NCBI GenBank assembly: GCA_905188025.1
Contig: CAJJKI010000001.1
Span: 86,615-150,614 of the forward strand
Direction of reading: 5' to 3'
DNA: 64,000 bases
Source of the DNA: an uncultured Eubacteriales bacterium
GTDB lineage: Bacteria; Bacillota_I; Bacilli_A; RF39; UBA660
Shown: positions 1 through 64,000 of the stretch, one piece after another
Layout of the letters: each line of letters begins with the position of its first letter
Numbering within the stretch: the first letter of the stretch is position 1
Notes under the pieces: model-generated
Database searches by the model: none
What the model was told of the DNA's origin: nothing
What the model saw: only the letters and a program-made list of their open reading frames with translations
Position numbers and translations under genes: made by a program

Positions 1-1712
1 ATACTTAATAACATCTTATCACAAAACTCACTTATTCTAGTAAAATCTTCCATATGGATAAAAACTTTTACCATATTATTTGATGCTTCTATGTATTCTT
101 TTTCCTTCTCTTCATTCTTCGAAGAAGATCTACTATTTTTTAAATAATTCAATATCTTATTTTTTAAACTATTAGCTATTTCATTCTTAACTATTTCACT
201 ATCATCTCTATGATGAACCGTTACATAATCATTAACATATGAATATAAAGATCTCACATTTTCTCCATCAAATAATTCCTTTATTACCATTTCATCATCA
301 AGACTTTCTAATAATTTTAATATACTAGATATTTTTCCATCTTTTTGTTTATATATTTCATAACTTCTTTCTTTTTTTATTTTCTCTATTCCTAAAGTAA
401 TATTCATTAACTCATGATTATGTTTATTCCCATATTCAACTAATAAATATATAACCCTATCATAAGGAACATCCCATCTATTAGTTAAATTTATCGTATC
501 AGTATAACTATAATTATTCTTAGATAATACCTGATAAAAATACTCTCCTATTTTCTCTTGTATCTCTATATATTCTCCACCACCAAGCCATTCATACAAC
601 TCTTTATGCTTATTAGATTTATTTAACCATTCAATAAGTTTTTTATCATATCTAACTTTATTTCTTTTTTTATTCCATTCGTCTTCTGAGATGTTTAATA
701 CATCATGTACATATTTATTCAAATATAATGACAAAGTACTATAACTAATCCCCAATGTTTCAGCATATTCCCTAAGTTTAGTTGGATCAAAATCAACACT
801 CTCAGCATAGTTATAACACATTTTATATAAATTTTCTCTAAATTCTTGATAAGTATTTCCTCTACAACATTCATAAGCCTTCTTTCTTTCAAAAGATCCA
901 TTTATCCAATTAGTTATTCTCCTATCAAGCCCATCTTTATCTTTTTTAATAAGAAGTTCCTTATATTCTTCATTAGACATTCCTAAATACTGTTTCGCAT
1001 AAATCCTAATATATCCAAATACTGTACTATAACTTAAATCAAAAACCTTTCCAAGATTTTTAATCTTATCACGGTCAAATCCTACTTTTTTAGCATATTC
1101 ATAACAACATTTTAATAATCTTTCTCTAAATTCTTGGTAAGTCTCTCCGCCAAGTTCTTGATAACAACGTTCCCTTCTTGAAGAAAAACTACGCCATTTA
1201 GTAAAAGCAGCTTTTTGTTTACTTTCATCTACTTCTTTAAAATTATTATCAAGCAATTCAAAATCAGCTAATCCCAAAAAAATTTTCGTATATATCTTTG
1301 CATAACCTATAAATTTCCTATATGACAATCCTAATTCCACTGCTCTATTACGAATCATTTCTTTATCATACAATACTTCTTCACAATATTCATAGCAATA
1401 TTTAACTAACTTAATTTCAAATTCTTTACAATTACTAACTTCTAATTCTTCATATAACTTTTTCATATTTACATTATTCTTAATTAAATTATTAAGTTCT
1501 TTTACATTAATTATATCAATACTATTTTTGCTATTCACTAACATATCCCAACTATCACTACTATTACCTAAAACATATATATAATAGTTCTTAGCATACT
1601 CAATTACTTTATCTATAGTGATATCATACTTCCTAGATATATTTCCTAGTTTACTATAATCATAATTGCATTTTTCAAATTCATCATAGCATTCCTTATA
1701 CATTTTTATCAT
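1..1712 (-). CDS. hypothetical protein built of tandem HTH-like repeat modules; 3' end runs off the window (not in ORF track)
   Basis: Manual translation from ATG 1710-1712 (SD GGGGGA upstream) stays open to position 1. Repeated motif Y-(Q/E)-EF-R-E-x-L-x-K-C-Y-x-YA...(L/F)-SYST...Y occurs about 3-4 times. Confidence 0.6.
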   Translation of the reverse strand, partial: MIKMYKECYDEFEKCNYDYSKLGNISRKYDITIDKVIEYAKNYYIYVLGNSSDSWDMLVNSKNSIDIINVKELNNLIKNNVNMKKLYEELEVSNCKEFEIKLVKYCYEYCEEVLYDKEMIRNRAVELGLSYRKFIGYAKIYTKIFLGLADFELLDNNFKEVDESKQKAAFTKWRSFSSRRERCYQELGGETYQEFRERLLKCCYEYAKKVGFDRDKIKNLGKVFDLSYSTVFGYIRIYAKQYLGMSNEEYKELLIKKDKDGLDRRITNWINGSFERKKAYECCRGNTYQEFRENLYKMCYNYAESVDFDPTKLREYAETLGISYSTLSLYLNKYVHDVLNISEDEWNKKRNKVRYDKKLIEWLNKSNKHKELYEWLGGGEYIEIQEKIGEYFYQVLSKNNYSYTDTINLTNRWDVPYDRVIYLLVEYGNKHNHELMNITLGIEKIKKERSYEIYKQKDGKISSILKLLESLDDEMVIKELFDGENVRSLYSYVNDYVTVHHRDDSEIVKNEIANSLKNKILNYLKNSRSSSKNEEKEKEYIEASNNMVKVFIHMEDFTRISEFCDKMLLS

Positions 1713-1736
1713 AATATCCCCCTAAAACAGTTAATT

Positions 1737-1765
1737 ATTCTAGCACACTATCGTTCGCTTGTCAA
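1737..1765 (-). promoter_or_regulatory. sigma-A type promoter, TTGACA-17-TAGAAT
   Basis: Minus strand: -35 TTGACA at 1760-1765, 17-nt spacer, -10 TAGAAT at 1737-1742, about 25 nt upstream of the ATG at 1712. Confidence 0.5.
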
Positions 1766-1807
1766 GATTATCTCATAGAAAAAGAGTACTACTGTACTCC
1801 AAAATAT

Positions 1808-3112
1808 CTATCTATTTTCTTCCAAATATTTCTTAAGTTCTTCTAAACTATAAGTATATTCTATCTTTTTATCCATATCTTTTATCTTATAGTTATTACT
1901 ATTAACTTCATCAGATCCTACTATCATAACATAATGAATATTTTCTCTATCAGCATATTCAAAACATTTACCTATCTTCTTTTTCTTCATTTCAATAAGT
2001 ACACGATATCCCATTCTTCTAAACTCATCAGCTAATTTCAAAGTAGCTACTCTTTCATTCTCTTCCCCAAATGGTACCATATATATATCTATAAGTCTAG
2101 GAGTATTCTGACTCTCTTTAAGGATAACAAATATTGGTTCTAATCCAAAAGATAATCCACATGCTGGATACTTTTCACCATTATCCATAAAATTAGTAAT
2201 AATCTTATCATATCTTCCTCCAGCTCCAATAGCACAACTTATTCTTTGTAATTTATCATAAAATTCAAATACAACACCTGTATAAATAGATAATCCACGT
2301 GCTAAAGTAGGAGTAAATCTACAATCATCAATTATTCCCAATTCCGCTAAATAACCATTAAGTTCTTTAATTTCTGAAAGACCTTCCTCAAATAAATTCT
2401 TAGCGTCTATCTTATCTTCATCAAACACTATCGTTTCATAATCTTCTAATTTCTTACTAAATAAATCAAATAATTTAGAAATAACTATATCACTAAGACC
2501 TATCTCTTTTAACATATCATTCAATTCTTCTCTAGATACTTTTTCTAGCTTATCAATAACTCCAATTACTTTATCTATATCTTTATCATCTACTCCACTA
2601 GCTAAAATAATACCACTCATAAGTTTACGATTATTATATTTAACATATATATCTATTCCTAATTCACGATAAGTATTAATAGCCATAAGTATTTGCTCTG
2701 CTTCAATATATCTATTATCTATTCCCACTACATCGACATCACATTGATAAAACTCTCTAGTTCTTCCCATCTTAACTGGCCCATTTCTAAATACTCTTCC
2801 TATCTCATATCTTCTAAAAGGTAAAGATAATCCCTTATTAAGCCCAACTACTTTACAAAAAGGTACCGTCAAATCATATCTAAGTCCTAAATCTCTATCT
2901 CCTTGATCAGTTAAGTGATATATCTCACTAAGAATTTCTGCATCATCATTATATTTATAACTAAGCAAATCATAATAATTTAACATTGGAGTCTCTATCG
3001 GTAAATATCCATACTTTTCAAAATTACTTCTAAGAATATCCGTAATCTTATTTCTAATAGCCATATCCTGTGGCATATAATCAAAAGTACCCTTAACATT
3101 CATAAGTTTCAT
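1808..3112 (-). CDS. hisS: histidine--tRNA ligase
   Basis: Class II aaRS motifs (LRYDLTVPF, FRRYEIGRVFRNGPVKMGRTREFYQCDVD). Start re-set to ATG 3112, 9 nt after GAGGAA; the track start is a GTG. Confidence 0.9.
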   Translation of the reverse strand: MKLMNVKGTFDYMPQDMAIRNKITDILRSNFEKYGYLPIETPMLNYYDLLSYKYNDDAEILSEIYHLTDQGDRDLGLRYDLTVPFCKVVGLNKGLSLPFRRYEIGRVFRNGPVKMGRTREFYQCDVDVVGIDNRYIEAEQILMAINTYRELGIDIYVKYNNRKLMSGIILASGVDDKDIDKVIGVIDKLEKVSREELNDMLKEIGLSDIVISKLFDLFSKKLEDYETIVFDEDKIDAKNLFEEGLSEIKELNGYLAELGIIDDCRFTPTLARGLSIYTGVVFEFYDKLQRISCAIGAGGRYDKIITNFMDNGEKYPACGLSFGLEPIFVILKESQNTPRLIDIYMVPFGEENERVATLKLADEFRRMGYRVLIEMKKKKIGKCFEYADRENIHYVMIVGSDEVNSNNYKIKDMDKKIEYTYSLEELKKYLEENR

Positions 3113-3169
3113 ATATATCACTTCCTCACATAAAATTATATCATAATTTAAAGAAAAAAGATATAAGTA

Positions 3170-4000
3170 TTATGATACACTTACTATCTTTTGTGTCGTA
3201 ATCTTTATACTACCTATTCCCCCATCAAGTAAAATCTTATTTCTTCCTGTTCCATATATTCCATCATCATACATTTCTTCACCATTATAAGTAGCACTAC
3301 CTATACCTTTATCTATTGAAACAGTATACTCATCATCAAACAAGTTAACTACTAAAGCCCCTACTCCAGCATTAATCTTATTTTCTCCTCTTAAATATCC
3401 TGAAAAAGTAACTTTACCAGCACCCATATCCAAGTCCATATCATTAACAGTAGCTTTAACTATTTCCATAGCTCCAGCTCCTCCATTAACTTCCATCTCA
3501 CTATATACTTCTATATCCTCTAGTCTTACCTTTCCTGCTCCTAATTCAAGTGATAAATCTTCAGTTTTCAACCCATTAATTTCTACCTTACCAGCACCAT
3601 TATCTATATCAATATCTTTAAATCTATAATCATTAGGAATAAAAATATATAAGTCACCAGAATATCTATCTAACATACTATGATCTTCTTCATAAATATA
3701 TAATGTATCCTTATCCATTCTACTTTTAATATATTTATTATTAGTACCAACACTAAATTTATCACCTTGTTTAATAATTATATTTGTTCTCTTTACTGAT
3801 ATATCTAACTTCTCACTTATCTTAGCTTCAGTTATTTCTACAGTATTCTCATAATTAGTATCTTCTTCATATGAATTATCATTATCAACTATATTTCCTA
3901 ATAACATAACTCCATAACATATCATAGATATAATACTAACTGTTAAAAATATTGCAAAACCCATAGCCAAGTATTTAATCATCTTTGCCACGTTTGTCAC
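3170..4000 (-). CDS. membrane-anchored DUF4097-like beta-repeat protein (putative adhesin fold)
   Basis: N-terminal TM helix, then repeated (D/N)xGAGK(V) beta-strand repeats (NGAGKVEI, LGAGKVRL, GGAGAMEI, MGAGKVTF, DGGIGSIKI). Confidence 0.55.
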   Translation of the reverse strand: MTNVAKMIKYLAMGFAIFLTVSIISMICYGVMLLGNIVDNDNSYEEDTNYENTVEITEAKISEKLDISVKRTNIIIKQGDKFSVGTNNKYIKSRMDKDTLYIYEEDHSMLDRYSGDLYIFIPNDYRFKDIDIDNGAGKVEINGLKTEDLSLELGAGKVRLEDIEVYSEMEVNGGAGAMEIVKATVNDMDLDMGAGKVTFSGYLRGENKINAGVGALVVNLFDDEYTVSIDKGIGSATYNGEEMYDDGIYGTGRNKILLDGGIGSIKITTQKIVSVS

Positions 4001-4673
4001 AAATAGTCACTCCTCCAAACATACAAGTAGCATCTATATACACAGTTGTTTTTTCATCATAGTTTTTATCTTCTCTCTCATCAGCTACTCCTCCAAATAT
4101 TGGCATTGATGATATTTTAACATTCACATCACTAGGAACATAAACAGTTATTCCTCCAAAAATAGCATTAGCTTTAATAAGAACGGTATCTTTAATAATA
4201 GCCTTTCTTATATCACACTTAATTCCTCCAAAAATAGCATTAAGTTCACAACCCTCAAACTTTTCTTTTGTAAAATCTAAATCTTGTCCACCAAAAATAG
4301 CTCCATATTCCTGAGTATCTTTATTATTTATTTTTTTAATCTCTTTTCTCACTTTATTACCAATAGTATCCTTAAATATAATCGATAAACCTACTAGTAT
4401 TAAAATAACTGGTAACAATAGTTTCCATAAAACTTCAAATCTAACTATACCACGGCATCCTAATAATAAAGCTACACCTACAGCAATACCTATTAAACTA
4501 CCTGACTTATCTTCATCAGTAAATAGTCCAATAAAGCAAGGAATAATTATAAATAAAGTCCACCATCCAGCAAAGAAAATATCTATCTTTCCTATTCCTA
4601 AAGCATTAATACCTACAATAACTCCTATCACTATCAACAATAATCCCCATATTAAATTTTTCTTTTTCATCAT
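3975..4673 (-). CDS. LiaF-like cell-wall-stress membrane protein (DUF2154-like C-terminus)
   Basis: Four N-terminal TM helices, then repeated xIFGG motifs (AIFGGQ, AIFGGI, AIFGGIT, PIFGGV, CMFGGV). Confidence 0.5.
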   Translation of the reverse strand: MMKKKNLIWGLLLIVIGVIVGINALGIGKIDIFFAGWWTLFIIIPCFIGLFTDEDKSGSLIGIAVGVALLLGCRGIVRFEVLWKLLLPVILILVGLSIIFKDTIGNKVRKEIKKINNKDTQEYGAIFGGQDLDFTKEKFEGCELNAIFGGIKCDIRKAIIKDTVLIKANAIFGGITVYVPSDVNVKISSMPIFGGVADEREDKNYDEKTTVYIDATCMFGGVTICDKRGKDD

Positions 4674-4768
4674 ATTCCTCTCTTTCTATATATTATCATT
4701 CCCAATCACTTATTCCAAGTAACAATATAATAATACCACAATTAATACAATTTTTCCATCATATCTTC

Positions 4769-5758
4769 TTAATTATTCTTACATTCATTCTTTCTCATAT
4801 TATAAAATTCATTATGTAATTCATTAACCCTCTTATGAATATCCCTCACTATATCCTCATAATCTTCTTCTCCATAAGTAGTTAAAACAGATATATTATA
4901 AACTGCTCCATCTTCAAATACTATTCCAACATCATGATAATTACTTCCATACCATCCATATTTATGAGCTACATTATTCTCTTCTTCAAGAGTTAAATAT
5001 AAAGAATTATAAAGAGTATTCATCATTGATTCTTCTAACATTTTACCATATTCAGTACCATTACCAATTAATTTATAAGCATGTCTTAAATACATATTAG
5101 TATCCATTACAGTTTGACTACCATAAGTATCATCTCCCTGTAAAGTATATTTAGCTCCTATACTCTCTCCATATCTAATAAGCTTATCCCTTCCAATATA
5201 ATCATATAACATAGCATGAGCAGTATTATCACTATATCTAACAACATAATCAGCTAACTTTTTAAAAGATACCTTATCACCATATCTATATTCATCCATC
5301 CCTATACTATAATCATTCTTATATTTAGAAGTATAAATCATCTCATCATTTATATTAATACTTCCTAAAATAGCCTCATCATATATATACATTGCCTCAA
5401 GTAATTTAATTAAACTAGCTCCATAATATATTTCATTTTCTCTATACCCATAACTAAACCCAGTATTAGTATCTTCATAATATACACTAATTCTATATCT
5501 ATAATTACTCTTAAAATAATTATTCAACTCTTCTATCTTATTACTAATCATCAAAGTATTATCTTCTTCTGAATACCCTTTCAAAATACAATCAGTATAT
5601 TCTTTAGTCATCTCTAATTCTTCATGTATACTTAAATAATTATTATTCTCCTCACCAAGCATTTTCTCTATCTTTTTAAAATAAATTGTCATAAAAGTAC
5701 TATAGATTACTAGGAATAATCCAAAAATTAAAAATAAATATTTCCCTTTACTACTCAT
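4769..5758 (-). CDS. class A beta-lactamase-related serine hydrolase, membrane anchored
   Basis: N-terminal TM. S-x-x-K (GASLIKL), SDN (YSDNTAH) and a K-x-G-like (HKYGWYG) motif in the expected order. Confidence 0.55.
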   Translation of the reverse strand: MSSKGKYLFLIFGLFLVIYSTFMTIYFKKIEKMLGEENNNYLSIHEELEMTKEYTDCILKGYSEEDNTLMISNKIEELNNYFKSNYRYRISVYYEDTNTGFSYGYRENEIYYGASLIKLLEAMYIYDEAILGSININDEMIYTSKYKNDYSIGMDEYRYGDKVSFKKLADYVVRYSDNTAHAMLYDYIGRDKLIRYGESIGAKYTLQGDDTYGSQTVMDTNMYLRHAYKLIGNGTEYGKMLEESMMNTLYNSLYLTLEEENNVAHKYGWYGSNYHDVGIVFEDGAVYNISVLTTYGEEDYEDIVRDIHKRVNELHNEFYNMRKNECKNN

Positions 5759-5799
5759 ACTAACTCCATAACTATAATACCAAAACCTATCCTAATTTA

Positions 5800-5828
5800 A
5801 TTATAACAAACTATCAGTATCGTGTAAA
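5800..5828 (-). promoter_or_regulatory. promoter, TTTACA-17-TATAAT with TGt extended -10
   Basis: Minus strand: TTTACA 5823-5828, 17-nt spacer, TGTTATAAT ending at 5800; about 40 nt upstream of the start at 5758. Confidence 0.5.
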
Positions 5829-6026
5829 GAAAAATACAAGTCACAAAGTTTCTACTCTATAAAATACTATTTATTATTTTCTAAAAACCATTTATCCTTA
5901 ATAAATGAATTCATTACTAATATTTGATTAGTAATATTATTTTACCCTCTATTGATAAGCAAACTATGACTTTATACTATGCTATTTTATACTTTCGAAC
6001 AACTAATCATTTTCTATAGTATTTTT

Positions 6027-6692
6027 TTAAATAAATATTTCATCTAAATTTGAAAAATGTATCAGTTTCAGTAAAATAAGTGATAAATTATATGAAATCC
6101 ATTCTATATCTAAACAATTACCTGCAAAAAAAGCATTATTTTTATATTCTGGATATCTAAAATATTCAGAATTACTACCTTCAATAAATTCACAATAATT
6201 ACTGCAAAATTCTTTTACACAATTCATATAGTTATCTTTAATATTACATTTTTCAAATAGCAAATTTGACAATACCCCTAAATTGTGTTCATTTTTAACA
6301 TAGTCAGCTTTTTTAAGCAATAAGTATTTAATTCCAATTTCAATTGCATGTCTTCCAATATAGACAGTAACTATTGAATTTGGAAGTATATCTGTAAGAT
6401 TACTAAATGCATTTATATATTCTAACCAATAATTTTCCCACAATAAAATTTTATCTTCTTTTTTCAAATCTTTCTCTGTTCCATTGAATGAATATAAGCA
6501 CCCTAAAACGTTTTCTATATTTTCTTTACTAGAAATACTATTTTTTCTTGATTTTTCAGCAAAGGTTTTACCATTAATATTATTAAATATTGGCGATTTG
6601 CCATAATTTATATGTGCTGCAGAAAAAACGCAATCTAATTGTATAATTTCCGTATAATTAAAATTCTCACCATATTTCTTAAAAATTTTCAT
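6027..6692 (-). CDS. hypothetical protein (possible HEPN-like helical protein), co-transcribed with the DUF1016 nuclease
   Basis: Intact 221-aa ORF 19 nt downstream of the DUF1016 gene. The segment GRHAIEIGIKYLLLK...NEHNLGVLSNLL resembles the HEPN helix pair. No family recognised with certainty. Confidence 0.45.
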   Translation of the reverse strand: MKIFKKYGENFNYTEIIQLDCVFSAAHINYGKSPIFNNINGKTFAEKSRKNSISSKENIENVLGCLYSFNGTEKDLKKEDKILLWENYWLEYINAFSNLTDILPNSIVTVYIGRHAIEIGIKYLLLKKADYVKNEHNLGVLSNLLFEKCNIKDNYMNCVKEFCSNYCEFIEGSNSEYFRYPEYKNNAFFAGNCLDIEWISYNLSLILLKLIHFSNLDEIFI

Positions 6693-6711
6693 ATATATAC
6701 CTCATAATATT

Positions 6712-7725
6712 TTATAAATCATCACTTTCTTCTATATCAAAATATAAATTTATTTCTTCCTCTGTTGGTAGTTTATCTAATAACTCTTTTGGTAATTGCT
6801 CTTTTAATTTATAAGTTGAAACGCCAATAGGAACATTTGTAGATTTTAAAGACCAATCCACTGTTAGTCTATTTTTTCCTCTACATAATAATAAACCAAT
6901 AGTGGGAGTGTCACATTCTCTTTTTATCATCTCATTAATTGCTGTTACATAAAATCCTAATTGTCCTATATAATCCGGTTTAAATTCACTTGTTTTTAAT
7001 TCAACAACTACGTAACATCTAAGCTCTAAATGATAAAATAACAAATCAATATAGAAGTCTTGATTGTCAACAGAAATTTTGTATTGATTTCCAACAAAAC
7101 TAAAACCCTTACCTAACTCTAATAATACATTTCTTATTTTTGTTATCAATGCAGCTTCCAATTCTTTTTCTCTATATTCTTCCCTTAATGTAATAAAATC
7201 AAAAATATATGGATCTTTTAGGGTATTATTCACTAAATCACTATCTTTCGGAGGCAACATTGTATTAAAGTTATTATTACTATTTCCTATTCTTTTATGA
7301 AATTCTGTTTCGATTTGAATAGCTAATACACTTCTACTCCAACCATTTTTAATAGTGTTTTCAGCATATATTAGCCTAATATCTTTATTTTTAATTTTTT
7401 CAATTAATAACAAATTATGTCCCCAAGGTAATTTGGCAACAAGTTGTTGCCATTTTTCATCATCAGCATACTCATCATAAAATAATCTCATTGATCTTAT
7501 ATTTCTTTCAGAAAATCCTTTCATATTAGGAAAAGTTAATTTAAGTTCCGTTGATACTTGCTTCGTAAAATTATTTCCATATTGTTTGTTTTCAGAAATA
7601 ATTTTTCCTAATTTAAAATACAACATAATTAAATTACTATTAACTTCTTGCATAGTTTTAATTTGTGTATTTATAATTTCTTCTTTAATATTACTAATAA
7701 TATTTTTAAAATTATTTTCTAACAT
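6712..7725 (-). CDS. YhcG/DUF1016 family PD-(D/E)xK nuclease
   Basis: Typical DUF1016 N-terminus (NxxMLYFKLGKII...GFSERNIRSMRLFY, LPWGHN) and a C-terminal nuclease core (FYIDLLFYH...VVVELKT). Confidence 0.8.
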   Translation of the reverse strand: MLENNFKNIISNIKEEIINTQIKTMQEVNSNLIMLYFKLGKIISENKQYGNNFTKQVSTELKLTFPNMKGFSERNIRSMRLFYDEYADDEKWQQLVAKLPWGHNLLLIEKIKNKDIRLIYAENTIKNGWSRSVLAIQIETEFHKRIGNSNNNFNTMLPPKDSDLVNNTLKDPYIFDFITLREEYREKELEAALITKIRNVLLELGKGFSFVGNQYKISVDNQDFYIDLLFYHLELRCYVVVELKTSEFKPDYIGQLGFYVTAINEMIKRECDTPTIGLLLCRGKNRLTVDWSLKSTNVPIGVSTYKLKEQLPKELLDKLPTEEEINLYFDIEESDDL

Positions 7726-7798
7726 AATTCACACCCTTTCTATTAATTCTTATAAGTTATATATTCATGTTTATTTAGAGACTTTTTATAAAAATAAT

Positions 7799-8359
7799 TC
7801 AAAAATGTAAAAACCATTTAGCAAAATCATGAAAATAATTATCTGTTTCTTTCCACCATTTTAATTTTTCATCAAGACTTAAACTTCCATAATTAGTCTT
7901 TTGACCATCAATATTCATTAGTTTATCCATAACACTACCAACTCCTTTTGGAGTCATTCTAATTTCAAACTCAGTATCCATTCTAAAAGTTTTAACATTT
8001 CCGTTTGGTTCTGCATACGCCAAAACTTCAATTGCTTTTCCATGTCTATTAGTCTTATCTTCCAACAATTTTAAAATTCCCTCTGTTCCCAACTGTTCAA
8101 ACACATACTTACCAAACGCTCCAGGAAAACCATTCAAAGCATCTATCTCAAATCCCACATCACTTTTAATAACTGGCTGATTTATCATTCTAGAAGCTTG
8201 TAAAGCACTCTTAAATGCTATATTTTAAATATTGGTATCTTGAATCTCATCAACATTTTCTAATATTACATTTTCAACATTAATATCATATAATCCAAGT
8301 ACTGATTGAGCTATTTCTAGTTTATGCTTATTACCTGTCACAAAAATTATCTTTTTCAT
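7799..8359 (-). pseudogene. ITPA/Ham1-type non-canonical purine NTP pyrophosphatase interrupted by an in-frame TAA
   Basis: ATG 8359 (SD AGGAGGA) gives MKKIIFVTGNKHKLEIAQ..., then TAA at 8225-8227. The same frame continues into track ORF 7799-8188 (ALNGFPGAFGKYVFEQLG). 187 codons in total. Confidence 0.7.
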
Positions 8360-8494
8360 TTTGATTCCTCCTAAAATTAGTACCATCAAAAGTTCCTATA
8401 AAATAAAACAATTCTCTTCTTATTTATCATTCTAATATATTATGAAATTATTAGTACTTAACTGTTTATATACCCATGTTGCACTTACAACCTC

Positions 8495-8523
8495 AATATA
8501 TCATATGAACATATGTTTGTCAA
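8495..8523 (-). promoter_or_regulatory. promoter TTGACA-17-TATATT with an embedded GAAC-N4-GTTT palindrome
   Basis: Minus strand: -35 at 8518-8523, -10 at 8495-8500. Spacer contains AACATATGTT (plus strand GAACATATGTTT, 8507-8518). About 90% identical to the promoter at 34609-34637. Confidence 0.6.
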
Positions 8524-8614
8524 GAAAATTAACTAATTTTATTAAATTTTTTTATAAATAAAAAAATAGCCTTTAAAATAAAGCTATTTAATTACTCAAA
8601 AATTCTTTTGTTTA

Positions 8615-9286
8615 CTATCTATTTTTATGTTTGTAATCTCTTTTATTATTTTTAACACACTTTATTATTCTATTTAATATTTCATCTCTATCAAATGAAG
8701 TATCAAAAGTCCTAATTCCATATCTTTTAAACATTTCATCAAAATACTTATTCCTTTCAATAAAATATCTAACATTTTCCTTTAACTCTTTATCACTACA
8801 CCAGTATGTCCAATCATCTTCTGTATCATATTTTTTTATACACTCAAATAATTGTTGTTCCGTAATATCATTAAATGTTAATCCAATAATTTCATACTTA
8901 TCTCTATACATATTACTTTGTAAAAATGGTATCAATTGTTCAAAATCAATATGTGTACCCTCAATAACAAATTTAATTCCATCATAAAAAGTTGAACCTT
9001 CCGATAATTCAGTTAAATATTTAATTAAAAATGGTGCCAATCTTTTAGCAGTATCTATTGCATCTCCATCATGGTGTATTTGTAATTCAGGATACGCTTC
9101 AAAACCACTAACTATATCATCAATACTAATTAAACTATAACCCTTTTCTTTAGCAATTCTTTTTGCTAATGTTGTCTTCCCACTTCTTGCCGGTCCTAAT
9201 ATCAATATATTCTTACCAACTATTTTCTTTTCAAAATAATCATTATCTTCTTCATCAAAAACACCAAAACTGCTATCCATATCCAT
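8615..9286 (-). CDS. P-loop NTPase / kinase-like ATP-binding protein
   Basis: Walker A motif ILILGPARSGKTTLAKRIA. Size and layout resemble small nucleotide/adenylate-kinase-like proteins. Specific family not recognised. Confidence 0.55.
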   Translation of the reverse strand: MDMDSSFGVFDEEDNDYFEKKIVGKNILILGPARSGKTTLAKRIAKEKGYSLISIDDIVSGFEAYPELQIHHDGDAIDTAKRLAPFLIKYLTELSEGSTFYDGIKFVIEGTHIDFEQLIPFLQSNMYRDKYEIIGLTFNDITEQQLFECIKKYDTEDDWTYWCSDKELKENVRYFIERNKYFDEMFKRYGIRTFDTSFDRDEILNRIIKCVKNNKRDYKHKNR

Positions 9287-9331
9287 CTAAATCAACTCCA
9301 TCATAAACATAAAATATTCTATATCATCAAA

Positions 9332-9595
9332 TTAATTACCCTTATTTTTCTTTTTCTCCCAAATTTTTCTAATTTTATTTAATGATAATGTAGATAAAAC
9401 AAAACCAATAACTGGCACTAAAGAACTCAAAAATATATTATTAATTTTATTTATAGAAAATGAATATAAAACTACTACAATATATGTAAGTATCATAATA
9501 CATATTTTTCTCGTCCAACTAGTCTCCCATTCTTTATCCAACTCAACCTTCTTATTTCTAACAAGTATCTTTTCTATTTCTCTTTTAATATCCAA
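9332..9595 (-). CDS. small two-TM membrane protein (TTG start)
   Basis: 87-aa ORF with two hydrophobic helices. Its SD/start region is 20/21 nt identical to that of the downstream P-loop gene. Confidence 0.45.
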   Translation of the reverse strand: MDIKREIEKILVRNKKVELDKEWETSWTRKICIMILTYIVVVLYSFSINKINNIFLSSLVPVIGFVLSTLSLNKIRKIWEKKKNKGN

Positions 9596-9728
9596 CTAAA
9601 TCAACTCCTATCAAATTATATCACATAAAAGCAATAAATTTATATATTATTTTACATTAATATTATTTATTTTCAATCAAAACTTTAATACTTCTACTTC
9701 TTCAATATATACAAATTTCTAACGATTT

Positions 9729-9755
9729 AAAAAACCAACTCCATTTCTAGAATTG
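9729..9755 (-). terminator. possible intrinsic terminator after tRNA-Thr
   Basis: Minus strand: CAATTC-loop-GAGTTG (6 bp, one G-U pair) followed by GTTTTTT. Confidence 0.35.
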
Positions 9756-9797
9756 ATTTTGCTAGTAATTGAACCAAAGCTCAAATAAATTTCCCAC

Positions 9798-9873
9798 TGG
9801 TGCTGAAAACAGGAATTGAACCCGCAACCTACTGATTACGATTCAGTTGCTCTACCGATTGAGCTATTTCAGC
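9798..9873 (-). tRNA. tRNA-Thr (anticodon CGU)
   Basis: 76-nt cloverleaf folded by hand. Acceptor GCTGAAA/TTTCAGC, D arm GCTC-AATCGGTA-GAGC, anticodon arm ACTGA-AT[CGT]AA-TCAGT, T loop TTCAATT, encoded CCA. Confidence 0.9.
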
Positions 9874-9885
9874 ATATAAAGAGAA

Positions 9886-10110
9886 TTACTCCTCTACTTT
9901 AAATTCCTCTAAAGTACCATTCTCTTTTAATATTTTATTTACCTTCTCTGTAGCTTTATTTAATTTATCAGAGCATTCCTTAGCTAATTTCATTGCCTTA
10001 GTATATTTCTCAATAGCTTCATCTAAATTAGCTTCTCCACTCTCAAGTTCCTTAACAATTACTTCTAATTCTCTAATCTTATCTTCAAAATTATTTTCAT
10101 TCTTTTCCAT
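9886..10110 (-). CDS. xseB: exodeoxyribonuclease VII small subunit
   Basis: 74-aa coiled-coil protein (LEVIVKELESGEANLDEAIEKYTKAMKL). Its start overlaps the xseA stop. Confidence 0.85.
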   Translation of the reverse strand: MEKNENNFEDKIRELEVIVKELESGEANLDEAIEKYTKAMKLAKECSDKLNKATEKVNKILKENGTLEEFKVEE

Positions 10111-11371
10111 ACTTCACCTCTAAAACCTTAGTATTTATTATACCATCTTTAACTTCAATATTAATTACATCATCTTGACTTATCTTCTTAATATCACTTA
10201 CTACTTTATCATCTTTCTTAACTATTGCATATCCTCTCTTAAGAGTATTCATAGGATTCAATACCTCAAGTTTATTAATTAAATGTTCTAGTCCTTGCAT
10301 CTTAAATTTATACAAAATATCAGGATTAGTAAGTACATAACTATTACTAGCCTTAAATAATCTAATTCTTGTATTATCTAACACTAGTTTCATCTCTTTA
10401 TTAAGTCTATCTATCAAAAAGTCCAAATTTTGTTCCTTAATTTCATACATAGCTGTAGGCTTTTTTAAAACATAACTATTAATTAAACTACCAAGACTTT
10501 GTTTTCTCATATCAATATAACTATTAATACTAATCGTACTTCTTGATCTAACATTATCCAAATATGTCTTAATAGTAGCCATATCAGGTACCGCTAACTC
10601 TGCTGCTGCTGTTGGTGTAGGAGCCCTCAAATCAGCTACAAAATCTGCTATCGTAAAGTCTATCTCATGACCTACAGCACTAATTACTGGCACCTTTGAA
10701 TCATATATTGCTCTTGCCACAATCTCTTCATTAAAAGGCCATAAGTCTTCAATAGAACCGCCACCTCTACCTACAATCAAAGTATCTATATCATATGTAT
10801 TAGCTAACTCAATATTCTTAACTATATCCTTTGCAGCATCTACTCCCTGTACCAAAGAAGGAAATAATATAGTCTCACATATTGGATATCTTCTCTTTAT
10901 CGTAGTAAGTATATCTCTAATAGCAGCCCCTGTACTAGCAGTTACTATCCCTATCTTTCTAGGTACCTTAGGAATTCTCTTCTTCTTACTAGGATCAAAT
11001 AATCCTTCCTGAGCTAACTTTTTCTTTAATTTTTCAAATTCTATATATAAGTTACCAATACCATCTTCCTGCATCTCATCAACATATATTTGATATCCAC
11101 CAGTAGCCTCATACACAGATACCTTTCCTTTTACCAAAACCTTCATCCCATCACTTGGAGTAAATTTTAAAGAACTAGCTCTATAAGAAAACATTACTGC
11201 ATTAATTCTACTAGTTTCATCTTTTAAAGTAAAATAATAATGTCCTCTAGTATGAGCTTTAAAATTAGATATCTCACCCTTCAAATATACTTCTTGTAAG
11301 CATCTATCATTATCAAATAAATCTTTTAAATATCTATTAATTTCCCCTATAGTAATATAATTCTCTACCAT
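10097..11371 (-). CDS. xseA: exodeoxyribonuclease VII large subunit
   Basis: N-terminal OB fold (VYLKGEISNFKAHTRGHYYFTLKD), core IGIVTASTGAAIRD...RGGGSIEDLWPFN. Ends in TGA. Confidence 0.9.
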   Translation of the reverse strand: MVENYITIGEINRYLKDLFDNDRCLQEVYLKGEISNFKAHTRGHYYFTLKDETSRINAVMFSYRASSLKFTPSDGMKVLVKGKVSVYEATGGYQIYVDEMQEDGIGNLYIEFEKLKKKLAQEGLFDPSKKKRIPKVPRKIGIVTASTGAAIRDILTTIKRRYPICETILFPSLVQGVDAAKDIVKNIELANTYDIDTLIVGRGGGSIEDLWPFNEEIVARAIYDSKVPVISAVGHEIDFTIADFVADLRAPTPTAAAELAVPDMATIKTYLDNVRSRSTISINSYIDMRKQSLGSLINSYVLKKPTAMYEIKEQNLDFLIDRLNKEMKLVLDNTRIRLFKASNSYVLTNPDILYKFKMQGLEHLINKLEVLNPMNTLKRGYAIVKKDDKVVSDIKKISQDDVINIEVKDGIINTKVLEVKYGKE

Positions 11372-11769
11372 TATTTCGCCTTACTATGATAAACTTTATC
11401 AAGTACACCATTTATCATCTTACATACTTTATCATCAGAGTATTCTTTACTAAGTCTAATAGCTTCATCAATACAAGTAATATCTGGAGTATCAGTCTTA
11501 ATAATTTCATAGATACCCATTCTAAGAATAGCTTGATCAGTATATCCTAATCTATTTATATCCCAGTTCTCTAAATATTTATTAGCTATATCATCTAATA
11601 CTTCAATATTCTCCATTACTCCATTAACAAGCATCTCTATAAATTTATTATCTTCATCTAATTGTTCATGAATAATATCTTTTATATTATAATTTATATT
11701 ATTATTCTTATATAAAAATGCTTGATACAAAATAGTCATTGCTTTATATCTTTGTTCATGTCTTGTCAT
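11371..11769 (-). CDS. nusB: transcription antitermination factor NusB
   Basis: MTRHEQRYKAMTILYQ... and the LRMGIYEI / IDEAIRLSKEY motifs, in a nusB-xseA-xseB arrangement. Confidence 0.9.
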   Translation of the reverse strand: MTRHEQRYKAMTILYQAFLYKNNNINYNIKDIIHEQLDEDNKFIEMLVNGVMENIEVLDDIANKYLENWDINRLGYTDQAILRMGIYEIIKTDTPDITCIDEAIRLSKEYSDDKVCKMINGVLDKVYHSKAK

Positions 11770-11838
11770 TTCTCATCACCACTCCTAATAATGATAACAT
11801 AAAATTAACTTTTTGTCAGTCAAATATAACGATTTTTT

Positions 11839-11878
11839 AAAAAAAATAAAGGACTACCCACCTTTAATAGTCCTTTAT
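11839..11878 (-). terminator. intrinsic terminator after the hydrogenase gene
   Basis: Minus strand: 11-bp perfect stem ATAAAGGACTA/TAGTCCTTTAT followed by T8. Confidence 0.7.
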
Positions 11879-11883
11879 TATCT

Positions 11884-13161
11884 TTATCTATAATTTACAT
11901 GTAATAGTTTTATTGCCTCTTCACTATTAGGCTCTATCAACAATTCTTTATATAATCTCTTAATCTTAGGATTTTCATAACTATTCTTTCTCTTAACAGT
12001 CTTATCTTTGTGATATATTGCCTTACTTCTAACTTCTTTATTTATATTAGTAATTTTATACTGCTTACTGCCTCCCCCTCCTGCTATACAACCTCCATCA
12101 CATGCCATTACTTCTACTATATCAAATTTTTCTCCATTCTTAATTCTATCCATTAATTTAGGAACATCACCAGTACCATTAATAACTGCTACTCTTATAT
12201 CTTTATCACCTAGCTTAATCACCCTAGTTTTAATATCCTCAAGTCCTCTCACTAGCTTATTATTAAGAAGTCTCTTCGGAGGATTTCTATGCGTAATAAG
12301 ATGATAACTATATCTAAGCATTGATTCCATAACTCCACCACTAGTACCAAAAATAAGTCCTGCTGAAGTACCTGTAAAGTCATCAAATCTTGAATTATCT
12401 AACTTTCTAAAATCAATGTCCCCTTCACGTATCCAACTAGCCATTTCTCTAACCGTAATTGCATAATCCACGTCATCACTCTTAGTTATCTCATATTTCT
12501 TAGCAGTACAAGGCACTATCGCTACTACCTTATATTTATTAATCCTATTCTTCTTAACAAAATAATTCTTAATAACTGCTCCCATCATTAATATAGGACT
12601 CTTTGTACTAGACAAATTACCTACCATCTCCGGATAAAATTCTTCCATATACTTAACCCATGCTGGGCAACAACTAGTAAACATTGGTGTCTCGCTCCCG
12701 TCTTCTAGTCTCCTAACAAACTCTTGAGCCTCTTCACAAATAGTTAGATCAGCTCCAAAAGAAGTATCAAATACATAACTAACTCCTAATTCATGAAGTG
12801 CTGTTATCAACTTACCAATAACATTCTTACCAGGCTTATATCCAAATTCATCTCCCAAAAGATATCTTGTTGCCGGAGCAATTTCTACAATTACTTGGTA
12901 TCCATTCTCTATATCCTTCTTTACCTTCTTATAGTCTTCTACCTCTAATATAGCATTATTAGGACATACCAAAGAACATTGTCCACAATTTATACATATA
13001 GGCTTCTTACTATGTTCCATATCATAGTGCCCATATACCCCCATCCTAAAATTACATATTCCCTTACAAGCTCCACAATTATTACACCTATCTAGATCAC
13101 GATAAATACATATATTATCTTTATCTATTGGAACCCTTTTTATATATTCTTTCTTATTCAT
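11884..13161 (-). CDS. hydA: [FeFe]-hydrogenase (two ferredoxin-type 4Fe-4S motifs plus H-cluster domain)
   Basis: H-cluster signatures FTSCCPAWV, VPCTAKKYE, EVMACDGGCIAGGGG. N-terminal CxxCxxCxxxC and CxxCxxCxxxCP motifs. Confidence 0.8.
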   Translation of the reverse strand: MNKKEYIKRVPIDKDNICIYRDLDRCNNCGACKGICNFRMGVYGHYDMEHSKKPICINCGQCSLVCPNNAILEVEDYKKVKKDIENGYQVIVEIAPATRYLLGDEFGYKPGKNVIGKLITALHELGVSYVFDTSFGADLTICEEAQEFVRRLEDGSETPMFTSCCPAWVKYMEEFYPEMVGNLSSTKSPILMMGAVIKNYFVKKNRINKYKVVAIVPCTAKKYEITKSDDVDYAITVREMASWIREGDIDFRKLDNSRFDDFTGTSAGLIFGTSGGVMESMLRYSYHLITHRNPPKRLLNNKLVRGLEDIKTRVIKLGDKDIRVAVINGTGDVPKLMDRIKNGEKFDIVEVMACDGGCIAGGGGSKQYKITNINKEVRSKAIYHKDKTVKRKNSYENPKIKRLYKELLIEPNSEEAIKLLHVNYR

Positions 13162-14155
13162 GATTTTTTACTGCATAATTATAAGCACTAGATACCATCT
13201 CAGGTAAGCCATGAGTAGCTTCCCAATCTAACTTTTCCTTAGCATAACTAGTATCAGCATAACATTCTGCTATATCTCCTTCTCTTCTTGGAGCTATCTC
13301 ATAAGGAACATCTACTTTATTAACTTCACTAAAAGCATTAACCATCTCAAGTACACTATAACCTACCCCTGTACCTAAATTATAATAATCTATTCCAGTA
13401 TGCTTATCAATATATTCAATAGCTTTAATATGACCAAGAGCTAAATCTACTACATGAATATAATCTCTTACTCCAGTACCATCTCTTGTCTCATAATCAT
13501 CACCAAATATATTTAAATGAGGTAATTCTCCTTCAGCTACCTTAACAATATAAGGCATTAAATTATTTGGTATACCATTAGGATCCTCTCCAAGTAATCC
13601 ACTCTCATGAGCCCCTACTGGATTAAAATATCTAAGTATTGCAATACTATAATCATTATCAGCTATATATACATCCTTTAAAATACCCTCTATATATAAC
13701 TTCGTAGTACCATATGGATTAGTAGTCTTAAGTCTAGCATTCTCCTTAATAGGCAATTCTTCTGGATCCCCATATACTGTAGCAGATGATGAGAACACTA
13801 TCTTCTTAACCCCATATTCATTCATTACTTCAAGTAAAGTTAATGTTGAATCAAGATTATTTCTATAATACATTAAAGGCTTAGCTACTGATTCTCCTAC
13901 TGCCTTAAATCCTGCAAAATGAATAACAGCATCTATCTTTTCCTTATCAAATACCTTTCTTAACTTCTCCTTATCACATACATCTAATTCATAAAAATTA
14001 ATCTCTTGCCCTGTTATCTCTTTAAGTCTATCTAATACAATAGGTTTAGAATTACTAAAATCATCTACTGCTACCACTTCATATCCTCTCTTCAATAATT
14101 CTACAATTGTATGACTTCCTATATAACCAGTTCCTCCAGTTACTAATATTTTCAT
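13154..14155 (-). CDS. galE: UDP-glucose 4-epimerase
   Basis: MKILVTGGTGYIGSHT Rossmann motif, SSSATVYG, YGTTK catalytic motif. Start re-set to ATG 14155 after AGGAGGAG. Confidence 0.9.
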   Translation of the reverse strand: MKILVTGGTGYIGSHTIVELLKRGYEVVAVDDFSNSKPIVLDRLKEITGQEINFYELDVCDKEKLRKVFDKEKIDAVIHFAGFKAVGESVAKPLMYYRNNLDSTLTLLEVMNEYGVKKIVFSSSATVYGDPEELPIKENARLKTTNPYGTTKLYIEGILKDVYIADNDYSIAILRYFNPVGAHESGLLGEDPNGIPNNLMPYIVKVAEGELPHLNIFGDDYETRDGTGVRDYIHVVDLALGHIKAIEYIDKHTGIDYYNLGTGVGYSVLEMVNAFSEVNKVDVPYEIAPRREGDIAECYADTSYAKEKLDWEATHGLPEMVSSAYNYAVKNHE

Positions 14156-14223
14156 TTTATCTCCTCCTATCAAAATAAGATGATAAGTATCTATCTATTA
14201 TGCCTTACCATCTTACTTTTCTT

Positions 14224-16767
14224 CTATTTATCTTCTATTTCATCAAGTATCTCATCTATTGTCATAATCTTCTCATCAATATTCTTTAATGCCTTATATT
14301 CCTTATTAACACTACCAGTATCTTTCTTTGAAGTATCCTCTTTATCTTCACTAGTATTAGAAATATTACTATCTCCATCACTTACTAATTTACTCTTCTT
14401 ATAAGTATCAAGCACTCTATCTTTAACAATAAATGAGCCATTACTTTGCTTATCCATAATAGCTATCTCCGTAAGTTTTACTGGCTTAACTTCTGCTATT
14501 GATGTAATAACTAATTCCGTATCCTTAGGTACTATATAACTACTTACTATCTTACTAGGATTACTCTTAATAGTTTTCATTAATTGTACCCCTCTATTAG
14601 CTCTACTAGTCTTCTCAATATTTTCTAACTTCATTCTCTTAGCAGTACCCTTATCTGTAATAATTGTTAAATATTCATCCTTTGGATCAAATAAATAACT
14701 ACTTACCACCTCATCATCTTTAAGCTTTATTGATCTAACTCCACTAGCTCTAATACCTACTACACTAACTTCAGAAATGTCATACCATAGTCCATATCCC
14801 ATTTGCGTAGCCACAAACACGTCACTATTATTACTATAACTAACATTAATAACCTTATCTCCTTGAGCTAACTTAATCATGCCAATTTCTTTAGAATATC
14901 TACCTACCTTAAAGTCTATTAACTTAGTTCTCTTAACCATTCCATCCTTAGTAAATACTGTTATGTATTCATCTCTATTAAAGTCATATACTGGCATAGC
15001 TCCAATAATTTGCCCTCCTGATGACATACTAACTATATTACTAACATGTTTACCCATTTCTTTCCATTTAACTTCCGGTATCTCATATACTGGTAAAAAT
15101 AAATAATTACCCATATCAGTAAATACAAGTACTGTTTGTGTTGTATTAATATTATATAATCCAATTATATAGTCTCCATCCTTAAGAAGTGTCTCATCCG
15201 TATTAGTAGCATAACTTCTAGTACTAACTCTCTTAATATATCCATCATGTGTAACTACTACTATTGCATCTTCCTTAGGAATCATATCCGTAGTATCTAT
15301 CTTAATTTCTTCTACTTCATCAACTATTTCCGTTCTTCTAGGATTACCATATTCCTTCTTGATCTTTCTAAGTTCTTCCTTAATAACCATCTTAAGTTTC
15401 TCTTCATCAGCAAGTATTGCCTCTAACATAGCCATAATCTTCTCTAAGTTACCTTTCTCTTCTTGTAAAGTAACAATATCCGTATTAGTTAATCTATATA
15501 GTTGTAATATTACTATCTCCGTAGCCTGATCCTCCGTAAATCCATATTCACGTACCAAGTTAACTATTGCATCAGCTTTATTCTTACTACCTCTAATAGT
15601 CTTAATAACCTGATCAAGTATTGATATAGCTTTAATAAGACCTTCTACTATATGATATCTCTTCTTAGCATGAGCTAAATCATATTCACTTCTCTTAGTA
15701 ACTACTTCCTTCTGATGAGCTATATAAGCATCAAGTATTGGTATTAATCCTAATTGCATTGGCCTACGATTAACTATTGCTATCATATTATAATTATAAC
15801 TTATCTGTAACTCCGTATTCTTATACAAATAATTTAATATATTCTTACTATTAGCATCTTTCTTTAAATCTATCGTTATCTGTAAACCATTCTTATCAGT
15901 TTCATCTCTTACTTCTACAATACCATCTATCTTCTTATCTATCCTGATTTCATCTATTCTCTTTACCAGTAATTGTTTATTTACTTCATAAGGAATCTCT
16001 GTAATAACTATCTTATTCTTATCTACTGTAAGCTTACTCCTAATAGTTATCTTCCCCCTACCAGTCTCATATGCTTGTCTTATACCATCTATTCCAATAG
16101 CCAAGCCTCCTGTAGGAAAGTCTGGCCCCTTAACATAATTAAGTAAAGTATCAAGTCTACTATTAGGATTATCTATTCTATATATAGTAGCATCTATTAC
16201 CTCACTCAAATTATGTGGAGGAATATTTGTTGCATATCCCGCTGATATACCTGTTGTACCATTTACTAAAAGATTAGGAAATCTTGCCGGTAAAACAGTT
16301 GGCTCCATCAAAGTATCATCATAGTTAGGAGCAAAATTAACTGTCTCTTTATCTATATCTCTAAGCATCTCATTACTAATCTTCGATAATCTTGCTTCAG
16401 TATAACGACTAGCAGCAGCTGAGTCCCCATCAATAGATCCATTATTTCCTTGCATATCAATAAATGGCTCTCTCATCTTAAAATCCTGACTCATTCTAAC
16501 TATTGCATCATATATAGAACTATCCCCATGAGGATGATACTTACCCATAACGTCACCAACAGCTCTAGCTGACTTTTTATATGGCTTATCATAAGTATTC
16601 TTTTCTTTATACATTGAGAATAATATTCTTCTCTGAACAGGCTTAAGTCCATCCCTAACATCCGGAATTGCTCTATCTTGTATAATATATTTTGAGTATT
16701 TACCAAAACGCTCTCCCATTATTTCTTCAAGCGCATACTCATGTATTCTATTGTTTTCTTCATTCAT
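14224..16767 (-). CDS. parC: DNA topoisomerase IV subunit A
   Basis: FGKYSKYIIQDRAIPDVRDGLKPVQRRILFSM and GKYHPHGDSSIYDAIVRMSQ are ParC-type rather than GyrA-type. Acidic C-terminal tail. Confidence 0.85.
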   Translation of the reverse strand: MNEENNRIHEYALEEIMGERFGKYSKYIIQDRAIPDVRDGLKPVQRRILFSMYKEKNTYDKPYKKSARAVGDVMGKYHPHGDSSIYDAIVRMSQDFKMREPFIDMQGNNGSIDGDSAAASRYTEARLSKISNEMLRDIDKETVNFAPNYDDTLMEPTVLPARFPNLLVNGTTGISAGYATNIPPHNLSEVIDATIYRIDNPNSRLDTLLNYVKGPDFPTGGLAIGIDGIRQAYETGRGKITIRSKLTVDKNKIVITEIPYEVNKQLLVKRIDEIRIDKKIDGIVEVRDETDKNGLQITIDLKKDANSKNILNYLYKNTELQISYNYNMIAIVNRRPMQLGLIPILDAYIAHQKEVVTKRSEYDLAHAKKRYHIVEGLIKAISILDQVIKTIRGSKNKADAIVNLVREYGFTEDQATEIVILQLYRLTNTDIVTLQEEKGNLEKIMAMLEAILADEEKLKMVIKEELRKIKKEYGNPRRTEIVDEVEEIKIDTTDMIPKEDAIVVVTHDGYIKRVSTRSYATNTDETLLKDGDYIIGLYNINTTQTVLVFTDMGNYLFLPVYEIPEVKWKEMGKHVSNIVSMSSGGQIIGAMPVYDFNRDEYITVFTKDGMVKRTKLIDFKVGRYSKEIGMIKLAQGDKVINVSYSNNSDVFVATQMGYGLWYDISEVSVVGIRASGVRSIKLKDDEVVSSYLFDPKDEYLTIITDKGTAKRMKLENIEKTSRANRGVQLMKTIKSNPSKIVSSYIVPKDTELVITSIAEVKPVKLTEIAIMDKQSNGSFIVKDRVLDTYKKSKLVSDGDSNISNTSEDKEDTSKKDTGSVNKEYKALKNIDEKIMTIDEILDEIEDK

Positions 16768-16854
16768 GCCTATCACCTAGACTAATAATATCATAAAATC
16801 CCCTATTTTTCAACAAACTATACACCTTTTTCCAAAAGAATTGACACTATTACC

Positions 16855-16884
16855 AAAAGAAAAAAAGTAGATTTTATCTACTTT
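16855..16884 (-). terminator. intrinsic terminator after the adhesin gene
   Basis: Minus strand: stem AAAGTAGAT/ATCTACTTT (9 bp) followed by TTTTTCTTTT. Confidence 0.65.
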
Positions 16885-16895
16885 CTCTCACTATA

Positions 16896-19800
16896 TTATA
16901 TTCTTTTTTTGAATAATAACATTACTATTCCTAGAATAAATAATCCAATATTATTAGTATTATTTCCTTCATATCCAGTTTGTGGTGGCAATGGTATTAA
17001 ACTATATACGTAAGTAACTTCTTGTGTTTCTTCCATATATTCACCAGTTTCATTACCCTTAACTTCTTTCAAATAATACTTATCAAAAGCTTTCTTATTA
17101 GCCTTATATTCAGATCCTACTAATCCAGTCATCTCTTCACTTGGAGCAAGTTCTTCTCCATCTTCAGTAACATAATTAACTATTACAGTTCCCTTAAGTA
17201 CCTTAGTACCAGTTTCATCCTTAGATGGCTTCTCAGTATCTCCATAAGTAAGCATTGCTTCTACTTTGTTAATAACCATTTCTTTATCAACATTTTTAAA
17301 ATATAATTCTAAATTAATTACCACTTCAATTGTATTATCTTCTTCACTATTAATAGTCTTATTATATTCACAAACTATCATAGAATTAATATATTTACAA
17401 GCAATATTATTATTAGTATCAATAATTGATTTTTCCACATCTATTTCATATGGTAAAACATCTTTAATAACTAATTTAACATCACCTACATAATCTTTAA
17501 TTACTGCATTATACGTAATCGTATATATAAATGCCTCATTAATTGAAGATACTTCCTCAAGACCTATCTTTTGAACTTCTTCTTCTGAAGTACCAATATT
17601 CTTTGTATACACATATTTAACAATAATATCTTCTTCTGTATATACTCCATTCTTATTAACTGGCATTTCCTTTAAAGTATATCCAAGAATTGATTTTTCA
17701 TGCGTTGTATATTCACTATCAATAAGTCCTGTCGTCTCTTCACTATCTGCTAATGTATTATTTGCTTCATCAACATAAATAGCTGTTACTTTAGATGCTT
17801 TAATAACATCCTCAACACTATCATTAGAGTTTTCCTTATTGTTTCCATAAGTAAGTTCTGCATTAACAATATTCTTAACTGTTAAATCAGTTTCACTAGT
17901 TAATCCAAGATATTTAACTATTACATGGAATTCTGCATTAACAAGATTATTTTTTTCATCTATTTTAACTGTCTTAAAGCATGTTAATGTATTCGTATCT
18001 TTATTAAAACTACAAGCATTTTCATCATATTTTATTTCTTTTACAGTATAAGGTAATTTATCTGTAAGTTTAATCGTAGCACTTCCTACATAGTCTTCAA
18101 TCTTACCATTATAACTAAGAACATATTCAAACTCTGAATTTATTCCAGATATTTCTTTTATTTGTGTCTTTGATGTCACTGTTTCACTAACTGTACCATC
18201 ATTTTTAGTATATATATAATCTACATAAATAGTTTCTTTAGCCGCATATTTACCATTCTTATTAACTGGCATTTCTTTTAAAGTATATCCATATATTTCT
18301 TTTTCATGAGTAGTATATTCAGATCCACCAAGTCCTGTATTAGATACTTCAGGAGCTATTTCCTTCTTATCTTCATCTAAATATCTAGCAATAACTGTAC
18401 CCTTGAATACTTCAGTTTCAGTTTCATCTTTACCTTCAGAAGTATTTTTTCCATATTCTAACTTAGATTCAACTTTATTAGTAATCTTATCAGAATCAAT
18501 ATTCTTAAATTTTAGTGATAAAGCAAAACTTGCTTCTACCTTAGTATTATTTTCACTAATAGTAAATTCTTTCTCACAAGTTAATGTTTTATCTTGAACA
18601 TTGTAAGTACATCCCTCATAAGTAGAATTATCATCTAATTCATAAGGTAATCTATCTACTAAAGTTAATTTAGCAGTACCTTTATAATCCTTAATTTCTC
18701 CCTTATAAGTTAATGTATAATTAAATACTCCATTAACACTAGTAATATCTTTTGGACCAGTCTTAACTACACTATTCTCAGTAACTGTTCCATCATTCTT
18801 AGTATAAGTAAATACTACTTCTGTTGTTCCTTCAATATATTTACCATTAGTATTACCTGTGTCTTCTTTAAAAGTATATCCATATATTTCTTTCTTTGTT
18901 TCATTATAAGTTGTTCCTACTGCTTTTGTAGTTAAAACTGGCTCTAATAAATCTTTTCCATTTTCATCTACATGTTTAACAGTTAAATTACCTTGAATAT
19001 TAACTTCTACTTCTGTGCTATCTTCTACACCATTAGTATTAATATTTTTAACCATAACATTTCCATGTACAGTATTTGTTAACTTATTATTATCACTTGC
19101 TGATATATCTGCATAATCAACATAAACAACACTATAATTAACTGTTTCACTTACAGTATATTCTTTTACAAAATCTTCTTCTACAGTTATTTCTTTAATC
19201 CAAGTAACTTTATTATTTCCATCATATACCCCATCATTTAATTTAGTACTCTTATTATTTGTATCTATCTTAGCAGGTAGTGTATCTACAATTGTAACTG
19301 TTATCTTATCATCTTTTCTAACATTATTAACTACAGCCTCATAATTAACTGTATAATTAACAACTGTCTTACTATCTATAATTATTTCATTATTAGTAGT
19401 AGTCTTTTTAATACTTTCTTTTCCATAAGGAATTTCAGTTTTAATATAATATATATTTAAATCATTTTCATCTGGATTTGTTCCAATTTTCTTTTCTTGA
19501 TAATTATAAGCATTCTTATCTGGATCTAAGAAATAATTACCCTTATTATTAAGAACTTCTTCCTTTAAATGATATTCTGAAGCCTTAATAGTACTTCCAT
19601 ACTCTTTAGTTCCCTCTTCTGTTAATTCAGTATCTTGATTATTATCAAAATAATAATTAACTGTAAATTTAAACATATCCTTAATATAATATACATTAAT
19701 TACTTTATTATCACTATCAATAGTAACAATATTTTTATCACTCTTAATATCATCTAATTTATATCCTTTTAATTCATATTTTTCAATGATACTATTATCT

Positions 19801-21467
19801 TGTAAATTTAAATAATATCCTTTTGAATCAACTTTTGTTCCATATACTACATTATCTACTTTAATTGATTCAAATGCTACATTACTATTGTCTTTATAAT
19901 AATTAACTGTATAACTAAATTTCTTTAAAGTATATAAAACTTTAATCACAGTCTCATCATCAGTATTAGTAATAGTAATACTTTCTGGATCAATACTATT
20001 AAATTCATATCCTGCACCAGCTTTATTTAAATATTTATCTTTGTCTACATTATTTATATCAATAACTGTTCCCGCTGGAGCTGTTCTCTCATCACTTGCT
20101 ATTCTATTATTATCATCACTAGTACTATCTTTATAATAATTAACTATATACTTATATTCTCTTTGTTTCCAATAAACATAAGGATCCTTATCACTATTTA
20201 TCTCTTGTTCTACTCCATCATTATCAGTATATATTAATTTAAATCCTTCATTAGTAGGATACCATCCAGTTTCAGTATCTGGATCAATCTCTATATTAAA
20301 TGTATAAGTAAGTGTATTTTTAGTAATCTTTTCAATTACTTCTCCTTGATAAACATTATCTTTTTCATTATAACTGCCATTATCACTAACATTTTCTACT
20401 AGTTTAAACTTACTACCAATATTATCTATCAAAGTAGCATTCTTTCCAGGAACAATCATTTCTTTTGCCAAATCACTAAATACTTTTACTATTTCACTCT
20501 CATTACTAGCACTATAATAATTATCATTACTACTTGCTACTAATTCAAGTACTTCTTTAGTTTTAATATTCCTATAATCTACTCCTTTATAAGAATAATT
20601 TTCATTTAAAGCTATATCATTTTCATTAATTCCATATCCTATAGAGAATATTGTTATTCCACTATTCTTAAGACTATCTGCTTCTTTAAATGTTGCATTT
20701 AAAATACTACTACTTGTAGCAGAACCAGTTCCTTCTACACTAGTATGTTCTCTACCATCTCTACCAGTATAAGTATAATTATAATATGTTGGCTTTCCAT
20801 CACTCATAACTACTACATATTTTAGTGCTGTAGCCTTATCTTCTTCTGGAATAGTACTAAAATATTCTCCAGCTTTAACTAACCCATCATGTAAATTGGT
20901 TCCCTCGTTAGGTTCACCAAAATTGCTATCAACAAACCCTTCATGTTTAAAATCACGATCTTTAGTAGCAGTATCAGCAAATGTTACTAGAGCTACCTTT
21001 GCATTCTTTAATCCAGTTTCATCATTGATTAAAGAATTAGCAAATGTTTTAGCACCTTTTACTGCATTATTCCATTTTTCCATGTTATAGCAGCCATTTC
21101 TTTTACAATCACCCATACTACCAGATCTATCAAATACTACTACAACATATACTGGTTTCTCTTGTGGAGTTTCCTTTCCTTTAATTTCAAATTCAACTTG
21201 ATATTTACCATTACTAGCATCTATTGCTGTAACAGTTTTCTTGACTGAAATGTCATTATTTTTAGAATTTACTTCCGTACTAACACTATTATTACTAGAT
21301 ATTTCTCCATCAAGTCCTAACTTAATAGATCCTACAGGTATCTCACTATCATTATTTGCTAATTCTGCTGCAAATACCTGTATTGGAGCTTGAAAACTAG
21401 AAAAAATCATACTAATAAGCATCAATATCTTTGTAAATTTTTCCAAAAATCTTTTCATTTTCTTCAT
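16896..21467 (-). CDS. cell-wall-anchored adhesin: signal peptide, vWFA domain, YxVNYY repeats, 4 x (Ig-like + MucBP-like) modules, PPQTG sorting signal
   Basis: MIDAS VVVVFDRSGSM. Repeated VxxYVDExxxxL...GxxYxTxxKxIxGYTLKE...YTKN modules. C-terminus PLPPQTG + hydrophobic helix + KKRI. Confidence 0.85.
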   Translation of the reverse strand: MKKMKRFLEKFTKILMLISMIFSSFQAPIQVFAAELANNDSEIPVGSIKLGLDGEISSNNSVSTEVNSKNNDISVKKTVTAIDASNGKYQVEFEIKGKETPQEKPVYVVVVFDRSGSMGDCKRNGCYNMEKWNNAVKGAKTFANSLINDETGLKNAKVALVTFADTATKDRDFKHEGFVDSNFGEPNEGTNLHDGLVKAGEYFSTIPEEDKATALKYVVVMSDGKPTYYNYTYTGRDGREHTSVEGTGSATSSSILNATFKEADSLKNSGITIFSIGYGINENDIALNENYSYKGVDYRNIKTKEVLELVASSNDNYYSASNESEIVKVFSDLAKEMIVPGKNATLIDNIGSKFKLVENVSDNGSYNEKDNVYQGEVIEKITKNTLTYTFNIEIDPDTETGWYPTNEGFKLIYTDNDGVEQEINSDKDPYVYWKQREYKYIVNYYKDSTSDDNNRIASDERTAPAGTVIDINNVDKDKYLNKAGAGYEFNSIDPESITITNTDDETVIKVLYTLKKFSYTVNYYKDNSNVAFESIKVDNVVYGTKVDSKGYYLNLQDNSIIEKYELKGYKLDDIKSDKNIVTIDSDNKVINVYYIKDMFKFTVNYYFDNNQDTELTEEGTKEYGSTIKASEYHLKEEVLNNKGNYFLDPDKNAYNYQEKKIGTNPDENDLNIYYIKTEIPYGKESIKKTTTNNEIIIDSKTVVNYTVNYEAVVNNVRKDDKITVTIVDTLPAKIDTNNKSTKLNDGVYDGNNKVTWIKEITVEEDFVKEYTVSETVNYSVVYVDYADISASDNNKLTNTVHGNVMVKNINTNGVEDSTEVEVNIQGNLTVKHVDENGKDLLEPVLTTKAVGTTYNETKKEIYGYTFKEDTGNTNGKYIEGTTEVVFTYTKNDGTVTENSVVKTGPKDITSVNGVFNYTLTYKGEIKDYKGTAKLTLVDRLPYELDDNSTYEGCTYNVQDKTLTCEKEFTISENNTKVEASFALSLKFKNIDSDKITNKVESKLEYGKNTSEGKDETETEVFKGTVIARYLDEDKKEIAPEVSNTGLGGSEYTTHEKEIYGYTLKEMPVNKNGKYAAKETIYVDYIYTKNDGTVSETVTSKTQIKEISGINSEFEYVLSYNGKIEDYVGSATIKLTDKLPYTVKEIKYDENACSFNKDTNTLTCFKTVKIDEKNNLVNAEFHVIVKYLGLTSETDLTVKNIVNAELTYGNNKENSNDSVEDVIKASKVTAIYVDEANNTLADSEETTGLIDSEYTTHEKSILGYTLKEMPVNKNGVYTEEDIIVKYVYTKNIGTSEEEVQKIGLEEVSSINEAFIYTITYNAVIKDYVGDVKLVIKDVLPYEIDVEKSIIDTNNNIACKYINSMIVCEYNKTINSEEDNTIEVVINLELYFKNVDKEMVINKVEAMLTYGDTEKPSKDETGTKVLKGTVIVNYVTEDGEELAPSEEMTGLVGSEYKANKKAFDKYYLKEVKGNETGEYMEETQEVTYVYSLIPLPPQTGYEGNNTNNIGLFILGIVMLLFKKRI

Positions 21468-21529
21468 TTTATTAAATCCTCCCTATAAGTATTATCTGAA
21501 TAACTACATTTTACTCCAGATGACTTACT

Positions 21530-21558
21530 ATTATAACTGTACAAACAAATCTTGTCAA
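21530..21558 (-). promoter_or_regulatory. consensus promoter TTGACA-17-TATAAT for the adhesin gene
   Basis: Minus strand: -35 at 21553-21558, -10 at 21530-21535. Confidence 0.65.
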
Positions 21559-21731
21559 TCAAATTTACACTTTTTATGCCATTAAACCTCCTTTTCTATA
21601 AATTTTATTTCCAACTAATAATATTATGTTAATAAATAATTATATTTATACAAAAATTACCATATATCCTAAAAAAAATATCAATCTTTTTACTTCTTAA
21701 TATCATTCTCTATAATTAATTATTATCAAAC

Positions 21732-21757
21732 TAAAAAAAGACATATTTCTATGTCTC
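21732..21757 (-). terminator. intrinsic terminator
   Basis: Minus strand: AGACATA-gaaa-TATGTCT followed by T7, just downstream of the stop at 21765. Confidence 0.55.
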
Positions 21758-21764
21758 TTTATAT

Positions 21765-22607
21765 CTATACTCTATTAAAATAATTAAATAAATATATTAC
21801 TATTATAGCTACTAAAGATATTCCAAATATTAGCATCAATATCTTAAAGAAAAACTTTCTATTCCCCTTATCTTCCTGAAAATCATCATTATTATCTTCT
21901 TCATCATACTGTTCACTTATATTATCAGCTTTCTTATCTTCAAAATCTTTCTTACTAAATTTATAAGTACTACTATAAAAGTCACTATCTTTATTACCCT
22001 TATCTATTATCCATTCATCTTCTTTAATTGGAGGACTAACTGTAGTTTTTTCATTATCACTCTTTAAATCAGATAATATTTCTAAAGATAAATTAGCTGT
22101 CTTAAGTAAATTATCATTCTCTTCTTCATCCATAGTTTCTTTTCTTATCTCATCATACATTTCTTTTACTTGCTCTATATTAGTTCTATTATCATCTAAT
22201 TTAAGTCTCTTTAAATAATCTTCATTAGTCAAAGTAGGAATAATCTCTTCATCATCTTTTTTAGTACCTACTGCTTTATTCAAAAGTTCCTTAATATCAT
22301 ATATTTCATTCTCTTGCCTTTGCTGCTCCTGAATCATTTCTTTTCTAGCTACTTTATTATTACTAGGAGTAGCACTAGGTCTAATAATATCCTTATACTC
22401 CTGCATCATTTGATATTCACTTCTACTAGTAATCTCTTCTTTAAGTTCCATTGGAGTTATCTCTTTAGCATTAGAAGGAACAATCAAATTTTCAAATCCA
22501 TCATAAGCATCATATACCTGTCTATATAATTGCTTATACTTATCACTTCTTGTAGGTATATCTTCATTAGTTACTTCTTCTTTATATTTATCCATTCTAC
22601 TATTCAT
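21765..22607 (-). CDS. hypothetical acidic protein with a C-terminal TM anchor
   Basis: 280-aa ORF rich in D/E/K, with a single C-terminal hydrophobic helix (FFFKILMLIFGISLVAIIVIYLF). Confidence 0.5.
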   Translation of the reverse strand: MNSRMDKYKEEVTNEDIPTRSDKYKQLYRQVYDAYDGFENLIVPSNAKEITPMELKEEITSRSEYQMMQEYKDIIRPSATPSNNKVARKEMIQEQQRQENEIYDIKELLNKAVGTKKDDEEIIPTLTNEDYLKRLKLDDNRTNIEQVKEMYDEIRKETMDEEENDNLLKTANLSLEILSDLKSDNEKTTVSPPIKEDEWIIDKGNKDSDFYSSTYKFSKKDFEDKKADNISEQYDEEDNNDDFQEDKGNRKFFFKILMLIFGISLVAIIVIYLFNYFNRV

Positions 22608-22668
22608 AAAAGCACCTTCTATTTAATAATATAATACCATATATTTCTCATAAATAAAATAATTTTTA

Positions 22669-22697
22669 TTGATTTTTTTACTTTTTACACTTATAAT
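22669..22697 (+). promoter_or_regulatory. promoter TTGATT-17-TATAAT for the ferredoxin gene
   Basis: -35 at 22669-22674, -10 at 22692-22697; SD GAAGGAAGG precedes ATG 22721. Confidence 0.6.
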
Positions 22698-22720
22698 TAT
22701 TAAAGAAGGAAGGTAAAAAA

Positions 22721-22918
22721 ATGAAAGTAAAAGTTTTAGAAGACAAATGTATTGGATGCGGTAATTGCGTAGCTTTATCAGAAAGTCAAATATTTGATTT
22801 TAGTGATGCTGGTCTAGCTGAATGTATTGCTAATCCTGTACCTAAAGATTTAGAAGATACTGCCAAAGATGCTATTGAACAATGCCCTACTGGTGCTATT
22901 GAAGAAATAAATGAATAA
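22721..22918 (+). CDS. small single-cluster ferredoxin
   Basis: 65 aa, CIGCGNC...CP cluster ligands. Confidence 0.8.
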   Translation: MKVKVLEDKCIGCGNCVALSESQIFDFSDAGLAECIANPVPKDLEDTAKDAIEQCPTGAIEEINE

Positions 22919-22923
22919 TTAAA

Positions 22924-22948
22924 AGAGCTTACCATAGCTCTATTTTTT
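22924..22948 (+). terminator. terminator shared by the convergent ferredoxin and nth genes
   Basis: AGAGCT-loop-AGCTCT followed by ATTTTTT; overlaps the nth stop codon. Confidence 0.5.
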
Positions 22949-23560
22949 ATACTTACATATTTCATTTAATTCACAATCTTCACATAGTGGACTAACTGCC
23001 TTACAGTAATATCTTCCAAATAATACTAATTGATGATGTGTTTTACTCCATCTATCTTTTGGAATAACCTTCTCTAGTTTCTTCTCAATTACCTTAACAT
23101 TATCCTGATCACAAGCCACTCCCAGTCTCCTACTAACTCTAGCTACATGCGTATCTACCGCTATTGCCGGTTCATTATAAATATTAGCTAAAAATACATT
23201 AGCACTCTTGTGTCCTACACCAGGTAACTTCTCAATATAGTCTCTATCATTAGGAACATAATCATACCCATCATCCCTTAACTTCTTAGTTATCTCATGT
23301 ACATACATACTCTTTCTCTTATATGTCCCTATCTCTCTAATAATATTCTCTATATCATCTATTGGTGCTTCACTAAGCTCTTTAATACCAGGATACTTCT
23401 TAAATAATACACTAGTTACTTTATTAACTCTCTTATCAGTAGTCTGCGCACTAAGCATTACTGCTATTAATAATTCATAATCATGTTCATAATTAAGTTC
23501 GCACTTAGGACTAGGAAATAACTTATCTAAATAATCCCATATCTTCTTCCTATCTTTCAT
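22940..23560 (-). CDS. nth: endonuclease III
   Basis: HhH-GPD motif (LPGVGHKSANV...DTHV) and C-terminal Fe-S ligands CxxxxxxCxxCxxxxxC. Confidence 0.9.
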   Translation of the reverse strand: MKDRKKIWDYLDKLFPSPKCELNYEHDYELLIAVMLSAQTTDKRVNKVTSVLFKKYPGIKELSEAPIDDIENIIREIGTYKRKSMYVHEITKKLRDDGYDYVPNDRDYIEKLPGVGHKSANVFLANIYNEPAIAVDTHVARVSRRLGVACDQDNVKVIEKKLEKVIPKDRWSKTHHQLVLFGRYYCKAVSPLCEDCELNEICKYKK

Positions 23561-24194
23561 TTAACCAATCAGTATCATACACCGATACCTTTCCTTTCTT
23601 ACTACGATAAGTCTCTCTATCACGAGTAATATCTGCTCTATTCTTATATCCTTTCTTTCTCCATTCATTTAAAATACTATCTATATATCTTAAATTACTA
23701 ACTCCGTTCAAAACAGCCTCTCTAAGAGCATATATAATCATCTCTTCACTATTACCACTAGTTATCCATTCCTTAATCTGCTCATATTCCATTGGTGATA
23801 AAGTTCTTCCAAGTTCTGTCTCAAACGTATCAAAAACACTAGTATCTATCTTCTTCTTCTCTTCATTAGGAGCTATAACTAAATTAAATAACTTTTCATA
23901 TAATAAATCTAAAGATAAATATTCATATGCTTTCTTATCAATCTTTTCCACTTCAAAAGATATAATATTCTTCTGTACTAAACTATTAACAACTTCCATT
24001 ATCTCATGTTTCTTCCATCCACTAGTCTTTGCAAACTCTTCCGGATTATATATCACTTTATCACCCAAAGATAACAGTATCATAATAATAACTAACTCTG
24101 TATCACTAATATTTAATTTCCTATAATTACTAAAAAGTATCCTAGGAATAACTATTGGTTTATCTTTAATAAGTTCTATTACCTTCTCTTCCAT
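23550..24194 (-). CDS. dnaD: DnaD-domain replication initiation / membrane attachment protein
   Basis: C-terminal DnaD/DnaB_2 domain (LSPMEYEQIKEW...LRYIDSILNEWRKKG) in the conserved dnaD-nth pairing. Start re-set to ATG 24194 after GGAGGT. Confidence 0.8.
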   Translation of the reverse strand: MEEKVIELIKDKPIVIPRILFSNYRKLNISDTELVIIMILLSLGDKVIYNPEEFAKTSGWKKHEIMEVVNSLVQKNIISFEVEKIDKKAYEYLSLDLLYEKLFNLVIAPNEEKKKIDTSVFDTFETELGRTLSPMEYEQIKEWITSGNSEEMIIYALREAVLNGVSNLRYIDSILNEWRKKGYKNRADITRDRETYRSKKGKVSVYDTDWLNER

Positions 24195-24195
24195 A

Positions 24196-24576
24196 TTAAC
24201 CTCCAATATCTATCTCCTTAGCTAATTTATAACTATATATATCATAGTACCTATACTTACCCCCATCATCATCTAGATACATAAACAATTCATTATCATA
24301 TATAATATCATACTTTTCACTATTTTCATATAATAAAATCTTATCTATTTCACTAACTATCTTATATTCCTTATTAATAGCATACAAATACTTATCATTA
24401 AGTACAATATAATAATCCCCATATCTATTCACATAACTAATATTCTTAATATCAGTCTTATCCATTATTATCTTATAATTATTCTTATCATACTTATTAT
24501 CTATCTTAACTACTAATAATATTAATATAAATAAACTTATCATAATACTTATAAATATCTTTATCATTTTCTTCAT
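24196..24576 (-). CDS. hypothetical membrane-anchored protein
   Basis: N-terminal TM helix; Y/D/K-rich ectodomain; stop abuts the dnaD start. Confidence 0.45.
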   Translation of the reverse strand: MKKMIKIFISIMISLFILILLVVKIDNKYDKNNYKIIMDKTDIKNISYVNRYGDYYIVLNDKYLYAINKEYKIVSEIDKILLYENSEKYDIIYDNELFMYLDDDGGKYRYYDIYSYKLAKEIDIGG

Positions 24577-24652
24577 AACTCATCAACTAAATTATATCAC
24601 AATTACCCATATATATAAAGAAAAAGAGCCTATTATTAGACTCTATTTATTA

Positions 24653-25693
24653 TTATTTAGATAATACTTTACACTCTTCACTACCAAATACTCTTAAAAT
24701 ATCAGATACATATTTTTCAGATGTAATTAATTGATCAAGCATACTTCTATTACTATCATTTAAAGTAATATCTCTCTCTTTATCCATTGCATCAAATAGC
24801 ATTAAATATGTTGCCATTGAGAAACCTACACCGTCATCTAATTTAGATAACTTACCACTACTTAATAAATCAAATAATTCTTCCATAGTAGCATTAACTT
24901 TCTCATTATCTCCTTGTGATTTAACTATTGTATTAACATATTTTTCTACTTTGATCATTAAATCTTTTTGTTCTCCAAAAATACTATCACTAACTAAGAT
25001 AAATCCTTCAGTAGTACTATTTCTAGCTATTTTTAAATCATACATAGCAATAGCAGCACAAACCTTACCAAAGTCATTTAATACTTCAACGTCAGCTCTA
25101 TCACCAACTACACTACCTATAATAGCCTTATTATCTTCAGCTAATTTATCACTATTAGTACCCATTACATAAGTAATAACATCCTTCTCATTAACTGGAA
25201 TTTCTTTATCAGCTAACTCCTTAATTCTTAAAGCACATAACTCTTCAAACTTCTCATCAGTTAATTCTTCATAATCATATGTAATTATATCCTCAACTTC
25301 TTCAGGAGTCATTGTATCACTAACCATAGGACTAGCTACTGGCATAGTTTGAACTTTACCAGCATAAGACTTTCTAGTTAAAGCATATACTACTGATCCA
25401 GTTAATATTGAACCAGCTAATACTAAAGCAGTTATTCTAGCAGCTCCACTATTATTCTTACTTCTTTTATTTGTTTTTACATTATCACTTAATCCCATTT
25501 CAGCATACAATTCTTCAGCTTCCGCATATTTAGCTCTCGCTTCTTCAGCTTTTCTTCTATTTTCTCTAACTTTATTAGTATTCTCTTCAGCCATTTTTCT
25601 AGCTTCTTCAGCTTTTCTAATCATTTCTTCATTTTTTTGTTCTTGATCATTTAATTCATTGATCATTCTATCTAAATCATCTAATCTACTCAT
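24653..25693 (-). CDS. hypothetical coiled-coil / single-TM protein
   Basis: N-terminal EEARK-type coiled coil, TM helix (ITALVLAGSILTGSVVYAL), globular C-terminal part. Confidence 0.5.
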   Translation of the reverse strand: MSRLDDLDRMINELNDQEQKNEEMIRKAEEARKMAEENTNKVRENRRKAEEARAKYAEAEELYAEMGLSDNVKTNKRSKNNSGAARITALVLAGSILTGSVVYALTRKSYAGKVQTMPVASPMVSDTMTPEEVEDIITYDYEELTDEKFEELCALRIKELADKEIPVNEKDVITYVMGTNSDKLAEDNKAIIGSVVGDRADVEVLNDFGKVCAAIAMYDLKIARNSTTEGFILVSDSIFGEQKDLMIKVEKYVNTIVKSQGDNEKVNATMEELFDLLSSGKLSKLDDGVGFSMATYLMLFDAMDKERDITLNDSNRSMLDQLITSEKYVSDILRVFGSEECKVLSK

Positions 25694-25713
25694 TATATTT
25701 CCCCCCTTACTAA

Positions 25714-27264
25714 CTATCTAGTTCTTCCTGTTAATACATAACCAGCATCTAATAATGTTTTATCTTCTTTAGATTTACTCCATTTATAATCTACTGTTCC
25801 ACCAATATATTCTCTAATTCTATAACGATAATATGTCACATCTCTAGTACCAGTTACCTTAATAACTGAAGCTACTGATCTGTAGCATTGACTCTTATCA
25901 TTAGTAAAGTTATATCCAGCTGGACAACTCTTAATAATATCAGCTGTCTTAGTAACAGTTGTTTTCTTAACACAAGTATTTCCTGATTGATTATATCCAC
26001 TTGGGCATCCTACAGTAGTCTTAGTAGTACTTGTACTTGTCTTTACACAGTTACTTCCTGACTTACTATATCCACTTGGACAACTTACTAAGTCTGTCTT
26101 AACTAATTTAACTTGACTATAAGCTACACAAGTATTATTTGATTCTACACTACCACTTGGACATGTTGTATTACTAGTAGTATATTCATACTTATAAGTA
26201 TAAACTGGTTTCATACCACAACCACCATTACAATCATATACATAATCTATTGAAGCCACAACTCTCTTACTATATTTACAAATTAATCCATCCTGAGCAT
26301 AGAAGTTATAACCTTCATAAGTACTTGGACATGCATTAGCACTAACTGTAGTACTTACTGTTTTAACATAATTACATGTAAATCCATCTTGACTTACTAA
26401 AGTATAGCCATCATAAGTACTTGGACATGCATTAGGTCCCTTAGTAACAGTTGTATTCTTTTTATAGTTACATGTAAATCCATTCTGACTTACTAAAGTA
26501 TAACCATTGTATTCTTTAGCACAAGCATTAGGTTTAGTGTAAGTTTCTTTAGTCTCATACTTAACACACTTACCATCACTAGTCTTATTGTATCCACTTG
26601 GACAACTTGTCTCAAATGATACATATTCATTTTCATAAATTGTCTTATCATATGAATATTCTTCTTTAACTTTTTTAGTCTCTACCTCACGGTATTCAGT
26701 CTTAGATATTCCTACTCTAGACCATTCAGACCAATTACCCCAGTCACTCCATTTACCACCAGTAGTCTTTTTATATTCATATTCAACTTCTTTAGCAGTA
26801 TCTGTAGGAGTTCTTCTCTCACAAATATCGCTTTCACAATAAGTATAGCATCCCATGATTACTATAATATAATCACTTTCTTCACCACACTCTAAGTATA
26901 CTTTCATCTGGTATTCATTATCCATTTTTTCAATAGATACATATGAATTAGTAGCAGAACAAGCATTTCCATACTTATCTTTTATCTCTAGAATTAGCTT
27001 CTCATCATACATTTTAGCAAGTGATATACTCTTAACTTCTCCTACCTTTTGAGGTAACCTATCATCAGTAAAATATCCCTTACCAGCTTCTTTCATTCTA
27101 TCGATATTCTCTGCAAAAATATTATCTGTAAGCACATCGAGTGAATTACTAATACCCTTATTAGATAAAGATAATAACCATACTGTAAATAATACAAAAA
27201 TAATTATTATAATACCCTTAATAAAGAAATTAGTCCAACTAAATCTTCTATTTTCTTCGTACAT
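25714..27264 (-). CDS. membrane-anchored Cys-rich repeat protein (CPSGY-x-C modules, WSxW ladder)
   Basis: Start re-set to ATG 27264 after AAGGGGGA. TM helix; KWSDWGNWSEWS motif; about 8 Cys-pair modules (NACPSTYDGYTLVSQDGFTCNY, CPSGYSKSGSNCVK...). Confidence 0.6.
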   Translation of the reverse strand: MYEENRRFSWTNFFIKGIIIIIFVLFTVWLLSLSNKGISNSLDVLTDNIFAENIDRMKEAGKGYFTDDRLPQKVGEVKSISLAKMYDEKLILEIKDKYGNACSATNSYVSIEKMDNEYQMKVYLECGEESDYIIVIMGCYTYCESDICERRTPTDTAKEVEYEYKKTTGGKWSDWGNWSEWSRVGISKTEYREVETKKVKEEYSYDKTIYENEYVSFETSCPSGYNKTSDGKCVKYETKETYTKPNACAKEYNGYTLVSQNGFTCNYKKNTTVTKGPNACPSTYDGYTLVSQDGFTCNYVKTVSTTVSANACPSTYEGYNFYAQDGLICKYSKRVVASIDYVYDCNGGCGMKPVYTYKYEYTTSNTTCPSGSVESNNTCVAYSQVKLVKTDLVSCPSGYSKSGSNCVKTSTSTTKTTVGCPSGYNQSGNTCVKKTTVTKTADIIKSCPAGYNFTNDKSQCYRSVASVIKVTGTRDVTYYRYRIREYIGGTVDYKWSKSKEDKTLLDAGYVLTGRTR

Positions 27265-27295
27265 AATTATTCCCCCTTCAAAGAAATCGACATTT

Positions 27296-27324
27296 ATAAT
27301 AACATAAACTTTATATTTTGTCAA
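27296..27324 (-). promoter_or_regulatory. promoter TTGACA-17-TATTAT
   Basis: Minus strand: -35 at 27319-27324, -10 at 27296-27301. Lies inside the over-extended track ORF. Confidence 0.6.
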
Positions 27325-27523
27325 TTTTTTTAGAACATTTATTTGATATTTCTTTTTTATATAGTTTTTTTACCTAAAGGTTGTGTTAAACATAATAACT
27401 GATAAGTGTTACAATATTAATTTATTTTAACAATCATAGGATAATTTGTTTCAAATTATTTTAAAATTTACTAAATATTCTAATATAAATATTTATCAGT
27501 CACAAAGTATAACAAAACTTACC

Positions 27524-27553
27524 TAAAAAGAAGTATGCCATATAACATACTTC
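27524..27553 (-). terminator. intrinsic terminator after gatB
   Basis: Minus strand: GAAGTATG-loop-CATACTTC followed by TTTTT. Confidence 0.6.
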
Positions 27554-27559
27554 CATCAT

Positions 27560-28987
27560 CTATTTATCTAATTCTTCCTTTAGTATTTTAGAAGCCATCG
27601 TTGGATTAACTCTTCCTCTAGTCTTCTTCATAATTTGTCCTATAAAGTAATCAAATACTCTCTTACCATTCTTATAGTCTTCTACCAAAGACATATTCTC
27701 GCTTATTACTTCTAATACTATTTTTCTAATCTCATCCAAAGAAGTAATCTGTGATATACCTAATTCTTCTACTATCACCTTAGGCTCTTTACCAGTATCA
27801 AGTACCTTCTCTAATACTTCTTTTCCTTGTTTAGAAGATATACTTCCATTATCAATTAAATTAATTAAATCTACTAGCATCTTTGGACTCATCTTAAGAT
27901 CATCAATAGTTTGACTACATCTATTCAAGTATCCTAACACATTACCTGTAATCCAATTAGATACCTTAACTGGGTTTCCTCCTAAACTAAGACATTCTTC
28001 ATAATAATCAGATATCTTTTTATCCCTTACAATAGTATATGCATCCTTTTCATTAATAGAATATTCTTTAGTATAAGTACTAAATCTCTCATTATGTAGC
28101 TTAGGAATACTTCCTCTTATTTCTTCTATCCATTCACGTTCTATCTTAATAGGAGGTAAATTAGGATCAGTAAAATATCTATAATCAATAGCATCTTCCT
28201 TACTTCTCATAAGGAAAGTCTCTCCTAAAGTCTCATCAAATCTTCTAGTCTCCTGAAGCACTTTCTCTCCTCTATTAAGAATCTCTGTCTGTCTCTTAAC
28301 CTCACTAATAATAGCTTCCTTAACACTACTAAATGAATTAATATTCTTCATCTCTACCTTAGTACCAAGTTCCGTATCTCCTTCACGCATCAAAGAAACA
28401 TTAACGTCGCATCTAATTTGTCCACGATCACTTCTTGCATATGAAGTATCACAATACAAAAATATACTTCTAAGTCCTTCAAGAAAGGCTACTGCCTCAT
28501 CAGCTGAATTAAGACAAGGCTCAGTAACCGTCTCAAGTAACGGAACTCCGCATCTATTGTAATCAATTAAAGAATATGTATTATAATGATCCAAACTAGC
28601 CGTATCCTCTTCCAAATGAGTATCATGTATAAGTACTTTCTTATCTTCTCCATTAACATTAATCATAACATATCCATTAGTACCAATCGGATGCTTAAAC
28701 TGAGTTATCTGATATCCCTTAGGTAAATCTGGATAAAAATAATTCTTTCTCTCAAAAGTTAAATATTCAGGTACCTCACAATGCATTGCAAGAGCCATTT
28801 TAATAGAATTCTTAACAGCTTCTTTATTAACTACTGGTAATATTCCTGGCATACCCAAATCTACTACTGACACATTACTATTAGGTATTGTTGAATAACT
28901 ATTTCTTGATCTTGAAAAATTCTTACTATTAGATTTTAACTCACAGTGTACTTCAAGTCCAATAACTGTCTTATACATTTTCTTCAC
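27560..28987 (-). CDS. gatB: Asp/Glu-tRNA(Asn/Gln) amidotransferase subunit B
   Basis: VIGLEVHCEL, NRCGVPLLE, RCDVNVS and C-terminal YqeY-like motifs. Confidence 0.95.
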   Translation of the reverse strand: MKKMYKTVIGLEVHCELKSNSKNFSRSRNSYSTIPNSNVSVVDLGMPGILPVVNKEAVKNSIKMALAMHCEVPEYLTFERKNYFYPDLPKGYQITQFKHPIGTNGYVMINVNGEDKKVLIHDTHLEEDTASLDHYNTYSLIDYNRCGVPLLETVTEPCLNSADEAVAFLEGLRSIFLYCDTSYARSDRGQIRCDVNVSLMREGDTELGTKVEMKNINSFSSVKEAIISEVKRQTEILNRGEKVLQETRRFDETLGETFLMRSKEDAIDYRYFTDPNLPPIKIEREWIEEIRGSIPKLHNERFSTYTKEYSINEKDAYTIVRDKKISDYYEECLSLGGNPVKVSNWITGNVLGYLNRCSQTIDDLKMSPKMLVDLINLIDNGSISSKQGKEVLEKVLDTGKEPKVIVEELGISQITSLDEIRKIVLEVISENMSLVEDYKNGKRVFDYFIGQIMKKTRGRVNPTMASKILKEELDK

Positions 28988-30413
28988 CTACCTTAGCCAC
29001 TTGATTAGCATATCCCATCTCATGCTCTAACATATTAGCCATATTAAGTACTAAATCATCTTCCATTTGCCTTCCCGTAATATTTACTCCTACTGGCATA
29101 TCTTTAATAAATCCAGAAGGTATCGTAATACTAGGGTATCCTCCAAAATTACCAATAACTAAATGATTATCTAGTATCAAATACTTATCACTTAACTTGT
29201 CAGATCCTTCATCAAACTTAGGAGCTATTCCCGATCCAGCTGGCATAATTAATCCATCATACTTCTTAAATAATTCATTCATCCTGTCTACTACCAGTCT
29301 TCTAACTCTATAAGCATTTAAGAATAATTTCTCTTGATTCTCTCTTTGAAGAATATAACTACCAAGAATAAATCTTCTCTTAATAAGTTCACTAAATCCT
29401 TTAGTACGAGCATCTTTTATAATCTCATCAGGAGTATTACCTTCTCCTCTTACTCCAAAATGAATACCAGTTAAATTAGCATCATTACTAGTAGCTTCAG
29501 CACAAGATATAGACATATATGTTGGATATAATGCTAATAATAAATCCTTATCAATAGACTCCTCACATACCTCCATACCTAGCTTCTCGCACTCTTGAAT
29601 AACCTTCTTAAAATTATCTATTACCATCTCTAATTCAGGATCATTATCCTTATTCTCTAATGCTTCCTTTATATAAAATAATTTTCTACCCTTAACACTA
29701 TCATTAATCGTAGCTAAATAATCCTTTCCATCATCTGGTAAACTAGTCATATCCTTATCATCATGTCCTTTAACTACATTCATAACCATTGCTGTATCAT
29801 ATACATTTCTAGTCATTACTCCCAAATGATCTAAACTAGATGCAAAAGCAAATAATCCATATCTAGATATTCTTCCATAAGTTGGCTTAAATCCTACTAT
29901 TCCACCATACCCTGCTGGCTTTCTAATAGAGTCTCCCGTATCACTACCAATAGCAAAAGGTACAATACCAAGAGCTACTGCTGCCGCTGATCCTGCTGAA
30001 GATCCTCCTATAAGTCTCTCTTTACACCAAGGATTTCTTACTACTCCCGTATGTCCCGTAGTACCAGTACCACCCATCGCAAGTTCATCAAGTACAGTCT
30101 TTCCTACAAGTATAGCTCCTGCTTTGTTTAATTTTTCATATATAGTAGCATCATATACTGGTACATAATTACTAAGTATATTTGAAGAAGCCGTAGTAAG
30201 TATCCCTCTAGTAGATACATTATCCTTAAGAGCATAAGGAATCCCCTTAAGTATCCCGTCCCCTTCTATCTTATACTCATCCATTATTGTCACAAAAGAA
30301 TTATATTCATCCTGATACTTTATAGCCTTATCATGAGCTTCTTTAAATAGCTCTTCACTAGTTATCTTGCCCTCGTCAAGCATCCCTTTCATTTCACTAA
30401 TACTCTTATTCAT
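28971..30413 (-). CDS. gatA: Asp/Glu-tRNA(Asn/Gln) amidotransferase subunit A
   Basis: Amidase signature GGSSAGSAAAVA...GSDTGDSIRKPA. Confidence 0.95.
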   Translation of the reverse strand: MNKSISEMKGMLDEGKITSEELFKEAHDKAIKYQDEYNSFVTIMDEYKIEGDGILKGIPYALKDNVSTRGILTTASSNILSNYVPVYDATIYEKLNKAGAILVGKTVLDELAMGGTGTTGHTGVVRNPWCKERLIGGSSAGSAAAVALGIVPFAIGSDTGDSIRKPAGYGGIVGFKPTYGRISRYGLFAFASSLDHLGVMTRNVYDTAMVMNVVKGHDDKDMTSLPDDGKDYLATINDSVKGRKLFYIKEALENKDNDPELEMVIDNFKKVIQECEKLGMEVCEESIDKDLLLALYPTYMSISCAEATSNDANLTGIHFGVRGEGNTPDEIIKDARTKGFSELIKRRFILGSYILQRENQEKLFLNAYRVRRLVVDRMNELFKKYDGLIMPAGSGIAPKFDEGSDKLSDKYLILDNHLVIGNFGGYPSITIPSGFIKDMPVGVNITGRQMEDDLVLNMANMLEHEMGYANQVAKVGEENV

Positions 30414-30700
30414 TATTCCACCACCTTTGGTAACTTAACTTGATTATATAAAGTGCTACCACTATTAAGTAAAATATCCTCAAGTGGTAATTCTTCTAAT
30501 ACCTCATCTTCTCTTAAAGATGCATATGTCTTTTCTATCGGATATATCAAAGGTTCTACATTCTTAATATCAGGAATATTTCCTATCAAATCCATCTGTT
30601 TTAGTATTGTATCAAATTCTTCTAATAAAGTATCATATTCACTCTCATCCATTGTAAACATTAACTTATTAGCTAAAACTACTAAAGTCTCTTTATCCAT
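30413..30700 (-). CDS. gatC: Asp/Glu-tRNA(Asn/Gln) amidotransferase subunit C
   Basis: About 95 aa, position in gatCAB, LREDEV motif. Start re-set to ATG 30700. Confidence 0.85.
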   Translation of the reverse strand: MDKETLVVLANKLMFTMDESEYDTLLEEFDTILKQMDLIGNIPDIKNVEPLIYPIEKTYASLREDEVLEELPLEDILLNSGSTLYNQVKLPKVVE

Positions 30701-30881
30701 CCTATTACCTTCTTTCATTACATTAGTATATCATAAAATTACTTATTTTTATCATTTTTATTATCATTATATATTGTAATTAAAATAAAATATAGTCATC
30801 CTCACTTATATCTAGTAATCACTATACCCTATCAACAAAAAAAGAAACAGCTCATCACTATTTCTCATATTTATATATTAT

Positions 30882-32033
30882 TTATTTACTAACTGGAAGT
30901 ACACTAATACTTCTTACTACTTGTAATAATTCTCCAGTACTCATAACGTCACTTACTATATAATATTCTATTCCATTATTAAACCAATTAGCTGAATTAT
31001 CATTTATTACTGCTAATGAAGCTCCTATAAGTTCTACACTACCATAAGTAGGAATTATCTCAGGACTCTTACTATAACTAGCTGTCTCTTCTACTAAAGT
31101 AAATGCCTTATCTCCTGTAAAAGTTAATATTAATCTTTCTCCATCATCAGTACTTACTCTCTCTTGATTAGTCAAATAAGTATTAACAGGTAAATACATT
31201 GGATATATTATATCATCAATAGTAGCTGTTGATTTAGTATTATTCTTCTCATCACTCTTATTATTACTATCAGGTTCCTGTGCTTCATTATTACTCTTAT
31301 TAGTATTCTTATCATCATTCTTATTATTATTTGTATTTGTATTAGTATTATTATTCGTACTATTAGTATTATCTTTTACAGTATTATTTCCATCACTACT
31401 ACTTCCCTCTTCAGTATTAAGTATTGAATTCAAATCAAAATATGTATCATTAAATTCTGTCTTCAAATCTATCTTATCAAATACCATCTTTATTTGTACA
31501 TTTCCATCTTTATCCATTACTTCTACTTTAGTTGGTAAATAATCCTTTCCAAAATATACCTTCTGATTAACTAACTTATCATTATTTGGATAATTTACTT
31601 TTGAAGTAAAGATATAACCTTCAGAAGTACTTTCAAATAATTTTTCTTCATCATTAGATATATCATCTAATAAACTAGAAAGTAAATATACTTGTGAATT
31701 ATTATAAGGCCAATCACTTTGAAATTTAAAACTCTTATTAAGAGAAGGTGTAATTACATATACTCCATCATTATTTCTAAGTATTACTTGTTTATGTTCA
31801 TTAATAACATTTACAAGTTCTATCTTATAATGATCTTCTTTCTCATAAGAAACAGCTATCTTATAAGTATACACATCCTCATTATTAACAAGTTCCATAT
31901 TTCCAGACAAATAATATGAATTAGTATTATTTACTTTATTCTGAAATTCTTTTAATACTGTTTTCTCATCCTTCTTTCCGCATCCTGTCAAAACTAAACA
32001 TATTAAAATTAAACATAAAAATATTTTTTTCAC
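30882..32033 (-). CDS. lipoprotein with LolA/DUF4367-like N-domain and an Asn-rich linker
   Basis: Lipobox LVLTGC; central NNTNTNTNNNKNDDKNTNKSNN low-complexity tract. Confidence 0.6.
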   Translation of the reverse strand: MKKIFLCLILICLVLTGCGKKDEKTVLKEFQNKVNNTNSYYLSGNMELVNNEDVYTYKIAVSYEKEDHYKIELVNVINEHKQVILRNNDGVYVITPSLNKSFKFQSDWPYNNSQVYLLSSLLDDISNDEEKLFESTSEGYIFTSKVNYPNNDKLVNQKVYFGKDYLPTKVEVMDKDGNVQIKMVFDKIDLKTEFNDTYFDLNSILNTEEGSSSDGNNTVKDNTNSTNNNTNTNTNNNKNDDKNTNKSNNEAQEPDSNNKSDEKNNTKSTATIDDIIYPMYLPVNTYLTNQERVSTDDGERLILTFTGDKAFTLVEETASYSKSPEIIPTYGSVELIGASLAVINDNSANWFNNGIEYYIVSDVMSTGELLQVVRSISVLPVSK

Positions 32034-32142
32034 TCTTCACCTCATTTTTTTATCTTTATGGTAAATTATATGGCATTATTTTCTTAATATGATGAATAAT
32101 TATTTCTTTTTTGGTAAAAATAATACTGTCAAGGAGGATAAT

Positions 32143-32340
32143 ATGAATACATTATTTAAAACTACTTTAGTACTAGGTATTATTGGCTGTATCAACTGGG
32201 GCTTAGTAGGTTTATTTAACTTTAATTTAGTTGAATATCTACTAGGAGATGGTTCTCTCATTACCCGTATCGTTTATGTCTTAGTAATGGTCTCTGGTTT
32301 AGTCAATATTGGCTTACTTACTAAAGATCTAGATAAATAG
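32143..32340 (+). CDS. DUF378 family small membrane protein
   Basis: LVLGIIGCINWGLVGLFNFNLVEYL is the DUF378 signature. Start re-set to ATG 32143 after AAGGAGG. Confidence 0.8.
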   Translation: MNTLFKTTLVLGIIGCINWGLVGLFNFNLVEYLLGDGSLITRIVYVLVMVSGLVNIGLLTKDLDK

Positions 32341-32358
32341 CCCAAGGCTATTTTTTTA
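32337..32358 (+). terminator. intrinsic terminator
   Basis: ATAGCC-caa-GGCTAT followed by T7. Confidence 0.55.
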
Positions 32359-32374
32359 TTGCATAAAAAAAGAG

Positions 32375-32803
32375 CTACATAGCCCTCTTACTTTCATACT
32401 CATCATCTACAATCATCGTATCATATAGCCCTAGTAATTCACTCATCCCATCAAGAACTATCTTTTCTTTAGTACTTCTATCAGTATTAGCTTCAGGTAC
32501 TAGTTTCTTATCACCATCATTAATTCTAGTTTTAATACTCATATATTTCACTAATGGATCTTCCCTATCACTACTCATCGTAGCAGACATATCCATAGCA
32601 TAAGCTTCAATATAATTTCTCATAGTTTGATATATATGTCTAACTTCAAAGAAATCTTCATTTCTTACCATCATCTCTATATTCAAATACTTCTTCTCAT
32701 TAATAATACTCATATATTTATTAAAAATACTTGCATTAACAGCCACTATATCATAAGGTACTAAATATTCCTTTTCATTAATTTTTGCATAAAATTCTTC
32801 CAT
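32375..32803 (-). CDS. hypothetical protein
   Basis: ORF with AGGTGAG SD before ATG 32803; no recognisable motif. Confidence 0.45.
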   Translation of the reverse strand: MEEFYAKINEKEYLVPYDIVAVNASIFNKYMSIINEKKYLNIEMMVRNEDFFEVRHIYQTMRNYIEAYAMDMSATMSSDREDPLVKYMSIKTRINDGDKKLVPEANTDRSTKEKIVLDGMSELLGLYDTMIVDDEYESKRAM

Positions 32804-32853
32804 AATCTCACCTACTAACATTATATCATAGTTTATCTAAATTTATATCCACT

Positions 32854-33522
32854 TTACACTTTTTCTATCAAAAAACTCATACATTTATCAAATCCAGGTA
32901 CATCCGAAACAATAAGCCCTTCAACTATCCTAAATCCATTCCTTACAATCTCTTCTTCCATCTCACTATATTTCTTAATTCTACAAGAAGTATTAACTAC
33001 CTGAATCATCTTCCCTGTATTAATATTTTTTCTTTGAACAATCATAGATGCTTCATCTATATTACTAGCATATTCCCGTTCACCATCACCCATTGATATC
33101 ACTAATGCCTTTCCCTTATCTTTAAGGTGTTCATATATAAATCTATAAAACTTATCTCTATGTTCCTTCAACAAAAACATATGAATAACAGCCACTGAAT
33201 ATATAAAATCAAATTGCAATGAAGTCTTATCTTGAAATATATCAAACACTTTAAAATTATCTTTATATTTAGTTCTATCAATACATTTATCAATAACTGT
33301 CTTAGAGCAATCTATTCCAATTACATTATATCCTTGATCTAATAAATACTTTGTATCTCTTCCTTCTCCACAACCTACTTCTAGTATCTTACTATCTTTA
33401 TCTATTTCATATCTACAAATATATTTCTCTACTTCTAAAGTAGGCTTATCTATTTCCCATAAAGTATCTTCTTTATATACCTGCTTATATCTTTCATCAT
33501 ATGCTTTATAATAGTCTTTCAT
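32854..33522 (-). CDS. class I SAM-dependent methyltransferase
   Basis: Motif I ILEVGCGEGRDT, followed by VIGIDCS. Confidence 0.75.
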   Translation of the reverse strand: MKDYYKAYDERYKQVYKEDTLWEIDKPTLEVEKYICRYEIDKDSKILEVGCGEGRDTKYLLDQGYNVIGIDCSKTVIDKCIDRTKYKDNFKVFDIFQDKTSLQFDFIYSVAVIHMFLLKEHRDKFYRFIYEHLKDKGKALVISMGDGEREYASNIDEASMIVQRKNINTGKMIQVVNTSCRIKKYSEMEEEIVRNGFRIVEGLIVSDVPGFDKCMSFLIEKV

Positions 33523-33531
33523 ATATTCCTC

Positions 33532-34017
33532 CTATAAATCTATATAATATAAATTTTCTCCATTCTTTAATTTATCCATATATTTAGCTTCAAACTTCTC
33601 ATAATAATTAACTAAATTAGATTTTAAATAAATTTTCTTATATCCTAAAGATCTTGCTGTATCTTGTATTGCTTCATTAAGTATCTTAGAGTATCCCTTT
33701 TCTCTATATCTATTTTTAACATACATAGTGGCATACCAAGGAGTAAGATCTCTTTTTTCTTCACCATCGTATTTAAAAAGTGATATAAATCCTATCAATT
33801 CTCTATCATTAATTAATCCCAATACACTTATAATATTATCTTCATCATTAATCTTCTTCATCTTATAATCAATATAATCTAATATTTCCATATCTTTATT
33901 TGACCATTCTAAATAACAGCATCTAACATACTCTTTCATATATTCATAATTATCTCTAACATACTCTTTCATATATTCATAATTATCTCTAATATCAATT
34001 ACTTCCACATATAACAC
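33532..34017 (-). CDS. GNAT family N-acetyltransferase with a duplicated N-terminal 11 aa
   Basis: Acetyl-CoA motif region RYREKGYSKILNEAI; N-terminus carries RDNYEYMKEYV twice. Confidence 0.65.
   Translation of the reverse strand: MLYVEVIDIRDNYEYMKEYVRDNYEYMKEYVRCCYLEWSNKDMEILDYIDYKMKKINDEDNIISVLGLINDRELIGFISLFKYDGEEKRDLTPWYATMYVKNRYREKGYSKILNEAIQDTARSLGYKKIYLKSNLVNYYEKFEAKYMDKLKNGENLYYIDL
33926..33991. repeat. perfect 2 x 33-bp tandem duplication
   Basis: ACATACTCTTTCATATATTCATAATTATCTCTA at 33926-33958 is repeated exactly at 33959-33991. Confidence 0.95.
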
Positions 34018-34027
34018 CTACCTAACA

Positions 34028-34567
34028 TTATTCCATATCATATTCATAAATAATTACATTATTAGGATTAAAAGATAAAAAATCAGTATCTTCATTATAT
34101 CCTACTAAATTAAAATGAAGTGCTTTAATAAAACTACCATGTGATACTACTAATATATTTTTATCATCATATTTTTGTTTCACTTTATCCAAAAAAATCT
34201 TAGCTCTAAGCAAACATTCTTGTATACTTTCTATATTATAAGATTTATTATTTAATTTATAATCCCACTGTTTAATTATTTCATCATAATTTATTTTCTT
34301 ACCTTCATAATCCCCATAATCTCTTTCAATAAGCATCTCGTCATAAATTATTTTCTTCTTATTTGAAACAAGAATTTTAGCAGTCTCTTTAGTTCTCTTT
34401 AAAGGTGAACAAATACAAATATCAATCTTATCTAAATCTATTATCTTTGATAGTTCTTGAACTTGTTTTATACCCTCTTTATTAAGCTCAATATCAGTAG
34501 TTCCTTGTAATAATCCTTTATTATTCCAATCAGTTTCTCCATGTCTCACTATATATAACTTATTCAT
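34028..34567 (-). CDS. histidine phosphatase family protein (phosphoglycerate-mutase-like)
   Basis: LYIVRHGETDWN catalytic RHG motif and a later SHG. Start re-set to ATG 34567 after GGTGGTGAAG. Confidence 0.8.
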   Translation of the reverse strand: MNKLYIVRHGETDWNNKGLLQGTTDIELNKEGIKQVQELSKIIDLDKIDICICSPLKRTKETAKILVSNKKKIIYDEMLIERDYGDYEGKKINYDEIIKQWDYKLNNKSYNIESIQECLLRAKIFLDKVKQKYDDKNILVVSHGSFIKALHFNLVGYNEDTDFLSFNPNNVIIYEYDME

Positions 34568-34608
34568 AAACTTCACCACCAATATGCCATATCTTCCTTA
34601 ACAATACC

Positions 34609-34637
34609 AATATATCACATGAACAATTGTTTGTCAA
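34609..34637 (-). promoter_or_regulatory. promoter TTGACA-17-TATATT with an embedded GAAC-N4-GTTT palindrome
   Basis: Minus strand: -35 at 34632-34637, -10 at 34609-34614. Spacer palindrome AACAATTGTT (plus strand GAACAATTGTTT, 34621-34632). Twin of the promoter at 8495-8523. Confidence 0.6.
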
Positions 34638-34708
34638 TAATATTTTCAATTTTTATAAAAAATATTTAGTATCAATAATAACTAAACATTTCCGGTTCAC
34701 ATAAACAT

Positions 34709-35044
34709 TTAACAATAATATAAATATAATAAAAAAATATTCTTACTCTCATTTAAAATATAATCAGCCGATCTTCCTACAATTAAAACATTTCCTTGAT
34801 TAGCAATCTCTTTAATTACCTTAACTTGATTAATTATTGCTTCTTTACTCACATCTAATGACAAGAAATTATCATATATTTCTTCTTCAGAATAATTAGT
34901 ATCAATCATATTATTTTTAATAGCAAATTCTTTCATTTCTTCTTTATCATAGAAAGGTATATTTAATTTACTAGCGACAAGTCTCCCTATTTCTTTTCCA
35001 TTAGTACCATGTTCTCTTGATATAGATATAATTAAAGATATCAA
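34709..35044 (-). pseudogene. cytidylate-kinase-like family gene remnant (no ATG start, 3'-truncated)
   Basis: LIISISREHGTNGKEIGRLVASKLNIPFYDKE and VLIVGRSADYIL match the family, but similarity stops at ..NIF. About 111 codons where I would expect roughly 200. Only a TTG is available as start. Confidence 0.55.
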
Positions 35045-35474
35045 AGAAAATACATATTATGTATTAACTCCAATTGATGATAATACATTAACAATTAATA
35101 TTCCCATTGAAAATAAAATGGGCCTATTAAAAAATATTATTTCTACTGATAATGCTGAAAAATTAATAAGTCAAATTACTAAAATAGAACCTATCAAAGA
35201 TATTAATGAAAAAAATTTAGAGTTAAAATATAAAGAACTGCTAAATACTGGTACCTATGAAGATCTTATCAAAATCATTAAAACTACCTATATAAGGAAT
35301 GAAAACAGATTAAATAACAAAAAGAAAGTGAGCGAAAAAGATGACACTTACTTTAAACTTGCTGAAAAATATTTATACAACGAATTATCTATATCTTTAA
35401 ATATGTCTATTGAAGAAGTAAAAAACTATATATTTAAAATAGTAAATAAACAATCCAAAAATGATGACCACTAA
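35040..35474 (+). pseudogene. CarD/CdnL-family regulator remnant lacking the N-terminal ~30 aa
   Basis: The frame reads ..KENTYYVLTPIDDNTLTINIPIENKMGLLKNIIS.. then the C-terminal domain. The first in-frame ATG is at 35118, so the N-terminal RNAP-binding strands are missing. Confidence 0.5.
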
Positions 35475-35498
35475 GTCATCATTTTTATATTGCTCATC

Positions 35499-36647
35499 TT
35501 ATACATTTATACTAATAATATCTCTCAAATTTCTAATAAATACTTTAAATATATTAGCCTTATCAATATTATTAACTACCGTTATCTCTTCCGAATACAT
35601 ATATCTTCCATCTTCATATAACTTAACACTACCTACAGTATCTCCTTTTTTAACCGGAGCATTAATCTTATCAAGTTTTATTTCATAAGTAACATTCTTC
35701 TTTTCTTTTTGATTATTATTTAATATTGTTATATCATTCTTTACTCTCACAGAAACTTTCTCTTCATCACCTAAATTAATTTTTACTTCTCCTAAAGAAT
35801 CATCTTTACTAATAACCTTATCAATACTATACATATTAAATCCATAATCTAACATAGCTAAAGTATCTGTAGTTCTATTATCAGTATTTTCTTCTCCCAT
35901 TACTACACTAATAAGTCTCATATCATTTTTCTTTCCTGTAGCCGTTAAACAATATCCTGCATCTCCTGTATAACCAGTCTTAAGCCCATCAATATAAGAA
36001 TAAAATTTAACTAATCGGTTAGTGTTAACTAACCAAAATTTCTTCGCTGTATTCTTCCTTAAATAATCTTCATATATCGAAGAGAATTCTAATATCTTTT
36101 CATGTCTAACTAACTCACGAGCCATAACTGACATATCATGTGCCGAAGAATAATGTCCCTCTGCATCTAACCCTGTAGCATTAACAAAATTAGTGTTCTT
36201 TAGTCCTAAATTCTTAGCCTTATCATTCATAAGCTTAACAAAAGCCTTTTCTGTACCCGCTATTTTCTCTGCTAAAGCCACCGTAGCGTCATTTCCACTA
36301 GCAATACATATTCCTTTCACCAGGTCTTCTACCGTCATCATTTCATTAGTCTCAAGAAATATCTGACTACCACCCATCGAAGAAGCATTCTTAGATACTA
36401 CTACTATATCATTCCATTTTAAATTACCATTCTCTATATTCTCCATTATTAGTATCAGTGACATAATCTTTGTCATCGAAGCCGGAGCTAATCTCTCATT
36501 AGCATTCTTTTGATATAATATTTCTCCCGTAGAAGTCTCTATCAAAATAGCACTCTTAGCATTCTCCGCTAAATTTAACTCTTCACCATGTACCTGTGTT
36601 ATCGGTATAAATAAAATTAAAAAGATAAATATCCATATTTTTCTCAT
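35499..36647 (-). CDS. D-alanyl-D-alanine carboxypeptidase (S11, PBP5-like)
   Basis: Signal peptide, then SMTK, SGND and KTGYT motifs in order. Confidence 0.85.
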   Translation of the reverse strand: MRKIWIFIFLILFIPITQVHGEELNLAENAKSAILIETSTGEILYQKNANERLAPASMTKIMSLILIMENIENGNLKWNDIVVVSKNASSMGGSQIFLETNEMMTVEDLVKGICIASGNDATVALAEKIAGTEKAFVKLMNDKAKNLGLKNTNFVNATGLDAEGHYSSAHDMSVMARELVRHEKILEFSSIYEDYLRKNTAKKFWLVNTNRLVKFYSYIDGLKTGYTGDAGYCLTATGKKNDMRLISVVMGEENTDNRTTDTLAMLDYGFNMYSIDKVISKDDSLGEVKINLGDEEKVSVRVKNDITILNNNQKEKKNVTYEIKLDKINAPVKKGDTVGSVKLYEDGRYMYSEEITVVNNIDKANIFKVFIRNLRDIISINV

Positions 36648-36711
36648 TTTCTCACCTAGTAAAAACTATGCAATTAAATTCTAAATATTAACATTTATCT
36701 CTATTATCTAT

Positions 36712-37424
36712 TTATTGAAGTTCTCTAATAACAGTCTTACTAGTAATCTGTCCTGTATATTTAGATACATGATATTCATAAACATAATTCTTTCCATTTT
36801 CATCAGGTGCCCCGTACACGTCTTTTACTTCATATACCCATTCACTACCGCCATCAATATTCTTAACTATACCAGAGTTTTCTCTTTTTGTAATGCCCAT
36901 TGATTCCATAACAATACATTGAGCTTCTCCCTCTTCTACTAACTTTGAAGTACAATTAGGGCTACCTATTACATTTCCAGTCTCAACTCCTATATAATAA
37001 ACACATGACTGCGTTCTATAAGCAAAAGTTACTTTATATACACAAGTACCATCATTAGATAATGCTACAACTGATTCAGGAGCTAACTTATCACAATACT
37101 TTCCAGTACCAACACTAGCTCCCATCATAGAAGCCACTTTCTTACCAGCTTCCTCATTAGTTAAAGCACTATATACATAATCACATTTTTCTAATGTTCC
37201 ATATCCTCCTGAGCCACTATTTCCTCCACTAGTCCCAGTACCAGTATTCTCTTTCCCATCATCATTTAAAAAACAATATTAACAACCTTATTATCAAACT
37301 TTTTCTTTATATCATTATTCTTATTATTCCCCTTATTTCTAACTATCAAAAATCCCCCTATCAAGAATCCAATTAATAATATCATAGCAATAAACATTAT
37401 TATCATTTGTTTTTTCTTCTCCAT
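36712..37424 (-). pseudogene. membrane-anchored PepSY-like protein split by a frameshift in a T6 run
   Basis: ATG 37424 encodes a TM anchor and stops at TAA 37266-37268. The neighbouring frame is open from 37278 into track ORF 36712-37137. One extra T in the T6 run (plus strand A6, 37268-37273) fuses the two. Confidence 0.55.
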
Positions 37425-37505
37425 ATACACTCCTTATAAATAAAATAATTACAAACTAATAGCATCCTCACTATTATCTTGCAATTATATTATATCATAC
37501 ATATC

Positions 37506-38090
37506 CTATATTTTACTATTATATTTATCTTTAAACATCAATAAAGCTTTCTTCTGAAAATAATTACTCTTATCATATTCTATTCCTACTTTTTCTAGTG
37601 CATCCTTCAACTTATCTACAGTATCATACTTTAGATTAGCTTCTACTTCAATAAATAAATACTTATCATTTACATATTGTATTGCTAATTCAAGTCCATC
37701 TTTCTCATAAACTACTATATGATCATCTATTCTAATTAACTCTCTATCATATCCTAAACATTTAACTATCTCCACTCCTGAAGAAGCATTCTCTATCCTG
37801 CAATTACATTTTCCCTGTTCTACGATATTCCCATCATCATCATATTCTTTATATTTATATGTTATATAATGTTTCCTATCATCAATACTCCTAATAAGTA
37901 CACATTTACTAAGTATCTTAAGTATCTCTTTATCATTCTCACTACCATTAACTATCACATCCTTATACACCATATACATATCATGTAACATATAATCATC
38001 TATCTTTTTAAACTCTCTACTAATAATCTTATCAATTAACTCTTCACACCCATCATAAACCATAACAGTTATCTCATCTTCATACTTCAT
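37506..38090 (-). CDS. CYTH-like domain protein
   Basis: Pattern EDEITV...LIRSI...ITYKYK...RIE...LFIEVEA...VGIEYDKSNYFQK follows the CyaB/CYTH strand order. The ExExK lysine is not conserved. Confidence 0.45.
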   Translation of the reverse strand: MKYEDEITVMVYDGCEELIDKIISREFKKIDDYMLHDMYMVYKDVIVNGSENDKEILKILSKCVLIRSIDDRKHYITYKYKEYDDDGNIVEQGKCNCRIENASSGVEIVKCLGYDRELIRIDDHIVVYEKDGLELAIQYVNDKYLFIEVEANLKYDTVDKLKDALEKVGIEYDKSNYFQKKALLMFKDKYNSKI

Positions 38091-38101
38091 ATAATACTCT
38101 C

Positions 38102-38758
38102 CTATAATTTAAAATCTATAAGTATAGCTACCATTGTAATAATACTAACTAACTCTCCTAAAAATATAATTTTATTTAAATTAACTATATTATTAAGATA
38201 ACTAATTATCTTATCTCTACCATCTCGATTAATATTCTTAACTTTCTTAATATTATCACATACCCAATCATTAGCATCCATCACTATACTATTAATCATA
38301 TATATAACTAAAGTACTAATAATAACTAGTATTAACCCTATCTTAGCATCTCCCTTAGTATATGTAATTAAATTAATTATCACTGTCACTATTGGAAATA
38401 TATATAATATCTTTAAATTACTAACTATCTTCTTAAATATATTTATATACTTATTACCCTTTCTATCAATTACTGATATTCCAGCTTCCATAAGTCCAAT
38501 ACATATATGACTTAAATCATTCCCATAATAACACTTACTACTAAGCTTAATTATCCCTCTCTTAAGATTATAATTACTATCTATTCCTTTCTCTTCAATA
38601 ATATTTATCATATCATATTCCTGTATTATATCCTTAGTAATATTAAACCCATCATCATCACTTATCTTCTTACCTTTATTAATTAGTATATTTAATAAGT
38701 AACATATAAAAGGAATAATTATAAGTCCACTACTTATATATTTTAAAATTTCTATCAT
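38102..38758 (-). CDS. YugP-like membrane metallopeptidase homologue with a degenerate HExxH
   Basis: SNYNLKRGIIKLSSKCYYGNDLSHICIGLMEAGISVI aligns by eye with the YugP block DHYDPxxxxxxLSxxVYxxxSxAAxxVAAHExGHAxQ. H is replaced by M and I. Confidence 0.4.
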   Translation of the reverse strand: MIEILKYISSGLIIIPFICYLLNILINKGKKISDDDGFNITKDIIQEYDMINIIEEKGIDSNYNLKRGIIKLSSKCYYGNDLSHICIGLMEAGISVIDRKGNKYINIFKKIVSNLKILYIFPIVTVIINLITYTKGDAKIGLILVIISTLVIYMINSIVMDANDWVCDNIKKVKNINRDGRDKIISYLNNIVNLNKIIFLGELVSIITMVAILIDFKL

Positions 38759-38821
38759 CTTATCACCATAATTAATATATCATAAATTTAATAAATATTA
38801 AATATCTTTTTCCAACATAAC

Positions 38822-38852
38822 AAAAAACTACTGAGTATTATTCAGTAGTTTT
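38822..38852 (-). terminator. intrinsic terminator after tuf
   Basis: Minus strand: 11-bp stem AAAACTACTGA/TCAGTAGTTTT followed by a T-run. Confidence 0.7.
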
Positions 38853-38865
38853 AATTTTGAACTAA

Positions 38866-40050
38866 TTATTCAATAATTTCAGATACTGATCCAGCACCTA
38901 CAGTTCTTCCACCTTCACGGATAGAGAACTTAGTTCCGTTTTCAACTGCGATTGGCGCAATTAATTCAACTGTCATAGTTACGTTATCACCAGGCATAAC
39001 CATTTCTGTTCCTTCTGGTAATGTAATTACTCCAGTAACATCTGTAGTTCTGAAATAGAATTGAGGTCTGTAGTTTGTAAAGAATGGAGTATGTCTTCCA
39101 CCTTCTTCTTTAGAAAGTACATAAACTTGTGCTTTGAATTTCTTATGTGGATGAACACTTCCTGGTTTAGCAAGTACTTGTCCTCTTTCAACGTCTTCTC
39201 TAGAAATACCACGAAGTAATACACCAGCGTTATCTCCAGCTTCAGCGAAGTCTAATTGTTTTCTGAACATTTCAATACCAGTAACAACTGTCTTCTTAGT
39301 AGGTTTTAAACCAACGATTTCAACTTCATCGTTTAATTTTAACATACCTCTTTCAACACGGCCAGTAACAACTGTTCCACGACCAGTGATTGTAAATACG
39401 TCTTCGATTGACATTAAGAATGGTTTGTCGTTATCTCTTTCTGGAGTAGGAATCCAAGTATCAACTGCATCCATTAATTCATCAATCTTAGCAGTCCATG
39501 CAGGATCTCCTTCAAGAGCTTTAAGAGCAGAACCTCTAATGATTGGAGTATTATCTCCATCATAACCATATTCAGTTAATAATTCACGAATTTCCATCTC
39601 AACTAAGTCAAGAAGTTCAGGATCATCAACCATATCACATTTGTTCATGAATACTACCATTCTAGGTACTCCAACTTGACGAGCAAGTAAGATATGCTCT
39701 CTAGTTTGAGCCATAGGTCCATCAGTAGCAGCAATAACTAAGATTGCTCCATCCATTTGAGCTGCACCAGTGATCATGTTCTTAACATAGTCAGCATGTC
39801 CTGGACAGTCAACGTGTGCATAGTGTCTCTTTTCAGTACTGTACTCGATGTGAGCAGTATTGATTGTAATTCCTCTTTCTCTTTCTTCTGGTGCTTTATC
39901 GATATTAGCGAAATCAACTTTTTCATTTCCGTTTTTTCCAGCTAAGTGTGCAGATATAGCAGCAGTTAATGTAGTTTTACCATGGTCAACGTGACCAATT
40001 GTACCAATGTTAACATGTGGTTTACTACGATCAAATTTTGCTTTTGCCAT
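38866..40050 (-). CDS. tuf: elongation factor Tu
   Basis: Unmistakable EF-Tu sequence ([22 protein letters not shown]). Confidence 0.97.
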
Positions 40051-40123
40051 TTTAAATTTCCTCTCTTTCTTTCGTATACATATATAATTTTAACAAATTT
40101 TAGAATTTTTGCAAGTATTATTC

Positions 40124-42196
40124 TTAATTTCCACCATTTTTCTTGATAATTTCTTCTGCAATAGACTTAGGAACTTCTTCGTAGTGATCCATTGTCATTG
40201 TAAATGTACCTCTACCTTGTGTATTAGATCTTAAGCTTGTTGCATAACCAAACATTTCAGCAAGTGGAACCATTGCCGTAAATGCAATAGCATTTCCTCT
40301 AGATTCTTGACCTAGTGGTTTACCTCTTCTTGAAGTAATATCTCCAATTACTCCACCAGTATATTCATCTGGTGCTACTACTACTACTTTCATAATTGGT
40401 TCAAGTAGTACTGGTTTACATTTAGTCTTAGCTTCTTTTAATGCTAATGAAGCTGCAATCTTGAATGCCATTTCTGATGAGTCAACATCATGATATGATC
40501 CAAAGAATAATGTAGCTTTAACGTCTACCATTGGATATCCAGCAAGAATACCAGATGCCATTGCTTCTTGTAAACCTTTATCAACTACTGGGATGTATTC
40601 ACGAGGAACAACACCACCAACAATTTTATCAACAAATTCATATCCTTTTTCAGGATTTGGTTCAAATCTAATTTCAACGTGACCATATTGTCCACGACCA
40701 CCTGATTGTTTAATATGTTTTCCAACACAATCAGCAGCTTGTGTAATTGTTTCACGGTATGCTACTTGTGGAGCACCAACAGTGGCTTCAACACCAAATT
40801 CTCTTCTCATTCTATCAATTAGAACGTCTAGGTGAAGTTCTCCCATACCAGAAATAACTGTTTGACCAGTTTCATGATCAGTCTTCATCTTAAATGTTGG
40901 ATCTTCTTCAGCTAACTTAGCTAAAGCAATACCCATCTTATCTTGATCCGCCTTAGATTTTGGTTCTACTGCTTGTGAAATAACTGGTTCTGGGAATTCC
41001 ATACCCTTAAGAATTGCAATCTTCTTCTCATCACATAGAGTATCAGCTGTAGTAGTATTCTTAAGACCTACTGCGGCAGCAATATCTCCAGCATAAACCT
41101 CTTCAATTTCCTCTCTGTGGTTAGCATGCATTAATAAGATTCTTCCAACTCTTTCTTTTTCACCCTTAGTAGAATTCATTACATAAGATCCACTCTTTAA
41201 AGTACCAGAATATACTCTAAAGAAAGTAAGTTTTCCAACAAATGGATCAGTCATAACTTTAAATGCTAAAGCTGTAAATGGTTCAGAATCACTTGGATGT
41301 CTAAGTACCTCATTACCATTAGCGTCAGTACATTCAATTGAAGGTACATCAAGTGGACTTGGTAAATAGTCAATAACAGCGTCAAGAAGTGGTTTAATAC
41401 CCATATTTCCTAATGCTGTTCCACACATGAATGGGAAAAATTCTGCCTTTAAAGTAGCTTCTCTAATAGCTTTCTTTAAAAGTTCTACTGATACTTCTCC
41501 ACCATCAAGGTATGTCATCATTAATTCTTCATCATAATCAGCTACAGCTTCAATTAATATATTCCTATATTCTAAAGCTTTATCTTTTAAGTCTTCAGGA
41601 ATTTCTATATCCTTAGCGTTTTCATCTTGGCTTCCATCAAATTCTAAAGCAGTCATTGTAACTAAGTTAACAACTCCTCTAAATTCATTTTCAGCTCCAA
41701 TTGGTAATTCGATAGCAGCAGTCTTAGCTCCAAGCCTATCTTTTACACTATTCAAACTCATATAGAAGTCTGCACCCATCTTATCCATCTTATTAGAGAA
41801 TATGATTCTAGGTACTTTATATTCGTTTGCTTGTCTCCATACTGTTTCACTTTGTGGTTCAACACCAGCTTGTGAATCAAGTAATAAAACAGCTCCATCC
41901 AAAACTCTTAAACTTCTTTGTACTTCAATAGTAAAGTCTACGTGTCCTGGAGTATCTATAATATTGAATCTATGACCCTTCCAATAAGCTGTAGTTGCTG
42001 CTGATGTAATTGTAATACCTCTTTCTTGTTCTTGTTCCATCCAGTCCATTTGGCTAGCTCCATCATGAGTTTCCCCAATTTTATGAATCTTTCCTGTATG
42101 GTATAAAACACGTTCAGTACAAGTAGTTTTACCAGCATCAATATGCGCCATAATTCCAATATTTCTTGTATTTTGTAAACTAATTTTACGAGCCAT
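40124..42196 (-). CDS. fusA: elongation factor G
   Basis: [21 protein letters not shown]; full five-domain length (690 aa). Confidence 0.97.
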
Positions 42197-42211
42197 ATTG
42201 TATTATCCTTT

Positions 42212-42679
42212 CTACCATTTATAATGAGCAAATGCTTTATTAGCTTCTGCCATTTTGTGTGTATCTTCTTTCTTTTTAACTGAAGCACCCACACCATTTG
42301 ATGCATCAATTATTTCATTAGCTAAATTTTCAGCCATACTATGACCATTTCTAAGTCTAGCATAGTTAATTAACCATCTAAAAGCTAAAGCTTGTGCTCT
42401 TTCTGGTTTAACTTCTACTGGAACTTGATAGTTAGCTCCACCAACTCTTCTAGATTTAACTTCTAGAGCTGGTTTAATATTATTCATTGCTTTTTCAAAT
42501 ACTGCCATTGGTTCTTCATGAGTCTTCTCTTGAATCATGTCGAAAGCTCCATATAAAATCTTTTGAGCAGTTCCCTTTTTACCATCATTCATTATTTGAT
42601 TGATAAGCTTAGTAACAACTTTAGATTTATATATTGGATCTGGTAGTACATCTCTTTTAGTAGCTTGTCTCTTTCTCAT
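42212..42679 (-). CDS. rpsG: 30S ribosomal protein S7
   Basis: [20 protein letters not shown]... S7 sequence in str-operon order. Confidence 0.95.
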
Positions 42680-42714
42680 TGTCTTCCTCCCTTCAAAATT
42701 ATTTATTAATTTAT

Positions 42715-43128
42715 TTATTTCTTAGGTCTCTTAGCACCGTATTTACTTCTTCCTTGTTTACGGTCTTGAACTCCAGCAGTATCCATAGTACCACGAATAA
42801 TATGATAACGAACACCGATTAAGTCTTTAACTCTTCCACCTCTAATTAGAACAACACTATGTTCTTGTAGATTATGTCCAATTCCTGGAATATAACAAGT
42901 AACTTCCATTCCATTAGATAATCTAACTCTCGCATATTTTCTTAAAGCAGAGTTTGGCTTCTTAGGTGTCATTGTTCCAACTCTTGTACATACTCCTCTT
43001 TTTTGTGGAGATGTTTGATTAGTTTGTTTTCTGTCAATAGTATTCATTCCAACTAATAAAGCTGGTGATTTACTTTTCTTCTTCTTGTTTCCTCTACCTT
43101 TTCTAATTATTTGATTTACTGTAGGCAT
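42715..43128 (-). CDS. rpsL: 30S ribosomal protein S12
   Basis: [12 protein letters not shown]...; start re-set to ATG 43128 after GGAGGAGG. Confidence 0.95.
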
Positions 43129-43258
43129 TTTTATTCCTCCTCCCTCAAATTTTCCTAGATAAATTAATGCATTTATCATACACATATCCAGGTGTATCAT
43201 ATTTCTCTATAAATATAAGTTCTGCCACATGACAAAACTTAAATTCATGAACATTTTA

Positions 43259-43287
43259 ATAATACAATAGAATTCCCCATTAGTCAA
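43259..43287 (-). promoter_or_regulatory. promoter TTGACT-17-TATTAT for the str operon
   Basis: Minus strand: -35 at 43282-43287, -10 at 43259-43264. Confidence 0.6.
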
Positions 43288-43373
43288 GCATTTTTTATCA
43301 ATATCCCCATAAAGTTAACTAAATTCCCATTAATATCTATCAAATACAATTATATATATATTATTTAACTCAA

Positions 43374-43405
43374 GAAAAAAGAACTAATAATCATCTATTA
43401 GCTCT
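43374..43405 (-). terminator. intrinsic terminator after the 317-aa orphan gene
   Basis: Minus strand: AGAGCTAATA-loop-TATTAGTTCT (one mismatch) followed by TTTTTTC. Confidence 0.55.
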
Positions 43406-43490
43406 ATTATTAAATAAAGATACCTAAATAGAAATCTTATTCACTCTTATCATATCACTTCACTATAAAACCATAATATTCAATTTTAAA

Positions 43491-44444
43491 TTATTTTACT
43501 TGATTATCTATTTCAGTTTTAATACGTCTTAATAATTTTATACTTGATTCATTTTCATTAGTTGCTTGACAAGTTAACGTATTAACATTACTACTAGAGA
43601 AAAACTGATATCTTCCAAAGTAAAAAACTCTACTAAGGTTTATTAATGCTTCATTTTGATTTGGTTCACTAGAAATTGCTTCTCTTATAGTTTCTCCAAC
43701 GACTTTAATTATTTGTTTAGGCTCTTTAGCAAACCTTACATTATTCAAAATACTTACTGTTTCTCCTAAAGGATATAATCTATTAATCTTTCGTTGTAAA
43801 TCTAACGACAACGGCATTTTTTTATCTTTATACACTCTAAATGCATAGTCACCTTCTAAAGCAATATTAAATCCTAACAAAATAGATACCATTGTTTGAA
43901 TTTTTATATTAATATCTTTATTAGTAAAATCAGGATTTTCATTATAAAATAATTTGTACATTTCTATTAACGCTTTATCATCTATATCCAAAGCAATACC
44001 TTTAACATTTTTCAAATAATATATTTGTTTTATGATTTCAGTAATTTCTTTAGACATTAATTCAACACTTGAATAATCATCAATATCAGTTTTATTGTAA
44101 TCCAAATTTATTCCATATTGTGCTTCATATTTAATTCTATATTTATTACTTTCTTCTTTAGTTTTCTCATAAAATAACAAACTAGAATTATCATACTCTA
44201 CAAATTCTAAACCATTTTCATCTTGATAAAAGATAGATAATTTTTTTTCATCACAATCTTTCAAAATTGTCCTAACAATACTAACATTTTCTAGCATAAA
44301 ATCATGTCTATGATTATTTATAAAATCTTCTAATAATGCATCAATCTTATCTAAATTAGTATTAGCATGTGGCATACCAACAAAAACTATTTTAGTACTA
44401 CCATTTATAGAATTTAATTCTTTTCTAATATTTATCAAATCCAT
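43491..44444 (-). CDS. hypothetical protein, stand-alone transcription unit
   Basis: 317-aa ORF with SD AAGGAGAGAGGG and an upstream TTGCTT-16-TGcTATGAT promoter-like site. No family recognised. Confidence 0.5.
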   Translation of the reverse strand: MDLINIRKELNSINGSTKIVFVGMPHANTNLDKIDALLEDFINNHRHDFMLENVSIVRTILKDCDEKKLSIFYQDENGLEFVEYDNSSLLFYEKTKEESNKYRIKYEAQYGINLDYNKTDIDDYSSVELMSKEITEIIKQIYYLKNVKGIALDIDDKALIEMYKLFYNENPDFTNKDINIKIQTMVSILLGFNIALEGDYAFRVYKDKKMPLSLDLQRKINRLYPLGETVSILNNVRFAKEPKQIIKVVGETIREAISSEPNQNEALINLSRVFYFGRYQFFSSSNVNTLTCQATNENESSIKLLRRIKTEIDNQVK

Positions 44445-44605
44445 AAACCCTCTCTCCTTACTTACCTATATCATAGCATATTTTTTATAAAAAGCAACCT
44501 TCTATTATAATATTCAATCATTTTAATCAAATTTAATTATAGATTAATCTTATATACTCTATATCAGTAACTAGATAACTATCACTTCACTATATCCATC
44601 AATAT

Positions 44606-46780
44606 CTACCTATTATATATACATTTAGTAATATCTAATTTACTAGCTCTCCTACTAGGAATACTACCCGCTAATCTAACAATAATCATATTTATTATCA
44701 CTACTAATAATATAATCTTATAGTCAACTACCAGCATATTCTCTAACTTAGTAGTAGTATACACTATCCTGTTAACAGGCTCCACTAATCCCATCAAACA
44801 TAATATTCCAATCAAAGAACTCATCAAACTAATTAATCCATTTTCATAATTAAATATACCTCTAATATTCTTCTTACTAATACCTATTCCTCTCAAAATA
44901 CCTATCTCTTTCTTTCTCTCAAGTACCCTAATACTAGTAATTATACCAATCATTATTAAAGATACTACTATAGCTACTACCGAAAAAATAATTAATACTA
45001 TACTAATAATTCCTATAAAGTTTCTAACTATCTCAATACTACTAGCCATCATATCTTCATATATTATCTTATCATGATTCTTATTAAACTTATCAAGTGC
45101 TTCTATTAATTCCTTCTTATCATATAAACTATCTACATATATCTCTATCCCTACTGGAGTATTACCCCCTCCTATATAACTAAGAGTAGCATCCTTATCC
45201 CCCTCTATTCCTAACACATTATTATTACTATTAACTTGACTTATTACTATATCACTACTTCTATTAATATTCCTAATCTTATCATATAATTCCTTATCAT
45301 AATAAATATAATCTCCTCCTATATTATCATCATCCTCTTGAATAATACCCACTATCTCAACTTCAATATAACTATCATTATACATTTTATCTATATCACT
45401 ATTAATATAATAATATGAGCCATTCTTAGTATATAAATTATTATTATCAACTACTCTTATCTTCTTACCAATAATACTATCATAATCTATCCCAATACCA
45501 TTACCATCACTCTTATCATATATTCCTAAATATTCCCCTAATTGACTACTAATCATATTATTACTATCTATCTTAAGTAATACATCATTCCATTCATTAA
45601 CTATTCCTGATCCTGCTATAACCTTGTAATTATCATCTATATATTCCCTACTAGGAATCATCTTTATATAACTATTATCAATAAATTTCTTCCCATCACT
45701 TATAAAATATAACCTATCACCATAATTATAATTAATAGTCTTATCTATCCCTAATCCTTCTATATAACTAACATACTCATCCGTTATCTCATTCTTATAC
45801 TTAACATTATTCTTAATATATATCTTATCATCATCATATCCCTTATCCCAGTCATTATCTTCCATATATTCATAATTATTAATAGTAACAGGAAATACCC
45901 CTACAATATCCTTCTCCAGTTCATTTAACTCTTTATTAAAATTACTAGATAAAGATAACACCAATAGCATACTAATAATACCTAAAGATAAAGCTAATAC
46001 CGTCATAATAGTCCTACCCTTATTCTCTCTAACATGCAAAAAAGCTAACTTTCTAATAATCCTTGTACTTATCTTCTTCTTAATAAACTTACTCTTATCA
46101 ATTACCTCTAAAGAATTATCATTATCCATTCCCTCTTTATCATCTATCTTTCCATCATGTATATTAATAATCCTATCACTATATCTATTAGCTAAATCCT
46201 TATCATGACTAACTACTATTACTAACCTATTCTTACTAATCTTCTTAAGAATATCCATAACCATAATCCCATTATCCTCATCAAGTGCTCCCGTAGGCTC
46301 ATCACATAGTAAAATTCTTGGATCATTAACAAGTGATCTAGCAATAGCTACCCTCTGCTTCTCTCCTCCCGATAACTTATCTACCGTTATATTTCTCTTA
46401 TCATATATATCTAACTGTTTAAGTAATGTATCAACATATTCCTTATCATTATTACTAAGACCTATCCTAACATTATCATATACATTCATATATTCAATTA
46501 AATTATAATCCTGATAAATATATCCTACTACCTGATTCCTATAACTATCTAACCAACTATCATTATACTGAAATATATCCTTCCCTTCATATAACACTCT
46601 TCCCTCATCACTCTTTAAATTACCTGCTATTATATTTAACAAAGTACTCTTTCCTGATCCTGACATACCCAATATAAATACCATTCCCTTATCCTTAAAA
46701 TTAATATTTATATCTTCCAAAATCATCTTTTTATTTTTTCCATATTCATAGTATTTACTTACATTCTCTATCTTTAACAT
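44606..46780 (-). CDS. MacB-like ABC transporter, fused ATPase + FtsX-type permease
   Basis: Walker A GMSGSGKST, signature LSGGEKQRVAIARS, Walker B ILLCDEPTGALD. Large periplasmic loop and a C-terminal FtsX four-helix bundle. Start re-set to ATG 46780. Confidence 0.85.
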   Translation of the reverse strand: MLKIENVSKYYEYGKNKKMILEDININFKDKGMVFILGMSGSGKSTLLNIIAGNLKSDEGRVLYEGKDIFQYNDSWLDSYRNQVVGYIYQDYNLIEYMNVYDNVRIGLSNNDKEYVDTLLKQLDIYDKRNITVDKLSGGEKQRVAIARSLVNDPRILLCDEPTGALDEDNGIMVMDILKKISKNRLVIVVSHDKDLANRYSDRIINIHDGKIDDKEGMDNDNSLEVIDKSKFIKKKISTRIIRKLAFLHVRENKGRTIMTVLALSLGIISMLLVLSLSSNFNKELNELEKDIVGVFPVTINNYEYMEDNDWDKGYDDDKIYIKNNVKYKNEITDEYVSYIEGLGIDKTINYNYGDRLYFISDGKKFIDNSYIKMIPSREYIDDNYKVIAGSGIVNEWNDVLLKIDSNNMISSQLGEYLGIYDKSDGNGIGIDYDSIIGKKIRVVDNNNLYTKNGSYYYINSDIDKMYNDSYIEVEIVGIIQEDDDNIGGDYIYYDKELYDKIRNINRSSDIVISQVNSNNNVLGIEGDKDATLSYIGGGNTPVGIEIYVDSLYDKKELIEALDKFNKNHDKIIYEDMMASSIEIVRNFIGIISIVLIIFSVVAIVVSLIMIGIITSIRVLERKKEIGILRGIGISKKNIRGIFNYENGLISLMSSLIGILCLMGLVEPVNRIVYTTTKLENMLVVDYKIILLVVIINMIIVRLAGSIPSRRASKLDITKCIYNR

Positions 46781-46817
46781 AATTCTCCTTCTATAAACAT
46801 GAAAGCTAGACAATCCC

Positions 46818-46846
46818 ACTATATCAATAAATCTTATCCATGTCAA
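46818..46846 (-). promoter_or_regulatory. promoter TTGACA-17-TATAGT for the ABC transporter
   Basis: Minus strand: -35 at 46841-46846, -10 at 46818-46823. Confidence 0.6.
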
Positions 46847-46875
46847 ACTTATTTACTACTAGTTATTTTTATACA

Positions 46876-46902
46876 GTTAAAAACTAGCAAAAAGCTAGTT
46901 TT
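46876..46902 (-). terminator. intrinsic terminator after the extended surface-protein reading frame
   Basis: Minus strand: AAAACTAGC-ttttt-GCTAGTTTT followed by T/A. Lies about 50 nt after the second stop (46950), but about 290 nt after the first stop (47193). Confidence 0.65.
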
Positions 46903-46949
46903 ACTCTCTGTATCACTAAATATCCCTATCAATATCCATTCTCTATCAA

Positions 46950-47192
46950 TCACCCTACATATGATATGACTGAACGGAAAGCACCCCCATAGTTGGTATT
47001 AGCGTCGCCTTGGTTACCTCTAAAACAAAATGCACCAGCAGTTTCACTATTGTAGTAGAAGTCACCACGCTCAAACCACGGATCGTAGGCGTAGACAAAT
47101 CCAGCGGCATCACCATACCAGCTGTTTACTTCTGATAATCCATGACCGTAACATATTCCTCCATTACACGCAGTTAACTCATTTATTGAGGT
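46950..47192 (-). other. 80-codon in-frame continuation of the FGE-like domain beyond the TGA at 47193-47195
   Basis: Hand translation: TSINELTACNGGICYGHGLSEVNSWYGDAAGFVYAYDPWFERGDFYYNSETAGAFCFRGNQGDANTNYGGAFRSVISYVG*. Same frame as the upstream ORF; visibly more G+C-rich than its surroundings. Confidence 0.65.
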
Positions 47193-49193
47193 TCAATTTT
47201 CAGCCTTGTAAACGTCATAATATTTACTATCAGGAAAATCTACTCCTGTATATGAGCTCCCATTACTTCCTACTAACCCAGTAAATCCAGAATTTCCACT
47301 CCATAAAGTACCATTGGAATTAGCAAATACTCCCATTACCCATTCCCACGATCCTCCGGACATATCATATACCCCTGTTATATTACCAGTTGTACTAGCC
47401 ACTTTACTTATATCATGGGTAGTACTTTTAATATCGGTATTATATTCAAATAAATATCCATCCCAGGTGTAAAAACCATACCAATTATATTGCGTCGTAG
47501 AAGTCTGGTCAGTATATACAGTATTTATGGCTGTACTCCCTCCAACATTTCCACCACTACGGCCAGTATGCATATCAGTTGAATTATTAAAATTTATTTC
47601 CCTATTCACTCCGTATTTAGAATGTGATAAATAAGCTACCGCTCCCCATTCACTATTCTTCATCATATGAGCATCAATCTTTGAAGTAGAACCATATACA
47701 CTTGTGCCTAATTTTTGTGCTGTGGTAAACTGCGCTGATATTTTTTGATTTCTAAGTGACTGAAGATTTGGTTTTATTGTCGGAGTATCCTCTATACCAG
47801 TAGTTTCAAATTTACCGACCCATATTCCATTAAGAATCTCATTTTGTTCTAGTATTCCATCACTATTATTATCCCACCAAAAAGCTGGATGAGTTATATA
47901 ATCACCTATTTGAGGAACAGCACTCTTAACTACTGTTTCATTAGTTTCAATAAATGTACCAGTTGGAGTTATTTGATCAGTATTATCTTCATTATACATG
48001 TTAATCATATTTTCAATCGGAATAGGACCTGCATCTTCTACACCCTGTACTATTGAACTTCCAGTATTCAAAACATTATTTACGTCAGTAGTAGCTTGTT
48101 CTAAAGTATAGCTAGTATTCATTTCAGCTGATATAAAACTATGAAACCAAGTAATTAACTTTTGTTTTTCTAAAGCAGTAACACTATATGGAGCATTATA
48201 ACATTCAGAATTATCAATAAGATTAGGATTTTCTAAATCAGCACAACTACCAATCGTTTGTACATTTGGAACATAAGCCTTAGTATTTTTATTTTCAAAA
48301 ACTATTTGTATTTCCTGTTCTTGACCGGTTTTACTTTCATTATCTACTGACCATATTTTATATTTATACCTTGGTATCCATACATAATATGCTAATATGT
48401 CATCTTCATTTACTGTAACCCCTGTAGTATTCAAATAATTTGCTCTTGAATTATTATTAACAAGCACTACATTTGCCCATTGTTTTTTCTTATAATTGTA
48501 CCAGCTAGTATCATCTTTTGATATTGTTTTAGTTATTCCAGTATCCGATATAACTACCGGTATCATTCCATCATCTAAATCAGGTACATTAGGTTCTACC
48601 GGTATTGCATCAGTACAGCTACCATTTAATGATAAACTGAATGATTGATCCATCGTATCACTGCTAGTCTCATTTGCATCTAACCATATCCATAAATAAT
48701 ATGTACTAGTGTCACTTGCACTAAAAGTTTCACTATCTAAAAGCCTTATCTTGTTTCCTGCTTTCTTACCATTAAAGTTTCCACTAGCTATAACTCCAGT
48801 AGTATTACTAGTACTACTCGTAGTAAATGCATACTTAAAGTTAACACTATTTGATAGACCACTATCTAGTTTATTTATATCTAGCCATAAATCCATATAT
48901 ATAGTTTTACCACTTTCATTAATTGTCGGAGTTACCTTTACTTCTCTTTTTATATAATTAGCTGAAGTACTACTGTTAACTAAAGTTGGTACAATTATTG
49001 CACTATTATTAGTAATGCTTCCACCACCATCTGCTGCACATGAAAAAGTTCTCTCTACCGTAAATACAATATTAGTCTTTTGCGCTTCACTACTTATCCA
49101 TGAAAAGTATGCTAAAGATCCACCAATTATTGTAAATATAACAGTCAATATTACCAATACTAAAATTATCTTTTTATTCTTATCATTATCCAT
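47193..49193 (-). CDS. secreted/surface protein: SipW-type (TasA/camelysin-like) signal peptide + beta-rich region + FGE-sulfatase (SUMF1)-like domain, prematurely terminated
   Basis: N-terminus KKIILVLVILTVIFTIIGGSLAYFSW. GVYDMSGGSWEWV matches the FGE-family GxxDMxGNxWEW block. Likely start is ATG 49193, 7 nt after GGAGGT; the track start is a TTG. Confidence 0.7.
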   Translation of the reverse strand: MDNDKNKKIILVLVILTVIFTIIGGSLAYFSWISSEAQKTNIVFTVERTFSCAADGGGSITNNSAIIVPTLVNSSTSANYIKREVKVTPTINESGKTIYMDLWLDINKLDSGLSNSVNFKYAFTTSSTSNTTGVIASGNFNGKKAGNKIRLLDSETFSASDTSTYYLWIWLDANETSSDTMDQSFSLSLNGSCTDAIPVEPNVPDLDDGMIPVVISDTGITKTISKDDTSWYNYKKKQWANVVLVNNNSRANYLNTTGVTVNEDDILAYYVWIPRYKYKIWSVDNESKTGQEQEIQIVFENKNTKAYVPNVQTIGSCADLENPNLIDNSECYNAPYSVTALEKQKLITWFHSFISAEMNTSYTLEQATTDVNNVLNTGSSIVQGVEDAGPIPIENMINMYNEDNTDQITPTGTFIETNETVVKSAVPQIGDYITHPAFWWDNNSDGILEQNEILNGIWVGKFETTGIEDTPTIKPNLQSLRNQKISAQFTTAQKLGTSVYGSTSKIDAHMMKNSEWGAVAYLSHSKYGVNREINFNNSTDMHTGRSGGNVGGSTAINTVYTDQTSTTQYNWYGFYTWDGYLFEYNTDIKSTTHDISKVASTTGNITGVYDMSGGSWEWVMGVFANSNGTLWSGNSGFTGLVGSNGSSYTGVDFPDSKYYDVYKAEN

Positions 49194-49213
49194 AAGCTTT
49201 ACCTCCAAATGGT

Positions 49214-49236
49214 ACTAAAGTATTCTACTTTAATAC
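49214..49236. repeat. left arm of a perfect 23-bp inverted repeat
   Basis: ACTAAAGTATTCTACTTTAATAC is the exact reverse complement of 49382-49404. Contains the internal palindrome AAAGTA-TTC-TACTTT. Confidence 0.95.
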
Positions 49237-49334
49237 ACTTGAAATTTTTTGTAAGGTATTGAAAATAAAGAGATTATATGAATTTAATGTATTTCAAAAC
49301 ATAATATTTTTATCAATTTAAAACATATTCTATC

Positions 49335-49363
49335 TTTACATAAAACCTTATATTTGCTATAAT
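49335..49363 (+). promoter_or_regulatory. strong extended -10 promoter inside the IR-bounded segment, facing right (away from the surface-protein gene)
   Basis: TTTACA 49335-49340, 17-nt spacer, TGc TATAAT 49355-49363. Confidence 0.6.
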
Positions 49364-49381
49364 TATATCAAGATAGAAATG

Positions 49382-49404
49382 GTATTAAAGTAGAATACTT
49401 TAGT
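49382..49404. repeat. right arm of the perfect 23-bp inverted repeat
   Basis: GTATTAAAGTAGAATACTTTAGT; followed by GTCATTTTTTGTTTTT. Confidence 0.95.
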
Positions 49405-49433
49405 GTCATTTTTTGTTTTTAAATATTAAATTA

Positions 49434-49462
49434 TTGATATTTTTATATCTTTATATTATAAT
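49434..49462 (+). promoter_or_regulatory. promoter TTGATA-17-TATAAT of candidate antitoxin sRNA (copy 1)
   Basis: -35 at 49434-49439, -10 at 49457-49462. Confidence 0.6.
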
Positions 49463-49468
49463 GAATAT

Positions 49469-49577
49469 AGATGAAGGAAACTTCATACAATAAAAAGGAA
49501 CACTTAGTATTAGTGTGCTAAGTACTCCAATTTGGTTTGTGTACCTAACAAACTATGTTAGGTACGTTTTTTATTTT
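49469..49577 (+). ncRNA. candidate ~110-nt antisense sRNA (type I antitoxin), convergent with the small toxin ORF
   Basis: Bounded by its promoter and terminator. Has a 5' hairpin ATGAAG-GAAA-CTTCAT (49471-49486) and no ORF. Its 3' end overlaps the toxin stop codon and the predicted toxin 3' UTR. Confidence 0.5.
49541..49577 (+). terminator. intrinsic terminator
   Basis: Perfect 10-bp stem GTACCTAACA-aacta-TGTTAGGTAC followed by GTTTTTTATTTT. Confidence 0.75.
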
Positions 49578-49657
49578 ATAATCAACAAGATGATTATTAA
49601 TAGTAAAAGGAGGATTATAATACTATGGAAAATATTTATATAATCTTTCTTACTCAT
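49571..49657 (-). CDS. candidate type I toxin: 28-aa hydrophobic peptide MSKKDYINIFHSIIILLLLLIIILLIIK (below the ORF-track cutoff)
   Basis: ATG 49657 lies 6 nt after GGGAGGTG. Charged N-terminus, a single TM helix, terminal Lys. The 5' UTR can fold CCUUAUUCUUAU-AAA-AUAAGAUUGGGAGG, occluding the SD. Confidence 0.5.
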   Translation of the reverse strand: MSKKDYINIFHSIIILLLLLIIILLIIK

Positions 49658-49722
49658 TAAAATCACCTCCCAATCTTATTTTATAAGAATAAGGAGTACC
49701 TAACTGCTAAGTGTTCTCATAC

Positions 49723-49751
49723 ATAATAACAGGTTATTTTTGTCTTGTCAA
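49723..49751 (-). promoter_or_regulatory. promoter TTGACA-17-TATTAT of the toxin mRNA
   Basis: Minus strand: -35 at 49746-49751, -10 at 49723-49728. Confidence 0.6.
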
Positions 49752-49806
49752 ACATTTTATCTTAAAGTTAATTTTTCAAAAAATTAATTAACTTTAAGTT
49801 AAATAC

Positions 49807-49835
49807 TTGATGAAAAATAGTTTTTATATTATAAT
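49807..49835 (+). promoter_or_regulatory. promoter TTGATG-17-TATAAT of sRNA copy 2
   Basis: -35 at 49807-49812, -10 at 49830-49835. The -10 and downstream sequence are identical to copy 1. Confidence 0.55.
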
Positions 49836-49841
49836 GAATAT

Positions 49842-49918
49842 AAGTGAAGGAAACTTCATTCATATTAGAGAAACACTTAGTTCTATTTGAACCTAGCAAT
49901 CTTGTTAGGTAATTTTTA
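49842..49918 (+). ncRNA. second, shorter copy of the sRNA (no intact toxin partner)
   Basis: Shares TTATATTATAATGAATATA, TGAAGGAAACTTCAT and AACACTTAGT blocks with copy 1. Ends in ACCTAGCAA-tc-TTGTTAGGT + AATTTTT. Confidence 0.4.
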
Positions 49919-50010
49919 TACTAAACAACAAAGGCAATAATACACAAGCCTCACCTACATTTCGTTTAGATAAAAAATAGCACTATATGTTTCTCTATAT
50001 ATTTTTTACG

Positions 50011-50048
50011 CCAAAAAATAACATATGACTTGATGCATATGTTATTTT
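50011..50048 (-). terminator. intrinsic terminator after the nucleoside phosphorylase gene
   Basis: Minus strand: AATAACATATG-loop-CATATGTTATT followed by TTTTTGG. Confidence 0.6.
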
Positions 50049-50057
50049 TATTTATAT

Positions 50058-50825
50058 TTACATTTCTCTAGCTAATTCTAAAGCTAACTCCATTACTAGT
50101 ATCTTATCTTCTACTCTTTCATTTCCTGATAAGCTTCTCTTCTCCCAGTAATCATTATCTAAGTTATCAGCTGCATAAAAGAAAGTCATTAAATCTATTC
50201 CCCTAAAATCACATACTGCCTGTAATGCTGCTGCTTCCATCTCTACACAAATAGCACCATTATTCTTCATCTTAATAACCTTCTCTTTAGTCTCTCTATA
50301 AAAAGCATCCGTTGTCCATGTAGTACCTTCTACATAACTATATCCTTTATTATTTAATATTCTTTTAAATACATTACTATATTTTTTATTAATATCTATA
50401 AATAAAGAATCCTCTATATAATGGTAACTTAATCCATCACCTCTAATAGCTTTATTAGGAATAATTATAGCTAAATCTGCTACATTTTTATCAAGTACTC
50501 CACAATTACCAAATACTATAAACTTATTAGCCCCCATCGCATGCACATCTTCTATACAAGTAGCAGCAGCCGGAGCCCCTACACTCATCATAAACATAGC
50601 GTACCTTTTTCCCTTATATTCTATTCTATATATTTTCTTAACTGTATCAGTATAATCTAATTCTCCTATTACTTCTCCTTGATATTTTTCTATTATCTTA
50701 TCAAATAATACATGTGAATAACATGCTATTGCTATCTCTGGCATACCACCTATCTTCTTAACAAAATCACTTGGATTAATTATTGCTACTTTTTCTTTAG
50801 AATATCTTTCTATCATCTTTATCAC
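50058..50825 (-). CDS. nucleoside phosphorylase (PNP_UDP_1 family, uridine-phosphorylase-like)
   Basis: SVGAPAAATCIED, RGDGLSYHY, WTTDAFYRET and VEMEAAAL motifs. Confidence 0.75.
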   Translation of the reverse strand: MIKMIERYSKEKVAIINPSDFVKKIGGMPEIAIACYSHVLFDKIIEKYQGEVIGELDYTDTVKKIYRIEYKGKRYAMFMMSVGAPAAATCIEDVHAMGANKFIVFGNCGVLDKNVADLAIIIPNKAIRGDGLSYHYIEDSLFIDINKKYSNVFKRILNNKGYSYVEGTTWTTDAFYRETKEKVIKMKNNGAICVEMEAAALQAVCDFRGIDLMTFFYAADNLDNDYWEKRSLSGNERVEDKILVMELALELAREM

Positions 50826-50839
50826 TACCTATCTATATT

Positions 50840-51283
50840 TTATATATTATTATGTATATAATATAAAGTTAAACTCTCTTTATCAAAGAAATATACTGAA
50901 TAATTATCATACTTTCCATATACTGAATCCCCTATTTTCTCTCCCTCTTTAGTTTTTATTCTAACATAATCCCCCTGAGTTATAATACTAGTATCAAAAT
51001 CATATATTCCTTCTAATTTAATTACTCCATAAAAGTCATCAAAATAACCTACTACATTATCTATATCATCTATAGTAATTTCTTTATATTCTTTATTATT
51101 AGTAATTACTTCTTTATTATCATATATATATTTAGCATAATCACTATAGTCTTGCATTCCATCTTTATCAAAATGTTCTTCACTTTTAATATATCCTTTA
51201 GGTATATCTTTTAATTTACTATTAGAGCATCCTTCTATCATTATCATCATAACTATAATTATTAATAAACTAATCTTTTTCAT
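50840..51283 (-). CDS. hypothetical lipoprotein
   Basis: Signal peptide ending IEGC, then a soluble Y/D/K-rich domain. Confidence 0.5.
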   Translation of the reverse strand: MKKISLLIIIVMMIMIEGCSNSKLKDIPKGYIKSEEHFDKDGMQDYSDYAKYIYDNKEVITNNKEYKEITIDDIDNVVGYFDDFYGVIKLEGIYDFDTSIITQGDYVRIKTKEGEKIGDSVYGKYDNYSVYFFDKESLTLYYIHNNI

Positions 51284-51292
51284 AATATCCCC

Positions 51293-51757
51293 TTACTTTT
51301 TACTATCTAAATCATTATTTCTACTAGCAAAAGCTAATACTACTGAAGCTAATACCGATACTACTTCTTTATTATCTTTAACAAAATTAACTACCTTCTT
51401 AAATCTACTCTTATTTCTATCTAATGAAGTAGTACCACTCTTTGCATTAATAATCTCTCTTTCTAATTCACGAGCATTCTTATCTTTATCAAATGATATA
51501 GATATATTATTATCAATAGTTTGTATCATTACTGTATTATCTTGTCTTTTTACTTGTATTTTATCTCTATATATTTTAATATCTTCTAGTGGTATTATTC
51601 CTACTAATTTTAATTCTTTCTTAAATAATCCACCCACTCTTTCTATAACTATCTTTTTATTAGTTAATATTAATTGAATATCTTTCTTTATTTCTTCATA
51701 GTAGCCTTTTCCTTCATATAATATTACTTCTTTATTATCTAATTTATAATTACTCAT
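51293..51757 (-). CDS. hypothetical protein with a C-terminal TM segment
   Basis: Start re-set to ATG 51757 after GGAGGG; no family recognised. Confidence 0.45.
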   Translation of the reverse strand: MSNYKLDNKEVILYEGKGYYEEIKKDIQLILTNKKIVIERVGGLFKKELKLVGIIPLEDIKIYRDKIQVKRQDNTVMIQTIDNNISISFDKDKNARELEREIINAKSGTTSLDRNKSRFKKVVNFVKDNKEVVSVLASVVLAFASRNNDLDSKK

Positions 51758-51870
51758 ATTCCCTCCAATACTCCTTATACTCACTATATCATAAAATATT
51801 TTATATTTCAATATAGTTATATATCATAACCAAATATTATCATTTTCATACACTATTAATGAGGTGTTTT

Positions 51871-52650
51871 ATGTTTAATTGGTTTTTAAATCTTAATTAT
51901 ATTTATCAAGCTCTAATAGCTACTCTTTTCACTTATAGTATTACTGCTTTAGGAGCTAGTATTGTTTTCTTTTTTAAAAAAATTAGTAAAAATGTTATGG
52001 ATGCTATGTTAGGTTTTGCTGCCGGAGTTATGACAGCGGCTTCTTATTTTTCTTTATTAGGTCCTGCTATTGATCATTCGAATAATCTGAATATTAATCC
52101 CTGGTTAACTGTCACTATTGGTTTTCTCTCTGGAGGTATTTTATTATTTTTAGCGGATAAAATTTTCTCTAAATTACTTGATAAAAAAAATAAGCGTATC
52201 TTAATGCTTATCTCTTCAATTACTATTCATAATATCCCTGAAGGTCTTGCTGTAGGTATTGCTTTCGGAGCTACTTATTATGGTTTAACTGGAGCCACTA
52301 CTTTATCTGCTATCATGTTAGCAGTAGGAATTGGTCTTCAAAACTTCCCCGAAGGTTCCGCTGTATCCATTCCTCTACTAAGAGAAGGACTATCTCGTAA
52401 AAAAGCTTTCTTCTTTGGACAATTATCCGCTATCGTAGAACCTATCTTCGGAGTAATCGGAGCCTTCTTAGTAGTAAAAATGCAAATTCTCTTACCATTC
52501 TTCTTATCATTTGCTGCCGGAGCTATGATCTATGTCATTGTATCTGAACTAATTCCTGAAAGTCAAACTAATAAAAAGAAAGAACTAATGGCTTTCTTTA
52601 CTATTATTGGTTTCACTATCATGATGATTCTAGATGTTGCCTTAGGGTAA
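51871..52650 (+). CDS. ZIP family metal transporter (ZupT-like)
   Basis: HNIPEGLAVG and QNFPEGSAV motifs, 8 TM helices. Start re-set to ATG 51871 after TGAGGTG. Confidence 0.85.
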   Translation: MFNWFLNLNYIYQALIATLFTYSITALGASIVFFFKKISKNVMDAMLGFAAGVMTAASYFSLLGPAIDHSNNLNINPWLTVTIGFLSGGILLFLADKIFSKLLDKKNKRILMLISSITIHNIPEGLAVGIAFGATYYGLTGATTLSAIMLAVGIGLQNFPEGSAVSIPLLREGLSRKKAFFFGQLSAIVEPIFGVIGAFLVVKMQILLPFFLSFAAGAMIYVIVSELIPESQTNKKKELMAFFTIIGFTIMMILDVALG

Positions 52651-52656
52651 CATCTT

Positions 52657-53328
52657 TTATTTATAACTAGCTATATATCCTGACGGCACACTTCCTTGTA
52701 CTATATTTAAAGATATTGGTATTACATTACTTATCTCTACGTCCTTAGTAACAAAAGGTAAATATATCTTTCCTCTTACTGCTAAATGTATTCTTGTCTC
52801 TACATAAGCATTATTAATACCATATGGTTTAACTTCTGTCTCAATTTTACTAACCATACTTCCTACCATCTCACTCTTAATCCTGATCTTAGGACCTATT
52901 CCTCTAAGTAAACTCTTTCCCATAAGTACTCCAAAAGGTATCTCTTGAATAATATAATTACCAAGTACCCCTTCTTCACTATCCCCATCATGTATCTTAT
53001 CAAGCCTACTCTCTATATTACCCGTAACTTCATTAATTAATTTAGTAACTTCATAACTATTATAATTAACCATCTTTATTTCTCCATTACTATCTTTAAC
53101 TAAAGTAAATAAATCTTTATCAAACTTTAAATCATTTGTAGACTCATTAATTAAAGTAGCCACTATCTTTCTTAATTTAGCTTCAGCCATCGGTAATAGT
53201 ATCTCTTCTGCTCTCTTAGAAAAACTATTTATAAATATAATAGCTCCTATAACTGACATAACTATTATTATTATTCCTCTACCAAGATAATCACTTATCT
53301 TCTTTTTTTTATACCCCTTTAGTCTCAT
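52657..53328 (-). CDS. yunB: YunB-like sporulation protein
   Basis: N-terminal TM plus C-terminal IPFGVLMGKSLL..GPKIRIK...GINNAYVETRI...IVQGSVP pattern typical of Spore_YunB. Confidence 0.55.
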   Translation of the reverse strand: MRLKGYKKKKISDYLGRGIIIIVMSVIGAIIFINSFSKRAEEILLPMAEAKLRKIVATLINESTNDLKFDKDLFTLVKDSNGEIKMVNYNSYEVTKLINEVTGNIESRLDKIHDGDSEEGVLGNYIIQEIPFGVLMGKSLLRGIGPKIRIKSEMVGSMVSKIETEVKPYGINNAYVETRIHLAVRGKIYLPFVTKDVEISNVIPISLNIVQGSVPSGYIASYK

Positions 53329-53372
53329 ACTATATAATATGAAAAAAAGATAAATATATTAAATATCTATCT

Positions 53373-53564
53373 CTATTCACTATATATAGTAGTTTGATTA
53401 TATTCTTGAGCTACATAATCAACTAATTTCTTAATAGTATCAGCATTAGGATTAGTATATTCTTCTAATGTAATACCAGACTTCTCAAAATCTTCCGGTT
53501 CAAATTCACCTATCTCTGCTACTATTAAATCTCTTTCTTTTCTATATTCATCTATATCCTTCAT
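53373..53564 (-). CDS. small acidic hypothetical protein
   Basis: 63-aa ORF, tightly spaced after yebC. Confidence 0.4.
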   Translation of the reverse strand: MKDIDEYRKERDLIVAEIGEFEPEDFEKSGITLEEYTNPNADTIKKLVDYVAQEYNQTTIYSE

Positions 53565-53571
53565 AATTCTC

Positions 53572-54288
53572 CTATATATCTAAATTATGATATACTGCTT
53601 GTACATCATCTATATCTTCTAAAGCATCTACCAGTGACATTACTTTCTCAGTAGCTTCTTCATCTAATTCTATATAATTATCTGGTATAAATGTTACTTC
53701 ACACATTATATATTTATTATATCCTAATTTATCTAATTCATCTTTTACTTCTAGGAATTTATCTGGTTCAGTATATATAGTAATATCTTCATCTACTACT
53801 ATATCTAATACATCCATCTCAAGTACATCTTCCATAAGTTTATCTTCATTATAAACATTCTCAAGTACTATTAATCCTTTTCTCTTAAACATATAACTAA
53901 CTGATCCATCAGTTCCTAAATTTCCTCCTCTTTTAGAAAGAGTACTTCTTACAAAACCAGCCGTTCTATTTTTATTATCTGTAAGACAATCAATCATCAT
54001 AGCAATACCTGATGGTCCATATCCCTCATATCTTACTGCTTCATAACTTTCTCCTGCTCCCTTACTAGCTGCTTTAGCAATAGCTGACTCTATATTAGCC
54101 TTAGGCATATTCTCAGCCTTAGCTTTTTCTACAACCATTCTTAAACTAGCATTATTAGCAGGATCAGGATCTCCTCCCTTAGCAGCTACATATAATTCTT
54201 TAGCTAACTTTTGAAATACTTTACTTCTAGCTGCATCAATAGCACCTTTTTTTCTTTTTATTGTAGACCATTTACTATGTCCTGACAT
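53572..54288 (-). CDS. yebC: YebC/PmpR family DNA-binding transcriptional regulator
   Basis: MSGHSKWSTIKRKKGAIDAARSK... hallmark N-terminus. Start re-set to ATG 54288. Confidence 0.9.
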   Translation of the reverse strand: MSGHSKWSTIKRKKGAIDAARSKVFQKLAKELYVAAKGGDPDPANNASLRMVVEKAKAENMPKANIESAIAKAASKGAGESYEAVRYEGYGPSGIAMMIDCLTDNKNRTAGFVRSTLSKRGGNLGTDGSVSYMFKRKGLIVLENVYNEDKLMEDVLEMDVLDIVVDEDITIYTEPDKFLEVKDELDKLGYNKYIMCEVTFIPDNYIELDEEATEKVMSLVDALEDIDDVQAVYHNLDI

Positions 54289-54352
54289 CTTTCTCACCTC
54301 TCATTTATTTATCTTATCATAAATTATTTTATTTTTAAAGATAAAATTACAA

Positions 54353-55051
54353 TTATTTCATAAAACTTAACAATACTGGTCCTAATACTATCATTAAAAG
54401 TAATGGTATAAAGAAAAATACTGATATTACACTAATATATACTGGTACTTTACTAATTCTTCCCTTTACTTCTAATTTTCTCTTCTCTCTTAAATAATCT
54501 ATTTGATTATATAAATTATCTATAATACTATTTCCATATAAATTAGCTTGTGTAAGTGATAATACTATATTATTAACATTCTCAGATGGTATTCTTAGTT
54601 GCATATCCGTAAGTGCTTCATTTAAACTCTTACCAAAACTAACTTCTCTTACAGCTTCTTTAAACTCATCAGACAAGTCTCCCATTACATTAGAAGTAGT
54701 AACGTCTATAGCTTCTACTAAATTTCTTCCTGTCTCTAGTGATAAAGTTAATACTTCAAAGAAATGCATTGCTTCATTCTCTAACTTTATCCCTCTCTTC
54801 TTAATCTTCTTATTAATAAATAATTGATTAAATAATATATAGTAGACACAACCGCCTACTGGAGCCCATATATATCCATAATCATAATTATATAATATAA
54901 TTACAAATATAATAAATGTTGTTATAGCTCTTAATATTATCGTATTATATGGATCAAGCTTCCTCTTCATCCCAAGTAAACTAACTTTCTTAATAAAATT
55001 ATTAACATATCTATCACTATATAGCTTTCTAATTAATTCCTCTTTATTCAT
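54353..55051 (-). CDS. tadC: TadC-like type II secretion system F-domain protein
   Basis: T2SSF-type helical domain between TM helices; position after the TadB-like gene. Confidence 0.6.
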   Translation of the reverse strand: MNKEELIRKLYSDRYVNNFIKKVSLLGMKRKLDPYNTIILRAITTFIIFVIILYNYDYGYIWAPVGGCVYYILFNQLFINKKIKKRGIKLENEAMHFFEVLTLSLETGRNLVEAIDVTTSNVMGDLSDEFKEAVREVSFGKSLNEALTDMQLRIPSENVNNIVLSLTQANLYGNSIIDNLYNQIDYLREKRKLEVKGRISKVPVYISVISVFFFIPLLLMIVLGPVLLSFMK

Positions 55052-56043
55052 TAATAATTCACCCTCACTATTCTATCTAATAGATAAGCATATATAATAA
55101 ACATAACAAATATTATACCTATCATTACATATCCTAAAGTACTTTCAAAGAATGGATCAAAATAACTAGGATTTAACATATATACAATTAGTCCAAATAC
55201 TATTGGTACTACTAATAATAATCTAACTACTAATTTAGATACTGTCGTAGAATTCTTAAGTTCTTCTTTAAGTTTCTTCTTATCAAATAATGTCTTCTCA
55301 ATAGAATTAAATACTGCTACTATATTTCCTCCAGTTCTATTAAGAATCATCAAAGAAGATGCTAAATACTCTGCTTCTTCAAGTTTTACTCTCTTAGAAA
55401 ATCTACTAAAAACTGTCTCTATCGATAATCCATATTGCATCTCTTCATATATTTTCTTAAATTCAAGACCTATCGCTCCCGGTAATTTCTTACTAGCTAT
55501 CTCCACAGCCTGCATCGTAGATTTACCTGATTTAAAAGCATTATTCATAACAATAATAGCTTTCAAAATATCATTCTCGATCTTCTTCCTATTAATTCTC
55601 TGTTCAATTACTAACCCTATATCAAGTAACATAAATCCTATCGCAAAACTAATAAGTAACTGAAACATTGAAATAACTTGTCCCTGAATAGCCATCGCTA
55701 TTATTCCTAATAACATAAGTAAAAATCCTATCACAAACTTATGAGTAACATAATCCTCTGCCTTCACATCCTCATGAAGTACATACTTATCATATCTCTT
55801 AACTAAAGTAGGAAGCATCTTTCTAATTTTCTTTCTTTGCCTCTTAACAAACCAAATATATTTATTCCATACCTTCTCAAAGAAAGATAAATTCTTCGCT
55901 TTTTTATTATATCTAACACTATATTTAGCTATTCTTTTCTCTAACTTAACAGCATTATTAAGCCTAATAAATAAAGTGATAATGGTAATCATTGAAAAAA
56001 CTAATAATATTTGAATTATTATTACTATCAAATGTTCATCCAT
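55051..56043 (-). CDS. tadB: TadB-like type II secretion system F-domain protein
   Basis: T2SSF pattern (NAFKSGKSTMQAVE..., LSIETVF...) flanked by TM helices. Confidence 0.6.
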   Translation of the reverse strand: MDEHLIVIIIQILLVFSMITIITLFIRLNNAVKLEKRIAKYSVRYNKKAKNLSFFEKVWNKYIWFVKRQRKKIRKMLPTLVKRYDKYVLHEDVKAEDYVTHKFVIGFLLMLLGIIAMAIQGQVISMFQLLISFAIGFMLLDIGLVIEQRINRKKIENDILKAIIVMNNAFKSGKSTMQAVEIASKKLPGAIGLEFKKIYEEMQYGLSIETVFSRFSKRVKLEEAEYLASSLMILNRTGGNIVAVFNSIEKTLFDKKKLKEELKNSTTVSKLVVRLLLVVPIVFGLIVYMLNPSYFDPFFESTLGYVMIGIIFVMFIIYAYLLDRIVRVNY

Positions 56044-56058
56044 TATATCACCATCCTT

Positions 56059-56202
56059 CTATATCCTAGTACTAGTATCTATTGGTATTTCTTCTCCCTG
56101 TATATTACTCCTAATGATATATTTAGCTACTAAAAAAGTTAACACACATATAATCATTAGTATTGCCATATAACTAACCATTTTCCATCTACTAACATTC
56201 AT
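56059..56202 (-). CDS. 47-aa single-TM protein inside the Tad operon (not in ORF track)
   Basis: The ATG overlaps the cpaF TAA (TAATG). MNVSRWKMVSYMAILMIICVLTFLVAKYIIRSNIQGEEIPIDTSTRI. The stop is followed by the tadB SD. Confidence 0.4.
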   Translation of the reverse strand: MNVSRWKMVSYMAILMIICVLTFLVAKYIIRSNIQGEEIPIDTSTRI

Positions 56203-57566
56203 TATTTACCACCAAAAATATTATCTAACTGAATTCCTTTTCTTTTAATTATATCGTATACATTTGGTACTCTCTTATAAACCACAAACTCACCCATAAC
56301 ATTACCCTGATCAGATACTCCATCTTCCTTAAATGAGAATATTTCCTTTAATTCAACCTTCTCATCCTTAAGTCCCACTATCTCTGATATCGAAGTAACC
56401 TTTCTCTTACCATCACTAAGTCTCTCTATTTGAATAACTATATCAATTGCTTTCTCTATATAATTTCTAATAGCATATACTGGTAATTCCATATCATTCA
56501 TAAGCATCATTGTCTCAAGTCTATTAATAGCATCTTCACTAGAATTAGCATGTAAAGTTGTAATAGATCCTTCATGTCCTGTATTCATCGCTTGTAACAT
56601 ATCAAATGCTTCCTTACCACGAACCTCTCCGACAATTATTCTATCAGGTCTCATTCTAAGTGAATTTCTTACCAAGTCCCTTATCGTTATCTCGCCCTCA
56701 CCCTCATAGTTAACCATTCTCGTCTCAAGAGATATAACATGTGACTGATGAAGTCTAAGTTCTGCTGCATCCTCTATTGTAATAATTCTCTCTTCATCAT
56801 CAATAAATCCACTTAAAATATTTAAAAGAGTCGTCTTACCAGCACCAGTACCACCACTAATAATAATATTTAACTTAGCTCTAACACAAGCCTGTAAAAA
56901 CATTGCCATATTAGCAGTCATCGTACCCATACGAATAAGATCATCCACACTATTCATCTTCTTAGAAAACTTTCTAATAGTAATAATAGGTCCTGTCAAA
57001 GATAAAGGTGGAATAATTGCATTAAGTCTTGATCCATCCTTTAAATGTGCATCAACCATCGGATTAACTGCATCAATAGTTCTACCTAAAGGCTGTACAA
57101 TTCTCTGAATAGTTCTAATAATATGCGTATCATTAATAAAAGATACTGACTCATCCTTAACAAGCTTACCATCTATCTCAACATATATATCATTAGTACC
57201 ATTAACCATTATCTCCGTAACAGCATCATTATTAAGTAAATCTGTAAGAGGTCCATATCCATTAATCTCATTCTGTATCAAATTACATATATGATTTCTC
57301 TCAACTGATCCCAAATTATAATCTTCTAAAACACTATCAATCTCATCATTAATATATTGTTCCAAAGAAACATTATCTGGTATCTGATTATTAATCAGAT
57401 TCTGTACTATATTAGCCCTAAGAGCATCTAACTTCTCCTTATCAGGAATAACATCATAATCCTTAACATCCTCTACTACTACATGTTCCTTCTTCTTAAC
57501 ATTAAATTCATCTAATAAAGTAACACTATTACTAGTCTCTTCATTATTATTTCTTTTCATTAGCAT
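56202..57566 (-). CDS. cpaF: CpaF/TadA family secretion ATPase
   Basis: Walker A SGGTGAGKTTLLN, Asp box, Walker B RIIVGEVRG, His box TGHEGSITTLHANS. Confidence 0.9.
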   Translation of the reverse strand: MLMKRNNNEETSNSVTLLDEFNVKKKEHVVVEDVKDYDVIPDKEKLDALRANIVQNLINNQIPDNVSLEQYINDEIDSVLEDYNLGSVERNHICNLIQNEINGYGPLTDLLNNDAVTEIMVNGTNDIYVEIDGKLVKDESVSFINDTHIIRTIQRIVQPLGRTIDAVNPMVDAHLKDGSRLNAIIPPLSLTGPIITIRKFSKKMNSVDDLIRMGTMTANMAMFLQACVRAKLNIIISGGTGAGKTTLLNILSGFIDDEERIITIEDAAELRLHQSHVISLETRMVNYEGEGEITIRDLVRNSLRMRPDRIIVGEVRGKEAFDMLQAMNTGHEGSITTLHANSSEDAINRLETMMLMNDMELPVYAIRNYIEKAIDIVIQIERLSDGKRKVTSISEIVGLKDEKVELKEIFSFKEDGVSDQGNVMGEFVVYKRVPNVYDIIKRKGIQLDNIFGGK

Positions 57567-58338
57567 CTTCCTCCTTACTCTCCTGTATCAAAGAATTTGC
57601 CAAATGATTCATATTAGCTATATCACTAGCATTAAATCTTGTAATTCCCTTATTTAATGTTAATATCTCTCCATTAAGTACATACTTATCTATATTCTTA
57701 ATATAAAAATTTCTAGATATCGTATAATCAACATTTCTCTTAATCATATTTCTAATATCAAATAAACTAATATAATCTCTTCCCGTATCTCTAGAATTAT
57801 TAAGTACTATCTTATAATTCTCTTTATTCATTTCTTTAAATATACTAATCAAACTCTTCATATTCTTAAGATCTACTAGATCATTAGTAATAACAAAAGC
57901 ACTCATATCAGAAGCATCTAAAGCTACTAAACATATTTCATCTAATAAATGAGAAGTATCTACTAAAATAACATCATATTCACTCTTAGCTATATCAAAT
58001 ATCTTATTAATATATTTACTCTCTATCTTAGATACATCTCTTGGATCTCTCGGATTAGCTAATATATCTATTCCACTATTATATGTTGCAATATAATCTC
58101 TAAGTTCTACTGATCTATTATTACTTAAATCATCAATAAGTGTATATATATCTCTCTTAGCATCTATATTTAAACAAGTAGCTATTCCCCCAGCATACAA
58201 ATCCAAATCAATTATCAACACTTTCTTCTTCATAAGAAAATATAATCCTGCTAAATTAATTGTTAAAGTAGTTTTACCTACTCCTCCTTTTACTGAAGAT
58301 ATTGTAATTATCTTTCCATTATGATACATAATTACCAC
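57547..58338 (-). CDS. CpaE/TadZ-like ParA/MinD-family ATPase
   Basis: Deviant Walker A SSVKGGVGKTTLT; position directly upstream of cpaF. Confidence 0.65.
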   Translation of the reverse strand: MVIMYHNGKIITISSVKGGVGKTTLTINLAGLYFLMKKKVLIIDLDLYAGGIATCLNIDAKRDIYTLIDDLSNNRSVELRDYIATYNSGIDILANPRDPRDVSKIESKYINKIFDIAKSEYDVILVDTSHLLDEICLVALDASDMSAFVITNDLVDLKNMKSLISIFKEMNKENYKIVLNNSRDTGRDYISLFDIRNMIKRNVDYTISRNFYIKNIDKYVLNGEILTLNKGITRFNASDIANMNHLANSLIQESKEEDANEKK

Positions 58339-58725
58339 CTACCTATTCCTTTCAATAATCTTTTTCTCATCACTAATTATCCCTCTATAACTAGATCTAA
58401 CTCTAAGTATATTACTCTCCTTAAACAAAATCAAATCTATTCCATCTACTAAAGTAATATCCACTTCACCATCATCTATCTCTATCTTAACTTCATCTAT
58501 TCCTAATTTATTCTTATATATTAACTTCCTAATCTTATCCTGAATATCATCATCACTAATATTATCTAATCCATAACTAATAGCTATATAATTAATATTA
58601 TCTAATTCACTCTTTAAATTAACCATCTTTCCTATATCTACTACCATCATCAAAATCATTATAATTACTGGTAATATAACTACAAACATAACTAAAGATT
58701 GCCCTTTATTATTTAACTTATTCAT
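58339..58725 (-). CDS. TadE/TadG-like pseudopilin
   Basis: N-terminus NNKGQSLVMFVVILPVIIMILMMVVDIG (Tad N-terminal domain pattern). Confidence 0.55.
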   Translation of the reverse strand: MNKLNNKGQSLVMFVVILPVIIMILMMVVDIGKMVNLKSELDNINYIAISYGLDNISDDDIQDKIRKLIYKNKLGIDEVKIEIDDGEVDITLVDGIDLILFKESNILRVRSSYRGIISDEKKIIERNR

Positions 58726-59050
58726 TAGGAATATACCTCTTCACTATAACCTTATATGGATCCCCAAATATTCTATTAAATCCTGGAGTCATTAACTCCA
58801 TCTTATCACTTACTTCAATTACCCTATATTCTTCCTCAGTACTAATACTAATATCTATATCCTTATATATACTCTTAATATCATCTAAAGATTTATCATT
58901 CTTAACCATCTCTACTATATCATTACTATTTCCTTCAAGCATATTCTTAGTATTAAATATTCTTCCAAAATCATATATGGCTAATAATAATAATAGAAAT
59001 ATTGGTAATATTAATACAAATTCTACTAGTGCTTGTCCCTTATTATTCAT
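58718..59050 (-). CDS. TadE-like pseudopilin
   Basis: N-terminus MNNKGQALVEFVLILPIFLLLLLAIYDFG. Start re-set to ATG 59050. Confidence 0.6.
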   Translation of the reverse strand: MNNKGQALVEFVLILPIFLLLLLAIYDFGRIFNTKNMLEGNSNDIVEMVKNDKSLDDIKSIYKDIDISISTEEEYRVIEVSDKMELMTPGFNRIFGDPYKVIVKRYIPNE

Positions 59051-59082
59051 CACTATCACCTAATCCCTCTATTATTATCTTA

Positions 59083-59111
59083 ATTATATCATTATCCATA
59101 ATAATTGACAA
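59083..59111 (-). promoter_or_regulatory. promoter TTGTCA-17-TATAAT of the Tad operon
   Basis: Minus strand: -35 at 59106-59111, -10 at 59083-59088. Confidence 0.55.
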
Positions 59112-59135
59112 GAAAAAAGAAGATATTTTATCTTC
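59112..59135 (-). terminator. intrinsic terminator after the cohesin/dockerin protein gene
   Basis: Minus strand: GAAGATA-aaa-TATCTTC followed by TTTTTTC. Confidence 0.55.
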
Positions 59136-61470
59136 CTTTCTTAGTATTTTTATTATTCTTATTAGTATTAGGTTTATTTACTTTCTCTTTCTTAACTTCA
59201 GGAAATTCTTTCTCTTTCTTCAATTTATCTATTTCCTTATTAGTCTTTCTCTCTTCTTCATCTTCTTGATCATCTTTAAATATCAAATAAATAAGTCCTG
59301 CTATTACTAATAATATCAATATAATTATAATAATTCTAGATAACTTTCCATCTTCTTCTTCAGGTTCAGTATTCTTATTATCATCACTCTTATTATCATC
59401 AGGTTTAGGAGTATTATCATTTGGAGTATTATTATCATTATCATTATTTTGATAATTCATATTTGTAGCTGTCTCTTCTTTAGGTGCTTCTTTTCTAATT
59501 ACTTTAACAGTATATACTAATTCATCACCATTCTCTGCTACTACTGTAATAGATATCTCATTTTCACCAACAACTAATTCAAGAGGGGCATTTATTGATG
59601 AAATTTTCGCAGTACTATTATTAGTAATTGCTTCAACTAAAGCTTCAGTCTTATCATTATCTACTTCTATTACATAATCGAGAACATTCTCTTCTAATTG
59701 AATTTCTACTCCAGCTACTGTTAATGAACTTAAAGTATTATCATCTGAAGCATTAACAATAACTTCTGTACTAACTTCCATCTCACTAGTATCATAGTAT
59801 TCTAAACTATTAAATAATTCATTATCACTAATAGAAACTGTACTAGTACCAGCTTTCTTAGCTTTAAATGTTAATGTTAATACAGTATACTCTTCTTCCT
59901 CATATTCTTGAGTTCCTTCATTCATTGTACCAGTTAATTCTTCATCTCCTAGATACAAGAACTTACCTTCATAATTATTTCCAATAAATGTATCACGTGC
60001 CTCTATTCCAACTAATTCTAACATTTCTTTGTCATAATTAACCATGCCACCAAGACCACTAATCTTATCACTAGATATTCTTAGTACATATCTAAGAACA
60101 AATTCATCTCCTGATACAATATCATTACTATCCACTACTAATTCACCCTTAGTAGTCATATCATTACCAGCTAAATCATCATTCCAAGTATTATTCTTAT
60201 ATACTCCGTATAATCTAATTACGTCTAATGTATTAATTTCTTCATCCTTATATACATCACCAGTAATAGTATCTTCTTCACTTGCACCAACTACTTGATT
60301 AATTAATAGTTTAACATCCTCTTCATCAATAACTAGATCATTATTCATGTCTCCCACTAATAAAGCCTTATATGTTAAACTTACCCAATCATTATATAAC
60401 GTAATAACCGTATCATTATTAATATAAGTTTCTTGATAATATTCTTCACGTGTCATAGGCTCTTCTAAAGTAGTATCATCAAAAGTACTCAAATATTCTT
60501 GATAACTTTCTTCTAAGTCTTCACTATCACCATTACTAATAATATATTTAATATCACTATCAAATATGGCATCATCAAGTATCTTAAACAAATCATTTAT
60601 AGAGTATCCCAAATCATTACTAGGATATACATATAATATTCCTTCATCACTATCACTAAAGAAATAATATCTATCATCTAAGCCATTATCAGTAGTAACT
60701 TCATTTAATACCTGAGAATTATCTTCATATTCTCCGTACATTACATCAATATCTTTACTAAATACTCTTTCTAGAGGAGTACCTTCATTTACTTTAATCT
60801 CTTGAGGTAATGTATATACTCCTGCTAAAGAACCAAAACTAACTTCTTGAGTAATTTCTATTCCAAGTAAATCTTCAGCAGTATACTCTACTCCTTCATA
60901 CATAAATGTATCAGTAGGTTTAAGTCCCCCAGGTAAAATGCTTGATACTAATTTAATATCTCCCTGAGTAGCATATACTCCATCAGTAGCAGTAAGTAAC
61001 TTATCATCTAAGTCATATACCTTAACATCAAGTCCTTTTTCAAACTCTACATTATAAGAGTAATTAACTACTCCAATCTCTTCATCAGTAGTCTCATCAT
61101 ATAATGAAATAACTACCTCATATAATCCATCAAATACTACTTTATCTAATGTTGGTGATACCATCTCATATCCATCTTTATTCTTTAATTCAGTACCACT
61201 AATATTATAACTATCATTAACTTCTTCTTCTGTAGTATCATCTAAATACTTATAATTTTCTTTTAATGTTAATTTTATATTATCTTCATCATCTAATTCT
61301 TCTTGATCATTATAATTAATAACTATCTTGTTATTCTTAACTTCTATTCCAAATGGTGCTTCATTCTCATATGCAAATACTACAGATAAACCAGATAAAT
61401 TACTAAATAATAATCCTAGTACTAGAAAAATCTTGGTAATATAACTAAATCTTTTTCCTATCTTTTTCAT
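59128..61470 (-). CDS. surface protein with dockerin-like, cohesin-like and cadherin-like beta-sandwich domains and a C-terminal TM anchor
   Basis: Signal peptide. GDMNNDLVIDEEDVKLLINQV...GDVYKDEEINTLDV (dockerin EF-hand pair). LTLTFKAKKAGTSTVSI (cohesin-like). DDNTLSSLTVAGVEI...YTVKVIRKE (cadherin-like). TM helix plus a Lys-rich tail. Confidence 0.65.
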   Translation of the reverse strand: MKKIGKRFSYITKIFLVLGLLFSNLSGLSVVFAYENEAPFGIEVKNNKIVINYNDQEELDDEDNIKLTLKENYKYLDDTTEEEVNDSYNISGTELKNKDGYEMVSPTLDKVVFDGLYEVVISLYDETTDEEIGVVNYSYNVEFEKGLDVKVYDLDDKLLTATDGVYATQGDIKLVSSILPGGLKPTDTFMYEGVEYTAEDLLGIEITQEVSFGSLAGVYTLPQEIKVNEGTPLERVFSKDIDVMYGEYEDNSQVLNEVTTDNGLDDRYYFFSDSDEGILYVYPSNDLGYSINDLFKILDDAIFDSDIKYIISNGDSEDLEESYQEYLSTFDDTTLEEPMTREEYYQETYINNDTVITLYNDWVSLTYKALLVGDMNNDLVIDEEDVKLLINQVVGASEEDTITGDVYKDEEINTLDVIRLYGVYKNNTWNDDLAGNDMTTKGELVVDSNDIVSGDEFVLRYVLRISSDKISGLGGMVNYDKEMLELVGIEARDTFIGNNYEGKFLYLGDEELTGTMNEGTQEYEEEEYTVLTLTFKAKKAGTSTVSISDNELFNSLEYYDTSEMEVSTEVIVNASDDNTLSSLTVAGVEIQLEENVLDYVIEVDNDKTEALVEAITNNSTAKISSINAPLELVVGENEISITVVAENGDELVYTVKVIRKEAPKEETATNMNYQNNDNDNNTPNDNTPKPDDNKSDDNKNTEPEEEDGKLSRIIIIILILLVIAGLIYLIFKDDQEDEEERKTNKEIDKLKKEKEFPEVKKEKVNKPNTNKNNKNTKKGR

Positions 61471-61685
61471 ATTTTTCCTTCCTTTTTAATTATGTATTAA
61501 TTTTAGTGTGTGCCCCTGATAACACCTCCCACAATGATAATGTTTTACTACCATCACTATCATTTAAGTTAATTATAGCACACTTTTAATTCTTTGCTAT
61601 ATATTTGACATAAATTTTACATATATCCATCTATCCAATTAATGGAAAAAGAAGAATTACTTTCATAATTCTTCTTATCTATCTA

Positions 61686-63440
61686 TTATTTATTCATTCC
61701 TTTAGTTTTAATCTCTTCAAGTATCATCTTAATAAATTCCTCAGTACTTACTGTCTCAGTATCCTTGTGTCCATACTTACGATAAGTAATCTTATCTTCA
61801 TTCTTTTCATTATCTCCAATAACTAAAGTATAAGGAATCTTCTTAGTTTGACTCTCTCTTATCTTATATCCAAGTTTCTCTTCCCTATCATCCATTTCAC
61901 ATCTAATATCTAATTCTTTCAATCTATTCATCAAATTATTAGCATATTCCAAATGATATTCATTATTAACTGGAATAACATTTACTTGTACTGGACTTAA
62001 CCAAGTAGGAAATGCTCCTGCATAGTGCTCTATCAAAATACCAATAAATCTCTCTATAGATCCATATATTACTCTATGTAACATAATAGGTCTCTTCTTA
62101 CTACCATCAGCATCTACATAAGTTAAATCAAATCTCTCAGGTAAATTCATATCAAGTTGTATTGTACCACATTGCCATACTCTACCAAGAGAATCTTTAA
62201 TATGGAAATCCAATTTAGGTCCATAAAATGCCCCATCACCAGGATTAATCTTACAATCATGTCCAGCTTCATGACAAGCCTTCTCTAATATTGCTTCAGA
62301 CTTATCCCATATCTCTATAGATCCAATATATTTCTCTTCAGGTCTTGTAGATAACTCTATATCATAAGTAAGACCAAATATCTTATACATTCTATCAATA
62401 AAATTAATAAGTCTAACTATTTCACTCTCAATTTGATCTTCTCTCATAAATATATGAGCATCATCTTGAGTAAATGTTCTAACTCTAAATAATCCATTTA
62501 AAGCTCCACTAGCTTCATGTCTATGTACTTGACCAAGTTCTCCTATTCTAAGAGGTAAATCTTTATATGAATGTAAACTATTCTTATATACTAACATTCC
62601 CCCTGGACAGTTCATTGGCTTAATAGCAAAAGTCTTCTCATCTATCTCAGAAGTATACATATTCTCCCTATAATTATACCAATGTCCTGATACTTCCCAT
62701 AACTCTTTATTAAGCATAATTGGCGTCTTTACAAAGTCATATCCTTCTTTAGTATGTTCTTTATACCAGAAATTCTCTAACTCATTACGAATAATCATAC
62801 CCTTTGGTAAGAAGAAAGGAAACCCTGGACCATATTCACTTATCATAAATAAATCTAATTCTTTACCAAGCTTTTTATGATCTCTCTTCTTAGCTTCTTC
62901 AAGTAAATCTAAATATTCCTTAAGTCTCTCTTCAGTATCAAAACATACTCCATATATTCTTTGAAGCATCTTATTGTTAGCGTCTCCCTTCCAATAAGCT
63001 CCACTAACTTTAAGTAATTTAAAATATTTAAGTTCCTTAACAGTGTCTACATGAGGTCCACGACATAAATCCGTAAAATCTCCCTGAGTATAACAACTAA
63101 TTACCGTATCATCCTCATCCATACGATTAATCAAATCAATCTTATATGGATCATTCTTAAACATTCCAAGAGCTTCAGATTTAGATATTTCATGACGTAC
63201 AATTCTCTTTCCATCCTTACTAATCTTCTTCATTTCTTTTTCAATTTTCTCTAAATCTTCTTCTTTAATTACTTCATCTCCTAAATCAATATCATAATAG
63301 AAACCACTATCAATTACTGGTCCTACCCAAAACATTGCCTTTGGATACAAATGTTTAACTGCTTGTGCTAATAAATGTGCACAACTATGATTCATTACAC
63401 TTAACTTTTCATCTTCTTTAATATTTATCATATCATTCAC
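61686..63440 (-). CDS. thrS: threonine--tRNA ligase (no N-terminal TGS domain)
   Basis: Editing-domain HSCAHLLAQA, class II motifs (FRVRTFTQDDAHIF, GTIQLD...), anticodon-binding domain. 584 aa, starting at the SAD domain. Confidence 0.95.
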   Translation of the reverse strand: MNDMINIKEDEKLSVMNHSCAHLLAQAVKHLYPKAMFWVGPVIDSGFYYDIDLGDEVIKEEDLEKIEKEMKKISKDGKRIVRHEISKSEALGMFKNDPYKIDLINRMDEDDTVISCYTQGDFTDLCRGPHVDTVKELKYFKLLKVSGAYWKGDANNKMLQRIYGVCFDTEERLKEYLDLLEEAKKRDHKKLGKELDLFMISEYGPGFPFFLPKGMIIRNELENFWYKEHTKEGYDFVKTPIMLNKELWEVSGHWYNYRENMYTSEIDEKTFAIKPMNCPGGMLVYKNSLHSYKDLPLRIGELGQVHRHEASGALNGLFRVRTFTQDDAHIFMREDQIESEIVRLINFIDRMYKIFGLTYDIELSTRPEEKYIGSIEIWDKSEAILEKACHEAGHDCKINPGDGAFYGPKLDFHIKDSLGRVWQCGTIQLDMNLPERFDLTYVDADGSKKRPIMLHRVIYGSIERFIGILIEHYAGAFPTWLSPVQVNVIPVNNEYHLEYANNLMNRLKELDIRCEMDDREEKLGYKIRESQTKKIPYTLVIGDNEKNEDKITYRKYGHKDTETVSTEEFIKMILEEIKTKGMNK

Positions 63441-63452
63441 TCTCCTTCATAT

Positions 63453-63667
63453 AAATAAAAAACACTCCTCATATAAGGAGTGTATATAAACACGGTACCA
63501 TCCTAATTTGGTCTTAATTTAATTAACGAGACATATATCCCGGCTATCTTTTCAGTAGCAACTCCTAGGTAGTAATCATATTATCTTCATATTAGTTTCC
63601 ACCAATCACTAACTCTCTCTAAATCTAATAATATAATCGTGTCCTAATCATAGTTTTTCTTGATTCG
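63453..63667 (-). promoter_or_regulatory. T-box riboswitch leader, Thr specifier ACU
   Basis: Minus strand: AGAGA box, distal GGTGGAAAC loop, specifier loop U-ACU-A (ACU = plus 63571-63573), T-box AAATTAGGATGGTACCGTG (63491-63509), terminator ACACTCCT-loop-AGGAGTGT + T6 (63453-63483). Confidence 0.85.
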
Positions 63668-63673
63668 TAAATT

Positions 63674-63702
63674 ATTATATAACTTTTTTTATAGTTTGTC
63701 TA
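63674..63702 (-). promoter_or_regulatory. promoter TAGACA-17-TATAAT of the thrS leader
   Basis: Minus strand: -35 at 63697-63702, -10 at 63674-63679. Confidence 0.55.
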
Positions 63703-63728
63703 GTATTTATTAAAATTATTATCTATCT

Positions 63729-64000
63729 CTAATCTATTCTTATATTATGCTTCTTCATATACATTTCTGGCTTACCCATATTTAACTCATCACTAACACT
63801 TATTCCTAAACTATTAATAAATTCCTGTATCTTACTCTTAATTTCACTAACATTAACTTCATCATAAGTACAATACTCTACTTCCATAAATATACCCAAG
63901 TCTTTAACATTCTCTATAACTATTTCATAATCTCCAAATGTATATGTTTCCTTCTCATTATTTATCTCTATAAATTTAACTAATCCCAATTTCTTAAAAA
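63729..64000 (-). CDS. CYTH / class IV adenylate cyclase (CyaB)-like protein, 5' end outside the window
   Basis: C-terminal pattern VKDLGIFMEVEY...IQEFINSLGISVSDELNMGKPEMY. The frame is open to the window edge. Confidence 0.55.
   Translation of the reverse strand, partial: FKKLGLVKFIEINNEKETYTFGDYEIVIENVKDLGIFMEVEYCTYDEVNVSEIKSKIQEFINSLGISVSDELNMGKPEMYMKKHNIRID

Follow-up and report, generated by a model that had tools for sequence, protein, structure and literature searches.

Is the 191-bp unit directly upstream of a minus-strand gene in this genome an invertible promoter, whose orientation would set the expression of that gene? A sequence-only reading of the window (the whole stretch of DNA analysed here, 64,000 nucleotides long) raised the question by pointing to a 145-bp segment with a promoter inside, bracketed by 23-bp inverted repeats and acted on by a recombinase in trans, and named paired operator sites and a MITE-like element as alternatives. 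Comparison with about 100 fetched loci leads us to conclude that the unit is very probably an invertible promoter switch (inverton). The window has a G+C content of 28%, and 57 of its 62 long open reading frames (ORFs) lie on the minus strand. The features that bear on the question are listed in Table 1.

Table 1. Positions in the window of the putative switch and of the gene beside it.
Feature	Position	Strand	Details and basis
Putative gene-proximal recombination site (left inverted repeat)	49207..49236		23-mer 49214-49236; centre TTC 49223-49225
Putative gene-distal recombination site (right inverted repeat)	49382..49411		23-mer 49382-49404; centre GAA 49393-49395
Probable invertible segment, 145 bp, OFF orientation here	49237..49381		comparison with L001, L088, L093 and L089
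Main promoter (predicted), TTTACA-17-TGcTATAAT	49335..49363	+	11/12 consensus plus TG extension; -35 TTTACA at 49335, TATAAT 49358-49363; conserved across homologous switches
Second, overlapping extended -10 (TGATATAAT)	49362..49370	-	read directly from the sequence; directed toward the gene
Shine-Dalgarno GGAGG (49202-49206) and ATG (49191-49193)	49191..49206	-	read from the sequence
Putatively controlled gene, 666 codons, ends at a premature TGA	47193..49193	-	ORF and comparison with homologues
Remainder of the frame past the premature stop; normal stop 46950-46952	46950..47192	-	98% identity to the C-terminus of P0001
Weak terminator-like hairpin beyond the full-length frame	46878..46902	-	by eye; not called by scan

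The 23-bp sequence ACTAAAGTATTCTACTTTAATAC lies on the plus strand in the left arm and recurs as its exact reverse complement in the right arm, at the very coordinates given by the sequence-only reading, and this pair is the strongest inverted repeat of the entire window. The arms run on outward, imperfectly, to about 30 nt (AAATGGT/AAATGAC plus the 23-mer, with 2 mismatches), so that 13 nt separate the extended left arm, and 20 nt the perfect 23-mer, from the ATG. Within each arm lies a 17-bp palindrome, TAAAGTA-TTC-TACTTTA (49216-49232 and 49386-49402), the asymmetry of which is confined to its 3-nt centre. The full site is an imperfect palindrome of about 30-35 bp that consists of AAATGRYAYTAAAG, the 7-bp spacer TATTCTA and CTTTARTRYCATTT; the spacer is its sole asymmetric part and is inverted between the two sites of a locus. 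The segment between the arms contains no ORF. A short segment bounded by repeats and placed in the 5' leader of a gene is the arrangement expected of an inverton. Rfam searches returned nothing relevant, either for the whole window at the gathering threshold or for 49100-50100 at an E-value threshold, and the repeat core has no match in the searchable literature.

The strong plus-strand promoter described in the sequence-only reading is present inside the segment, where it reads rightward and is directed away from the adjacent gene. A consensus scan of this AT-rich stretch yields 12 promoter-like matches against 10.1 expected; such matches are common here, so the weight of the main promoter comes from its conservation and not from its consensus match alone. 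Specifically, no other block of the segment is as well conserved among homologous switches as this promoter, which is directed at the gene in L089, L041, L042, L047, L048, L091, L094 and L097. On consensus and conservation, the main promoter is predicted to be active, and it would drive the adjacent gene in one orientation only. The earlier statement that nothing but a lone TATAAT (49273-49278) points toward the gene needs correction, as it overlooked a second extended -10, TGATATAAT, which overlaps the main -10 and has a weak -35. This element was missed by the consensus scan, is not kept in L041, L042 and L047, and is a possible source of low transcription in the OFF state.

The window's own locus, with a PNP-family gene upstream and an ABC-transporter gene downstream, was recovered from three other assemblies, namely a near-identical strain on a 226-kb ENA metagenome contig (L001), a JGI contig (L093) and L088. 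All three segments are 99% identical to that of the window and have the same orientation; the ON orientation was not found at this locus in the four independent assemblies, all of which are OFF. When the promoter served as a search pattern against JGI metagenomes, it retrieved L089, the segment of which is identical to the window's at 136 of 145 positions (94%) and lies in the opposite orientation, with its promoter toward the gene. Its leader (5' UTR) and coding start are also about 95% identical to those of the window. By alignment, L089 appears to be effectively the ON form of the window's switch type, at a rearranged locus. The L089 switch (13137-13561) lies between a full family gene and, on its distal side, a 63-codon remnant of a divergent family gene, which sits where L103 has a complete paralogue, adjoining CotZ and Na/Ala-symporter genes. 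Additionally, the two repeat centres of L089 are unequal (TTT versus TTC). These features suggest a past rearrangement between two switch loci.

The search for both orientations that the sequence-only reading had proposed thus returned only OFF at the window's own locus, and it returned both at a paralogous locus beside leuS. A homologue of the gene (P0005, 83% identical) adjoins leuS on 21 contigs; the six loci retrieved from this set (L002-L007) have imperfect upstream repeats with the core TAAAGCATTCTACTT. Two of these, L006 and L004, come from different samples and differ over 7277 bp by 2 SNPs and a 169-bp block (2294-2462) that is exactly reverse-complemented, and by nothing else. At both ends, the inverted block is flanked by the core TAAAGCATTCTACTT, 15 bp that are identical and inverted; as the repeats are imperfect outside the core, the exchange point lies inside these 15 bp. 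L007 is flipped like L004, and L002, L003 and L005 have the other form, as in L006. In the flipped form, the promoter TTGATA-17-TGaTATTAT faces the gene. Repeats of 15-23 bp cannot mislead an assembler working at k = 141, and the leuS inversion is therefore a real polymorphism. The presence of both orientations at one locus of the same species indicates that the recombinase is active in the lineage. As read from the assemblies, such orientation differences indicate that inversion happens in the lineage, and they address its occurrence rather than its rate or its reversibility within a clone.

The leuS locus belongs to a larger set. Repeat pairs with the core AAGYATYNTACTT are found upstream of family genes at about two dozen loci in metagenome-assembled genomes (MAGs) of related uncultured gut Bacilli/"Tenericutes", with 127-169 bp between the two sites and 4-30 nt between the proximal arm and the ATG. 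In the window's species, switch loci adjoin PNP/ABC, leuS, RloB, infC-rpmI and a DUF285 gene, and a second switch with an identical core (L102) lies on the L001 contig, 100 kb from the first. Further pairs occur in the MAGs CAKOQC01, CAMGAM01, CALVON01 and CAKOPG01 and on other JGI contigs. When orientation is scored by the conserved promoter, 13 of 36 copies are ON (L004, L007, L022, L023, L024, L041, L042, L047, L048, L089, L091, L094 and L097) and 23 are OFF (the window, L001, L088, L093, L008, L009, L087, L086, L002, L003, L005, L006, L102, L103, L104, L017, L019, L020, L026, L046, L054, L092 and L016). Single genomes hold both states: the MAG CAKOQC01 has seven switches, three ON (L022, L023, L024) and four OFF (L020, L026, L046, L054), and the MAG CAKOPG01 has L048 ON and L016 OFF. 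The leuS inversion and the two orientations at about two dozen loci support the central proposal of the sequence-only reading, an invertible promoter segment that makes the adjacent gene phase-variable under a recombinase acting in trans.

The size of 191 bp and the terminal inverted repeats would also fit a MITE-like mobile element with 23-bp termini that inserted upstream of the gene by chance. However, such an element should be dispersed, and ACTAAAGTATTCTACTTTAATAC forms a single pair in the 64 kb, with no further copy when up to 3 mismatches are allowed (shuffled sequences gave 0 matches, n = 100); an exact scan of 185,579 representative genomes also gave no match, the species being absent there or its repeats different. 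There is no target-site duplication around the repeats, which are flanked by TGGT and GTCA. The core does recur at the related loci, yet solely in the 5' leaders of a single gene family, where the element consistently lies 11-30 nt before the start codon. Conservation within the element is concentrated in the promoter and the repeat cores. Its distal neighbours differ from locus to locus, which ties it to the 5' end of the gene instead of marking it as dispersed. Moreover, three or four unrelated sequence types can be told apart among the inner segments, each with a good promoter and all with one repeat core, as expected of a recombinase target rather than of a transposon family. We consider a MITE-like origin hardly credible.

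The same comparison bears on the proposal that the arms are paired operators for a dimeric transcription factor, which would loop the DNA around a fixed promoter with no inversion. In its favour, each arm contains a 7-3-7 palindrome, and the two centres are 168 bp apart, about 16 helical turns. Paired operators cannot, however, account for the exact inversions of a homologous segment that exist in nature. The asymmetric centre (TTC versus GAA) is kept inverted at nearly every locus and co-varies between the arms, with concerted changes at both repeats of the RloB locus (TTG/TTG in L008 and L009 versus TTA/TTA in L087) and of the leuS locus (AAAGC/AAAGC in L002-L007 versus AAAGT/AAAGT in L102). 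Additionally, with distal neighbours that differ, a fixed promoter pointing away from the gene would lack a conserved target. Operator pairing is thus very unlikely, and promoter inversion is the reading that we pursue below.

Several loci depart from the common pattern. At the RloB-adjacent locus, apparently the same one in L086, L008 and L087, the inner segment is of type B in L086 and of type A in L008/L087, and the family genes also differ, which would imply cassette exchange between paralogous loci. In L024 and L041 (and L042), all of them ON, the two repeat cores differ inside the proposed crossover region, and these copies may be locked ON. The paralogues L036, L014 and L015, in switch-bearing genomes, have a homologous promoter before the gene and no inverted repeats; they look like fixed, non-switchable copies. 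Inverted repeats are likewise missing before the paralogues of the MAG CAKOOM01 (L011, L027-L033 and L045), which represents a sister lineage. There, a conserved terminator and a TTGACA...TATCAT promoter lie about 100 nt upstream of each family gene, and the promoter spacer, 18-26 nt long, includes a run of T residues that varies from about 5 to 13. The same family would here seem to be phase-varied by another mechanism, strand slippage; if the T-tract does regulate these genes, phase variation would have evolved convergently on one gene family.

The minus-strand gene itself begins as the sequence-only reading had it, with the same Shine-Dalgarno sequence and ATG. Its frame is cut short by a nonsense change, GGA to TGA, at 47193-47195 and is otherwise open to 46950; homologues of the product are about 80 residues longer. 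The frame past the TGA is still 98% identical to intact homologues, and its loss is therefore recent. TGA recoding was considered as the cause of the in-frame stop and rejected: TGA ends 3 of 54 ORFs of the window, and otherwise none occurs in-frame in long ORFs. As the gene is truncated in this strain, switching may lack a phenotypic effect here. A separate promoter (TTGACA 46846..TATAGT 46818) serves the ABC-transporter gene downstream, so that the truncated gene looks monocistronic.

The truncation could also be taken as a mark of a fossil or locked switch, that is, an inverton-derived unit which no longer flips at this locus (for example, because its recombinase is lost or silent), the decaying locus being stuck OFF. 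Consistent with such decay, all four assemblies of the locus are OFF, the window and L001 have the premature TGA in common, and some related switches (L024, L041) have mismatched repeat centres. On the other hand, the window's repeats are perfect over 23 bp with matching centres, the L088 ortholog is intact behind an identical switch, and the leuS locus of the same species has been caught in both orientations. Furthermore, a bias toward OFF is normal for such systems, as illustrated by C. difficile Cdi5-7, which are 0.5-4% inverted (PMC5903667). We therefore regard a locked switch as unlikely, and by analogy with the leuS locus the window's own segment would be expected to invert.

What does the switch control? 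More than 2700 relatives of the 666-codon product were found, almost all of them metagenomic. In this family, the first ~280 residues are nearly invariant, the middle is variable or absent, and the C-terminal half is conserved. Its sole Pfam match is a C-terminal FGE-sulfatase-like domain, which scores below threshold here and above it in P0031; NCBIfam searched with the protein gave no family, and a sequence search of the PDB was empty. The N-terminus has a lysine-rich stretch followed by a hydrophobic helix, with no lipobox cysteine after the helix. The sequence GGSLAYFSW at the end of the helix resembles, as we take it, signal peptides of the TasA/camelysin type. The structure predicted for the homologue P0001 is poor (mean pLDDT 57), and Foldseek with this model gave weak matches to pilin-like beta-sandwiches (TM 0.3-0.36), a hint that we do not use as evidence. 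The sequence-only reading spoke of a surface-protein gene: gene and position are borne out, and, given a signal peptide with no library support and a poor model, secretion or membrane anchoring at the surface is a reasonable inference rather than a demonstration. Among representative genomes, the family is encoded by MAGs that bear the label uncultured Bacilli or Tenericutes bacterium and by Clostridium sp. CAG:914; the gut sources of the MAGs are human (Hadza), goat, rabbit and mouse, and up to 12-15 copies occur per MAG. A family with more than 2700 members of this kind is a probable set of variable surface antigens or adhesins.

Other genes of the window touch on the cell surface and on the host. 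Tad-pilus components (TadE, T2SSE and T2SSF) and a 1523-residue MucBP/internalin-like protein (16896-21467) are encoded, so that the organism has several other surface structures. The window and L103 both encode sporulation genes, which accords with the uncultured Mycoplasma-related Bacilli orders of PMC10868615.

Neither the window nor the flanks of the ~100 fetched loci yielded a recombinase, whether searched with a catalytic-motif regular expression or by phmmer with six seeds (FimB, FimE, IntE, PinE and two metagenomic recombinases), and a Pfam scan of 60 window ORFs showed none among the best 25 of the 82 families matched. These searches agree with the earlier observation that the window contains no recombinase gene, and since none lies near any switch either, the enzyme would act in trans. 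A Phage_integrase-family ORF on L097 (reverse strand, 34-534; Pfam E = 2.7e-17), which ends 60 nt away from an ON switch, on the side of its distal repeat, was examined as a candidate and rejected. The first half of its catalytic domain is deleted, and its intact relatives are found in unrelated contexts, adjoining amidase or capsule genes, with neither family genes nor repeat cores. The recombination site itself suggests that the recombinase is probably of the tyrosine type. The arms TAAAG / CTTTA enclose a 7-bp asymmetric spacer, in which two positions 4 nt apart have changed concertedly; this fits the 6-8-bp overlap of tyrosine recombinases, not the 2-bp crossover of serine recombinases.

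Immediately next to the distal repeat, the window contains a type I toxin-antitoxin-like module (49405-49950). It comprises a 28-codon hydrophobic ORF, MSKKDYINIFHSIIILLLLLIIILLIIK (49571-49657, minus strand), with the promoter TTGACA 49751..TATTAT 49723, and a convergent, strongly structured (z = -5.2) sRNA-like unit on the plus strand (~49469-49577) with its own promoter (49434-49462) and terminator (49539-49567). A second, partial copy of the 5' half of the sRNA is located at 49823-49910, and no Rfam family corresponds to the module. At another locus, L103, the module again adjoins the distal repeat, and in L029 its sRNA-like part precedes a family gene. In the OFF state, the switch promoter reads into the sRNA-like unit. 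A two-output toggle is conceivable, in which one trans-acting recombinase flips the promoters of the family and the OFF orientation aims the promoter into the antisense sRNA (here and in L103); we hold this to be rather unlikely. If it were true, the phase of the surface protein would be coupled to toxin control.

Taken together, we propose the following mechanism. A trans-encoded site-specific recombinase would bind both imperfectly palindromic sites of ~30-35 bp and exchange strands within the shared core around TATTCTA, which would flip the 145-bp segment. In the OFF orientation, as in the window, the promoter TTTACA-17-TGcTATAAT would be directed away from the gene. In the ON orientation, it would come to lie beside the gene-proximal repeat, and the transcript would start ~55 nt upstream of the ATG; in the ~55-nt leader, the repeat and its flanks are modelled to form a 16-bp 5' hairpin that leaves GGAGG free. 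Reversibility of this exchange within a clone would be expected. As a separate switch with the common core would serve each of several paralogues in the species (in related genomes, each of up to seven or more), a population would display changing combinations of the proteins.

Promoter inversion is a well-known route to phase variation. Predicted invertons have been catalogued in numbers above 200,000, human metagenomes included (PMC11602134), so that this element may already be listed anonymously. The interest of the present system lies in its host lineage, in the size of the controlled family and in the natural ON and OFF alleles at hand: it is a coherent multi-locus switch system in uncultured small-genome Bacilli from animal and human guts. 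To our knowledge, almost nothing is known of how such organisms present their surface to the host. With the recombination-site consensus in hand, the recombinase can be sought and switch states can be read from metagenomes.

How does the element compare with known switches? The sequence-only reading had likened it to the cwpV and flgB switches of Clostridioides difficile. This analogy holds for size, short repeats and a recombinase in trans, and it fails for the logic, because the promoter itself would invert here. The cwpV switch works via an orientation-dependent terminator in the leader. The flgB switch is promoterless and takes effect once transcription has initiated, by Rho-dependent termination in the leader (PMC7446863). 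Such switches pair a fixed upstream promoter with a promoterless segment, whereas here the strongest promoter is inside the segment, and the distal flank is an oppositely transcribed unit that varies between loci and has no conserved promoter reading into the switch. The Cdi switches consist of 154-230-bp segments with short inverted repeats, several loci being served by one recombinase, RecV (PMC5903667). They resemble the present system in occurring in a low-GC Firmicute and in separating a surface-related gene, at its start, from the DNA upstream; most of their repeats are mutually unrelated, whereas all loci here share one core.

Hin/Gin-type serine-invertase modules differ as well. They have the invertase gene and an enhancer in or beside a segment of at least ~1 kb, and 26-bp sites centred on a 2-bp crossover. 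Here, the segment measures 145 bp and is free of ORFs, and the search of the window for a PinE-like protein was negative. The centre of the palindrome is of odd length (3 nt), and 4 nt separate the concerted changes.

In its logic, the element appears to match fimS of E. coli, in that the promoter itself flips. The invertible promoter element fimS is the canonical mechanism (PMC7446863), and both elements would carry the promoter of an adjacent surface-structure gene between short inverted repeats. Unlike the present system, fimS is a single locus of 314 bp with 9-bp repeats, and the genes of its tyrosine recombinases, FimB and FimE, are directly adjacent; here, many paralogous loci share one site type, and no recombinase gene is nearby.

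In its organisation, by analogy, the element matches above all the mpl family of Mycoplasma penetrans and also the polysaccharide promoters of Bacteroides. Mpi, the master invertase of Bacteroides, belongs to the serine recombinases, whereas the sites here look more like a tyrosine-recombinase core. For Bacteroides fragilis, PMC2268961 cites inversions of capsular-polysaccharide promoters by a global recombinase. Many dispersed invertible promoters with a common repeat consensus, a recombinase in trans, a gut commensal as host and combinatorial surface variation are features that both systems would share, although polysaccharide operons are controlled there and single protein genes here, and the phylum is another.

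In the mpl (P35) lipoprotein family (Horino et al. 2003, as summarised in PMC2268961 and PMC10502178), 38 surface-protein genes are dispersed over the chromosome, and the majority are each preceded by an individual invertible promoter. The likeness would extend to a dispersed, variable surface-protein family, to independent ON/OFF control by short promoter-bearing segments, to a recombinase encoded outside the invertible segment and to a related host lineage (Mycoplasma-related Bacilli in GTDB terms). As in mpl, several paralogues have their own switches in mixed states, with two on the L001 contig and three ON and four OFF in CAKOQC01. The products here differ from P35 in having no lipobox, a C-terminal FGE-sulfatase-like domain and no sequence relation to it, and the host here is a walled, apparently spore-forming, uncultured gut organism.

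Follow-up and report, generated by a model that had tools for sequence, protein, structure and literature searches.

A Candidate Type I Toxin-Antitoxin Module with a Decayed Tandem Copy in the Chromosome of an Uncultured Eubacteriales Bacterium

Positions 49434 to ~50010 of the window (the whole stretch of 64,000 nucleotides analyzed) probably harbor a chromosomal type I toxin-antitoxin (TA) module of the Gram-positive type, in which an intact module A lies beside a decayed tandem module B. The results support its description as a new sequence family on a known 3'-overlap architecture (bsrG/SR4 or txpA/RatA type), a candidate by sequence and predicted structure. Because the same module recurs in related uncultured gut bacteria, it represents a genuine new family of a type already known.

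Promoters and Peptide-Coding ORF

The expression signals and the coding region of module A are as follows.

49434..49462, + strand: sRNA-A promoter TTGATA-17-TATAAT, 11/12 consensus positions
49723..49751, - strand: toxin promoter TTGACA-17-TATTAT with TG upstream of the -10 element, 11/12 consensus positions
49664..49671, - strand: Shine-Dalgarno (SD) sequence GGGAGGTG (GGGAGGUG), 8 nt 5' of the ATG, read from the sequence
49571..49657, - strand: candidate toxin ORF of 28 aa plus stop, MSKKDYINIFHSIIILLLLLIIILLIIK, read from the sequence
49676..49686 (copy 1, 5' UTR) and 49571-49581 (copy 2, across the stop codon), - strand: 11-nt direct repeat TTATAAAATAA

The two convergent near-consensus promoters claimed in the initial annotation were both found within 49434-49751, the one on the - strand reading from 49751 to 49723. 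The whole 64-kb window has 12 promoter sites with at least 11/12 consensus positions. Two of these are on the + strand, both inside the toxin/sRNA intergenic region, and three of the 12 fall inside 49209-50057 (P=0.0015, first-order Markov simulation). The sRNA-A promoter showed no variation among 15 same-species contigs. The SD (49671-49664) and the 28-aa hydrophobic ORF (49657..49571) were also present as described, and the ORF had indeed been overlooked by gene callers. Its I/L run comprises 15 residues and is the longest among the 483 small ATG ORFs of the window (the next longest has 10 residues); an SD precedes 13 of these 483 ORFs, including this one. These promoters, the SD, and the ORF clearly exceed what would be expected by chance. 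The peptide is composed of a charged head (M-x-K-K-D) and one I/L-rich predicted transmembrane (TM) helix, with a length of 25-28 residues across copies, which agrees with the size and hydrophobicity given for type I toxins (20-60 aa, predicted TM helix; PMC8594479, PMC2887945). A further + strand promoter (49335-49363) and palindromic sites were observed between the toxin promoter and a gene of 671 aa.

Predicted Transcripts and Their Overlap

The following transcripts and hairpins were predicted for module A.

49469..49577, + strand: sRNA-A, candidate antitoxin of ~109 nt with predicted ends, structured and non-coding
49471-49486, + strand: 5' hairpin of sRNA-A with a GAAA loop, followed by an A-rich linker
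49497-49528, + strand: hairpin 2 of sRNA-A, followed by a linker
49541-49565, + strand: 10-bp terminator hairpin of sRNA-A, with a U-tract as far as 49577
49491..49716, - strand: toxin mRNA of ~226 nt from promoter to hairpin, both ends predicted
49497-49491, - strand: U-tract of the toxin mRNA, 3' of an 11-bp hairpin
49491..49577, both strands: transcript overlap with ~87 nt of perfect complementarity and two hairpins per RNA, 3' ends predicted

The predicted fold of sRNA-A (-34.2 kcal/mol, z=-5.0 (-4.97)) bears out the 5' GAAA-tetraloop hairpin proposed earlier, and no SD-preceded ORF was found within this RNA. Its 10-bp terminator was located as claimed, with the T-run spanning the stop codon of the 28-aa ORF. 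The candidate antitoxin is thus non-coding, complementary to the mRNA, and provided with its own predicted promoter and terminator, as described for antisense RNAs of type I systems (PMC8594479, PMC2887945). On the - strand, an 11-bp hairpin (-11.2 kcal/mol) with UUUUUAUU after it can be folded from the segment 49528-49498, in line with the proposed end of the toxin mRNA near 49491, a predicted end. The resulting 226-nt mRNA would have its own promoter and terminator and falls within the size range of 150-400 nt (PMC8594479, PMC2887945). The 3'-3' complementarity, put at ~85 nt in the initial annotation, amounts to ~87 nt, and cofolding of both RNAs predicted a full-length duplex of -142 kcal/mol. 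The genes are convergent with the antisense RNA on the 3' side and a partial overlap, which is the Gram-positive arrangement; the homologues described below are arranged likewise. Within the overlap, 1/24 paired versus 12/29 unpaired positions were variable (Fisher p=0.003).

It is very unlikely that the - strand transcript represents a long leader or upstream ORF of the hypervariable 671-aa gene (47193-49208), with the + strand RNAs regulating that gene by antisense action or transcriptional interference. The toxin promoter is on the same strand at a distance of ~500 nt, and the promoter at 49335-49363 and the palindromic sites lie in between, but the ORF and the gene are separated by two hairpins, one with a U-tract. 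Moreover, strains L001/2/4/10 are devoid of the 671-aa gene and have both modules unchanged, and no such gene is near the homologous modules between the M16 peptidase gene and lepA. This explanation was rejected because the modules persist where the gene is absent.

Folding of the Toxin mRNA

Three elements of the - strand are involved in the predicted folding of the toxin mRNA.

49693..49716, - strand: 5' arm of a long-distance interaction, GAACACUUAG..GUUAGGUACUCC, pairing with 49498-49528
49498..49528, - strand: 3' arm of this interaction, which alone is the predicted terminator hairpin and is the complement of sRNA hairpin 2
49692..49696, - strand: upstream anti-SD CUCCU, which in the nascent 5' fragment is paired to GGGAG (part of the SD)

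For the predicted toxin mRNA, a minimum free energy of -66.4 kcal/mol (z=-6.9) was calculated, and its two ends pair with each other in this fold. According to the model, this 5'-3' long-distance interaction, which is absent from the initial annotation, is the dominant regulatory structure. Prediction and covariation support a ~226-nt mRNA in a locked state, the first ~24 nt being paired to the last ~30 nt; the long-distance pairing of module A reached -29.1 kcal/mol versus -10.4 +/- 2.8 kcal/mol for shuffles (0/500 as good), and 5 of the 26 pairs in long-distance helices 1-3 have compensatory changes. The same kinds of evidence support an SD that would always be sequestered, by the upstream anti-SD in the nascent chain and by a coding-region segment in the full-length RNA. 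The probability of the SD being unpaired is ~0.05 in both the full-length and the 3'-truncated toxin mRNA, and in 3/3 homologues the SD is likewise paired to a corresponding run of pyrimidines. The leader/SD pairing suggested previously, CUCCU/GGGAG around UCUUAU/AUAAGA, is predicted to form in the nascent 5' fragment. Both elements of a translation-off state, SD/anti-SD pairing and 5'-3' pairing, are therefore indicated by prediction plus covariation.

The complementarity noted earlier between GUUAGGUAC of the toxin 5' UTR and the sRNA terminator arm does exist, but pairing in trans was not better than in shuffles. Outside the overlap, the 5' UTR and the sRNA share the complementarities GUUAGGUAC/GUACCUAAC and ACUUAGC/GCUAAGU, and the best sRNA/5'-UTR duplex had -28.6 kcal/mol versus -23.8 +/- 3.7 kcal/mol for shuffles (p about 0.1). 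A par-like action of the sRNA in trans on the toxin 5' UTR is therefore not statistically supported, and GUUAGGUAC is better explained as part of the predicted intramolecular 5'-3' helix of the toxin mRNA.

Homologous Modules and Their Conservation

Complete homologous modules were found in two further gut "Bacilli" lineages at a different locus, between the M16 peptidase gene and lepA, with two tandem modules in L044-46 and one in L047-49. The sRNA homologues are from L016, L044 (two copies), and L047. The syntenic PNP-ABC locus of the sister species is without a module, which rules out simple vertical conservation at PNP-ABC. Empty sites were present in close relatives at both loci.

Three peptide homologues, MNKKDSLITSLVIIIYLLLFLLLIVLV, MAKKDFLITSLLIIILLLLLIILKI, and MTKKDFLISSLLIIILLLVFLLFIVLI, repeat the layout of a charged head and a TM helix. 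Their pS values of 0.56-0.95 (synonymous sites saturated) contrast with pN values of 0.16-0.36, and dN/dS was 0.12-0.48 where computable. Synonymous changes were found at the conserved peptide residues K3, K4, D5, I13-15, and L18, and a strong SD precedes all four intact toxin-gene copies (4/4). Judged by these sequence comparisons, the 28-aa ORF family is a coding gene, conserved and under purifying selection, although the set compared is small (4 intact toxin genes, 6 sRNAs, 3 species-level lineages).

In the consensus structure of the toxin mRNA (the window plus three homologues), 91% of cells pair versus 39-51% in slid registers, with 7 compensatory pairs versus 0-3; the observed count was reached by 1/500 shuffles. 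The SD helix is strand-specific (92% of cells pair on the toxin strand, 67% when read on the other strand), whereas the long-distance helices are weakly so (93% versus 88%), and their compensatory changes sit in an inverted DNA repeat. The sRNA is conserved in 6 copies. Its covariation was derived from a five-sequence alignment, in which 91.9% of cells pair versus 29-41% in slid registers, with 6 compensatory pairs; a nine-sequence MAFFT alignment including module B was misaligned and yielded no useful covariation.

Module B and Loss of the Toxin Side

Module A is one half of a tandem pair, and module B, extending from 49807 to ~50010, is its decayed second copy.

49807..49835, + strand: sRNA-B promoter TTGATG-17-TATAAT, without variation in any contig
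49842..49920, + strand: sRNA-B, a paralogue of sRNA-A with the same 5' hairpin and the AACACUUAG motif, terminator at 49891-49910
49862..49999, - strand: decayed toxin side with the 5'-3' pairing kept (z=-4.5)

The sequence of sRNA-B is 85% identical to that of sRNA-A over 59 nt (nhmmer E=5e-17). The toxin side of module B has an SD-like AGGTGAGG at 49956-49949 (- strand) and an ORF remnant of 9 codons at 49945-49916 (- strand) with the LV-stop end of the L044 toxin; no good promoter is present for it. The long-distance pairing was -22.6 kcal/mol versus -7.2 +/- 2.3 kcal/mol for shuffles (0/500).

Loss of the toxin with retention of the sRNA was recorded in at least four independent cases: a 54-nt deletion in L019/L023, the removal in L039 of exactly 105 nt between the 11-nt direct repeats (SD and entire ORF), the decayed toxin side of module B with sRNA-B retained, and an orphan sRNA in L016. 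A toxin without its sRNA was not seen among the loci compared. Point changes were found in the toxin -35 element (TAGACA in L010/L041/L042, weakening the promoter), the -10 element (TATCAT in L019/L023, with the same effect), and the SD (GGAAGG in L006), and none were found in either sRNA promoter among the 15 contigs. A peptide that is dispensable and not toxic would also be compatible with this recurrent ORF loss.

These data bear on two further explanations. In the first, which we consider rather unlikely, the pairing exists, yet the ORF encodes a harmless small membrane protein (a micro-protein with a regulatory or structural role) whose level a cis-antisense RNA simply adjusts, and neither addiction nor toxin logic is involved. 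Peptide conservation and selection would suit any functional micro-protein, the ORF is dispensable in natural strains, no mobile element is associated with the module, and some 'toxins' are not toxic in their native host, as reported by Fozo et al. (PMC2887945). On the other side, translation is predicted to be blocked in several ways, namely by the 5'-3' lock, by either of two alternative traps for the SD, and by an antisense RNA whose promoter fits the consensus, and several such blocks are typical of genes with a harmful product. Loss is also one-way (at least four toxin-only losses versus none of the sRNA only), point mutations concentrate in the toxin expression signals, and the tandem arrays and presence/absence polymorphism at two loci resemble the behavior of selfish TA modules.

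In the second, which we regard as the least likely, conservation reflects an sRNA acting in trans with the seed GGAACACUUAG, and the ORF opposite it has no significance, or else the entire pattern arose by chance in AT-rich sequence. ORF-less orphan copies of the sRNA (L016 and module B) and the AACACUUAG motif and 5' hairpin as its most conserved parts would suit such an sRNA. Nevertheless, the frame, SD, and amino-acid pattern were kept in four copies despite saturated synonymous divergence, and module B retains its SD, LV-stop end, and 5'-3' pairing; the promoters and the hydrophobic run are far above what chance would give. Decay of the toxin side accounts for the orphan sRNAs.

Database Searches and Genomic Context

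The Rfam covariance models, among which type I antitoxin RNAs account for 13 families (PMC8594479), gave no match at gathering score and no family at E<=10. The best sub-threshold match was ctRNA_pT181 with 26.9 bits versus a threshold of 56 (E=0.32). A search of the peptide against Pfam and NCBIfam at E<=10 found no match apart from a spurious SRTM1, and phmmer with a 31-aa GTG-extended peptide found 0 matches among 1.84 billion representative proteins. Against plasmids and phages, tblastn of the peptide returned none and blastn of the region nothing relevant. Exact-pattern scans of genome, metagenome, and viral collections retrieved L016, L019, L022, and L023 and no phage-borne copy of the module. 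Chance matches in Rhizobium, Pontixanthobacter, marine viral contigs, a Gut-1-like element beside tRNAs, and L056 were discarded as unrelated.

The modules adjoin housekeeping genes, with no recognizable prophage or plasmid around, and apart from the local tandem copies, none turned up in the rest of the 64 kb or in related loci totaling ~400 kb. A MITE or other mobile element with terminal inverted repeats was rejected, the repeats being the two arms of the mRNA 5'-3' helix. The sRNA of L016 was also considered as a leader of lepA and dismissed, as it has a terminator, lepA has a separate promoter, and relatives carry a convergent toxin there.

Relation to Known Type I Systems

The bsrG/SR4 pair of Bacillus subtilis, located on the SPbeta prophage, has convergent genes and a small hydrophobic peptide, as does the module studied here. 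BsrG comprises 38 aa with a polar C-terminal tail, unlike the peptide here, which has 25-28 aa and a TM helix at its end. In both systems the 3' ends overlap including the terminators (~120 nt there, PMC4147584; ~87 nt here), and the SD of the free mRNA is already partly sequestered (PMC4147584), as predicted here. SR4 acts from the 3' end through bsrG mRNA decay and tighter SD sequestration (PMC4147584). In contrast to bsrG/SR4, the present module is not prophage-borne, has no sequence or Rfam similarity to that pair, and would offer as the antitoxin target the 3' arm of the 5'-3' lock together with the mRNA's own terminator.

The txpA/RatA pair of the B. subtilis skin element is likewise convergent with a 3' overlap (~75 nt there), and RatA is not complementary to the txpA RBS and acts by RNase III-dependent mRNA decay (PMC4147584). 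It differs in its location on an excisable element and in TxpA, which has 59 aa and belongs to a recognized protein family unmatched by the peptide here. The arrangement of txpA/RatA and bsrG/SR4 claimed in the initial annotation was recovered in its small ORF, predicted SD sequestration, convergent sRNA, and 3'-3' terminator overlap (PMC4147584, PMC8594479). As for the claim of a toxin like Fst, TxpA, or BsrG, the architecture fits, but the peptide sequence is in none of those families. Pfam, NCBIfam, phmmer, and tblastn searches revealed no similarity to TxpA, BsrG, BsrE, YonT, SprA1, SprG, or other toxin families.

The par system (fst RNA I/RNA II) of Enterococcus faecalis pAD1 shares with the module convergent RNAs with common terminator sequence, a hydrophobic toxin of ~30 aa, and translation limited by 5' structure; par family members are also often tandem and overlooked by gene callers (PMC2887945, PMC4147584). 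In par, translation is repressed via the 5' repeats DRa/DRb, whereas the 5' complementarity here is no better than in shuffles. The Ldr/Fst signature, a conserved Trp behind the TM helix and then a charged cluster (PMC2887945), is absent from the peptide, which has neither a Trp nor a charged tail. It also lacks the charged or aromatic C-terminal tail by which Fozo et al. (PMC2887945) searched for type I toxins.

With hok/Sok and aapA1/IsoA1 the module shares, by prediction, the 5'-3' long-distance lock and the SD/anti-SD pairing of the full-length mRNA, both of which are T1TAdb family descriptors (PMC8594479). Metastable local SD traps in the nascent chain, like the one predicted here, are described for a Helicobacter pylori type I TA (PMC6733600). 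In hok/Sok and aapA1/IsoA1, which are Gram-negative and unrelated to the module in sequence and host phylum, activation by 3' processing is established and the antisense RNA maps to the 5' part of the mRNA (within it or across it), whereas here only the 3' 87 nt are overlapped. Among the recognized hallmarks of type I TA are duplication in tandem, ORFs that escape gene callers, and 3' overlap (PMC2887945, PMC4147584, PMC8594479).

Proposed Mechanism and Significance

By analogy with bsrG/SR4 and txpA/RatA, the sRNA would contact the mRNA via the complementary loops of the two shared hairpins, and the RNAs could then zip into a ~87-bp duplex over the 3' arm of the lock, the mRNA terminator hairpin, and the stop codon. 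This duplex would lead to RNase III-type decay and/or a closed SD. On loss of the labile sRNA, the peptide would be made and inserted into the membrane, and growth would stop.

The loop at 49512-49514 has five alleles among the 15 near-identical contigs. A tentative extension, possible but doubtful in its full form, is that this patchy, previously unrecognized type I TA family of uncultured gut Bacilli works as an unusual three-way switch. A single segment at the 3' end of the toxin mRNA would combine three functions, those of the terminator hairpin, of the 3' arm in the 5'-3' lock, and of the site where the antitoxin lands, and its unpaired loop (49512-49514) and linker (49529-49539) may be under diversifying selection (five loop alleles in near-identical strains) that keeps co-resident tandem modules orthogonal. 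If so, loop divergence would insulate tandem modules, as loop sequences set plasmid incompatibility groups.

Most type I TA systems described so far come from cultured Proteobacteria and Firmicutes, and annotation tends to miss such systems, since gene callers do not handle ORFs this short. The locus adds a candidate family from uncultured human-gut bacteria that is in no protein or RNA database. It is directly testable: the peptide exists in four variants and the sRNA in six, toxin-null alleles occur naturally, both loci have empty sites, and one tandem copy is decayed. Covariance and HMM models for annotating the family in metagenomes could be seeded with the alignments. The candidate family bears on a possible toxin-first decay of chromosomal type I modules, on the workings of 5'-3' mRNA locks in Gram-positive 3'-overlap systems, and on a possible role of loop variation as insulation between paralogous modules.

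Locus Setting and Predicted Features

The window has a G+C content of ~28%, includes the str operon region, has a sporulation gene (YunB domain) nearby, and carries nearly all of its genes on the minus strand. The source organism is an uncultured low-GC human-gut bacterium, and related MAGs carry the label 'Bacilli bacterium'. The candidate module, comprising a predicted toxin (a 28-aa hydrophobic peptide) and a predicted antitoxin (a convergent sRNA), lies in an 849-nt interval without genes, flanked by two minus-strand genes. The promoters, Shine-Dalgarno (SD) sequence, ORF, and sRNA terminator proposed in the initial annotation were all present in the sequence.

Features of module A and its flanks
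50058-50816, -, PNP_UDP-family phosphorylase gene (PNP), flanking the module interval
47193-49208, -, 671-aa gene, flanking the interval on the other side
49751-49723, -, toxin promoter TTGACA-17-TATTAT
8 nt upstream of the ATG, -, SD GGGAGGTG
49657-49571, -, toxin ORF, 28 codons
49434-49462, +, sRNA promoter TTGATA-17-TATAAT
49541-49565, +, sRNA terminator, 10 bp, with a T-run covering the stop codon of the ORF
49469-49577, +, sRNA-A, fold -34.2 kcal/mol, z = -5.0
49716 to 49491, -, predicted toxin mRNA, fold -66.4 kcal/mol, z = -6.9
49528-49498, -, toxin-strand hairpin, 11 bp, then UUUUUAUU

The module A promoters, ORF, and folds exceed background. The whole 64 kb contains 12 promoter-like sites of at least 11/12, the only two on the plus strand both falling inside the module interval; three such sites within 849 nt have P = 0.0015 under a first-order Markov model. 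The window has 483 small ATG ORFs, 13 of them with an SD; the toxin ORF has the longest I/L/V/F run of the set (15, the runner-up having 10). Since the minus-strand hairpin is followed by UUUUUAUU, the predicted mRNA and sRNA should overlap by ~87 nt at their 3' ends.

The product of the 671-aa gene has a TM or signal segment at its N terminus along with a weak FGE-sulfatase-like domain. Among strains with identical flanks the gene is hypervariable (629-751 aa), and four contigs (L001, L002, L004, and L010) have unrelated sequence with a 61-aa ORF in its place. A palindromic site, AAATGGTAyTAAAGTA..TACTTTA, occurs in two copies (49207-49232 and 49377-49402; spacing 170 nt), which flank this gene's promoter and 5' UTR and mark the edge of the strain-variable region. 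A plus-strand promoter at 49335-49363 (near-consensus TTTACA-17-TATAAT with TG) is directed away from the gene, its predicted product being a ~45-nt hairpin-plus-U-run RNA at about 49370-49415 (z = -4.2). The palindrome pair may serve as paired operators or as a further antisense element. Elsewhere in the window, an SD-preceded 52-aa ORF (MEKKKQMIIMFIAMILLIGFLIGGFLIVRNKGNNKNNDIKKKFDNKVVNIVF) at ~37269-37424 (-) has one TM helix and probably encodes a small membrane protein that lacks annotation; the larger minus-strand ORFs on either side of it span 36712-37137 and 37506-38090.

Tandem Copy and Homologous Modules

A paralogous sRNA gene missed by the initial annotation was found at 49807-49920, with a promoter and terminator of its own; it shares the 5' GAAA hairpin and the AACACUUAG motif of sRNA-A. 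On its antisense side an SD-like AGGTGAGG is kept and the ORF is reduced to nine codons, ending Leu-Val-stop as does one homologous toxin. The second copy (module B) is a decayed tandem module.

At the syntenic PNP-ABC locus of a lineage with PNP 90% identical (L029), the PNP terminator runs straight into the palindrome, which in the window lies beyond the modules, and the spacers of species at 72-78% identity are short and unrelated; the ~600-nt module pair is therefore an indel. In a sister species, the PNP-ABC spacer contains ~30-nt repeats (AAATACTATATATAGGGTAAATAAAAT-like) in variable copy number and measures 275, 220, or 309 nt by sample (L033 4260-4534, L034 4260-4479, and L035 4260-4568).

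Homologues were found via exact patterns and neighbouring proteins, and the family distribution may extend further. The exact-pattern scan revealed one sRNA homologue, carried by a different gut MAG (L016, 'Bacilli bacterium'), where it is flanked by an M16 peptidase gene and lepA and has no opposite ORF. At this locus, relatives with 88% M16 identity (L044-46) carry two complete tandem modules and those with 79% (L047-49) one; a 68% relative (L054/55) has an empty site of 67 nt, and a 62% relative has other genes. Each complete module contains a promoter (e.g., TTGCAT-17-TACTAT), a strong SD, a 25-27-aa ORF (MNKKDSLITSLVIIIYLLLFLLLIVLV, MAKKDFLITSLLIIILLLLLIILKI, or MTKKDFLISSLLIIILLLVFLLFIVLI), and a convergent sRNA with a U-tract overlapping the stop codon. 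A 46-aa hydrophobic ORF (MNFFRLCGVFNIIILGVILLGKK...) at L016 3883-4023 (+), between the orphan sRNA and lepA and overlapping the lepA promoter, is probably spurious.

A ~100-nt structured element with complementary ends (TTAAGTGTTCCG...CGGAACACTTAG) adjoins tRNA genes in Clostridia/Eubacteriales MAGs (L011 65-101, L013 400-436, L014 530-566, and L015 5268-5304) and gives a sub-threshold Gut-1 RNA match (RF01706, 38 bits vs gathering score 50, E = 3.5e-6). It is unrelated to the module and matched the search pattern by chance.

Coding Status and RNA Structure

In ungapped codon alignments, synonymous sites were saturated (pS 0.56-0.95, pN 0.16-0.36), with a dN/dS of 0.12-0.48 where computable and synonymous changes at invariant K3, K4, D5, and the I13-I15 block. 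This pattern argues that the toxin ORF is translated and constrained.

A feature absent from the initial annotation is a lock between the mRNA ends: the first 24 nt pair with the last ~30 nt (in module A, GAACACUUAG with CUAAGUGUUC and GUUAGGUACUCC with GGAGUACUUAGC). The lock energy in module A was -29.1 vs -10.4 +/- 2.8 kcal/mol in shuffles (0/500 as strong), and an equivalent of partly different sequence in module B reached -22.6 vs -7.2 +/- 2.3. The 3' arm doubles as the predicted mRNA terminator hairpin and is also complementary to sRNA hairpin 2. Folding predictions place the SD in a paired state (P unpaired ~0.05) in full-length, 3'-truncated, and nascent mRNA forms, and a local anti-SD/SD hairpin folds in all four nascent 5' segments, of divergent sequence, in support of the SD trap proposed in the initial annotation. 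The suggested pairing of 5' UTR GUUAGGUAC with the sRNA terminator arm is present as complementarity and, as a trans contact, scores no better than shuffles (p ~0.1); GUUAGGUAC is better read as part of the intramolecular mRNA helix.

The coding, covariation, and structure results come from four or five sequences and are indications, not proofs. In the three-hairpin sRNA structure, 91.9% of cells were paired vs 29-41% in slid registers, with six compensatory pairs (one of them A-U to G-C in the L047 5' hairpin), and RNAalifold on four toxin mRNAs recovered the 5'-3' interaction (26 pairs, five compensatory), an SD-to-coding-region helix, and the terminator. The mRNA consensus had 91.3% of cells paired vs 39-51% in slid registers and two-sided changes at seven pairs vs 0-3, a count matched by 1/500 shuffles. 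Pairing in the SD helix depends on the strand that is read (92% for the toxin strand vs 67% for the other), whereas the long-distance helices are only weakly strand-specific (93% vs 88%). A toxin mRNA closed by the lock, with the SD always trapped, is supported in silico.

Same-Species Variation

The neighbour protein is present on many human-gut metagenome contigs, and 16 same-species contigs (one only partial) were compared across the module; gene callers annotated the toxin ORF on none of them. No variation was seen in either sRNA promoter, in the 5' hairpin of the sRNA, or in the shared terminator hairpin. Polymorphism was concentrated in unpaired overlap positions (within 49488-49540, 1/24 paired vs 12/29 unpaired positions; Fisher p = 0.003), including the loop 49512-49514, with three variable positions and five alleles (AGT, AGA, GCT, AGC, and CGT), and the linker 49529-49539.

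Two independent toxin null alleles are present. L019 and L023 lack 54 nt comprising the start codon, SD, and UTR hairpin; L039 lacks 105 nt, exactly the interval between two 11-nt direct repeats TTATAAAATAA, which takes out the SD and entire ORF. Point changes in the toxin -35 (TTGACA to TAGACA in L010, L041, and L042), SD (GGGAGG to GGAAGG in L006), and -10 (TATTAT to TATCAT in L019 and L023) are predicted to weaken expression signals, and none occurred in the sRNA promoters among these contigs. The population pattern fits the decay order expected of an addiction module: at least four independent losses (module B, L016, L019/23, and L039) were toxin-only, no sRNA-only loss was seen among the modules compared, and point changes affected toxin signals but no sRNA promoter.

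Proposed Mechanism and Comparison with Known Systems

The sequence comparisons show a micro-membrane-peptide gene under selection that is convergent with a conserved structured RNA, the two having predicted 3' ends in common. By analogy with Gram-positive systems (PMC4147584), the sRNA would make its first contact with the mRNA where the loops of the two shared hairpins are complementary; a ~87-bp duplex would next form, covering the stop codon and invading both the 3' lock arm and the terminator hairpin. RNase III-type cleavage and/or continued SD sequestration would follow, as in the characterised SR4/bsrG and RatA/txpA systems (PMC4147584). The peptide would be inserted in the membrane with its KKD head cytoplasmic.

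The architecture equals that of the type I families of Gram-positive bacteria, with an asRNA that lies on the 3' side and partially overlaps the mRNA (PMC8594479). Duplication in tandem and ORFs overlooked in annotation are classic type I traits (PMC2887945). The lock is similar to those of hok and aapA1, here combined with a 3'-overlapping antitoxin. Rfam antitoxin families gave no match to the module, nor did Pfam, NCBIfam, and HMMER searches with the peptide, which lacks the Ldr/Fst Trp-plus-charged-tail signature. Because the architecture is known but no sequence family matches, the module is rated as a new sequence family within the known Gram-positive type I architecture, unsurprising in kind and of interest to toxin-antitoxin and small-protein specialists.
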